A stretch of DNA of 64,000 bases from Eledone cirrhosa. Its lineage: Eukaryota. Under the pieces are notes generated by a model. The model had not been told where the DNA came from and made no database searches. It saw only the letters and a list, made by a program, of their open reading frames with translations. The translations under genes and the position numbers were made by a program. Positions 1 through 64,000 of this stretch are shown piece after piece. Every line of letters begins with the position of its first letter. The first letter of the stretch is position 1. The stretch lies in the NCBI GenBank assembly GCA_964016885.1, contig OZ024741.1, forward strand, positions 365,552,001-365,616,000, in the 5' to 3' direction.

Positions 1-1676
1 CGCATGATGTTGAACGATTCCGAAAGGTGACCATTCACTCTCACCACTGAGCAGATGTCGCTGTGCATGGCATCGATCCAGCCTCTGAAGACGGGCCCAA
101 AGCCAGCCGCCTTCAATACTGCCGCTAGGTAACGATGGTCGATCCTATCGAAAGCTTTCGACTGATCTAAATTGATCAAGGACCTACCCGTGCCAGGTTC
201 CCTAGCTACCCTCTCTACGATGTATCGCATGAGGTGGAGGTTGTCGGGAATGGCGCGTGTCTGCGCCTCTCCCACCAGACCACCAACGACAAGCACCAAC
301 CTCTTTGCTAGCACCTTGGCCAAAATCTTGAACTCTGTGTTTAGCAGAGTTATGGGCCTGAAATTATCTATGTTATCCCCCTTGTCCGGATCCTTTCTCA
401 GCAGCGCCACCGCTCCTCGGTTCACAGAGCTGGGAATAATCCCGTTCTGTTGCCAATTGCAGTAGACGTCCGCCAAGAGGCCTCCGAACAAGTTTGGCAT
501 CTGTACGTAAAGTTCATAGTGCAGACCATCCAAACCAGGCGATTTACCCCTTGTGCAGCCAGTCATTTCCTCCCGTACTTCAGCGGCTGTTATCGGCTTT
601 TCGCAACACTCCGCCTCAGTGGCCGAGAGACGCGGTAGTCCATCCAGGTAGACACTAAAGTCCATCCCTCGATCCGGCCCGCCGTTGCCCCCGAACAACT
701 GAGCGAAGTGTCACTGAAAAGCTTCACATATTTTGCCGGGGTCGAGTAGCATGCGCCCGTTGTGGTCCACCAAAGACCGGATCGTGGCTTTGTTGCCACG
801 ACGCGCCTCCGCCACTCGGGCCCATTGAACGGCTTTCGTCCCCTCGTGTCTGAGAGCACGCACCCTAGCTCTGATAACGCAGCCCTCGTGCTTTGCATTG
901 AAGAATTGGTCAAGGGCCAATTTCGCCACAATTACGTCGGTCGCAATGCCTTTGCTAAGCGCCCCGTCTAATTGTTTAACTAGTTCTTCCTCTGCTCTAT
1001 TTTTCTCTATTGCTAAAGCCTTACTAAATATAATCGACTCTATTCTAATCGCTCTTTTCAGAGCAAACCACCACTTGTTGACGATGGCCCCCGTCAACGC
1101 TCGCTTAACTAGTTCGCTAATCCGGTCTCTGTAGGCCTTGCGCGCTGGTAAGGACGCGTTTAGCTTCCAGTAGCCGGGTCCTCGTCTATGAAGCCTATCT
1201 AAGTCAAGCACACAGATCAGGAATTTGTAGTCCGTGTAGCTGAATATCTTGAATTGTGGACAGCCTATGCTAGACCTATCTATTTCCCTACAAAATACTC
1301 TATCTAGATATGATCTGGATGACCCTATGCGGTTTGTCCAAGTCCACATTGGCACATTCGGGAAATCCAATCGGTACCTGTCAGACAGTTCAAAACGCCT
1401 GAGCAGGTTGGTGAGACTCTTGCACCCTCCTCCCCTATCCACTAATCCCACACAGTCCCAGCGTGCATCTAAGATCCCGTTCCAGTCGCCCACTAACACT
1501 AAAGTGCGGGACGTTCCTAGAAAGGTCTCCAGATGCCGGAAGAAATCAGGCCGCTCTGCTACTGTCGGGGCATAGACGGCCACTAGCCTGAAAACTTGCC
1601 CGTCTCCGCTGGTGACGTCCAGCACCACCAACTTACCTTCTGGGTCCAGGATGATGGCCCGTATGGCGAGATCCAA
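1..1676 (-). pseudogene. ORF2 (AP endonuclease + reverse transcriptase) of a Tx1/L1-clade LINE; runs off the left window edge
   Basis: ORF 711-1676 has APE motifs VAVYAP, LVGDWNG, SYLDRV and Tx1-typical GPGYWKLN. After one in-frame TGA (711-713) the same frame continues GKSPGLDGL...NFRPITLLNTEFKILAK...NLDQSKAFDRIDH (RT). The APE N-terminus is missing at ~1680. Confidence 0.93.
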
Positions 1677-3127
1677 ACCTCTCCGAAGGCGACGATGCGC
1701 TGCTTCTGCGTTTGTGCCTTCTTACGACCTTTTGCCATCCCTCTCCCACCTCACACTCCATGTCCGATTCTGTGAGGTCGGGGAGGGGTACCAGCTCCAC
1801 TCTTTCACTTGTTGTTGTTGGTGATGGTTGCAGTGGAGTCTCTGTTGTAGCTGCAGTTGGTATTACTGTTGTTGTTGTTAATACCTCCACTGCAGCTGCT
1901 GTTCTTGATTTCCGTGGCGTGGGTATGGGTGCCACGGACCTATCCTTTCTGCTTGCCGCCTGTCCTTTTGCTGGTAGCAGTGGAGCCGGTTTCTGAAGGA
2001 GGGGGTTTTCTCCTTTCTCAGGGTCTTCTCATTGAAGGGTTTGGGGGGGGGGGGGGCAGTTTGACACTCACAATTTGCAGTAGGAGGGCACCAACACCAT
2101 TTCCTCGCTCCTTAGGGTCACGAAGGATTGAGCCTTTGCCTCCTGGGGTGTGGCAAAGAGCACGTCTACGGTGGCATATTTCTTGCCTCGGGTGATATGC
2201 GTTTTCCGCTGCCACACAGACCCTAAGGCTTTTTGTATTTGAACCTCTGTGGCTCTTTCAACCCTACGTGATTTTGTGCTTACTGTACGGTACGTGACCG
2301 TACAGTGCTGTTTGGTTTCGAAATATTTTTCGGCTGCCTTGCAGATTGCTCGGTGTCCGTCACCATCTTCTTTGCTTCCTGTAATTCCTCATTTGTTATA
2401 AGGATGGTCTCCAGGTTCTTTGCGATACCTGCAAACGAGATTGGTTTTTCTTTCTTGTTGTTGTCAGAGCTGCTGTTACTGTTGTTGTTGCTGCTGGTAC
2501 TACGACCGCCGCCGCCGCTATTGCTGTGGTTGCTGTTGCTGCCTTTGTTGTTGCTGTTGCTGCTGTTGTTTATGCTGCTGCTACTAGTGTTTTCCTTGTC
2601 ACTGTTGCTGCTCTGTTATTACGGCTGCTGCTGCTATTCGTCAGACGAATGAAATGGCTTTCCGTATTTACCGCACACATATTTCGTCGTTGTCGTGGAG
2701 AAATGTTCCACGGTATGCACATTCTCTTGGTCAAAGCTACCAGAAACTATTTTTCTTTTTCTTTAATGGCATTGCTTGCGAAAGAGGCGACACCACATTA
2801 TGGAAGGGAGGGAGAGAGAGACAATCTTCTCTCTGATGTAATGACGATTGAGGAAGAAGAAGACGGAAAGAGTGGGAGTGACTTGTGAAAATTCTTTTTT
2901 GTAGCCATGTTTTTTTGTTTACGGTTTAAAATGAATATTGGGCACAAAATCCCAATACGCGGTTATTTAACCCCGAAGAGACAAATAACGGGCAGAAAGA
3001 TACCTCTCACGAGGAGGAGGGTGTTTTTATCTACAATTTGGTTCAAGTTTTAAACAATTTACAATTGTTATAGCGGTTAAAAATGACTATACCTAACAGA
3101 GCCGAGCCTCCGTCAACGATGGCATTC
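1677..3127 (-). mobile_element. Degraded ORF1 and 5' region of the same Tx1/L1-type LINE, including a CAA/CAG low-complexity tract
   Basis: GC-richer sequence contiguous with ORF2. Broken minus-strand frames (KPISFAGIAKNLE..., Thr/Pro-rich 1633-1935). Composition drops to background after ~3127. Confidence 0.55.
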
Positions 3128-4623
3128 AATAATAATAGTAGTCGTCGTCGTCATCATATTCCGAGTACAACTTGCATTTTTGTTATACCCATTGAAGGAT
3201 GCGCCAAATATTTCAAAGCAAATATTACCTGACGTTGGCGCACTAAGTCCATGGAATGTGGACGCGTTTATCTCTCCATAAAACGCAAACAGCGAATAGA
3301 AATTCGAAGAAATTCTAAGCCGTATTTTCTTATTTCAGAACGAAAAGTGAAGTTGACATCATTGGAATTTGAAATCAGAACGTAAAATGCGGGAGCAATA
3401 TAACGCATTTCAGAAATTTTGTCCGCTGTGCTAATTAACAAAAAATATACAAGACATTTATTTATTCAGAATTTTAGATCTTGATTTTGTGCACGATTCT
3501 TAATTGGAAAAATATCTGTGTATTGTGATAACCTTTTATAAAAAGAATTCATTACGATATTGTGAAGGCTATACATTAAAAAGAAAATATGTTACTTTAG
3601 CTATCTGACATTTTTATTATTAATGCCAAGGGTTATTTAAAGTAACCTTTCATTTGCTCACAATGCGAAACACATTTTCCTTATTTATAAAGAAAAATAT
3701 TTACGAATACTTTTAAAGTTTTCTGCCTTCTCCCTACTAAAGTTTATTAGATTTGCGGTAGAAATGTCATCACAAAAACTGAATATAAATATCCAAATTG
3801 TTTTTCTCTTTCTTTTATTTTACAATAGTTAATTTTGACGAATTAAATCTTACTTCGCTATCTGTGATTTGTCTTTGACAGCCTTTGTTTTGCTATCCCA
3901 TAATTTAACTACAAATAACTTTGTTTATATGAAATCCCCAAGTGTTCTTAAAATAAACTTCGACAGAGGAATTAATTTTAACATTCTTTTATTTTTTTAT
4001 TCGTTTATTTCTTAACTCGTTACAGCATTGTGTGTGTGTGTGTGTATGGGGGGGGGGGGGGTGATTGCAGATATTTCGGTACATGACCTTTAGTATACGG
4101 TCGATAAAATCATCTAGTACTTATTCTATCGATCTCTCTTTGTTGAACCACTGAGTTAGGGGGCATAAAGGAAGACCACAGTTTTTTTAGACGGTGTCAA
4201 CATCAATACACACACTGGCGTTCTCGATAATAAATATTTATTTTACCAAGAAAATGACAGCAACGAATTCAGATTCCACGTTTTGGTTTGAAACTGTATT
4301 AATAATGAATATTAACTTTTCCTAGCAATAACGTAAAGAACACCTATCTAGATTCAAAGCGGCATCACTGAAACAACTTTAAAAAGTCGTCGTAACTATC
4401 ACGGGTGTCATGTATTAAAATAAAAAAAAGTAGTCCAGATCTGGACGCCACATTTTCTTCATATCTAAATACACATAAAAATCCAATAAAAATATTTATC
4501 AACAAAAACAGAGTTACGCACGATATAATCTTAACCATTTCTCCCCCATTAATTAAAGATAAACAACCAATAATGGATGACAGGAAGAATTAATGACTAT
4601 GAACATAGCTGCGCGTATTTCTT

Positions 4624-4664
<41 letters not shown>

Positions 4665-4721
4665 CCACTCATTTAACACACAGAGATGCACATACACAAC
4701 TGTGGGTGCGTATGGTTGTAA

Positions 4722-4792
<71 letters not shown>

Positions 4793-4849
4793 TTCGTTTT
4801 TGTATTTGTTTTGCAAGATTTCTTGTCTGATAATCTGTGTTGAAACAAA

Positions 4850-5345
4850 TATTGTTATAATGGGGGGGGGGGGGTCATACTGCCAATAAAAACACACGCA
4901 CCTGAGATGTTCACTTTAATTTATTATACATTTCCCGTTGGCTGGTTCAATAATTAGATGGTTTATTTATTGTCAAAACTCTTTTGACAGACATTATGTG
5001 ACTTCCTCCATGACTGATTTTATTTTGGGTCTTCTTTGTTCTTTCCTACACCACTTGTTTGTGTGTGTTGTGTGCTGTGTACTTGGTTTGTGCATGCGTT
5101 ATAGGTGTGTGTTTTTATTCATTTATTTATACGTTTATTTATTTGTCACTAATTTCTTGCTTGTTCTAGCTGTAGGTGTCTGGTTTGTTTTATTAGTTTG
5201 GTTCATGTGTGTCTTTATATTGTCCTTAATTATCAGTTGTGGTGTTGTTGCTATTCCACCCGGAAACCAGTAATACATTGAAGCGAAATCCAAAAAGTGC
5301 GTTTGTATCTATTGGCTGCTAGACCCTCCCAAAGTATAACAATAT
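4850..5345 (-). mobile_element. Old 3' end/pLTR remnant of PLE family A, with an inverted copy of the terminus
   Basis: 4850-5250 resembles 44364-44770, 52262-52683 and 59908-60330 (tattgttata...gccaataa.aaacacacgcacc). Decayed HHR at 4971-5015. 5278-5345 is the reverse complement of the terminus. Confidence 0.75.
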
Positions 5346-5959
5346 ATATTAATCAACAAGGAAAAATATCACAGAACAATGCAGTGCACATAGTGGTATA
5401 TTAGCATAAGGTTTGATATTGTTGTAAAATTAGCTTAGAGTTTCAAACGTTAAACCTTCATCAAAAGATAGAATAGATAAGGACTCTCTCGCATCCAGAG
5501 TGACAGAGAGATATATTTATTATGTATATATTTGTATATTTATACTGCCACTACATTAGTAAACTGTTTATGGCACTGATTGTAGTAACAAAAGTCAACA
5601 ACGAAAACAGAATCGACAACAGATACAGTAACAGAACATATACACAACAAGGGGAAACATGCAAACCAGTATAATAATGCTCTGAAGTATAGAGTACTGG
5701 GAAGAATAGCTCCTCAATTTTAAGGTTTGATGGCCCATTTGAGGTGTTTAAAACATCCTCTAGAGATGATGTCTGGAAAAGCAAAGCTGGTGGTTGTGGC
5801 ACATTGTCAACACTAACTTACTTTTGAATGAAATGGAAAAACATTTGAATGACGCTGGGAGCAGTAATGCTGAAGGTGACTTGGCCGACATGTGTCCCGT
5901 GAGTAACATAGGCCGGGTCACCATCTACACACTGCCGGAACAGGGTGTTCGAAGAAGCT

Positions 5960-8680
5960 GAATGTAACTGCAATGAGTCGTTTTTGAGGAGTTGAAAAAA
6001 AGGATTCAGACCAAAGCGTACAAGCTGAGAATGTTTGAACAAAGAACAAAACAATACAGAACCAATAGAATATTCCATTATGATAAAAAAGAGGGTACCA
6101 AGATCTTGGGGGTAGAAGTAAGAAAGAAAGAGTGGCAGTGGATAAAGAAAGGAGCAAAATATTTTGGTCAAACATCTGGTATAATGAGGTACGGCATAAT
6201 ACGTAAGGTGAATGGGTGAGGGAATTGAGGGAGAATAAAACAAATGGGAAGAAAAGTGGTATTGAAATAACAATAGGAATGGTATACATGCAAACAAAAT
6301 AAATTCCCAATTGGAAAGCTCCTGAACCTGATGGGGCGCAGGGATTTTGGTTGAAGAAGTGGACATCTTTACACGATTGAAACATGCAGAGATGTTAAAC
6401 ATGCAGAGATGCCTATATCTATGACAATTGGCAGGACTGTGCTCTGTCAGAAGGACCCTGCTAAAAGCAATGTAGTATATCATTTTAGACCCATATCTTG
6501 TTTGCCACTAATGTCGAAACTTATGACTGAGACCGTGTATAAATTCCTTGAGGAGAATGAAATTCTACTGGAAGAGAAAACAGGATGCAAAAAGAACTGC
6601 ATGGATTCAAAAGATCTACTGCTGATTGATGAAATATTCTTTGCATATTATAAAGCGTAGTACAAGGATTTAGCATGGCGTAGCTGGATAAGTCAGGCTA
6701 AGAAATTGTCCTCTACACGTAGAGTGTCTGAAATTTACTAAACTGTTAGACAATGTAATTGGTTTACAGAAACATCGATGGCCAGCTAGAAAACAGGGTT
6801 GGTTTACTGTGGGAACAGTTAGGTTCTGCTAAGATACGTAGAGTTATATTTCATGCAGACATTTTATCACCACACTTAGTTATCATCTGCATGATCACTC
6901 TGACCCAAGTTCTTTAAAAAGTTAAAATTCGATTTGTACTAGATGTTCTAAAGATCAACCATCTGTTATTCATGGCTGATTTAAAGTACAAAATTGACAG
7001 CTTAACATCTACTGTAAACCTGATTAATCAGGATATTGCGATGGAACTTTCATTTAAAAATGTGATATTGTAACTCTGAAACATGGAAAATTAATAAAAA
7101 TTAGAGGGATTAAGCTTGCAAATGGTCTGTGTATTAAAGAAATGGAAGAGCAAGAACACACGTATTTGGGAATCTTTGAGTTGGATGAAATCAAAGAGAA
7201 AGAAATTAAGTTGTTAAAAAAAAAATACTTCAGGTGAGTGAGACTTGTAATGTCGTCTAAATTGGATGGAAGAAATGAGACGACGGCGACAAATACATGA
7301 GCTGTATATCTCCTGCGCTATGGGGCAGGAGTTATTAAATGGAGAAAGATGATTTGGAAAGTATTGAGAAGAAAACTAGGAAAGTGATGACAGTGCATAA
7401 AGAACTCCAGCCAGAGTGTAATGTCGCCAGACGTTGTGTTGGAAGAAAGAAAGAAGAAAGAAGACTAATAAGTTGATAGAATTGTGTCAAAAGCTAAGTA
7501 ATCAACTTGGCTTGGTACTTTAAACATGTAAGAGGTAAAATCATGTCAAAGGTAAGTGATCTCGACACATTCAAATGTACTGATACAGAAGCAACCAATG
7601 AATGCAAGAAGGGAATGGATAACAAATTTGAAAAGGAATGGAAGGATAAACGTACGCATGGCGAGTATACTATAGATAAAGTAGACATTCGTTGGGAAAA
7701 GAGCTGATCGTGGCTTAAAAATAGTGATCTGAAAGGACGCACTGAAATTCTTTTGTGCAACGCCCAGGAAAAAGCTCTTCGTACTAACTACATTAAACAT
7801 CACATTGGAAAAACGATAAAATTCCCATAATGTAGAATGTGTTGAACGAAAGGAAAAAACGATCAACAATATTTTAAAGCGTATATGTCAAGTTGGCACA
7901 GTGGAGTGCAAAAGAGGACATAATTGTTTCTACTTTTGGCACAAGGCCAGCAAATACCCAATATATTACTGGTACTTCATTTTATCGATCCCGTAAGGAT
8001 GATAGGTAAAGTTAACCTCGACAGGATTTGAACTCAGACCGTAAAGGGACGTAACTATGCTGGAAAGCATAGTGTCAGATCCTCCACCGGTACTGCCAAT
8101 TCATTTGATGATATCTCAGAAATGTGCGTTTTTTAGAGCAACGAAATGGTATGAGCGGAGACCTAAAAGTGTGATAGAGAATGACGAATTTAAGCTTTTG
8201 TGAGGCTTCCCCATTCAATGCCATTGAACGATTTAGGCAAGAAGACCAGACATTTTAGTTGTGAAAAAGATAAAAGAGGCCCAAATAATCGATATCTCGA
8301 TCAAAGAAGATAGATGAGTGAAGGATAAAGAACATGACAAGACGGAGAAATATGAGCCACTGATGTAGAAGGCTAGAGAGGTGTGGGAGATGAAGAAGTT
8401 TTTAATGATTCCAGTAGTGATTGGAGCATTGGGATACATATCGAACAGTTTTGAGGACTGTAAATAGAATCACAATTGATGCAAAGTTACAGGTCATGCA
8501 GAAGACAGCAATTCTTGGTACAGCAAGGGTTTTAAGGAAAGACTTGCTTCTATAAGGCACAGTAGAGGATGTAGTGAGGAGCATTAGTCACCTTGTTGTT
8601 GACTGCTCCCTAACTAAAATATTCAGATCGTTTAACATCTCAGTGTATGAGATTTACAAAAATGAACCATAATAACAATA
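5960..8680 (+). pseudogene. Decayed R4/Dong-type non-LTR retrotransposon (RT + restriction-like endonuclease), interrupted by a SINE
   Basis: Fragmented motifs in order: IPNWKAP.PDG.QGFW, GRTVLCQKDP...FRPISCLPL, KDLLLID, INHLLFMADLK, YLGI, RRPDILVV, IIDIS, IPVVIGALG, MQKTAILGTARVLRK. Many stops and frameshifts. Confidence 0.88.
7921..8101 (-). mobile_element. tRNA-derived SINE with Meta/MESC-like central domain
   Basis: Minus strand has a B-box-like gagttcaaatcc followed by ...ctttacctatcatccttacgggatcgataaaatgaagtaccag, matching the copies at 31.8, 49.7 and 57.1 kb. Confidence 0.85.
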
Positions 8681-8699
8681 TATATATATAAAGAACAAA

Positions 8700-8935
8700 A
8701 TGAGGTTTCAAACTAGAATTTTTATTATGCTCAGTTACGAACTTTTCAGAGGTGGGTGGCTCAGTATTCATATTAATTATATAAACCCAACTCTAGACCC
8801 AATCTGCTCATCAGACTTATTAATCAGGCAAAACCAAAATCTCCGGTCTATAACAATAGTCAGGATCCTGAGCCACCCATCTGTCAAACATTTGTAACTG
8901 AGCCTAGTAAATAAAAACCCAAATGTGAAACCTCG
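8700..8935. repeat. Small foldback element with ~65-bp imperfect inverted arms
   Basis: gaggtttca...gctcagttacgaac...ggtgggtggctcag versus ctgagccacccatc...ttgtaactgagc...tgaaacctc. Confidence 0.65.
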
Positions 8936-8975
8936 ATTTGTTAATATATATATTTCACTATAGCATTGAATGCCG

Positions 8976-9044
<69 letters not shown>

Positions 9045-9175
9045 GTGAGGTTTCTTTTACAAAATGAAAAATAACCGAGGTGTCCTACATGAGTGAAAGT
9101 ATAAAGAAAAAGAGATGAAATCGAAAATGCAACTGGAGTCTTATTTTTTTTAAAAATATATATATATATTTGGTT

Positions 9176-9213
9176 CCTTTACCGGTTTCGCAGTTCTTCT
9201 GCTTTTCAAAAGG
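9176..9213 (-). ncRNA. Minimal type-I hammerhead ribozyme, U3-A8 core variant (family C)
   Basis: CCTT-TTGAAAA-GCAG-AAGAA-CTGC-GAA-ACCGGT-A-AAGG: stem I CCTT/AAGG, stem II GCAG/CTGC, palindromic stem III. Second copy at 41142-41179 (+). Confidence 0.75.
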
Positions 9214-9454
9214 TGAGTTGAGATGGAGGGTCTGTGGTTTTTCTCACATCTGGTTGGTCTCTGAATGTTACTTGTTTTATATGGAAAAAGTGGCTCGAAA
9301 TGCCAGGTTTTTCGAGAAGTAATTTGATTGGTTTGTCAATAATTATAATAAATTTCGCACCAGTTCGCGTTACAATAGTTCTTCAAATAAGAGAGGGGGG
9401 GGTTGTCACAGGTTGTTTTTTCATATATGATTGTTTGAATTTCTTTTTACTTGA

Positions 9455-10037
9455 AAAAAAGGGCTCACGAAGGCTTTTTTGGGGTTGGTTATAAATGAAA
9501 TTATGGCTGTCACGTGAACAAGTTTTCATTAAATTTTCGTGCCCTTATTTGGAAATCCATTCTGTAGCCATTTTAGAGAATTTTATGATAAGTGAAAGAT
9601 AATGGTCAAGTGAAAGGGATGGGAGAATTGTTCTGGTTCAGTGAATATGGCTAGTTCGCTGGGGTGTCAGAATTCAGATTTTCTATTGAATAAAGAAAGT
9701 AAAGATATGTATGTTTATTTGTGTGCTTGTGTGTGTGTTTGTGTGTGTGCGTTTGAATTTCTTTACTTTAAAAAAAGGTGGCTCACGAAAGCTTTTTTTA
9801 ATAAACGTGATTTGATTGGTTATAAATGAAATTTGGCTGTCACGTGAACAAGTTTTCATTACATTTTTGCGCCCTTATTTGGAAATCTATTCTGTAGCCT
9901 TTATAGAGAATGTTATGACAAGGGAAAGATAGTGGTCAAGAGAAATGGGATTGGGAGAATTGTTCTGGTTCAGTGAATATTTCGCTGGGGTGTCAGAGTT
10001 CAGATTTTCTATTGAAGTAAAGATATGTATGTTTATT

Positions 10038-10045
<8 letters not shown>
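9455..10045. repeat. Diverged tandem duplication, period ~318 bp, in the element carrying HHR family C
   Basis: ggctcacgaa...ggctgtcacgtgaacaagttttcatt...ctggttcagtgaatat occurs from 9461 and again from 9780. Confidence 0.8.
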
Positions 10046-10078
<33 letters not shown>

Positions 10079-10091
10079 GTGTGTGAGTGTG

Positions 10092-10122
<31 letters not shown>

Positions 10123-10356
10123 AGATGATTCTATTAGTAGAAATGGAGGAGGGAGTTGTGAGTGTGTGTATATGGGTGTTATGTGTGTGTGTGCGAGTAA
10201 GTTAAGATGGAGAGAATATATATTTTGTGTGCGTGTATATGTGTGTAGGAAAGTGGTTCTATTAGTAGAAATGGGGGAGAGAGTTGTGTGTGTGGGGGTT
10301 GTTATGTGTGTGGGAGTATGGTTAGCATGTTAAGATGAAGAGAATATATATATATA

Positions 10357-10490
<134 letters not shown>

Positions 10491-11317
10491 ATGATTCCTT
10501 TAGTAGGAATATTTTTGAATGAACCTATTTTCCTTACTTATTCGTATATATATATATATATATATATTCGTATATATATATATATATATATATATTCGTA
10601 TAAATATATATATATATTTCTATAGATATACGTGTGTGTGTATGTGTGTGTGTGTTCGTCTGTGTGTACCCTAAGGTAATTGGTGGGGCAGCAATGCGGG
10701 TGTGTATTCACAGGTCGATACACACATTTTTTCATATGTATACGTAAATTCCTCGTTTTTTTTTTCTCTCTCTCTATATATATAATATATATATATATAT
10801 ATACTTATATGCAGATGTATAATTTTGTCTGTACGTCTAAACATGTGTTTGTGTGTGTCTTAAATTTAATAATATATATATAGGTCTGTACTCATGTATA
10901 TTATATAAGTGCTATATTTAGTTGTGTTATATAATGTGTATATTGATATGAACAGACAAAAGCAATCAGCCAGGGGTCAGGTACAGTCAATTTGTTATGC
11001 ATATATTATAAGCCACTTTGAATTATTTCCGTTGCAAGTGCCATTAACTTTCATATATTTAAATTTTTTTTTTTTTTAATTACTTATTAATGAGAAATAA
11101 AATATCATAACAAATAACAATGTGCCTATTAACTTTATAGAAAAACAAATATCTTTCTCCAATTAATTAACTAATGACTAAGTATAAACATTATTCTTCT
11201 GTAATTACAATTGTCATTCATGATTACATTGAATTATTTACGTCTAAGACACCGGAGAACAATACAATTGCTTCTTAAGGAGAATAGTAAAAAGAATATC
11301 ACAGTATTTCATTAATG

Positions 11318-11660
11318 TGGAGGCGTGTAGCTTAGTGCTTCAGGGTGTTCGGCTCTCGATCGTAAAGTCGTAGATTCCTTTTCCTGCGATGAGTTGTGTC
11401 CTTGAGCAATAACATTTATTTCTCGTTGCTTTAGTCTACTCAGCTTGCAAAATGAGTTGTATCTGTAATTCAAACTGTTACACTTCTCACACACTCTGTA
11501 ATTGTACATCTTCAGAACCATGTTGAAGGGCCACCTATATACGGAATGCCCAGTCACGCGCATGTTAATATCCAGAACAGAAGACCCTTTTGTTGGAACA
11601 ACTGAAATACTCGTCGTTACAAGTGAAAGTCTTCTTGCCTATGGGAGAGGACGAAACCAT
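11318..11660 (+). mobile_element. tRNA-derived SINE of a second family (Nin/Deu-like domain)
   Basis: tRNA-like head ggaggcgtgtagcttagtg... followed by gtgtccttgagcaa...tagtctactcagct. Confidence 0.6.
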
Positions 11661-11687
11661 TTTGATATAGGTATGTTTAGAGCATTG

Positions 11688-11897
11688 GATTAGCAGCATT
11701 GCTGGAGCATCGGAAAACTGGCTTTGCGACGTATATTACACCTCTATTCGTTCTGAGTTCAAAACCCGCCGAGATTAGCTTTATTTTTCATCTTTTGGGG
11801 GTCGATACAATGGAGTACCAACACCGTACTGAGGTTGATTTAATCGACTTCCCCTCCCCAAAAATTGTTGGCCTTGTGCATAAATCAGAAACATTAT
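11688..11897 (+). mobile_element. tRNA-derived Meta/MESC-like SINE (diverged)
   Basis: ctgagttcaaaacccgccgag...ggggtcgata...gagtacc...ggccttgtgc. Confidence 0.75.
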
Positions 11898-12825
11898 ACA
11901 TATGGTTATATGTCTTCATCTCAAGTACTATGTGAGTGATTTGGGTAAATACTGGTTATCTTATTCATGCAAAAAGATTTTCTTTTATTCTAAAAGGATA
12001 GTTGAAAGGTATGTTTATGGTTAAAAGTGATGAACATCAAGTTGAAGAAAACAACTTTCTCATTAATCGTTCCATGCCTCATAATATATATCAGTAGCAA
12101 TTCCAGCCATTTGGAGGCATGATTTGAAATTATAACGCGCAGGTCTAAATTAGATACAAAAAGCTTTCTGTCAGACTTTTTAACAATTCCTTCAATCGAC
12201 CATCCCTCCTGACTAATACTTCATTTATCGACCACGATTGCATTAAATACAAAGTTGATTTTTTGCTGGATGTCAACATGGAGTGAAGGGAGCCGTAACA
12301 AATATATATTCCGTAGCCCTATCAAATTTCACAATTCTCTGCAATGGATTATGAATAAATACTTTATAAAAACATTCTTGATTGCCAAGTATGTGACAGC
12401 AACCAATCTAAAGTGCAAGTTTTCGGTAAGACAACGGTATTAGTTATTGGCAAAGACACATATGCGGTTGAGATATTTGAATAATTGTGCTGTTAATAAT
12501 GAAATAATGAACACTCTTCCGTAAAACAGCTTTAAAAATATGCGATATCAAGCACGTGGGGGGGATTAATCAGTGAATAGAAAAAAAGAAACGGACCAAA
12601 ATATAAATTTCTACTAATCTTACTAATATTTTTCTAGAGGCATGATAAGGAAATTTTGGAGGAAAAGATCATTCGACTATATCGACTCTAGCACTTTTTA
12701 ATTCTGGTACTTAATCTATCGATATTTGTTTGGCGAATCGATAAGTTACAGGAGATAAAAGCAAATGTAGACATAGACAAGGACGCAGGCTCAGGCATAC
12801 AGAAACACACACACCCCACACACAT

Positions 12826-12861
<36 letters not shown>

Positions 12862-12863
<2 letters not shown>

Positions 12864-13150
12864 CCAGGGGGTGTAACGTGGAGTTACTGTAGGTTCACCC
12901 GCGTGAGCACTCGATGTTTAGGTTCACTTCTGTGTCGAGGTGTAGAGCTAAACAGAGTGTATTATAATAAAATAAAACAATGACGAGTCGTTACTCCTTC
13001 ATTACGTTTATTAAAAGGAGTATGACGAGCCGATGATTACAGAGTCGGGCTAGATCGATACAGATCGAACCTTGAGCTGATCAATGGCGAAACGTTCATC
13101 ACCAACCAATAAACGTAATGAAGGAGTAACCACTCGTACTTGTTTTATTT

Positions 13151-13187
<37 letters not shown>

Positions 13188-13320
13188 TACACACAAACAC
13201 GCACACACATACACACATACACACATATATATATTTCCTAAAAGGTGATCTGTTATGTCTTCATTACGCTTATTGAGTAGTGACGCGCGTTTCGCTATTG
13301 ATCAGCTCAAGGTTCGATCA
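12862..13320. mobile_element. Three solo pLTR fragments (direct, inverted, direct) of the Naiad-type PLE at 15-22 kb, with HHR at ~13017-13103 (+)
   Basis: 12862-13012 matches 14996-15145 and 19812-19958. 13017-13157 is the reverse complement, with ATGACGA-GCCGATGAT...ATCAATGGC-GAAAC. 13258-13320 is a further direct piece. Confidence 0.85.
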
Positions 13321-13330
13321 AGGTTACACT

Positions 13331-13425
<95 letters not shown>

Positions 13426-14296
13426 AGAAAGAGAGAGAGAAGGGGGATATAACCGATAGTCTTTTGCAATTTCCGTGCGTCAAATTTTACGAAATCCTTA
13501 ATCAGACAGCTATGCTGGATTAATAACAGTGTATTAAACAGATTTGTTAAGATCATAACCATATAAATTAGTTTTACAAATTTTTCATTAGTTCTTTATA
13601 TGTGATAAAAGGTTCTGAATCTTCTTAAATATTAACGTTTTTAGCACCAATCTATTAATAAATATTTACGCATTATTCCTAACTGTGAAATGAAGGCTAT
13701 TTTATTTCATCGATTTCGTGGCCATGTTATGTCCAGAGTTTCATATCAATAGACAGGTGGCCGTCTATTTCAATGCCGATTCATGTAGTTTTAAATAAAC
13801 ATAACAATCGGTGTGATGCGTTGAGGGAATATGGGATTATAGAAATATGCTGAGCTCAAACGCAGAAATAACTATAAAACAACCGGTTGATATAAATAAC
13901 TATAGCAAAGACGTTTGGGTAAAATACCCAGGAGACGAGGAAGAGTGGTCAATAGGACGTGGGAGAAGAAGTAAATTCTAAAAGGGAAAGATAAAGCTGA
14001 AAGATATATTTCTACAAACACATTTCTTCAGCGCTTCACATTGATTATTCGATATATATGTGCATTGCCCTATGTACTGTACATGCACTGTTTTGATGGG
14101 TTGTGGTGCACCTGGGCACTGTGCACAATATTTCATTATTGTTATTGTTATTATATCATGACTCATACACTGTTTATTTTCCTGACATTTGTACATTATT
14201 CTATGTACTATACATGCACCTTTGATGAGTTGTAGTGCACCTGAGCACTGTACACAATAATTTCATTATTATTATTATATATATATGTGTGTGTGT

Positions 14297-14332
<36 letters not shown>

Positions 14333-14868
14333 TATATTGAGTTATAATCTCAAAATAGTCAATTAAATAGCTCAAAAAAGGGAATATTTCCGAGCCGTGT
14401 AATACAAATGAATATATGATAGGGATGAAAACTGATACAAGTATACATGTGTTCGAATTGCAAATGACCAAGTTCACTGGGTTGAAAAATACTAATTTAA
14501 AATAATATGGTTTGCCTGTCTCGATTTAAAGTAATAAATCAATAAAAATAACAAAGCTATATTTGGCAATGGCCGTTATACCCGGAGAGATTCTAAATCT
14601 GTTTCGCAACAATTAATAAGTGAAAGTCACTATCCCTGTGCTCTTCTGCGGGTATCCAGGAAATTCGTACGTTTCACTTCAAAAGACTTAAGAAGACTGA
14701 GAACTATGTGTTGTTGAACGCACATGTCACAGCCTAACGGGTCTCATACTCGTGTCGCTAAAAATAGCAGCCGGTTTTATGGGACTAAAGTTAGCTCTAC
14801 GTATATATTATATATTTTATATTATGGAATACTGTTGGCTTCTTGCTACAATACTTTCTATAACTTTC

Positions 14869-14998
<130 letters not shown>

Positions 14999-15150
14999 AG
15001 AGAGTGTAACTAAGAGTTTACTGCAGGTTCACCCGGGAGAGCACTCGATGTTTAGGTTCACTTCTGTGATGAGGTGTAGAGCTATACAGAGTGTAATATA
15101 TTGAAAGGATAACAAGGACGATTGAATACTCCTTCATTGCATTTATTGAT

Positions 15151-15237
15151 AGGTGACGCGCGTTTCGCCACTGATCAGCTCAAGGTTCGATCTGTATCGA
15201 TCCTACCCGACTCAATAATCGGCAGCTAGACGGACCC
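15151..15237 (-). ncRNA. Hammerhead-like fold in the 3' pLTR (family E), long stem II, degenerate core
   Basis: GGGT-CCGTCTA-GCTGCCGAT...ATCAGTGGC-GAA-ACGCGCGT-C-ACCT. The core reads ATGACGA in the 13.0-kb copy, implying a CTGACGA consensus. Confidence 0.6.
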
Positions 15238-17279
15238 TCTTAAAATGCTATAAGAAAATAAAATACATGTTATGTGGTAAAGTCAGAGTTTCAAGAGTTT
15301 GACAAAATGAGTTGTTTTGATTGGTGGGAAGGATCAAGGGTATGTACTGGCCTGTAGTGTATATGATGGTGAGATGTTGGTGACGGTCGGTGGATGAGAT
15401 GGGCTGTGGTGTGGTGGTGGTGGGTTGGCCTTGACGTGTAGAGTTTGTGGGGGTGGATGTGATGATATGATGGTGGTTATGGTCGCTTATTGGGATGGGC
15501 TGTGGTATGAGGTTAGTGGATTGTCGGTAGACGGGTTGGCGTGTGTGGGGGTGTGGTAGTGGTGTTGTTGTTTATGGTAGTGGCGTTTGTGGTGGTGTGG
15601 TGGATGTGTTGGTGGTGTCAAGCCCTTACGGAGATACATAGCTAGACGCTCTTCGTCTGACAAATACGTTGTATATATTTATACACACACACATATGTAT
15701 ATATGCGCACATATATTGTTGTATAAACAGACACAAAACACATACGCACACCCTTGCCCACACATATCGACACACGCTCATACACAGCCAATATATACAC
15801 ACATGTATGTGTATGCGCGCATGCGGTCACATATAGAGAGTGGGGAGTATCCGTGGGGGTGGCGAAGGACAAAGATGGAGGGAAGGTGAGAGGCAATGGA
15901 GAAGGTGTTATACATATATACATACACATACATACACTCATACACACATACAGATATGGGCACATGCACGCACACGCACGTATACAAAATATACACATAC
16001 ACACTCACACACACGTATACACACACATATATATATACAAACACATACACAGACACACACACACACATACACATACATGCACATATACGCGCTCACATAC
16101 ACACAAATTCACCTATATACATATATGTAGACATACATATATATATATATATATATTTATGTGCACACACACATATATATATATATATAAATATGCTTAC
16201 ACGCGCGCATATTTATACGCCCGTATATGTAAAAAATACTTACACACAGACACACACACTTGCGTTGGTTCGGGAGGGGAGGTATGTGTTGGCGGTGTTG
16301 ATGAAGTATGGAGTTGTGTTGTGGTGGTGGTGGTGGTGGTGGTGGAGTTGTGAGCGACAAAAATATACAGGATCGAATAGTGCGATGGGTTACAGGTTAA
16401 AATGTGACATAGGGAACGCGGGGGAGAAGAGTTTATGGACGTATGGCGATGTGTGTTGTGGTCATGGTGGTGGTGGCGGTGGTGGGGTGATATGTTCGAC
16501 AAGATGATTACGTGAACAGAAGTTACGGTGTGTTACAGGTTAAGGCAGACGGGGGGGGGGATATAATACAGTCGATCTGGGGGTGAGGGATGATATGTCT
16601 TGATGTTAATGATGTTAATGATTGTTGAAATATGTGGATGTATCTAGTGGTGGCGGTGGTTGTGTGTGCGCGCGAAAGTACATTTACAGGGTCGAATTTT
16701 GCGTGGGGTTGTAGGTTAGGGTAGACAGAGGGAACATGGGGGATAAGGTTGAGTGTGTGTATGGTAGACATATGACGATGTGTGGTGTGGTGGTGGTGGC
16801 GATGGTGTGATATGATCGACACTGTATTTACAAGATCCCGTGTTACTATGGATTGTAAGGTAAAACCTATCATAGGAGACCGACCTAACACAATGTTGCA
16901 AGGATGAGGGGTGTATGGTGATGTGATTTTTGGTGGGGGTGGTGTATGCGGCATGATATACAAAATACGGACTTAGAAATGGTTACAGGCAGTACAATAA
17001 AATAAGTTCGCTGAGATGGGTGATGATGAGACGGGGTAGAGATGGTTATTATTATGCTGGGTCATGGTTAGTGTGATTTTTGGTGTGGGTGATGTATGCG
17101 GCATGATATACAAAATACGGGCTTGCAGATGGTTACATGCAATACAATGAAATAAGATAAAGTAAAATAAAATTAAAATTAAAATTAATAAATTCGTTGA
17201 GATGGGCGATGGTGATACGGGGCAGATGTGGTTATTATTATGGTGGGTCATGGTTAGTGCGTGGCCCTCCCCCGATGTT

Positions 17280-19771
17280 TGTGCGGAAAAGGTGTTTATC
17301 CTGGTGTGTCTGCAATTGACAATTATGTCCGACCTATAGTTTATAGGCGGCTTTTAATTTAATTATTTCCGCCGCCTCAGCCAGGCATAATCTGCAGTGG
17401 TTTCTGTCACTGGGGATATGTGCCACGCGTCTTTTCACTGACCACGAAATCTGGGGTTCAATATTCCTGCCCTTGAGGGCCCAGATCAAGTCGGCCAGTC
17501 TGGTTTGGGGTCGTTTCAGTCTATGTTTGAACGAGCTTCTGTGGTTATACCAGCGCTCCTTAAACGTAGTGGATATAGCACCTATATATGAGTACTCCTT
17601 ATTGCCGGCTGTGACATCACACCGGTAAACAATATTCTTAACGAGGCACTCCCTGTTTAGTGGGCATTCGGCCTGTTTTTTGCAGTCGCAGTTGGGTGTA
17701 ACCGGTGTGGTGGCACGTTGGCGGTTGGTTTCATGCGGTGTGGGTGTGGTGTGTGGGTTGTTGTGTTGTGTTGTGTGTGTGGTTTCGTTCTGGGCTGTGG
17801 TGGTGGTTTGTTGCGGGGAAATTCGTATTTTTGCCCTATTAGTGTGTGCTATTGTGTGGCCTAGGTTTGGTGCTGTGGAGAAAGAGAATTTTACGGTGTG
17901 TCTATTGAAGAGTTTGTGGTATTTGTGTGCGCGTGGAAAAGATTGTTCGAGAGCCCTGAAGAAGGTTCCCGGTATGTTAGTGGTGACGTGTATAGAATAG
18001 AGGGTGTTATACCATGTGACAGATCTACTTCGGTTTCTGCGGTGTTTAGTGAGGTTTCTGTGGTTGGGTGGTAGTTTGTGTGTGTTTTGGTCAGGCGTAT
18101 GTTTCATAGTGGTTCCAAGTAATCTATTGGCGTTATGTCCTTTGTCTCTATTGGTACGTAAACGTGTGCGATAGTCGGAGTCGTTATTGGGGTTGGAGAG
18201 TATGGCTTTATCTTCTAGACAGTTATGTGTGGCGCTGTCTGCACTGCCGGCTAGGGAGGGTCCTAGGTTATTGTTTGTCCTAGGTGTGGAGATTTCTTCT
18301 ATGTTCGTTTCTAAGTGTCCGGTTATGTTTAGCGGTGTTACGGTTCTATTTGGGTCGATGTAAGAAATCTTCTCAGTATTACTAGCGTTTATAAGTGCGG
18401 AGTTGTAGTATTCCGTGTGTTGCTTGAAGATGTTTTCATTAGCCGACAGGGTGGACAGTCTTTTGGAGACGCTTTTAACTATTGAGTTAATTATGCTCCT
18501 AGGGTGGTTGGACTGTCTGTTGACGTATTTAAGATTTTCCTTAGGTTTGTGGTATGGACGGTAGAGGTCTGAGTCTAATTCTAGGGTGACATCTAAAAAG
18601 TTTACTATCCTATTGTTAGGTTCAATTTATAATGCTAAACCTTGGGTCTCAAAGATGTACCTAAGTCGTTTGTGTAGTCTATTTAATTGGCTATTATTGA
18701 GTCCACGGGTCAATAGTAGGCCATCATCCCGGTATAAGCCACCGTCCAAGGAGGGGATCTCGTCTGTTAATATAGTTAGGAGGTATATGCCTACTATATC
18801 TGTAACCTGTGCGGAGTCAGTCGATTCCATGGTGATGTCGAAGCTATCTGGTCTATTCTGCCGTTCCCACAATCTTCCATTGAATTCTAGTAAAGTTTGC
18901 CTAGCTGTTATTATTATGTCCACTTCCTTTCTAGCGAGGCTTGATCTGTTTATGGCTGAGATCAGTGCCTTGTTAAGGATTGGGGATATAGATGCGTAGT
19001 AGTTCGTAATGTCCAATTGGACTAATCGAACATTCGACTTAGTTTCAATGGCACACAACCAGTCTATTACCTCCTTTGTACAAGACCATAGGCTGAGTTT
19101 AGTTCTATTTCTAAGTTCAGGTATAATTCGGTCAATGTTGATTTGCTAAGTCTACCTAGGTCCGATTTGGAAGGGGCTATGAGCCTGACCGGTAGTTTTG
19201 ACTGGAAGTCCGATTTATGGTCTTTAATGGATAGTCTCTGTGTCCTAGGGTTGTAAGGATAGGTCCTGTCGTCAATACTCAGTTCGGTCATTATTGTTTT
19301 CGCCTGTTTGTTTATGTGTGCTATGTTTTCTCGTGTTGATGTTTTGTATATTTTAGCGATTTCGTTTGTAATGCATTTGTTGTAGATTTTGTACTCCAAA
19401 TTGTATAGGTTTCCTGTTTTATCCGCTGGTATGATAATGCCAGTGCTATTCTATGATAATGTCAGTGCACTTCTGTCAGGGTTTCGCGGTGGTTTCCTGA
19501 ATCTAATTGTCCGGACCATGGTAATGATCCTGCTCTCAAACCCCTCTAGGAGTGGGTTGTGCGGTGGGTTTTTCGTTGATTTAAAAAGTCTTTTTATGTG
19601 GTTGGTGGGATTGTCAATTGATCCAGGGGCCCTCCTTTTGTTGTAGTGGTAGGCCCTCCAACGGATCCTCCTGATGAAATTATTAGTCTGCTTTAGTAAT
19701 AGGTCCATGTAGACATCTTCCGAAGGTATAGGAATGTCCTTTAGGGAGGAAGTGTTGTAGAACAATTCCAT
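17280..19771 (-). pseudogene. Naiad-type PLE polyprotein (RT + GIY-YIG endonuclease), disrupted by several frameshifts and stops
   Basis: SLKDIPIP...FIRRIRWRAY; VRLIAPSKSDLGRLSK; VQLDITNYYASI; FDITMESTDSAQVTDIVG; GLYRDDGL; NFLDVTL..YRPYHKP; CDC..CPL..CL..NIVY...YIG....FKERWYNH; CRLC; INYRSD...CRH. Confidence 0.93.
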
Positions 19772-21206
19772 GGTGTTCCAGGTGAGCGCTCGACAAAGAA
19801 AGGAGCTAAATATCCAGGGGGTGTAACTAGGAGTTACTGCAGGTTCACCCGGGAGAGCACTCGATGTTTAGGTTCACTTCTGTGATGAGGTGTAGAGCTA
19901 TACAGAGTGTAATATATTGAAAGGATAACAAGTACGATTGATTACTCCTTCATTGCATAAACCACTGCAGATTATGCCTGGCTGAGGCGGCGGAAATAAT
20001 TAAATTAAAAGCCGCCTATAAACTATAGGTCGGACATAATTGTCAATTGCAGACAAACCAGGATGAACATCTTTTCCGCACAAACATTCGGGGGAGGGCC
20101 ACGCACAAACCATGACCCACCATAATAATAACCACATCTGCCCCGTATCACCATCGCGCATCTCAACGAATTTATTAATTTTAATTTTAATTTTATTTTA
20201 TTTTATCTTATTTTATTGTATTGCATGTAACCATCTGCAAGCCCGTATTTTGTATATCATGCCGCATACATCACCCACACCAAAAATCACACAAACCATG
20301 ACCCAGCATAATAATAACCACCTATACCCCGTCTCACCATCGCCCATCTCAGCGAACTTATTTTATTGTACTGCATGTAACCATTTTTAAGCCCGTATTT
20401 TGTATATCATGCCGCATACACCACCCCCACCAAAAATCACAACACCATACACCCCTCATCTTTGCAACATTGTGTTAGGTCGGTCTCCTATGATAGGTTT
20501 TACCTTACAATCCATAGTAACACGGGATCTTGTAAATACAATGTCGATCATATCACACCATCGCCACCACCACCACACCACACATCGTCATATGTCTACC
20601 ATACACACCTACAACCGTATCCCCCCCCCTGTTCCCTCTGTCTACCCTGACCTACAACCCCACGCTAAATTCGACCCTGTAAATGTACTTTCGCGCGCAC
20701 ACACAACCACCGCCACCACTAGATACATCCACATATTTCAACAATCATTAACATCATTAACATCAAGACATATCATCCCTCACCCCCAGATCGACTGTAT
20801 TATACCCCCCCCCCCCCCGTCTGCCTTAACCTGTAACACACCGTAACTTCTGTTCACGTAATCATCTTGTCGAACATATCACCCCACCACCGCCACCACC
20901 ACCATGACCACAACACACATCGCCATACGTCCATAAACTCTTCTCCCCCGCGTTCCCTATGTCACATTTTAACCTGTAACCCATCGCACTATTCGATCCT
21001 GTATATTTTTGTCGCTCACAACTCCAGCACCACCACCACCACCACCACAACACAACTCCATACTTCATCAACACCGCCAACACATACCTCCACTTCCGAA
21101 CCAACGCAAGTGTGTGTGTCTGTGTGTAAGTATTTTTTACATATACGGGCGTATAAATATGCGTGCGTGTACGCATATTTATATATATATATATGTGTCT
21201 GTGCAC

Positions 21207-21255
<49 letters not shown>

Positions 21256-22372
21256 TGTGTCTACATATATGTATATAGGTGAATCTGTGTGTATGTGAAC
21301 GGGTATATGTGCATGTAAATGTGTGTGTGTGTGTGTGTCTGTATATATATGTGTGTGTATACGTGTGTGTGTATACGTGTGTGTGAGTGTGTATGTGTAT
21401 ATTTTGTATACGTGCGTGTGCTTGCATGTGCCCATATCTGTATGTGTGTATGAGTGTATGTATGTGTATGTATATATGTATAACACCTTCTCCATTGCCT
21501 CTCACCTTCCCTCCATCTTTGTCCTTCGCCACCCCCACGGATACTCCCCCACTCTCTATATGTGTCCGCATGCGCGCATACACATACTTGTGTGTATATA
21601 TTGGCTGTGTATGAGCGTGTGTCGATATGTGTGGGCAAGGGTGTGCGTATGTGTTTTGTGTCTGTTTATACAACAATATATGTGTGCATATATACATATG
21701 TGTGTGTGTATAAATATATACAACGTATTTGGCAGACGAAGAGCGTCTAGCTATGTATCTCCGTAAGGGCTTGACACCACCAACACATCCACCACACCAC
21801 CACAAACGCCACTACCATAAACAACAACACCACTACCACACCCCCACACACGCCAACCCGTCTACCGACAATCCCCTAACCTCATACCACAGCCCTTCCC
21901 AAAAAGCGACCATAACCACCATCATATCATCACATCCACCCCCACATACTCTACATGCCAAGGCCAACCCACCACCACCACACCACAGCCCATCTCATCC
22001 ACCGACCGTCACCAACATTTCACCATCACATCCATCCCCATATAGACTACAGTCCAGTACATCCCCTTGATCCTTCCCACCAATCAAAACAACTCATTTT
22101 GTCAAACTCTTGAAACTCTGACTTTACCACATAACATGTATTTCATTTTCTCATAACATTTTAAGAGGGTCCGTCTAGCTGCCGATTATTATATATATAT
22201 ATGCCTTATCCCCCTTCTCCACGGGATACAGAGAGATGGAGGCGATGACAATGGGAGTTCGACTCTGCCGCGTGCCAGATTATTATCGAACTTTAACTAC
22301 AATGAAGATTAAAATTATATCATATTTGTAATGTGAGTAGGATGTCATGCTGTTTAATGATTTTATATATAA

Positions 22373-23540
22373 CTAGCAGCAGGCCCAGCGTTTCACGGGT
22401 AGGAGACGTGAAAGAGCAACACGCATATGCAAAGATTGAGGAATGTAGCTGTGTGCTTTTTGAATTCCCGTATTCTCAGGTAAGGATTGTTCATCTACCG
22501 GAAAACGTAGAACACCACCAGGCCGAATCCAGAAGTAGCAGTGTCAGTGGGCTGATTGCGGAAATCCTGTATCCGAAAGGAGTAGATAAGTGTTGTGGGG
22601 TGATGTATGTCGTAAGTCTGTTCACGAATTATGTCACGGATGGGGAACACACGTCAGTCTGAAGGACGACGTAGTCAATTGTGTGAAAACCAAGTAGGGA
22701 TGTACGTTTAAGTAGGGATATTGAGATGACGAAATCAGCGTGGCAAGGCAGCTGCACCAAAAAGGGGTCATAGTGTAATTAGCACAAACGCTGGGCGGCA
22801 CTGGTTGCACTGCGTTTACACAGTGCGACAAAAGGGGTCACGGCGGAATTAGCACAACCGCTGTTCGGTGTACTTGGACAGGGTGTTCATACTGCGGTGT
22901 GCGTGCAACAAAAGTGGTCTTAATAGAAATAGCACAGACGTGAGTTTTATGGTGTCAATAGCATGGTAACGTACACAGGGCCCGGATTTACACGTGATGA
23001 AAGCAAGAAGCGTCAACAGGGACCCGACAAAAATTTTAAGGTCCTCTTCTTTTCCTCAATCCCCCGAAAATGGTCTTGCTTAAAAGTAAGTAAGTGTTGT
23101 GTCCTCTGTTAAATAAACCAAATTTTTAAAGAAATAGTATACGCTACTTACGATGTTTAAGTAGCGTTTATATTGAAAATAAAAATGGCATGTAATGCCC
23201 AATGCTAATTCTTAAATTTCCTAGAAACGCTCAATGGAATCGGAATTTTTATTTTCCACAGCAATGCAAGGGGAGTAACTAATGTGTGCTGCACATTTCG
23301 AGGAAATCGGCTGGATTATCTTTAAGTTACACTTCAAAAAAGCCTAAAAATGCCTTTTAAATGCGGTTTTTCGCCTAATGCGGGCCCTAGGGCAGAAAAT
23401 GTTTTAAATGTTTTGAGCCCATTGAACTTCAAGAAACATAAGTAACGCATGTGTAAAGTTTGAAAAACATTGGTCGGGTACTTCTTGAGTTTTAGGGGCT
23501 TACAGAGACATACAGACATCCTCTGATTTATATATATAGA
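22373..23540 (-). mobile_element. Non-autonomous Helitron
   Basis: Minus strand starts A|TCTATATATATAAA (23540) and ends in subterminal hairpin CCCGTGAAACGCTGGG then CTAG|T (22373). These are canonical TC...CTRR termini in an AT target with no TSD. Confidence 0.8.
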
Positions 23541-23582
23541 TTACTAGTGTTCAGATTTTTCTAATTCTAAAAAAATGTACTC

Positions 23583-23644
<62 letters not shown>

Positions 23645-23825
23645 ATACAGGGAGTGTAACTTGGAGTTACTGTAGGTTCATCCAGGTGAGCACTCGATGT
23701 TTAGGATCACTTCAGTTTCGGGGTGTACAGCTAGACAGAGTGTATTATAGTGAAATAAGATAAAAAGGACGATTGTTACTCCTTCATTAGCTTTATTGGT
23801 TGGTGACACGCGTTTCGGGTTCAAT
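23645..23825 (-). mobile_element. Diverged solo pLTR of the 15-22 kb Naiad family
   Basis: agggagtgtaacttggagttactgtaggttca...gagcactcgatgtttagg...ggtgacacgcgtttcg, directly after (TA)n. Confidence 0.85.
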
Positions 23826-23827
23826 CA

Positions 23828-24017
23828 GGAGTAACCACATTACGTTAGGTACTCAATACATTAGTAGAGTGTATACAACAAATTTAATAGAGAAATAACT
23901 TCTACAGGACTAAAACTGTTTCATTGGAAGGAAATCATCAGGCGTTCCTGATGATTTTTTTCGAAGAAATAGTTCTAATTAATCCTGTAGAAGCCATCTC
24001 TATATTAAATTTGTTAA
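23828..24017. mobile_element. pLTR-like fragment (family F) with local foldback and two back-to-back HHR cores
   Basis: 23878-23942 is inverted at 23948-24017. CTGATGA...GAAA is present on both strands. Homologous to 30830-30945. Confidence 0.65.
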
Positions 24018-24093
24018 CCTAATATATTCCTACCGTATACTGTACCGATTCTGTTGTTATTTCTGTTTACCTTTTACAAATATATATATACAA

Positions 24094-24360
<267 letters not shown>

Positions 24361-24866
24361 TATATATATATATATATATATGTTTCTGCTAGACCATTTT
24401 AAACAAACTCCCCCGGGATCACACGCAATCATGTTTCCTGCGACACTCCTAAAGCTTATTTTGGAAAAAACAGCATCTATCTTCACTTTACATATTAACA
24501 ATTGCATTGTAAGTTCAGTCATAAGCACTACTATCAATGATTACATGCACTAGTACTTAAATACAGATTAAGTGGTAGGGCTTCCTTCTTGACTAGGATA
24601 TTTAGACATGGTTGATATCATCCCTCTCAAGGTTTCAAACAACTATTGTACTGGCATATCATGCAGAAATCTCGAAAGGATTGAATGGTAAATTTGGGAT
24701 TTGATATCACAGCACGGATAGTTTGAACAAATATTGCAAAGCGTATGGTTCTGACCAATATGCCACTGCATCTCTAACTGCCATCCAAGGTTACCATTCT
24801 ATTTCGTATTCATTGAATCCTAGTATTTCGACAAATTTCATCTGCCCATTCATAGTAAAGATACAT

Positions 24867-24960
24867 AATTGTTTCTACTTTTGGCACAAGGCCAGCAATT
24901 ACTCAGTACATTACTGGTACTTTATTTTATCGACCTCATAAGGATGAAAGGCAAAGTTGA
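24867..24960 (-). mobile_element. Partial Meta/MESC-like SINE
   Basis: taattgtttctacttttggcacaaggccagc...ggatgaaaggcaaagtt. Confidence 0.8.
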
Positions 24961-25403
24961 TAGATATATGTAAATACACGTGCACATGTCCACACATGTA
25001 TATATAAGGTATTTATTATATACAAAAAATACCTTACCACTACAACCTCCATAATACTCTTACTTACCCGCTTAAAGTGCTTGTATTACATGTAACACCC
25101 TGCCACACAATAATCATATATAAATGAGACACACGTGCATGCCCCACGTGTAACTAACGCATACACTAACTACTACATCTGACTAACAAACTATCCTCTT
25201 GCATTATCCATATTAACTGCCGAATGTATTTTAATTTTGTTTTCATTTTGTTTTAATTTTAATTTTGATTTTGAATTTGAATTGCTATACAGAAATAATA
25301 TAATATAATATATGTCACTCCACTGTACATCAATATATACATATGTATCTGTATGTCCCTTGCGTTGGAAAGGAGGTCAATTATGTGTACAAACATTGAA
25401 AAA

Positions 25404-25450
25404 TGCTCCGAAGATTACAAGCCTAGGTTTGGATGAAACAATTGTAAGTG
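25404..25450 (+). ncRNA. Type-I hammerhead-like motif (family G, C4 variant)
   Basis: TGCT-CCGAAGA-T-TACAAGCC-TA-GGTTTGGA-T-GAA-ACAATTGT-A-AGTG, followed by AATAAA and a (TA)-rich end. Confidence 0.6.
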
Positions 25451-25517
25451 AATAAATGCTTTAAACATAGCTTTGATTCTTATAAATTCTATACACACGC
25501 ATATATATATGTATATA

Positions 25518-26337
25518 TTATAAATGTAAGCTATCGCCGTATTTTGACTAAAGAAATTAAAGAAAATGATTTAGCCTGATAGTGGGGTTAAGAACCCTCG
25601 GAGAAATGGAAAAAGATGAGTATTGGCGTAAATGGGAGTCGAACCCACATCTTTGGTTTTCCAGACCACTGTGCTACCATTACACCAACAGATCACCTGC
25701 CTTCTTCCATTCAAATTAGAAGCTATAATCTTAGCAACTGTAAATGTCAAGTAAGAATATTTTCGAAACAGCGAGCGAGTTTGAAATTATAAATGTAAGC
25801 TATCGCCGTATTTTGACTAAAGAAATTAAAGAAAATTATTTAGCCTGATAGTGGGATTAAGAACCCTCGGAAAATGGAAAAAGATGAGTATTGACGTACA
25901 TGGGAGTCGAACACACATCTTTGTTTATCCAGACCACTGTGCTACCACTACACCAACACATCAACCGTCTTCTTCCATTCAAATTACAAGCTATAATCTT
26001 AGCAACTGTAAATGTCAAGTACGTCAATAAATAAACTCGCTCATTGTTTCGAAAATATTCTTACTTGACATTTACAGTTGCTAAGATTATAGCTTCAAAT
26101 TTGAATGGAAGAAGATGGGTGATGTGTTGGTGGAATGGTAGCACAATGGTCTGGATAAGCAAAAATGTGGGTTCGACTCCCATGTACGCCAATACTCATC
26201 TTTTTGCATTTCTCCGAGAGTTCTTAACCCCACTATCAGTCTAAATAATTTTCTTTAATTACCTTAGTCAAAATCCTGCGATAGCCTACATTTATAATTT
26301 CAAACTCGCTCGCTGTTTCAAAAATATTCTTACTTGA
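25518..26337. repeat. 269-bp unit: ~1.9 tandem copies plus ~1.15 inverted copy, each carrying a tRNA-like gene
   Basis: Unit start ttataaatgtaagctatcgccg at 25518 and 25787. The inverted copy spans 26033-26337. Both outer ends are at (TA)n. Confidence 0.9.
25624..25697 (-). tRNA. tRNA-like sequence/pseudo-tRNA, anticodon GGA (other copies 25892-25966 -, 26118-26191 +)
   Basis: A-box/D-arm GGTGTAATGGTAGCAC, anticodon arm TGGT-CTGGAAA-ACCA, T-arm GTGGG-TTCGACT-CCCAT, acceptor only GGTG/CGCC, TTTTT ~9 nt downstream. Confidence 0.55.
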
Positions 26338-26398
<61 letters not shown>

Positions 26399-26553
26399 TT
26401 ATGGAGAGAGACACATATAGATAGAAAAGTAGATTACACCAATGAACACTTGAAAAGAGAGACGAATCAGCAATATACATATATCGTTATAAAAATCGAT
26501 ATATATCGATAGATTCGTAGAATAATATATCTTCAGCATGCATCAATGTTTGT

Positions 26554-26594
<41 letters not shown>

Positions 26595-26862
26595 TGTGTG
26601 TGTGTGTGCACGTCGTATGTATATGTGCATGTGTTTTATGTATGTCGGTTTGGCTAAATATATAAGTGTCTATTTAAAGAACTACTTATAAATAACACTT
26701 AAGCACGCACACACACGCACATACACGCATACACAGACACACATACACATATATGTTTATATTGATATATATATATATATATCCCACCCACTCCATTCTC
26801 AAAAGCGTGAACCTAATAAACTACCATCTGTACTGCCTCTGTTTTTGTTCCTGTCTAATATT

Positions 26863-26887
<25 letters not shown>

Positions 26888-26893
<6 letters not shown>

Positions 26894-27278
26894 TAATAAA
26901 AGGAATTCCAACTTTGTCTGATTTACTAGTTTTATTTACAATCCTTTAAAATTTATAATGGTATTATAATGAAATAGTATGATAGAATATTAAATGTTAA
27001 GTGTTAATTGAACAAGTACTTTCATGTTTTCGCAATCTTCAGGTTCATATTGTGTGGTGACAGTCAAGTTTGCAATTTTCAACTGTGAAAATTGCAAACT
27101 TGACTGTCACCACACACTATTAACCTGAAGATTGCGAAAGCATGAAAGTACTTGTTCAATTAACACTTAACATTTAATATTCTACCATACTATTTCATTA
27201 TAATACCATTATAAATTTTAAAGGATTGTAAATAAAACGAGTAAATCAGACAAAGCTGGAATTCCTTTTATTAATATA
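26888..27278. repeat. Near-perfect 390-bp palindrome with one HHR per arm (family H: 27009-27047 -, 27121-27158 +)
   Basis: Arms 26888-27081 and 27086-27278, 4-nt loop, about 6 mismatches by eye. HHR TGAAC-CTGAAGA-T-TGC-GAAA-GCA-T-GAA-AGTACT-T-GTTCA (composite of the two arms). Confidence 0.88.
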
Positions 27279-27339
27279 ATCTTCTATACACAAGCATACA
27301 CACCCGTGTATATTTATCTATCTATCTATCTATATATAA

Positions 27340-27371
<32 letters not shown>

Positions 27372-27406
27372 AAATATATTTATACATATATATTAATGTA
27401 TATATA

Positions 27407-27479
<73 letters not shown>

Positions 27480-27623
27480 GTATATATGTACATATATATA
27501 CATTAATATATATGTATAAATATATTTATATATATGTGCATATATATATATATAAAGGAACGAATGTCTTTCGTCAAATCGGACGGAGGAAACAATGTTT
27601 CCACTGGTCTTTCCAATTACTAA

Positions 27624-27685
<62 letters not shown>

Positions 27686-27734
27686 CTATTTATACATATA
27701 TACTAATGTATATATATAGACATATATATTGATG

Positions 27735-27787
<53 letters not shown>

Positions 27788-27992
27788 ACATATATACATA
27801 CATACATAAATATATATATATGTATATGTATATGTATATGTATATATATCTATATCCAAAATTAAGATAAATCAAAATGAATTTAATCTAAGTGAAAATT
27901 ATGGGTGTCATGCCAGAAAGACATGCGCCATATCACCTGCAAAATAAGGTCCAAGATTCTAATGAATAGGTCCGAGCATTTTATAACAACTA

Positions 27993-28571
27993 GAAATTGA
28001 TTAACATATAAATAAACATGAATAATCACAGGATATAATTTGTACAAGTGTGTAAGCACACATAGCTAGGTAGGTAACTAAATAAAGTTAACTAGAACTT
28101 CAAAAATAGATACCTTATAATATGATTAATCTTCCCTGTATATATTCCATTAAAGAAATATATTTCACCAATTAAGCGAATGGTAAACGGCGGATGCCGG
28201 TACTTGGATTTTCAACAAGGAAGAAGTCCAGCGATCTATGTTTAGCTGGTATGATATGTGTATTTCTAGTAGATACAGCACGTGTTACTGGCCAGTCGCT
28301 GATTTGAACTTGAAGTGTAAACATAGATCGCTGGACTTCTTCCTTGTTGAAAATCCAAGTACCGGCATCCGCCGTTTACCATTCGATTAATTGGTGAAAT
28401 ATATTTCTTTAATGGAATATATACAGGGAAGATTAATCATATTATAAGGTATCTATTTTCGAAGTTCTGGTTAACTTTATTTAGTTACCTACCTAGCTAT
28501 GTGTGCTTACACACTTGTAAAAATTATATCCTGTGATTAATCATATGTTTATTTATATGTTAATCAATTTC
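27993..28571. repeat. ~250-bp inverted repeat (73-nt spacer) with a full three-helix U3-A8 hammerhead in each arm (family I: 28130-28224 -, 28338-28432 +)
   Basis: TCTTCCTTG-TTGAAAA-T-CCAA...TTGG-T-GAA-ATATATTTC-TTTAAT-GGAATATAT-A-CAGGGAAGA: 9-bp stem I and 9-bp stem III. Confidence 0.82.
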
Positions 28572-28642
28572 AAGTTGTTATGTATATGTATATGTATATG
28601 CATATATATGTATATGTATATATATGTATATGTATATATGTG

Positions 28643-28720
<78 letters not shown>

Positions 28721-28781
28721 TATGTATATATATATATACATACGTAAATATATACTATACATATATATATATATGTGTGTA

Positions 28782-28848
<67 letters not shown>

Positions 28849-29856
28849 TAGAGAGAGAGTGAGTGAGAGAGAGAGAGGGAAAGAAAGAGAGAGTGAGATA
28901 GAGATAGAGAGAATATGTATATATAAACGTGAGTATGTATAATGTTTATATATACAATTAAAGATGGTCGCATAAAAATAGATGCACAGATGTTCGATTG
29001 GTGGTTGAAGAATAGTGAGAGGCAGGCAACTAAGTGCATCTTTAGTAAAAACATTACACTGTATTACAATATGAAGAGATGCTGTGCAAGGTATGAGTTT
29101 TAAATTGGATAAATCTTATAGAAGAATAATGGAAACAATGTTAGTTGGGAAACCGATTAGTAGCAGATACATAAGCACTTATACTTTCCTGTTTTTGTTT
29201 CGGTTTTCTCATAGAGAAATATCTTAATTGATGCTGCGGAAAAGATTGATTTCCTATATGAACCAATATGATATGCATTATCCTGACCAAGTAGAGTTTG
29301 ATAATATTTACGAAAGTATGTTTTCATTTAAGTAGACAAATGATTGTAAAAGTACATAGATATACGAGGAAATGTGAAAATAAAACGAAGCTAAACAGTA
29401 AAACTTCTATCATCTTACATAGTGTTTCTTATATGCAATTATTTTTAAATTCTCAAAGGTGTTCGTCTGTCCATCTTTTCGACAGTTCTGTCGATGAATC
29501 AATTAAAATCGACTGCCATACACACACGCAGCCACAGATATATTTATATATATAATGTATGTATGTACTCCCGGCAGAGCTGTTCTGCTGCCGGTAGCGG
29601 ATAGCAATACAGTCACTAGACATGACAGTTAGTTGCGATATAAGCGAGCTTGGGTCGAAGGAATAAGCAACTAGGAGAGAAGGAGCAATGTGTGTGTGTG
29701 GGGGGGGGGGGGGGGGGGGCAACTGTTAGCTCCCAAGAAAACTTTCACTACTCAGTGATGCAGATACGATGAGGTGGGTAAATGTCATCACTTGAAAGCC
29801 TAACATTTCTTCTTCTTCTTCTTCTTCTTCTTCTTCTTCTTCTTCTTCAAAATATT

Positions 29857-30630
29857 GTGACACCTCAAATAAGGCGACAAAAGCATGCTGCTACAATAAT
29901 ACAACATCGATATATACAAACAGGTCGAACAATAACCTGGACCATCCCGAGAGGACATGAACCGATAAAATTGATGAAAATGTTCGATAGGTTTCTGGAA
30001 ACTCGGAGAGATGCATTCCAAGTTGCATAATGAATATGCAAGTCATTGATGCATCTGTTGATGGAACGGGGGATAACCCCTCGTCAACAGGTTTTATGTT
30101 CCATGTATCCGATACTTTCCGGTTTCTAGACAACACTGTGTCAGTCTACCGTAGCAGTAAACTTAGCTGTGAGGTCACGTGGCCTTTCTCAAAAAAAGAG
30201 GAAGGTCTGTTTACCGATGTTTTGGTGGGTACATTCAAAATGTGAAAAATAATTGTTTCACAGCCTTGAATAAGCTTTAAGGTAGGTTTACAAAAATCTA
30301 TTAAACAATTATAAACACTAAGAGAGAAATAAATAATAATGACTACAGCCAAAGTTGCAGATACACTATAGCTGGTGTTCATCGAGTTATAGTCAATTAG
30401 TGAGAAATTGCTATATTTTCACCCAGAGCGAACACCAAACAATTGAAGAATTGTGAAACCAAGAATAAGACTACCAAAAGGGTGTTGCTACTATAATACA
30501 ACAACATAGATGTATACAAACAAGTCGACACACTAACGTGGACCATCTTGAGTGGATGTGAATCGCTAAAACTCGATAAAAATTGATAAAAATCTTCGAT
30601 AGGTTTCTGGGAAATCCGGAGAGATACATT
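29857..30630 (+). repeat. Diverged ~165-bp direct repeat (29857-30018, 30453-30630)
   Basis: tatacaaaca.gtcga...tggaccatc...ttcgataggtttctgg...cggagagat.catt occurs twice. Confidence 0.7.
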
Positions 30631-30638
30631 ATATATAT

Positions 30639-30750
30639 AGAGTTCAAATCCCGCCGAGGTTAACTTTGCCTTTCATCCTTACGTGGGTCGATAAAATAAA
30701 GTACCAGTAATGTACTGAGTAATTGCTGGCCTTGTGCCAATAGTAGAAAC

Positions 30751-30756
<6 letters not shown>
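30639..30756 (+). mobile_element. 5'-truncated Meta/MESC-like SINE
   Basis: agagttcaaatcccgccgaggttaactttgcctttcatcc...gtcgataaaataaagtaccag. Confidence 0.85.
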
Positions 30757-30811
<55 letters not shown>

Positions 30812-30814
30812 TAC

Positions 30815-31450
30815 GTTATTCCGGGTTGAATCGGAGGTAACCACAGTAAGTAAGGTACTCAATACATAGCAGAGTATAAAAGTTTTAATATAGATGAGAT
30901 TCTACAGGACTAGAACTGTTTCATTCTTTAGAAATCATCAAGAATCTGGGTATCAAAAAATAAAAATGGTATTTATAGGTCTCTACAAGTGGTAGGAGAG
31001 GGTGGGGAGTGGGATGGGTGTAGGTCATTGGTTGATAGAAAAGGGAATTCATTAAAAGCTAATTCTACAAAGCTATAGTTTATTTTTATTTATTTATGTT
31101 TTAAGAGTAACAAAGGCAGACAGAGTTCTATAAACAGGTTCCGGATGGCATACCATTCCTTGTCATTAAGTTTCTCTTAAGCTAACAGATGTCTATAAGA
31201 TCAGTGGGGGGTCCGTCATGGTAGATAGAATTAAAGAAAAGGGAGATTCTTTAAAGGCTAAAATCATTAAGGTTCTACTAAGTGACAAAGGTTTAGAGAA
31301 TTCTGTAGACAGATTCAAAATACTGAGTGGATATCTTACAATTATCTTCGAACTTCTCTTAAACTAATCAACTATATGTCAAAAATCAACAGACACATTC
31401 ACAAAAAAAACATACTCACTCACACAATCACGCGCAACCATAAACACACA
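30815..31450 (-). mobile_element. Longer copy of pLTR-like family F with HHR-like core
   Basis: Matches 23828-23942. Minus strand reads TTGATGA-T-TTCT-AA-AGAA-T-GAAAC. Starts at (TA)n. Confidence 0.55.
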
Positions 31451-31549
31451 TACACATACACATATACACACATAAAAACACACACACATATATATAAATA
31501 TATTTATATACATACATATACATACACACATACATATATATATATATAC

Positions 31550-31594
<45 letters not shown>

Positions 31595-31750
31595 CATATA
31601 CACACATATATATATAATTGTTATATATATATACACACATATATATATATACACACATATATATATATATATATACATACATATACACACATATATATAT
31701 AATTGTTATATATATATACACACATATATATATATACACACATATATATA

Positions 31751-31938
31751 TAATTGTTTCTACTTTAGGCACAAGGCCAGCAATTACCCAGTGCATTACT
31801 GGTACTTTATTTTATCGACCCCGTAAGGATGAAAGGCAAAGTCAACCTCGGCGGGATTTGATCTCAGATCGTAAAGGGACGTAACTATGCTGGAAAGCAT
31901 GGCGTCCGACCCTCTACCGATACTGCCAATCCACCGCC
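31751..31938 (-). mobile_element. Full-length Meta/MESC-like tRNA SINE
   Basis: Minus strand ggcggtggattggcagtatcggtagag...gagatcaaatcccgccgaggttgactttgcctttcatcc. Confidence 0.88.
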
Positions 31939-31939
31939 T

Positions 31940-35620
<3,681 letters not shown>

Positions 35621-35651
35621 ATATATATGTATGTGTATATATGTATATATG

Positions 35652-35684
<33 letters not shown>

Positions 35685-35693
35685 GTATGTGTA

Positions 35694-35766
<73 letters not shown>

Positions 35767-35953
35767 ATTTATGTGTATATGTATACACATGTATATTTGT
35801 GTTTGTATGTATGTGTGTGAGTGTATTTATATGTATATATATGTGTGTGTGTGTGGATATAAATATATATATATGTAGATAGACAGATATAGATATGTGT
35901 ATATATATATATATACATGTATATAAATGTGTATAGACAGATATAGATATGTG

Positions 35954-35987
<34 letters not shown>

Positions 35988-36302
35988 CATGTATATATAT
36001 GTATATATGTATATATATATATATATTGTGTGTGTGTATGTGTGTTTGTGTATTTATGTGTAAGTGTGTATCTATGTGTGAGTTAGTGTGTGTGTCTGTG
36101 TGTGGGTATGTGTCTGTGCGTTTCAAATGAGTACTCATTACAATATAGCAGTAAAAATGTAAAATTATATTGATTTGGCATAGATTATCCTCAAGATCTT
36201 TTTGTTTCGCTCGACAACGATTTGATCAGTGTGTGATCAAGTTGTTATCGAGCCAACCAATATTTTTTTTTGGGGGGGGGGGGACATCTCAAGTAACCTC
36301 TA

Positions 36303-36368
<66 letters not shown>

Positions 36369-36659
36369 AATACACATACACAGACACTCTCTCTCTCTCT
36401 CTCTCTCACGCACACGCATAAATATATTTGACTTCCCACAATATGGCTGACAAAACACGTTTTCTCCTGTAAAAACTTTTTAGTCGTTTCTGCTTTTCTT
36501 ACTTTTATTTATGTTTCTAGTTCTTCTTGCTTTCATACAATCTTCTGATGGAGGACTAACTTCCGAAATGTTGAAAGTCTTTGCTGCTCTATCATACGTG
36601 AAACTAATAGACACCTTCATTGTACTGTATCCAATCACTGTGTATATTCTTCGTTTACT

Positions 36660-36733
<74 letters not shown>

Positions 36734-37197
36734 GCGCACACACAAACAGACACACACATACATCCAACACACAAGTACAAATATATATTTATATATATAT
36801 TTATATATGTATGTATGTTTGCGTGATGTAAATTCACATAAATTCTTGTTTTACGATTTTGTAATGTCGTACAAAATGAAGCATCGGGAAATAAAGGGCC
36901 TTATTGAAAGATGCAATGCACCGTCGCTAATCGGAGTCAAGGACATACGATTGTGAGTAAATTATCCTCAGGATTTTACAAAACATCTGGCAAAAATATG
37001 AATAATTATAATTTAAAGGACCTGATACGTCATACACTGCCACCCATCTTTTCTATTTGAAAATTACTCATGTTACACATGTCTGTGAAATGCTCAGCCA
37101 CGGGCTTTGCAAATTCACATGCAGGCTGATTCGTTAATTGCATCGGCTTGAAGATTGTAATATGGAACTTAAGTTTGTACGTTTGCTGTATCACTGA

Positions 37198-38327
<1,130 letters not shown>

Positions 38328-38340
38328 GTGTGTATATATT

Positions 38341-39516
<1,176 letters not shown>

Positions 39517-39867
39517 GGTGTAAACAGAAATAACAACACAACCGTACCAGTATATGGAAGACATATATTAGGTGTAACGCTCGAAACGTCTCGGACGCTA
39601 TTCCTTCATGAAAAGAACTAATGAGAAATTAAAAATATTGAAGGGACAGGCAGGGCAGAATCGGAGAAACTGTTTTTTGAGAAAAATAAGATTTGAGATT
39701 CGACAAAATGAAGGTACTGGAGTGAGAGAGAGTCATGGTATATTTAAATAATACAGGAAACAAAGAAAATATCAGTGATACGTAAAGATTTCCTTGTGGA
39801 TGTTCAGGTAAACTCCGGGTGTAGATCCAGTTTCATAGTGATGAATTTGAGAGGTCCGCGTAAGCGT

Positions 39868-39925
<58 letters not shown>

Positions 39926-40380
39926 AAATATTGAGAAAAATACTGCAGGTAGCACATGGATAACATGTAATAAAATGAGTCCCTCATCAGTGATTTGCCG
40001 ACGATCATAGATATTTCATTGCATTAAAAATCATATACCTCACGTCGGTGCAATAATAACCAAAATAAGTTATTAGGACAATTGAAACGCGTAAAGCGAG
40101 TGAGACAGGAGAACAACAAAGAGTATAGCTAACCGTAGGGGAAAGAAACAAGCTTCAAAATTATTCTGTTTAGCATAAGCTAGGTGAATATATGAGCGCT
40201 TTAGAAAAAAGACCTGACACGAACGATGGCCATGTGAGAAGAGAGAGAAATAGCCTTCGTGGTGTACAGGTTGAAATGAAGAGAGGAGAAACAGTGAGTG
40301 AGTGAAAGTGTGAGGAAGAGTTAACTGACATGACAGAGGGGGCGAAAGAAGGTAGGAGAAACAGAGAGAATGGGGGAGCA

Positions 40381-40476
<96 letters not shown>

Positions 40477-40715
40477 GTAAAGGGTAAACAGAAAAATAAA
40501 CACAATCGGTACAGTATATGGAAGGAATATATTAGTTTAATGCTTGAAATAGCAGGACGCTAGTCCTTCATCAGAAGAAGGAGTGAAAAATTAAAAAGAC
40601 AGGCAGGGCGAAATCGGAAAAAAAAGTTTCAAGAGAAAACTAAGATTTGAAATTAACCATAATGAAGGTATAGTTATGGGGTCAGAGCGAAATAGACCAG
40701 TGAGAAGAAGAAGGT

Positions 40716-40783
<68 letters not shown>

Positions 40784-41099
40784 ATATTTTCTTTAGGTGG
40801 TTCTGGAAGCCTCAACAATGCAGATGGGTAATTCTCCGGGTAACAAGATCCGGTGGTGAATAGAGAGATGTAAGTGAATCTAGAATGAGATGTATAGTGT
40901 GTAGAACGTAGGAAAGAGCGTAAAAATGAAAAATAATAACACGAGATAGAGTTACCTTGGGAGAGATTTAATTGTCCCTATATTTCGGATTCACATCCAT
41001 CAACTGGAGAGTTTTCTGAGGGGGGTGGGTCATCTGTCGGATAGGAGCGATACGTGTCCTCTGCTGTTCGTTGTTTTGAATATCTGATATTATTGAATA

Positions 41100-41245
41100 T
41101 CACAGATGTGAGAAAAACCACAGACCCTCCATCTCAACTCTACTTTTGAAAAGCAGAAGAACTGCGAAACCGGTAAATGAACCAAATAAATATATATATA
41201 TTTTTTAAAATAAGACTCCAGTTGCATTTTCGATTTCATCTTTAT
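41100..41245 (+). mobile_element. pLTR-like fragment of family C with U3-A8 HHR (41142-41179)
   Basis: Reverse complement of ~9110-9252; ends in (TA)n. Confidence 0.8.
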
Positions 41246-41255
41246 ATATATATAT

Positions 41256-41597
41256 ATATGAAAACAGGGAGAAAGAGACGATTATTAGGAATAAAAAATT
41301 TTTTTTTTCCTTTTTTATTTATCTCTCTCTTTTTTCTGGGTTAGAAAATGATTAAAACGAAATGTCTTACTTTGTGTGAAGTGTTAAAGTATTAGTTGAT
41401 TTATTTATTATTTAACAATGCCATTTATTTATATTGTTAAATAATAAATAAATAAACTAATACCTTAACACCTCACACAAAGTAAAACATTTCGTTTTAA
41501 TCATTATCTAACCCAGAAAAAAGAGAGAGAGAAATAAAAAAGGAAAAAAATATATTTTTCTTCCTAATAATCATCTCTTTCTCCCTGTTTTCATATA
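41256..41597. repeat. ~340-bp foldback palindrome
   Basis: atatgaaaacagggagaaagag...tttaacaat versus attgttaaa...ctctttctccctgttttcatat, centre ~41427. Confidence 0.88.
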
Positions 41598-41642
41598 TAT
41601 ATCTATATATATATCTAACTCGTGTGCTTCCTCTCCACATTT

Positions 41643-41701
<59 letters not shown>

Positions 41702-41714
41702 TATATAGATATAT

Positions 41715-43170
41715 AGTAATAATAATAAATTTGGGGACTAAAATCTAAAGAGGGATCTATAAGGATAAATATATATCAAACATATAAGAACCCTAAAGCA
41801 AATATTTATTAAAATAACAGATTAAAGTTTAAGCAAAGAATCACTTCTTTCACCCTTAACGGGATCTTCTGAAACTAAAAAACTTAATCTGTGAACGCAG
41901 ATGTAAATATTTCGAAAAACGTTGCAACCAAAGTAAAACAGGAAGACGATACTTTGGTTCGTGGAGACAATCCCTGGCAATGAACGGACAAAAGCGAAGA
42001 TAATACGTCATTATTTGGATCGTTGAGAACAATTACATGCAATGACAAAACCGTTTATGTTATAAATGAAGTCGTAGACTAATATTCTATATAAGTGGTT
42101 CGTGGAGACGTTCCCTGGCAATGAACGGAATAAAGGCGAAGACAATACGTCATTACGTGGATCGATGAGAACAATTACACGCAAAGACAAAACCACGTCT
42201 ATGGTATAAATGAAGTCGTAGACTAAAATTCTATTTAGGAAATCGAATGATTCCGGCTTCAGAGTTAAGAATAATGTAAATAAATTACAGAGGTTATTGA
42301 AATCAACAATAATTAAATATATACATGCACGCATCCATATACGTACATACACATGCATACGCGAAAACTCCTGCCATGGGTTTGCATATACAAGTACGTA
42401 CACCAAAACACGCGCAACACCTGTACCCGCACACATACGAACGTATACACCAAATACACATAAAAATATTTAAAATATATATATAATTGTGTGTGTGTGC
42501 GTGTATACATATAATTATATAAACGTATATAAATATACACACATAAAGAGGTAAATGCACATATTTTCGCTAAAACGTCAACCGAAACACAAAGTACACA
42601 CATACACACCCTACAACCATGCAAATCCGCATACACACACAAACGCAAATACACGTATACGCATAACCATATACACGTGTACCAGTATATATAATTTAAA
42701 ATATACACCTATAACAAATACAAGCAAATATACGTACGAGAAAGTATACGTACCTTCAGAAAACATATATATAGTATATAGTTACCCATACAAATAAGTA
42801 ATGGTATACATATAAAATATATTTAGCTACCACATCAAGACATTATCCGCGTATTGTTCGTACTATCCGTTAGGGTATAATGTGGTGCTGTAATACAGGA
42901 AAGTTTTGTGCAATTTATGTTTACAAGCCGAAATTGCCTCAGATTTTTGGTTTAAGATGTGGTCATTGGCGTAGAGTATTTCCAGGGCTTCAGCGGCGCA
43001 GAGGTCACATGGTTTTTTATTTCCTTTATATGATCTAGCTTTAGCTAGGATCTCCCAATGTAACCTATATTTGGTGTGATTGTCTTTTAGACTCCAGATA
43101 TAAGCTAAAAGTGACGTATTCGCTCTTAAAGGATTAAGAAAAGAATGGGTATACATGTAAAGACGCTGCT
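41715..43170 (-). mobile_element. 3' fragment of a third Naiad-type PLE (GIY-YIG C-terminus 42863-43156, 3'UTR with ~115-bp subrepeats, HHR family B at 41826-41876)
   Basis: TSLLAYIWSLK...WEILAKARSY...CDLCAAEALEIL...LNQKSEAISACKHK. Homologous to 52695-53935 and 58780-59885. Confidence 0.9.
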
Positions 43171-43552
43171 TAAATCTATTTAATAAATAAATAAATAAAT
43201 AAATAAATAAATATATATATATATATATATATATCTGGCCGTCGGAACCGACAGAGGGTTACCGAATGTGAACAAAAGGGGAAACATGTACTGTGAGAAT
43301 GTTTTGGCTGTTGTTTCTAGCATGCCCCATAAATGCATCATCATATACTAATTTATGATTACTATGTTCAATATATTAACTTTGTAAATTATGCTGTCAA
43401 ATAAATGATTAGTTATTCAAAACTGCCTCAAGATTTACATTTAATAACAAAATGGTGACGGCAAACGAGGTTAAAAAAATATGATTAATAATTTTAATGA
43501 TTACTTTGCTTCATAAATGTTTCCCAGGAGACTCACCTAAATGCATATACAA

Positions 43553-43601
<49 letters not shown>

Positions 43602-43657
43602 CATACATATATGTATGTATATATGTGTATATATATATGCATGTATGTATGCATATG

Positions 43658-43690
<33 letters not shown>

Positions 43691-43794
43691 ATATGTATGT
43701 ATATGTATATATACACATATATATACATACGTATATATATATATGTATATATTTATATATATATGTATGTATGTATTATACGTATATATATGAG

Positions 43795-43838
<44 letters not shown>

Positions 43839-43839
43839 G

Positions 43840-44240
43840 GGCAAAGGAGCTCTTAAGAGTCAATGACCATCCAAAATCACCGGGAGAGATGACCCCTTAG
43901 CCTTTGTCAAGGCAGAATTCTAGGAGAAGGAAAACTCTGATATAACACCTGCAAACCTGATGGTATCCAATGATGTTGACTTGTTCTTCTTTTTGGTACA
44001 TATCATCTTGGTTAAGAGAGTGGGACTGGCTTTGTGCAGTGCCTTTGCTCACTATAAAAGCTCCACGGCACAGGCATTGCTTTGTATCTGGAGATCTTTC
44101 TGCACTTGTCATCACATGGTACCATGGGCCAAGCACTATGTGTCAATAATTGTCACAGGTGTAGTGTTTGTACCAGAGTTTTCAAATCGCTGGCTGGACT
44201 AAAAAGTCACACTCGTTCAGCGCATCGGTAGGGGTTCTCC
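43840..44240 (+). mobile_element. Possible RTE-clade LINE 5'UTR remnant
   Basis: Contains ggagaaggaaaactctgat...cctgc and ggactggctttgtgca, reminiscent of RTE/BovB 5'UTRs (from memory, not searched). Confidence 0.35.
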
Positions 44241-44290
<50 letters not shown>

Positions 44291-44300
44291 AGTATATATG

Positions 44301-44345
<45 letters not shown>

Positions 44346-44363
44346 GAGTATATATGTATATAT

Positions 44364-46866
44364 ATTGTTATGCTATGGGAGAATCATTTTGCCAATAAGA
44401 AACACACGCACCAGTGCTTTCACTCTAATTTATTATAAATTAAATTTATAAATTTAAGAATTTATAAATTTCCGGTTGGTTGGTTCCATAAGCGGTCGGT
44501 TGTTCATATATTGTCAAAGTTCTTTCGTCACACATTCTGTGACCTCTTCAGTGACAGGGGATTATTTTCTTTGTCTTTGTGTCTTTCTTTTGTTCTGTCC
44601 TACGCCTTCTTGTTTTTGTGTGTGTTGTGTGCTTAGTTCGCGCATGTGTTACATCCGGGTGTCTGTGTGTGTTTATATTTGTTTATTTATTTGTTTATTT
44701 ACATGTTTATTGGTTGGTTGTTTGTTCTATGTATGTGTGTGTTTTCATTTTGTCCTTAATTGTGATGTTGCGATTCCATTCATGTTTTTTTTTAAATTTT
44801 GGTTGGAGTTCATTTATGTTTATTGCCTCTGTGATTTGTCTAAACATTGCGTCTTTTCTGTGTGTAGATTCTATTTTTATTTCTATGTTCTCTAATATGC
44901 CCTTATGTTCTATTTTAGCATGTTGGTGGAGTATTGATGATTCTTTTTTATCTTGAAGTTCCCGCCAGTGTTCATTTAACCGTTCTCCTATGCTACGAGC
45001 TGTCTCACCTATGTACACTATATTCTTATCTTTACATTATCCTTCAGTACATCTTATGCTATATACTACATTTCTAGTTTTACAGTTAATATGGGGGCTT
45101 AGTTTACAGATTATACATTTCTTATCTACACAGGGAGGTCTTTGAAAAGGGTATGTATTGCTAGTAAGTGTTTTTATGGAGGTACCTGGTCTTTCTACCC
45201 TCTTCATATTAAGTTTATATTTATCTAGGGCTCTTCTAAGCTAATTCACCTCTAGGGGCTGTATTGATGAACATTACACTCTGGTATTTATTGCTATCAT
45301 ACCATGAGTTTATTCTATTAGCCTTATTCCTAGTTCTTTCTATTCTATTCCAAAATTTGCTCCTATACAAGAGGCAGGTCCCATTTTTGTCATTATTTAC
45401 CATTTAATCACATTTAGTTCTGGCTCCTCTATATACTCTGATTGTAACAAGAGAACTGCATACGGTGGATGAAGTGTTGTAAGTGTCTCTCTAGTTCTTT
45501 AGGGTTGCACATGCGGGACACGTTTCTCATCACCCGTACCAAATCCGCAATCAGTATGTTGATTTTGGTGTGATCCGAAACAGCTGAGTTTCGGTGGATC
45601 AGATATTTGTAAGTTATGGGTTTGGCATAATTGGAATGGAGGATTTGTTTTTTGTTATTAATGGTTTCTAACCTGAGCTCTGTGTCTAGTATAGGTAATC
45701 GATGGTTGGGGTGTTTGCTTGGGTAGTCTATAGTAACTCTAATACTCTGTTGGATGGAGTTAGCTATTTGCTGGATGCTTTCCATGGTGTTTTTCTCTAA
45801 TTCCTGACCGTTCTAGTGGGGCTTTTTTACTACGATGTTTATATCATCAACGTAGCGGGAGTACATTATCAGGGTTAAGATGTTGCTGTCTTCTAATTGT
45901 TCTTTAAGTTTAAGTTTAAGTTTATTGTCCCACCATACCATGAATATGTTAGCTATGTCACCTGCAATGCTAACACCAATGGCTGCTCCCTCCTCTTGGG
46001 CATATGTTTTTCCATTAAATTTGAACATATGTTCCTTAAGGGTTAATTTTATACTGCCCATTTTATACTAGATAAACACAAACTTAATATTAAGATAGTA
46101 GAAAGACCAGGCACCTCCATAAAAACACTTATTAACAATACATACCCTTTTCAAAGACCTACCTGTAAAACTAGAAATGTAGTATATAGCATAAGATGAA
46201 CTGAAGGACAATGTAAAGATAAGAATATAGTGTACATAGGTGAGACAGCTCGTAGTATAGGAGAACGGTTAAATGAACACTGGCAAGAACATCAAGATAA
46301 AAAAGTATCATCAATACTCCACCAACATGCTAAAATAGAACATAAGGGAAAATTAGAGAACATAGAAATAAAAATAGAATCTACACACAGAAAAGACGCA
46401 ATGTTTAGACAAATCACAGAGGCAATAAACATAAATGAACTCCAACCAAAATTAAATAGAAAACATGAATGGATAGTAAGATCACAACTTACAATTAAGG
46501 ACAAAATGAAAACACACGCACACATAGAACAAACAACCATCCAGTAACATGTAAATAAACAAATAAATAAACAAATATAAACACACATGTAACACATGCG
46601 CAAACTAAGCACACAACACACACAAAAACAAGATGGCGTAGGAAAGAACGAAGGAGAGGCAAAAAAACATGGAAAGGAATCCCCAGTCACTGAAGAGGTC
46701 ACAGAATTTGTGACAAAAGAACTTTGACAATATATGTCCGGTTATGGAACAAACCATCTAACCGGAAATTTATAAATTCTTAAATTTATAAATTTAATTT
46801 ATAATAAATTGGAGTGAAAGCAACTGGTGCGTGTGTTTCTTATTGACCCTCCCAAAGCATAACAAT
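44364..46866 (-). mobile_element. PLE family A: 5'-truncated RT/GIY-YIG copy (44364-46060) with an inverted copy of its 3' ~0.8 kb (46068-46866)
   Basis: FKFNGKTYAQEEGAAIG..., YSRYVDD, LPILDTEL, VYIGETARSIGERLNEH, RQITEA.NI; mirrored ORF 46230-46547 (+). HHRs at 44512-44556 (-) and 46685-46729 (+). Confidence 0.92.
44512..44556 (-). ncRNA. Type-I hammerhead ribozyme, canonical core (family A)
   Basis: TGTCA-CTGAAGA-G-GTCACA-GAATG-TGTGAC-GAA-AGAACT-T-TGACA. Confidence 0.85.
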
Positions 46867-46924
46867 ATCGGTTTCAACACACGTTTTCAGATATAGAATC
46901 TTGCTAAACAAATTCAGAAACGAA

Positions 46925-47056
<132 letters not shown>

Positions 47057-47747
47057 CCTATATCTCAATTTAATTTCCACACATAAGTTTTTTGTTTTTC
47101 CACCATATTGCAATTATGATTGGTATATCTTAAATCACATATGAAAATTAATTAAGCACTCTTCACTGTCCATTATGTAAATAGCTTTTCTCGGAAAGTA
47201 GTGATTTGTGCCGATCTACTTTGCTTCTGTAACATTTCTGAACTGGATATATATTTGCAAGTTTAATATTCATAATTCTAATTAGTCTTATAACGTTAAT
47301 ATAGCCTTTAGATATTTCTTTGGAATATTTTATTTTCGAATTAATAAGCAACGTTGTATGAATTGAATATGTGATATAATAATAGCTTCCTTGTAATAAC
47401 AGTGGTTTCCTTGAAATAGAAGTTGCTATATTAACGTATAATCAAGAATTGAGAAATATGACACCTTCCTTTCCTATTCACTGGTATTTACCTGAACACG
47501 GGGAGCAATTATAACCTATCTGACGCCAGCTAAGTTCCATACATAGTGTGTCTTAATGAGATGAGATGTGTTGGAACTCCGTCGACTCCGAACTCCAATG
47601 TTCCAGTTATTTGTTTAACAGAACTGAATGCTCATGAAATTAATGTGCACATACCTCAGTTTTCCACAATAACTCAAGGAGATTCATTGTGATAAAGTGT
47701 ATGACAAGATTGGCTCATTCAATTACAAATACAGACCATATGTTCGT

Positions 47748-49082
47748 CGAGACATCTTCAGATGTAAATTGCATAATAGTTGTATACCAATGGAATGATG
47801 GTAAACACATTCCAAGACACTTTAAGGAAAAAGCAAAGAAAAAACATAGAACAAAAGTGTGTTTTTGGTTTTGACTCAGAGACGTTCGTTGCAGCCTGTT
47901 GTTATTATACCTCGCCGTTTCTGAGTAATTATCTTCATTAGTTAGTTTGCGAAGTGGTTAGGGAGATGTACTACTTATTGAGTGAGTTGATACTACCTCT
48001 CAATTCTAACAACTTTCGGACGCAGGCTAGAAAAGTGGAGGGGTGAAGAATATCGTGTTACAGAAAATGATATTCTGCTTGGGGCAAGCTAAGGTTTATA
48101 AACGACAACGGAAAGGATACAATAGACAGGGTGAATTTCAGTACATATCAAGTGGAACAAATTCAGAGCTTAAAATATATTAAAGGTTAAAATTGTTAAG
48201 AATTTCAAGTTAGGATTAATTTTAGGAAATGAAAATTAAAGATTAAAATTAGAGATTTAAATTGAATGTTTAAAATATTTTAAAATGTATCCGCTTTGGG
48301 TTCCTCTCGTAGTTCAATGTTATATTCCTATGGAGTGTGAAATAGACCCGTCCTATACTATGTAAGGAGTGTGGTATGGCGATCAACAACAACTGAAATA
48401 GTGACCTCCTCCCAATAAACCCAGGGTCTAAAGGCCCACCAGCCGTTCCGAGTATTACGGTATACCGAAGAAACGGGAAATTAAAATTTTTCGAAGTACT
48501 CAAGGAGAATGGACAGACCCAGGCGTACCGAGCGCAGCTAGGAGGGTCCTCACCGCCAGCCGGTGTCGTCGTAACATATGCCATATGTTCCTAGTTATCT
48601 GTAGTAGGGAAGTTAATGATAAAATCGAGAACTGAAGCAAAGCAGGATTTACTGACACAGGAAAGCCTATACACATCTCTAGCTGCCTCTAGGACTCATG
48701 CGCCGCTCAGTCCTAGATTCATATTTGATGTAATTCAATGCTATTCCAAAATAAACATAGGTAAGTTACATAAATTCAATCCAGGCTATCACTATAATAT
48801 GAAAACACTATCGTATATTATATAACGAGTGTGTCCCAAGGGATAGTAGTAACTCACTTAATCAGCAGTACATCCACCTACCCGCTTAACAAACTAACAG
48901 GAAAGATCTGGGACGGCGAGTCATAATAACAAGCAGCTATGATCGTCTCTGGGACAAAAGCAAAAACACACTTTTTTCTTCTCTGTTTTTGTCTTTGCTT
49001 TTTTCCTTAAAGCCTCTTGGAATGTGTTCACCATCATTCTGTTGGTATACAACTATTATGCAATTTACACCTGAATATGTCA
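47748..49082. repeat. Diverged ~170-bp inverted repeat (47748-47920, 48912-49082) around ~1 kb of unassigned sequence
   Basis: gtaaattgcataatagttgtatacca...tttaaggaaaaagcaaaga versus tctttgctttttccttaaag...tggtatacaactattatgcaatttac. Confidence 0.75.
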
Positions 49083-49208
49083 CCGGGTTTTTACGCAACC
49101 TGGTCACTGAAATGTGCATATCGTTTACATAAATAAATATTTAAGGAAATCCAACCTGTCCAGCCGCCTGTCGTTTTACGTTATTATATATATATATATA
49201 TATATATA

Positions 49209-50870
49209 CTAGCAGAATGGCCCGGCGTTGCTCGGGATTCTAAACATAGTTTGGCATGTTTATATTACTTATAAAACATTAGAGCAAAAATATGAATAAT
49301 AGCAGACAATATGCAATAAATGTAAGACAATTGTATAGTGAGAGTATACATATAGGGGTTATATGTTATAAGTATTATAAGATATATTAGTTATAGGCGA
49401 AATGATTTAGGTAAGAAGTTTTATAATGTTAATCATAATGTTTATGTAGAAAGTGGTAATATCTATAGTTGTGAAGTGTTATTTCTGCTCTGTAGTATAT
49501 CTGATATTTTACATTAAGCTAATAATCTTATAGGAAACCGGGTAATACACAATATTACCCGTATCCTATTTATAATTATATATATATATATTATATATAT
49601 AAGTATAACTATTATTATTATTATGGATTGACAGTATCGGTAGAGAGTCGGACACCATGCTTTGACGCATAGAGTTACGGCCCTTTCCATTCTGAGTTCA
49701 AATCCCGCCGAGGTCAACTTTGCCTTTCATACTTATGGGGTCGATAAAATAAAGTACCAGTAATGTACTGGGTAATTGCTGGCCTTGTGCCAAAAGTAGA
49801 AACAATTATTATTATATACGGTATCTTTGCACTGAATTAATTAAAAGTTGATTAGAAGCGAAGTCAATGCAGACAGGCAGCCAGACAGACATATTATAAG
49901 CGTGCGACGTTATAGCTATGTATCCAATGCAGACAGCCAGACATACAGAGACATATTATAAGGGCGCGACGTTATAGCTATGTATCTATCTAAAATAACA
50001 GACTAAGAAAAAGAGAGGAATGTCGTATAACCGGAAGTGTTGACATACGAAAATTTGTCTCGCTTGAATCCTCATCTGCTGAAGGCGACGTTCATGATCA
50101 TCTTCAGACTCTGTTGCTCTAGTAACAGTTTTTCTTCTGGAAAATATGGTCTTGCGGCCAGGCTGGGACTTTTGGGTGGCATATCGGCAATAACAATGAC
50201 GATAAGCCGTCTGTGCTTTCGTGAAAAAAATACCTTTCTTTATATTTTTTTATTGTGTATGCAAAAATATCTGAACACGAATATATACTTATATATATAT
50301 ATATATATTAAAATAAAAGATTAAAGTTTAAGCAAAGAATCGCGGGATCTTCTGAAATAAAAAAAATCAATCTGTGAACGCAGAAATAAATATTTCGAAA
50401 AACGTTGCAACCGAAAGAAAACAGGAAGACGATACTTTGGTTCGTGAAGACGTTCCCAGGCAATGAACGGAAAAAAGCGAAGATAATACGTCAGCAATAA
50501 GCGATCAATGCAGACATCCAGATATTATAAGCGTGCGACGTTATAGCCATGTATCTAATGCAGACAGCCAGACATACAGAGAAATATTATAAGGGCGCGA
50601 CTTTATAGCTATGTATCTATCTAAAAAGATAGACAAAGAAAGAGCGATAAATGTCGTATAACCGGAAGTGTTGACATATGAAAATTAAAAAGAAGTGAAT
50701 ATTTAAATAAACAATAAAATATCTTTAATCTTTTAACGAAATTTAGAAGACAAAAATACTCCCACTTTCTTACTTGGAAAAAGTTACATCTATGGTGCAA
50801 ATTTGGTGCTGTTTGGTCCAGCCGTTTGGCGAAAAGTTTGTTACATACATACGGCCGTCAGCTTTATAAT
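49209..50870 (-). mobile_element. Non-autonomous Helitron-like element with nested insertions
   Basis: CTAG at 49209-49212 with hairpin CCCGGCG-TTG-CTCGGG. The other end fades into (TA)n. Contains a SINE, a ~185-bp direct duplication (49864-50055, 50505-50686) and a PLE pLTR piece (50300-50495). Confidence 0.65.
49625..49808 (+). mobile_element. Meta/MESC-like tRNA SINE
   Basis: ggattgacagtatcggtagag...ctgagttcaaatcccgccgaggtcaactttgcctttcat...gtcgataaaataaagtaccag. Confidence 0.88.
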
Positions 50871-51455
50871 ATATATATATATATATAATAACGTAAAACG
50901 ACATGCGGCTGGGCAGGTTGAATTTCATTAATTATTTATTTATGCAAACATTATGCAGATTTCAGGAAACTCTGCTATATATATAATCGGCTCAGGATAC
51001 AATCAGGGTGACGGGGACAGACAGACACGTTTTCGACATGTCATCAGATATGCAAGCTTATATGTGCAAAGATACAATCTATTTGCACTCTGCACACTAA
51101 AGCCGGAACACTGGAAAACAACCCAAATGGACCAAATACAACCAAACGGACTTCGTAACAGCATCGCGTGCTTCGAACAGTGCGCCGCCTTTAGCTGTCG
51201 TTAAACACTTAACTAACACAGACACACACATACACACAAGAGATGTTAACATGAATGGACCTGTTATTTTTATCTAAAGACATGTTTTCCAATTCCACGA
51301 CGCCCGTCCCTTCAATCTATCTTATTTTTCATTATTTCTCGTATGAAAGACTAGAGTCCGAAACTTTAAGATACTCTTCCTGCTGTTTCAAGCGTTAACC
51401 TAATATACTCCTTCCATATACCGATTGTGATGTTCTTTCCTTTTTCCTTTTACAA

Positions 51456-51553
<98 letters not shown>

Positions 51554-52078
51554 TCCCGTAAGTTTGAGTAAAACTTTAGGCAGTATTTGGCTGCGCTTTC
51601 TATCAACCAGCCTACTCGCCGACAGGCACCAATCCCAAACTTTCTGTCTTGACCACTAGCCACGAGACGATTCTTAGCCATTTTGAATTCGTTTCTGGCG
51701 GCGATTTTGTAAGAAAATTCTTTGTCGAATTGAGTTTATCTCCTGATGATTTCCTTCTCGTTGATTTCTCCAAGATCGGATATATCCAAAAATGGAATGA
51801 AACTGCCGGTAGTAGAGATATATTGATGATTTTGGTATGTTTATGTATATTTTTTCTTCTAACTTTAATTTTGTACCTAATTATGTAGGTTAACTATATG
51901 TCTAGTCAATTTCTACAGGCTATCAGAAATAGAGGATAAACTTTCTGTGGTTGTGAGTCGCGAATAATAAGCTATATCATTTACCTATTATTTCTTCATA
52001 AGTATATTTTGTGTTGTTGATTTATGCTGATTGAGAGAAGAAATACTGTATATATTTTATCTAATCATTCTATGGACT

Positions 52079-52246
<168 letters not shown>

Positions 52247-52261
52247 GCATATATATATATA

Positions 52262-52683
52262 TTGTTATAATTTGGGAGGGTCATGTTGCCAATAAGAAAC
52301 ACACGCACCACATGCTTTCACTTCAATTTATTATAATAAATTTATAAATTTAGGAATTTATAAATTTCCGGTTGGTTGGTTGGTTCCACAACCAGATGAT
52401 TGTTTATATATTGTCAAAGTTCTTTCGTCACACATTCTGTGACCTCTTCAGTGACTGGGGATTCTTTTCTTTGTTTTTGTGCCTCTCCTTTGTTCTGTCC
52501 TACGCCATCTTGTGTTTGTGTGTGATATGTGCTTAGTTTGCGCATGTGTTATATCCGGGTGTCTGTGTGTGTTTATATTTGTTTATTTATTTGTTTATTT
52601 ACATGTTACTGGTTGGTTGTTTGTTCTATGTGCGTGTGTGTTTTCATTTTGTCCTTAGTTGTAAGCTGTGATGTTGCTGTTGC
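52262..52683 (-). mobile_element. 3' end/pLTR of PLE family A with HHR (52412-52455)
   Basis: Near-identical to 59908-60330; begins at (TA)n. Confidence 0.9.
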
Positions 52684-52694
52684 ATATATATATA

Positions 52695-53929
52695 TATCTG
52701 GAGTCTAAAAGACAACCACACCCAATATAAGTTACACTGGGAGATCCTAGCTAGGGCAAGATCGTATAACGGAAATAAAAGACCATGTGACCTCTGCGCC
52801 GCTGAGGCCCTGGAAATAATCTACGCCACAGACCACATCTTAAACAAAAAATCTGAGGCAATTTCGGCTTGTAAACATAAATTGCACAAAACTTTCCTGT
52901 ATTACAGCCCACGTTATACCCTAACGGATAGCACGATCTATACGTGGATATTTTACGTCTTGATGTGGGAGCTAAGTATATGTTTTGAATATTCCTTTAC
53001 TTATTTGCATAGGTATGTATATATTACCCGTATGTTTTGTGAAGGTATGTATACCTTCTCGTACGTATATTTGACTGTTCTGGCGTATGTAATTTTTACA
53101 TATTCTGGTATTTAGGGTTTGGCTATGTGTATACAAGAGTTTTGCGTCCGCGTGAGTATACAGGTTCGTACGTATGGTGGGTGTGTGTATATGTGTACTT
53201 CTTGTTTTAGTTGACTTACGTCTCCGAACATTCGTGTATTTATATGTAGGTATGCGTGTGCGCTTGTTATATACGTATTTATTTACTTATATACGTTTAT
53301 ATAATTATTTATTTATTTGTAAACAAGCACCACACACACACATATTTATATGTGCGTGGTTTTGTATACCTATGGTAAGGTTTGGCGTATGCTTGTGTAT
53401 GTACGTATCTGTTTGCGTGTATGTATTTATTTGTTTCTATTACTTCTGTATTGTATTTATTTACTTTGTTCTTAACTCTGTAGCGGAGATTCATTTGGTC
53501 TCCTAGTTAGAATTTTAGTCTACGATTTCTGCTATACCATTTACGTGGTTTTGTCTTTGCGTGCTATTGTTCTCCACGCTCCACATATGACTTATTATCT
53601 TCGTTTTTTCGTTCATTGCCAGAGAACGTCCCTATGCACCACCTAAGAGAACATTAGTCTACGACCCCTTTTATACCATAAACGTGGTTTTGTCTTTGCG
53701 CGTAATTGTTTTTCACCGCTCCTATTAATGACGTATTATTCGTTTTTTCCCGTTCTTTGCCAGCGAACGTTACCACGAACCAAAGTATCGTCTTCCTGTC
53801 TTCCTCCGGTTGCAACGTTTTTTGAAATATCCAGTTCTCTGCGTTTACAGATTGACTTTGTTAGTTTCAGAAGATCCCGTTAAGGGTGAAAGCAGCGATT
53901 CTTTGCTTAAACTTTAATCTGTTATTTTA

Positions 53930-53935
<6 letters not shown>
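52695..53935 (+). mobile_element. 3' fragment of the third Naiad family with HHR family B (53863-53913)
   Basis: IWSLKDN...CDLCAAEALEI...CKHK. AGTTT-CAGAAGA-T-CCC-GTTAA-GGG-T-GAA-AGCA...TGCT-T-AAACT. Ends in (TA)n. Confidence 0.9.
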
Positions 53936-54005
<70 letters not shown>

Positions 54006-54929
54006 ATACATATATACAGAGAGATAGATAGATAGAGCAAGAGAGAGTGAGAGAGAGAGGGAGAGAGAGAGAGAGGGAGAGGGAGATAGAGAGAGAGAGG
54101 GGTAGAGAGACATAGTGGGAGGGAGAAATTTGAATTCGAACTAAAAATAGGACTGAGAAAGTCTGCACCCATTTTGATGTTTGGACTTTATTTTTCTATA
54201 TTTAAAATCTATATTACATTTGGTGAAGTGTAGCGTCAATCATTACAGCATTCCAACAACCAGCCACAGGTTCACTACAATTGTGATGTCATGAATGACA
54301 GGGTACTGTCTAAAATGTCGCTACAAATAGCACACACTTTATTTTTATTCGAAAATACTGTTGCTTTGATTTCCATGTCGATAAATAGAACGCTGTACTC
54401 CTGCATTTTTGCGGGAACAGACACATACAAACATAGACACAGAGATACACACACTTACACACATACATGCACACACACACGCGGCGCAGGCGCGTGTGTG
54501 TAAAAATTAAACAGAAATAACACAAACGGTACAGTATATGAAATATATATATTAGTTTAATATATATGTTTGCATGTATGTATGTGTGTGTATAGTTGAT
54601 TGTGTATTGTTTGTCGTACGTGCGGTTCAGGGCAAGATAAGAAGACTAATCTATTGGGAGCTGAACGGGAGTAGCTAGAATATAATACAGTTTCTCAGAC
54701 GATTTCTCTGTTTTCCTTGGTAGGCCAAATCAATATAGATCCAGGTTGGAATTCACCTTGGAATTCTCTACCAACACACTCGTCAGGTAAAAACACCACC
54801 TAAAAACACTCGCCTCCTGATGGGATTCCAGCAGCGGAATTCTGGAAAACCTAACAATGGATAACCTGGAAAGAAGAGGTCTACACTCCGGACGATGCAT
54901 CACGTTGTAACGGGTTATAGATTATGCAC

Positions 54930-55957
54930 ACGTGCTAACCCCTCCCATGGACGAGGTGGACAAAATACATAGGATATTTAATGAACTACATAACACCATC
55001 AAGTTCGATCGAACACACAACAGCCACTGTTTCCCTAAATGTGCTTACCTTTACCTTGTCCCTATATTCAGCTTGTATGAGAGAGAAACCAAGACACAGC
55101 ATATCCACATGGCCATGGGCGACTTATTCGCCGCGCCGACAGATGCGACGAGGTCAACCAAGAAAGATCTGTGCTAAACAACTTTAGGAAACTAAAGAGT
55201 GGCTATGAACAACGTTTTGTACAATTCGATGTCGAGAGTATAAGAGAAAACAGATATAAACAGAGTGACAGACATCACTCACTAACACCAACCACCACAC
55301 TTAGTCATAATAGCAAGCACAGTCATTGGCAGACCAATAACAACGATGAAAGACACAACAGCACCAAAAAGAGGAAAGAAAAGGAGAGAATAAAGGAAAA
55401 TTCTGGGTCTATATTGATATGTCATCCCAAGGAGAACAGAGAGAAAATCGTCTGAAATTTGTATTAAAAGGTCAGGTCTCGTAGTGTGAATAACAAGGCG
55501 TGGGATGATGATTTAGACAACACCACGCAGACCATCGAAGAAGACGCCTGGTGCTTTTGGAGATGCCTTGTGAAAGAATACACTACCACAGGAATTAACA
55601 ACAATAATACAGAACCAATATGCCTGAGAGACCAATTAGTGTATGATTTGAACTGCGCATGCGGAGCCAACTCCATCGGTTCTACGATACGGCTTCTGAA
55701 TAACTTGAATAACAGAATACAAGAATATTTTTAAAAATTGACGCTTACAAGCAAAGTATTTCAACACAAAGAAATATGTGTAAGGAGCATAACCACAAAA
55801 ATGCTAGGGGAGGATAAAGATACGGTATACCTAAGAATAGTGGAGGCACATTTTATTAGAAAGTTTGTGCCTACGCTTAACCGTTGGAGTGACCTGGACA
55901 CATGGAAACACCTATACATATACTTCAACGGGTCATGGATTTGCCATGCCAAACATA
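54930..55957 (+). pseudogene. Decayed PLE C-terminal region (GIY-YIG endonuclease), different family
   Basis: C...LVYDLNCACGANSIGST.R.L..RIQE and LRIVEAHFIRKFVPTLN, followed by an HHR-like motif at ~56261-56319. Confidence 0.7.
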
Positions 55958-55965
55958 ATCTAGTC

Positions 55966-56256
55966 CAGTCATGGGCAACCTGCGGCCCGCGAAGCTTTCT
56001 GAATGGCTCGTCTAAGTCACCTAAGTGAAATCTTTCTGATTTTTTTACCCCAACTTTTCAGTCGTAATTTATTTTTCTATCATTTTTACAATCGAGGAAA
56101 ACAACGTGTACGAATTCTGAAGAAACGCATCAAAACAACCTGAGTTACCGCCCTTTTTTTAAATTTTTCCACGAATGCAAATTAGCGCATGCGGCCCGCC
56201 TGATGATGAACCATATCTCATGCGGCCCGCTCCTCGAAAAAGGTTGCCCATGCCTG
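55966..56256. mobile_element. hAT-superfamily MITE, 291 bp
   Basis: TIRs CAGTCATGGGCAACCT / AGGTTGCCCATGCCTG. Perfect 8-bp TSD ATCTAGTC (55958-55965, 56257-56264). Internal GCGGCCCGC motifs. Confidence 0.92.
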
Positions 56257-56809
56257 ATCTAGTCTGATGAAAGATTATTAAGTGAGCCATAATAATCTAG
56301 CAACAAGGCTTGTAGACTGTAGCCACGTAACCGTTCACGGTAACTATACTAATACTAATCCTAATTCTAACTCCAGCCCTAACCCTAATTTTAATTCTTA
56401 CTTTAACGCTCACACTCATCTTTCTACACCAACTTCAACACTAACATCAACGCCCTCCCAACCGCTTCTCAATCCCTCTTTTTTTTCTCTCTTCTTCCAT
56501 CTCGTCTACACCTGAATGAACAATAAAACATAAACCGTATACCATTTTAAAGCAAGTTTTATCTCGTTTATTGTATTTTATTATATTCTAGCTTCTCCCT
56601 TTCAGATTCCTATAGTTTACTCTTGTTACCTTGCACTGAGCTACACGTACTACAACAAATACTAAACAACCCAATGGATTTACTCAGTTTCTTCCCCTAT
56701 TTGGCGGTACTGTCGGTAGGGGTAGAAATTGGGTAAGTCTATTTCGATAGTCGATAATTATATAGTTTTCTTTTTCACATTATTATTATTATTATATCGT
56801 CTATATAAT

Positions 56810-57210
56810 GATTTCTAGTATAGGCACAAGGCCAGTAATTTGGGGTGAGGGGAAAGTCGATTAGATCGACCCCAGTATGTAACTGGTACTTTATTATATC
56901 GACCCCACAATGATGAAAGGCAAAGTTAACCTCGGCGGGATTTGAACTCAGAACTCAGAATGCAAAGCATGGTGTCAGACTCTCTACCGATACTGCCAAT
57001 CCACCGCCCTTGTATTGTTTATATAATTGTTTCTACTTTAGGCATAAGGCCAGCAATTAACCAGTACATTACTGGTACTTTATTTTATCGACCCCGTAAG
57101 GATGAAAGGCAAAGTTAACCTCGACGGGATTTGAACTCAGACCATAAAGGGACGTAACTATGCTAGAAAGCATGGCGTCCAACCCTCTACCGATACTGCC
57201 ATTTCACCGC
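56810..57210 (-). mobile_element. Two adjacent Meta/MESC-like SINEs (56810-57009, 57023-57210)
   Basis: Each has ggca.aaggccag...ctggtactt...gatgaaaggcaaagttaacctcg...gatttgaactcaga...ctctaccgatactgcca. Confidence 0.88.
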
Positions 57211-58019
57211 CAATTCACCGCGTATTGTTTATATAATAACTCGTTATTATGCTTGTGTTTGGCTTTAATTAAAATTGTTGGCAATTTTACACATTGCACC
57301 TTTCTCCTATATAATTGTTTACTAATTTATCACGACATACGTCCTTTTATGCCACGGGACCCTATTGTTTCGTCCTTTCGACGTGATGACATCAAACCGT
57401 TTAGGAGGATTTTACTATTAGTTCACCAATTTTTAGCCATAGGCATATCTCTTCTCCGCTTCAAATCTTTGTTTTGTTTTTGTCGTCCTGAGTTTAACAA
57501 AATACGTCCAAAATTTCATATTGTTCTACTTAAATATCGAACATTTATTTATTTATCTATTTATTTATTTACAATCTGGCCCCGTGCTGTCAAAAATGAC
57601 GGTTAATTTTAATATCTATACATAATATAAAAAAGCGATGTTTGTTGTTTGGTTGGCTGGTTGGTTCCTTTGCGCTAAACTCGCACAAGTGATAACATCA
57701 TACAAACAGAGAGCTGTGACGAATCTTAGAATGCAGGACTTCTACAGTTTCTCACCCCTCCTACCTCAGTCAACACATAGATGTGTGTGTATGTAATAAT
57801 TATTGTGTTCTAAGTGCGTCTGTTTATATATATATATGTGTAGATGAGTATATTTTTGAATTATATTGTCTATGTATCTTTCTAAATAAACACATATACA
57901 CTCGCACAAATATTATATATAAATATAATTTAGACAAACACACATTTACACGCACACACAAACACTCACATAATCATAACAGCCAATGTGTAGTCAATTC
58001 GCTACACATATACACACAC

Positions 58020-58540
58020 ATCTCCCTTCCTCAGTCGACGTAATTACGCCTCCCTTCCTCATTCGACGTAATCACCCCTTCCTTCTTCAGTCGACGTAAT
58101 TACCCCTTCCTTCCTCAGTATACGTATTAACTCCGCCCTTCCTCAGTCGACATCATCACCCCTTCCTTCTTCAGTCGACGTAATCACCCCTTCTTTCCTC
58201 AGTCGACGTAATCACCCCTTCTTTCCTCAATCGACGTCATCACCCCTTCCTTCCTCAGTCGACGTCATCACCCCTCCTTCCTCAGTCGACGTAATCACCC
58301 GTTCCTTCTTCAGTCGACGTAATCACCCCTTCCTTCCTCAGTATACGTATTAACTCCGCCCTTCCTCAGTCGACGTCATCACCCCTTCCTTCTTCAGTCG
58401 ACGTTATCACCCCTTCTTTCCTCAGTCGACGTCATCACCCCTTCCTTCCTCAGTCGACGTCATCACCCCTTCCTTCTTCAGTCAACGTAATCACCCCTTC
58501 CTTCTTCGGTCGACGTAATTACTCCTTCATTCCTCAGACA
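58020..58540. repeat. 28-bp minisatellite, ~18 copies
   Basis: Consensus cagtcgacgt(a/c)atcaccccttccttc(c/t)t; the variant unit cagtatacgtattaactccgcc appears at 58116 and 58339. Confidence 0.95.
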
Positions 58541-58779
58541 TCTCTACTGCGTTACGGACAAATTCACAAGATTACTGTAGCTTTTGCTAACGCCATGTAA
58601 TTTTATGTCATTTTACTTTCATTTCTTTTGTTTACTTTATCGTTCATGTCTGAGTTCTGTACTGTGTTTAATCTCGTTCTTCGTCCCATAATATAGACCA
58701 AGAGAATATTAACCTATCTTAGACATTGTGATGCCGAATGGACTAGCACTGCGATTGGTGGAGGTTGTAACTGTGTACG

Positions 58780-59878
58780 ACAACATCTTTAACAAAAAAT
58801 CTGAGGCATTTTCGGCTTGTAAACATAAATTGCACAACACTTTCCTGTATTACAGCCCCACGTTATACCCTAACGGATAGTACGATCTATACGTGGATAT
58901 TTTACGTCTTGATGTGGGAGCTAAGTATATGTTTTCTTTATACCATTACTTATTTGCATAGGGAAGTATATATTACCTATATGTTTTGTGAAGGTACGTA
59001 TACCTTCTCGTACGTATATTTGATTGTTTATGTTATGGCGTATAATTTTATATATTCTGGTACATATGGTTTGGCCATGTGTATACGGGAGTTTTGCGTC
59101 TGTGTTAGTATGCAGGTTCGTACGTATGTAGGGTGTGTGTATATGTGTACTTCATGTTTTGGTTGACTTACGTCTCCGAACATTCGTGTATTTACATGTA
59201 GGTATGTGTGTGCGCTTGTTATATACGTATTTATTTATTTAGATACGTTTATATAATTATTTATTTATTTGTATACACGCATACACACACACATATTTAT
59301 ATGTGCGTGGTTTTGTATACCTATGGTAAGTGTTTTGCGTATGCTTGTGTATGTACGTATTTGTTTGCGTGTATGTATTTATTTATTTCTATTACTTCTG
59401 TATTGTATTTATTTACTTTGTTCTTAACTCTGTAGCGGAGATTCATTCGGTCTCCGAGTTAGAATTTTAGTCTACGACTTCTGCTATACCATTTACGTGG
59501 TTTTGTCTTTGCGTGCTATTGTTCTCCACGCTCCACATAAGACGTATTATCTTCGTTTTTTTCGTTCATTGCCAGAGAACGTCTCTATGCACCACCTAAG
59601 AGAACATTAGTCTACGACCTCTTTTATACCATAAACGTGGTTCTGTCTTTGCGCGTAATTGTTTTTCACCGCTCCTATTAATGACGTATTATATTCGATT
59701 TTTCCCGTTTTTTGCCAGCGAACGTTACCACGAACCAAAGTATCGTCTTCCTCTCTTCCTCCGGTTGCAACGTTTTTTTGAAATATCCACTTCTGCGTTT
59801 ACAGATTGACTTTGTTAGTTTCAGAAGATCCCGTTAAGGGTGAAAGCAGCGATTCTTTGCTTAAACTTTAATCTGTTA

Positions 59879-59885
<7 letters not shown>
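58780..59885 (+). mobile_element. 3' fragment of the third Naiad family with HHR family B (59817-59867)
   Basis: Near-identical to 52835-53930; ends in (TA)n. Confidence 0.9.
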
Positions 59886-59907
<22 letters not shown>

Positions 59908-59909
<2 letters not shown>

Positions 59910-61790
59910 TGTTATACTTTGGGAGGGTCATGTTGCCAATAAGAAACACACGCACCAGTTGCTTTCACTTCAATTTATAATAATAAATTTATAAATTTAG
60001 GAATTTATAAATTTATGGTTGGTTGGTTGGTTCCACAACCGGATAGTTGTTTATATATAGTCATAGTTCTTTCGTCACACACTCTGTGACCTCTTCAGTG
60101 ACTGGGGACTCCTTTCTTTGTTTCAGTGCCTCTCCTTTGTTCTGTCCTACGCCATTTTGTTTCTGTGTGTGTGTTGTGTGCTCAGTCTGCGCATGCGCCA
60201 CATCCGGGTGTCTGTGTGTGTTTATGTTCATTTATTTATTTGTTTATTTACATGTTACTGGTTGGTTGTTTGTTCTATGTGTGTGTGTGTTTTCATTTTG
60301 TCCTTAATTGTAAGTTGTGATGTTGCTGTTCCACTCATATTTTCTATTTAATTTTGGTTGTAATTCTTTTATGTTTATTGCCTCTGTAATTTGTCTAAAC
60401 ATTGCGTCTTTTCTGTGTGTAGATTCTATTTTTTTATTTCTATGTTCTCTAATTTACCCTTGTGTTCTATTTTAGCATGTTGGTAGAGTACAGATAATTC
60501 TTTACTATCTTGAAGGTCTCGCCAGTGTTCATTTATCCGTTCCCCTACACTACGAGCTGTCTCACCTATGTACACTATATTTTTGTCTCTACATTGTCCT
60601 TCAGTACATCTTATGCTATACACTACATTTCTAGTTTTACAGTTAATATGGGGGCTTATTTTACAGGTTATACATTTCTTATCTATACATGAGGGTCTTT
60701 GGAAAGGGTATGTCTTGCTAATAAGTGTTTTTACGGAGGTACCTGGTCTTTCTACTATCTTAATATTGAGTTTATGTTTATTTAGGGCCCTTCTAAATTT
60801 GTAAACTAATTCACCTCTAGGGGTTGTATCGATGAACATTACACTCTGGTATTTATTGCTATCATACCATGAGTTTATTCTATTAGCCTTATTCCTAGTT
60901 CTTTCTATTCTATTCCAAAATTTGCTCCTATACAAGGGGCAGGTCCCGTTTATGTCATTATTTACCATTTTTTCCCATTTAGTTTTGGCTCCTCTATACA
61001 CTCTGATTTTATCTCTCTGATTGTAGCCAGAGAACTGCATACGGTGGATGAAGTGTTGTATGTGTCTCTCTAGTTCTTCGGGGTTGCACATGCGGGACAC
61101 GTTTCTCATCATCCGTACCAAATCCGCAATCAGTATGTTGATTTTGGTGTGATCCGAAACAGCTGAGTTTCGGTGGATCAGATATTTGTAAGTCATGGGT
61201 TTGGCATAATGGGAATGGAGGATTTGTTTTTTGTTATTAATGGTTTCTAACCTGAGCTCTGTGTCTAGTATAGGTAATCGATGGTTGGGGTGTTTGCTTG
61301 GGTAGTCTATAGTAACTCTAATACTCTGGTGGATGGAGTTAGCTATTTGCTGGATGCTTTCCATGGTGTTTTTCTCTAATTCCTGACCGTTCTAGTAGGG
61401 CTTTTTTACTACGATGTTTATATCATCAACGTAGCGGGAGTACATTATCAGGGTTAAGGGGTCTTCTAATTGTTCTTTAAGTTTAAGTTTAAGTCTACTG
61501 TCCCACCATACCATGAATAAGTTAGCTATGTCGCCTGCAATGCTAACACCAATGGCTGCTCCTTCCTCTTGGGCATATGTTTTTCCATTAAATTTGAACA
61601 TATGTTCCTTAAGGGTTAGTTTTATGCTGGCCCCTACCGCATGTGCAATCATTTTCTTCAGTTCATCGTGGTTTTCGGGTGTCCGTATGGCTCTGGTCCA
61701 CCCGTTCCATCTATCTGTGTGGGTTTTCTTGGCCATTGAGGTAATGGTAGGTGGTCTGCCTCTAGCACCGGATGACACGATTAAGAGACG
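59908..61790 (-). mobile_element. PLE family A, 5'-truncated RT + GIY-YIG copy with HHR (60059-60103)
   Basis: ORFs 61392-61778 (GARGRPPTIT, GAAIGVSIAGDIANLFM, YSRYVDD) and 60426-61364 (HYAKPM, CIDKKCITC, CKTRNVVY..C..YIGETAR) are in frame across one TAG. HHR AGTCA-CTGAAGA-G-GTCACA..TGTGAC-GAA-AGAACT-A-TGACT. Confidence 0.93.
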
Positions 61791-61803
61791 AGATGTTATA
61801 TTG

Positions 61804-61838
<35 letters not shown>

Positions 61839-62656
61839 TTGTGTTAGTGTGTATATTTATATAGATATAGGAATACGTTAGCATTTATAAACGGAATAAA
61901 ATAGGATTTGATGTAGAATATACGTGTGCATGTTTGTATGTTGTGTCAGTATCTCAGTGTTTGTGAGTATATATATGTATATATAAGTTTGTATTAATTA
62001 TCTAGTAGAATATAAATTACAGTACATATGTTTTCAGTTATACATGATATTAGTTGTCAAATAACTTTGCTGCTTTGTAATATATACTTTAACTACAAGT
62101 TCGGATTTTTTAAAATCTGTTACGAGTACTTTACAATTATTTGTAATATTTCGTATCTACTTTATTTTTTCGGATTCATTTTCCATTCCATGATTACCAA
62201 CTTTTGTTTGTGTTGTTTTTAACACTGATTTACCTAAACCTCCAACCACTGATGATTTTCCTTTCCAAAATCTATTACTTTTTGACGCTGAATATTTTTA
62301 GCACAATTTTACTCAGTTCTTAGTTTAAAAAAAGTAGATTCTCCATATGCAGACAAGATGTCTGCATCTTACATAAAGTGTTGTCGCTTTTTTATGACAA
62401 CGGATTATTTACAAGTTAGTGAGTCTCACTCATCTTCGGAGTTCTTTGATTATAATTTTATATTTTTTCGTGTACATCTTTTTATGTTACGTTGTATTTT
62501 TACAAAATGTTTGTACTTATTTCTTGCAGAAGAACATTGTAATACTAAAAATAGAATCTACATGAAAACCAACTGCATTATTCGACTCAATGAAATAACA
62601 AAATTTAGATGATACCAAGCAAGCAACAGCACTACTAACACTGTAAATACAGTATA

Positions 62657-62695
<39 letters not shown>

Positions 62696-62730
62696 ATATA
62701 TATATATGTATATATGTATATATATATGTA

Positions 62731-62773
<43 letters not shown>

Positions 62774-62776
62774 GTA

Positions 62777-62836
<60 letters not shown>

Positions 62837-63049
62837 CATATATGTATATATGTATATATGTGTATATGTATATATGTATATATGTGTACATATATATATA
62901 TAAAGAAAAAACAAAGCAATAGTATTTTTTCTATTAGTTTCTCTCATGTGAATGTGCTCTACTTTTGCGTTTCATATAAAAAAAACATAGCTGCCAAATA
63001 TTCTAACATCAAATAAATTACTCTTAAAAGAGAGATAATAGTAGAACGT

Positions 63050-64000
63050 GGGTTTCGAAAGCAATTATATATCCAAATTGAATAAGGCACCACTTAAACA
63101 TATGCTGAAGTTCTATCTAATTTCGATGTTAAATATATGGAATTAGAAGATGGACGTGTGCCAAATAAGAATGTGTAAGTTGTTTACTGCTGGAGAGAAA
63201 GACATCTGAATAAAATGGCTCGGAACTCATCTAGCATCCAGTTAAATAGTGCAAATGTTGTTACCAACGCAGGCACAGCAAACAGATTGTGGGCTACTGA
63301 TTTATTGTGCGCAGAGAATTGAGAAGACCATATTTTTCATATTCAGGTGTTACATTCCCTGGTTACTTGTTCCTTGATATAAAATCCCATCATAGGATAT
63401 ATTTTCGTCTATCCCTATGTATTAAGTATACGTAGCAATCCTCGTTAGATACCGGTGAAACCATTGATAGACATATTGCCAAATGTGTTTGTATTTTTTC
63501 TTGCTTTACATTTATCAACATTTATCCTGGTAAAACTCCATTTCTATACGATTCGAGAACGTCGTTACCAGGTCAAGCTTTTACTTCATAACAATTATAC
63601 CATTGACATAAAGTTTCAAGTCATCCAAAACGAAGCTATTTGTTAGGTTTATGTTTCTGGCCTCATGTGAACTAATTAGTATTTTTCATAAGGGTTTATT
63701 GACATTATAAATAGCCTCACAGAGGATGTCTCTTTGAAATATACCCCTGCGATACTCTATTTTTTTTTTTAGACAAGATAGTCCTCCTTCTTAGATTTAA
63801 CTTCAGGATAGTAGCACAGGAAGAAGATAAGTTCTGTATGCCTCTGGTTTTGATATCTCGAACATTAGCGAGTGGAAGGTCATCTAACATCCAAGAGTGA
63901 GGATCAGTATTGAAGGTTTTCCTGTAGCCTAGTCAGACTATAATCAAGTTTCTCCTATTTAACCGCACGTCTGAGATCGAGGTTTTGTTAATTAGGAGTT
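63050..64000 (-). pseudogene. Second, very decayed R4/Dong-type RT remnant running off the right edge
   Basis: Minus strand: LLINK...RRNL..V.L.Y.K.F..PHSWM, YRRGIFQ.D.L, LFIMSINPL, FVLDDLKLY, YIGIDENI. Confidence 0.7.

Follow-up and report, generated by a model that had tools for sequence, protein, structure and literature searches.

Two copies of a Penelope-like element (PLE) in the stretch of Eledone cirrhosa DNA analysed here (64,000 nucleotides, called the window below) contain the same in-frame TAG in the reverse transcriptase (RT) region. Such a stop could be recoded when the protein is made, or it could be damage in copies that no longer function. If recoding were true, the element would be a retrotransposon under host RNA-editing control, linking cephalopod editing to transposon activity. 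Sequence comparisons pointed to the second answer. With a probability of about 0.93, the TAG is a decay lesion in dead PLE copies, produced by a 1-base and a 2-base deletion that shifted a single codon. The shared stop would thus most likely represent ordinary decay, and recoding is unsupported.

Four pieces of this PLE family were present in the window (copies A to D, Table 1), and only A and B span the TAG. Copy A sits between (TA)n tracts. When the closest named homologue, protein CAI9736119.1 (P0092) of O. vulgaris, was compared with copy A by tblastn, positions 61775-60546 were covered (65%). Copies A and B lack at least the first 390 residues of the homologue, and downstream of its +2 frameshift copy A has lost the RQITEA segment that full-length homologues retain. 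Owing to the 5' truncation and to separate frameshifts, deletions and further stops, neither copy can be functional, and neither gives a functional protein with or without recoding.

Table 1. Positions in the window of the PLE copies, the stop codon and associated features.
Feature	Position	Strand	Basis or remark
Copy A, 5'-truncated PLE	59900..61775	-	C-terminal RT part, Zn-finger-like linker, GIY-YIG endonuclease, 3' pLTR
Copy B, 5'-truncated	44357..46059	-	Deletions of 14, 8 and 7 bases and two more stops
Copy C, inverted endonuclease and pLTR arm	46068..46868	+	Joined to the 5' end of B; without the stop region
Copy D, 3' pLTR remnant of the same PLE family	52253..52684	-	Without the stop region
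In-frame TAG of copy A, KKPY*NGQELEKNTMESIQ	61392..61394	-	Translation, homologue alignment; 10 codons after YVDD, variable loop
In-frame TAG of copy B, KKPH*NGQELEKNTMESIQ	45813..45815	-	Translation
Site where window copies are without 2 + 1 family bases	61390..61407	-	Local frame shift gives TAG
A/B near-identical stretch, likely conversion tract	61109..61458	-	5/350 mismatches; B counterpart at about 45530-45879
Arg codon in copy A where homologues have Trp	61251..61253	-	Also in B (45672-45674)
+2 frameshift and stop private to A	60426..60434	-	Endonuclease ends before conserved RQITEA
Hammerhead-like core (CUGAAGA, 6-bp stem, GAAA), pLTR of A	60070..60098	-	Pattern, fold, eye
Hammerhead-like core, copy B	44523-44551	-	Pattern
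Hammerhead-like core, copy D	52423-52451	-	Pattern
Other PLE-like families	17334-19867 (-), 34600-35000 (-), 41802-43258, 52693-53955, 58779-59909

The first-pass annotation had reported an in-frame TAG in two diverged copies, and the codon was found in both, ten codons past YVDD in a variable loop (ORF translations). The EDSNILTL/EDPLTL indel between A and B was also real and amounted to 6 nt. The reading frame was open immediately past the TAG; the 27 nt after which it was said to resume only mark how far away the next Met lies. The divergence did not hold at the stop itself, where A and B differed at only 5 of 350 bases (61458-61109). The two copies are therefore not independent witnesses at this position, and their common stop is due to shared descent and not to chance.

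The wider family was examined by aligning four of the 24 listed public DNA runs to 61000-61700; the organisms, which are coded, may not be the species of the window. Organism A is represented by the contigs of X1 and the raw DNA reads of X24, organism B by X4 and organism C by X5. The highest word share was that of X1 (0.74), and none of the listed pieces covers the entire stretch. The summed depth of X1 was 16,288 in the bin containing the stop (61384-61407), compared with 180,722 and 152,408 in the adjoining bins, a drop that would be expected if most family contigs have another sequence at this place. Two additional nucleotides were present behind 61390 in five contigs of X1, 14 of 29 reads of X24, the single contig of X4 (1/1) and X5 (depth 22.4 of 82.7). 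In other sequences they were placed behind 61392 (X24, 8/48; X5, depth 60.3 of 82.7) or behind 61389 (X24, 3/29). One additional nucleotide was found behind 61402 in seven contigs of X1, in 10 of 54 reads of X24, in X4 and in X5 (depth 22.4), and behind 61407 in X24 (12/375, one start) and X5 (depth 60.3). Record 12 of X4 and record 20 of X5 each bridged the site with three gaps; the bridging contig of X4 had a depth of 3.63, at which errors occur. Thirty contigs of X1 had a loose end at 61393 with a consensus (agreement 0.75) that was 3 nt longer and was read by hand as VKTPPQENS, resembling the O. vulgaris protein.

The letters next to the stop also set the window apart from the family. At 61388 the window letter was replaced in 20,262 of 20,410 (depth, X1) and in 27 of 29 reads (X24); the corresponding values at 61401 were 922 of 1,022 (X1) and 47 of 52 reads (X24), so that up to five of 52 and two of 29 reads of X24 at 61401 and 61388, respectively, may represent the window form. 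Two family forms translate as IVVKTPPLENSQELEK and IVVKKPPLKNSQELEK, compared with IVVKKPY*NGQELEK in the window; these translations rest on pairing the +2 with the +1 nucleotides by matching depths and by the three-gap records. In the runs of the three coded organisms, perhaps other species, the family sequences that span the site were thus 3 nt longer than the window copies and open, reading K-T/K-P-P-L/Q-E/K-N-S-Q, and the TAG was not fixed in the family. Searches for further copies gave none in prokaryote-genome contigs, no locus in viral contigs and one 55% fragment (L001) in metagenome contigs. Pieces of the family (60400-61700) occurred in runs with 17 coded organism labels from 16 studies, mostly with small shares, which could reflect many related host species.

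These family forms point to the most likely origin of the stop. One of them, with Leu-Glu, already contains the letters T-A-G out of frame. Deletion of one base in a C run would have brought them into frame, and deletion of two bases in an AG repeat, about 10 bases away from the first, would have restored the frame, leaving one codon shifted. That the family form is ancestral and the window form derived is suggested by the O. vulgaris homologue and by the prevalence of the family form. Because the family sequences differ in length at the site, a single-base change of CAG or GAG to the stop was rejected as the origin. Both deletions lie in slippage-prone runs, and context-dependent assembly errors in the C run and the AG repeat, repeated in both copies, could give the same picture. 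Such errors are nevertheless a very unlikely source, since they would not give the adjacent substitutions or the three or more distant substitutions shared by A and B. A collapsed copy does not account for the similarity either, since A and B still differ at five places in the tract.

Comparison with homologous proteins placed the TAG in a hypervariable acidic loop between YxDD and IANxIH, whose length ranges from 20 to 45 residues. The loop was spanned, by pattern, in 99 of 110 homologues, and 98 of these had no Trp anywhere in it, while one had. The Trp that was to be looked for at the TAG position was therefore missing from the relatives. In a further set of 142 mostly more distant proteins, 42 spanned the loop and four contained Trp, all in loops with long inserts. 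The O. vulgaris protein CAI9736119.1, 67% identical over 403 aligned residues, shares the YVDD..IANSIH region with the window copies, but it has no stop at the site (VVKAPPQES), retains the conserved Trp discussed below and has a loop three residues longer. Protein P0137 reads VAKEHPQDS at the same place. CAI9736119.1 represents a related family and not that of the window element itself. No relative above 69% identity was obtained in word-index searches, and the 150 best cluster representatives included none that exceeded 60%; hence no protein of the exact PLE family of the window was found.

The first-pass annotation had raised the possibility that ADAR edits UAG to UIG, which is read as Trp, so that the host would control the amount of full-length RT-endonuclease. 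The HDV amber/W site is a UAG triplet in a coding frame. The window codon is likewise of this kind, as is the target of the coleoid stop-loss editing from UAG to UGG for which transcriptome work allows (PMC8382921). In favour of editing, O. vulgaris is the source of the closest named homologue, and the frame is open on both sides of the TAG. The remaining evidence made this explanation highly improbable. In the runs of three coded organisms the family has 3 more nt at the site and no stop there, whereas amber/W editing presupposes a stop fixed in a functional family. Trp was lacking in the loop of 98 of 99 unedited homologues and restricted to long-insert loops (4/42) in the distant set. No inverted partner longer than 11 nt was present for the site within the window, although a pairing partner had been proposed as a check, and the inverted arm C stops short of the site. 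The 300 nt around the stop folded no better than shuffled sequences (z +1.33; 182 of 200 shuffles folded as well), so that no double-stranded RNA around the A that would be edited is predicted within the window. The window site thus differs from both the HDV amber/W site and coleoid stop-loss sites in having no predicted duplex or partner, relatives without Trp and a stop that is not fixed.

Part of the other damage common to A and B was also beyond repair by A-to-I editing, as are the frameshifts. Among 40 of the 170 substitutions, those that were listed, four at which at least 99% of the X1 depth was unlike A were common to A and B, and all of them change the residue. At one position A and B have Arg in place of a Trp that is kept by 83 of 84 homologues and almost every family read; at another they have Tyr where 82 of 86 homologues have Ser or Asn. 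As A-to-I editing turns A to G, the shared change from Trp to Arg cannot be undone by it. Considering these residue-changing substitutions, the segment was probably dead already when it came to be shared by A and B. The demand for a full-length protein made by editing or readthrough is hence unsupported: the family is open with 3 additional nt, the homologues have no Trp, and the copies carry lesions that cannot be edited. If a sub-lineage of this PLE family in the host had nevertheless fixed the TAG and stayed mobile by ADAR editing or readthrough that restored the RT-endonuclease, the host would have an editing switch on a retroelement. In view of the shared Trp-to-Arg change and a family that is open elsewhere, the chance of this is very slim.

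Recoding has a known precedent in PLEs, namely the selenoproteins of Naiad elements, which likewise have in-frame stops and for which UGA is proposed to encode selenocysteine (PMC8557442). In the Naiads described there, UGA is in the family consensus, nearly always at a conserved Cys, SECIS elements are predicted and the endonuclease is N-terminal. The window element has UAG at an unconserved loop position instead, the stop is absent from most family members, and the endonuclease is C-terminal. A general Rfam scan of 43000-64000 listed no SECIS element. Neither coleoid stop-loss editing nor the UGA recoding of Naiads fits the TAG of the window.

Programmed ribosomal readthrough of UAG, tuning the amount of full-length protein, could be tolerated in this loop, which accepts many residues, so that an inserted residue might be harmless. 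Against this, the stop interrupts the RT core directly past the catalytic YVDD and is, as far as can be judged, not between separable products. The TAG was absent from most related copies, no downstream structure was predicted, and A and B are broken elsewhere. Readthrough is therefore the least probable of the explanations considered, and one narrow literature query found no report of it in PLEs.

Although the preferred reading, decay by two small deletions, accounts for the stop, it leaves two ways in which A and B may have come to share it. Over the aligned ORF the copies differed at 68 of 1175 bases, distributed as 5 of 350 in 61458-61109 and 63 of 825 elsewhere. This local identity was reached by 1 of 2000 scan permutations, the tract having been chosen after the fact. 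All five mismatches in the tract are non-synonymous, a pattern compatible with neutrality (P 0.2-0.26). After insertion, 350 bases or more may have been copied between A and B, or into them from a third dead copy. The tract looks younger than the insertions: the two inverted arms of B (B and C), which would have been identical if they arose in one event, now differ at 51 of 783 positions, the single insertion of B and C being the assumption behind this comparison. Gene conversion, either between the two copies, which lie 15.6 kb from each other, or with a third copy as donor, is thereby suggested, and conversion or recombination after insertion is regarded as the probable route, though with clear reservation.

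The alternative concerns only this last step. A and B could both have been reverse-transcribed in trans from one dead source, all differences between them dating from after insertion. That they are separate insertions is indicated by different 5' ends and by flanks that are not colinear; the latter also excluded a segmental duplication giving A and B. In addition, all four displayed near-fixed substitutions that distinguish A and B from the family are non-synonymous, and purifying selection on the differences between A and B became borderline once transition bias was allowed. Copying in trans, however, predicts even divergence, whereas the values were 1.4% in the tract, 7.6% over the remaining ORF and 11.5% (44/384) in the pLTR. 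In the part present in A, B and C (778 columns), 51 positions were private to A, 30 to B and 20 to C, and B and C mostly sided against A. Trans copying is thus a tentative option, distinctly less probable than conversion. The first-pass annotation had named a dead master mobilised in trans as one branch; the evidence supports inheritance of the stop from a dead source, and gene conversion is no less likely a route than trans mobilisation.

It had also proposed that both flanks of the stop be compared by dN/dS, and values below 1 were indeed obtained. The ratio between A and B was 0.47 overall (p 0.006 without transition bias), 0.35 upstream of the stop (p 0.11), 0.88 from the stop to the first frameshift of B and 0.39 in the endonuclease part (Fisher p 0.007). 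With transition bias the last p rose to 0.06-0.13, so that a separate functional ancestry of the 3' parts of A and B is not established and the ratios are not usable as support. Compensating micro-deletions in a shared tract can give rise to a common stop in seemingly diverged copies, and pairs of copies need a comparison of local identity and of the wider family before recoding is invoked.

By the published descriptions of EN+ PLEs (PMC8557442, PMC4209133), the element is assigned from its sequence to the Penelope-like elements with a C-terminal endonuclease, of the Neptune/Nematis type. The RT domain was recognised by a Pfam RVT_1 match that fell short of the curated cut-off (E 1.4e-4), by the YVDD motif and by 73 homologues, and the best-named homologue is labelled RT domain protein. 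A GIY-YIG endonuclease (PF01541) follows C-terminal to the RT and scored 24.1 bits in copy C and 22.0 bits in copy A (cut-off 22.6). Between the two lies a CX2-5CxxC linker motif as defined for the Neptune/Nematis clades in PMC8557442 (CIDKKCITC in A, CVDKKCIIC in B). Copy B on the minus strand is joined at 46059/46068 to the inverted copy C on the plus strand, which gives a pLTR with an inverted 5'-truncated arrangement; tandem and inverted 5'-truncated PLEs are depicted in the legend of Fig. 2 of PMC8557442. The order RT, linker, GIY-YIG, the inverted 5'-truncated arm and the insertion in (TA)n all resemble the Neptune/Nematis elements as described in that source, and the hammerhead-like core of the pLTR may be a further similarity; unlike those elements, the window copies are all truncated and broken. 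The junction at 46059-46068 contained a short filler repeating TTTTATACT, typical of an inverted 5' arm of PLEs. O. vulgaris is reported to contain Penelope-like families (PMC13282606), and non-autonomous PLE derivatives are described in bioRxiv 10.64898/2026.07.22.740005.

The CUGAAGA-stem-GAAA cores in A, B and D had a 6-bp stem II and a closing stem of 4-5 bp, and their folds were no stabler than shuffles. An Rfam scan to E 1 gave no hammerhead family match, and the scan of 43000-64000 gave only microsatellite-driven matches of the miRNA type below gathering scores. In copy C a similar core at about 46690-46718 on the plus strand has GAAA altered to AAAA. A loose hammerhead pattern matched 12 times in the window compared with 1.76 expected, and 24282-24305 on the minus strand also appeared hammerhead-like by eye.

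Several broken copies of other PLE-like families, with an RT of the YRDDG type and GIY-YIG-like C-termini, were located in (TA)n in the window. An inverted duplication of about 2.2 kb with 95% identity (15214-17406 and 19956-22190) flanks the PLE-like ORFs at 17334-19867. At 3-2028 on the minus strand there is a broken ORF2 comprising an endonuclease and the start of an RT, which we take from the motifs in its translation to be L1/Tx1-like. Several blocks of 300-870 bases in the regions 25517-28581 and 37337-39366 are palindromes or inverted repeats and possibly MITE-like.
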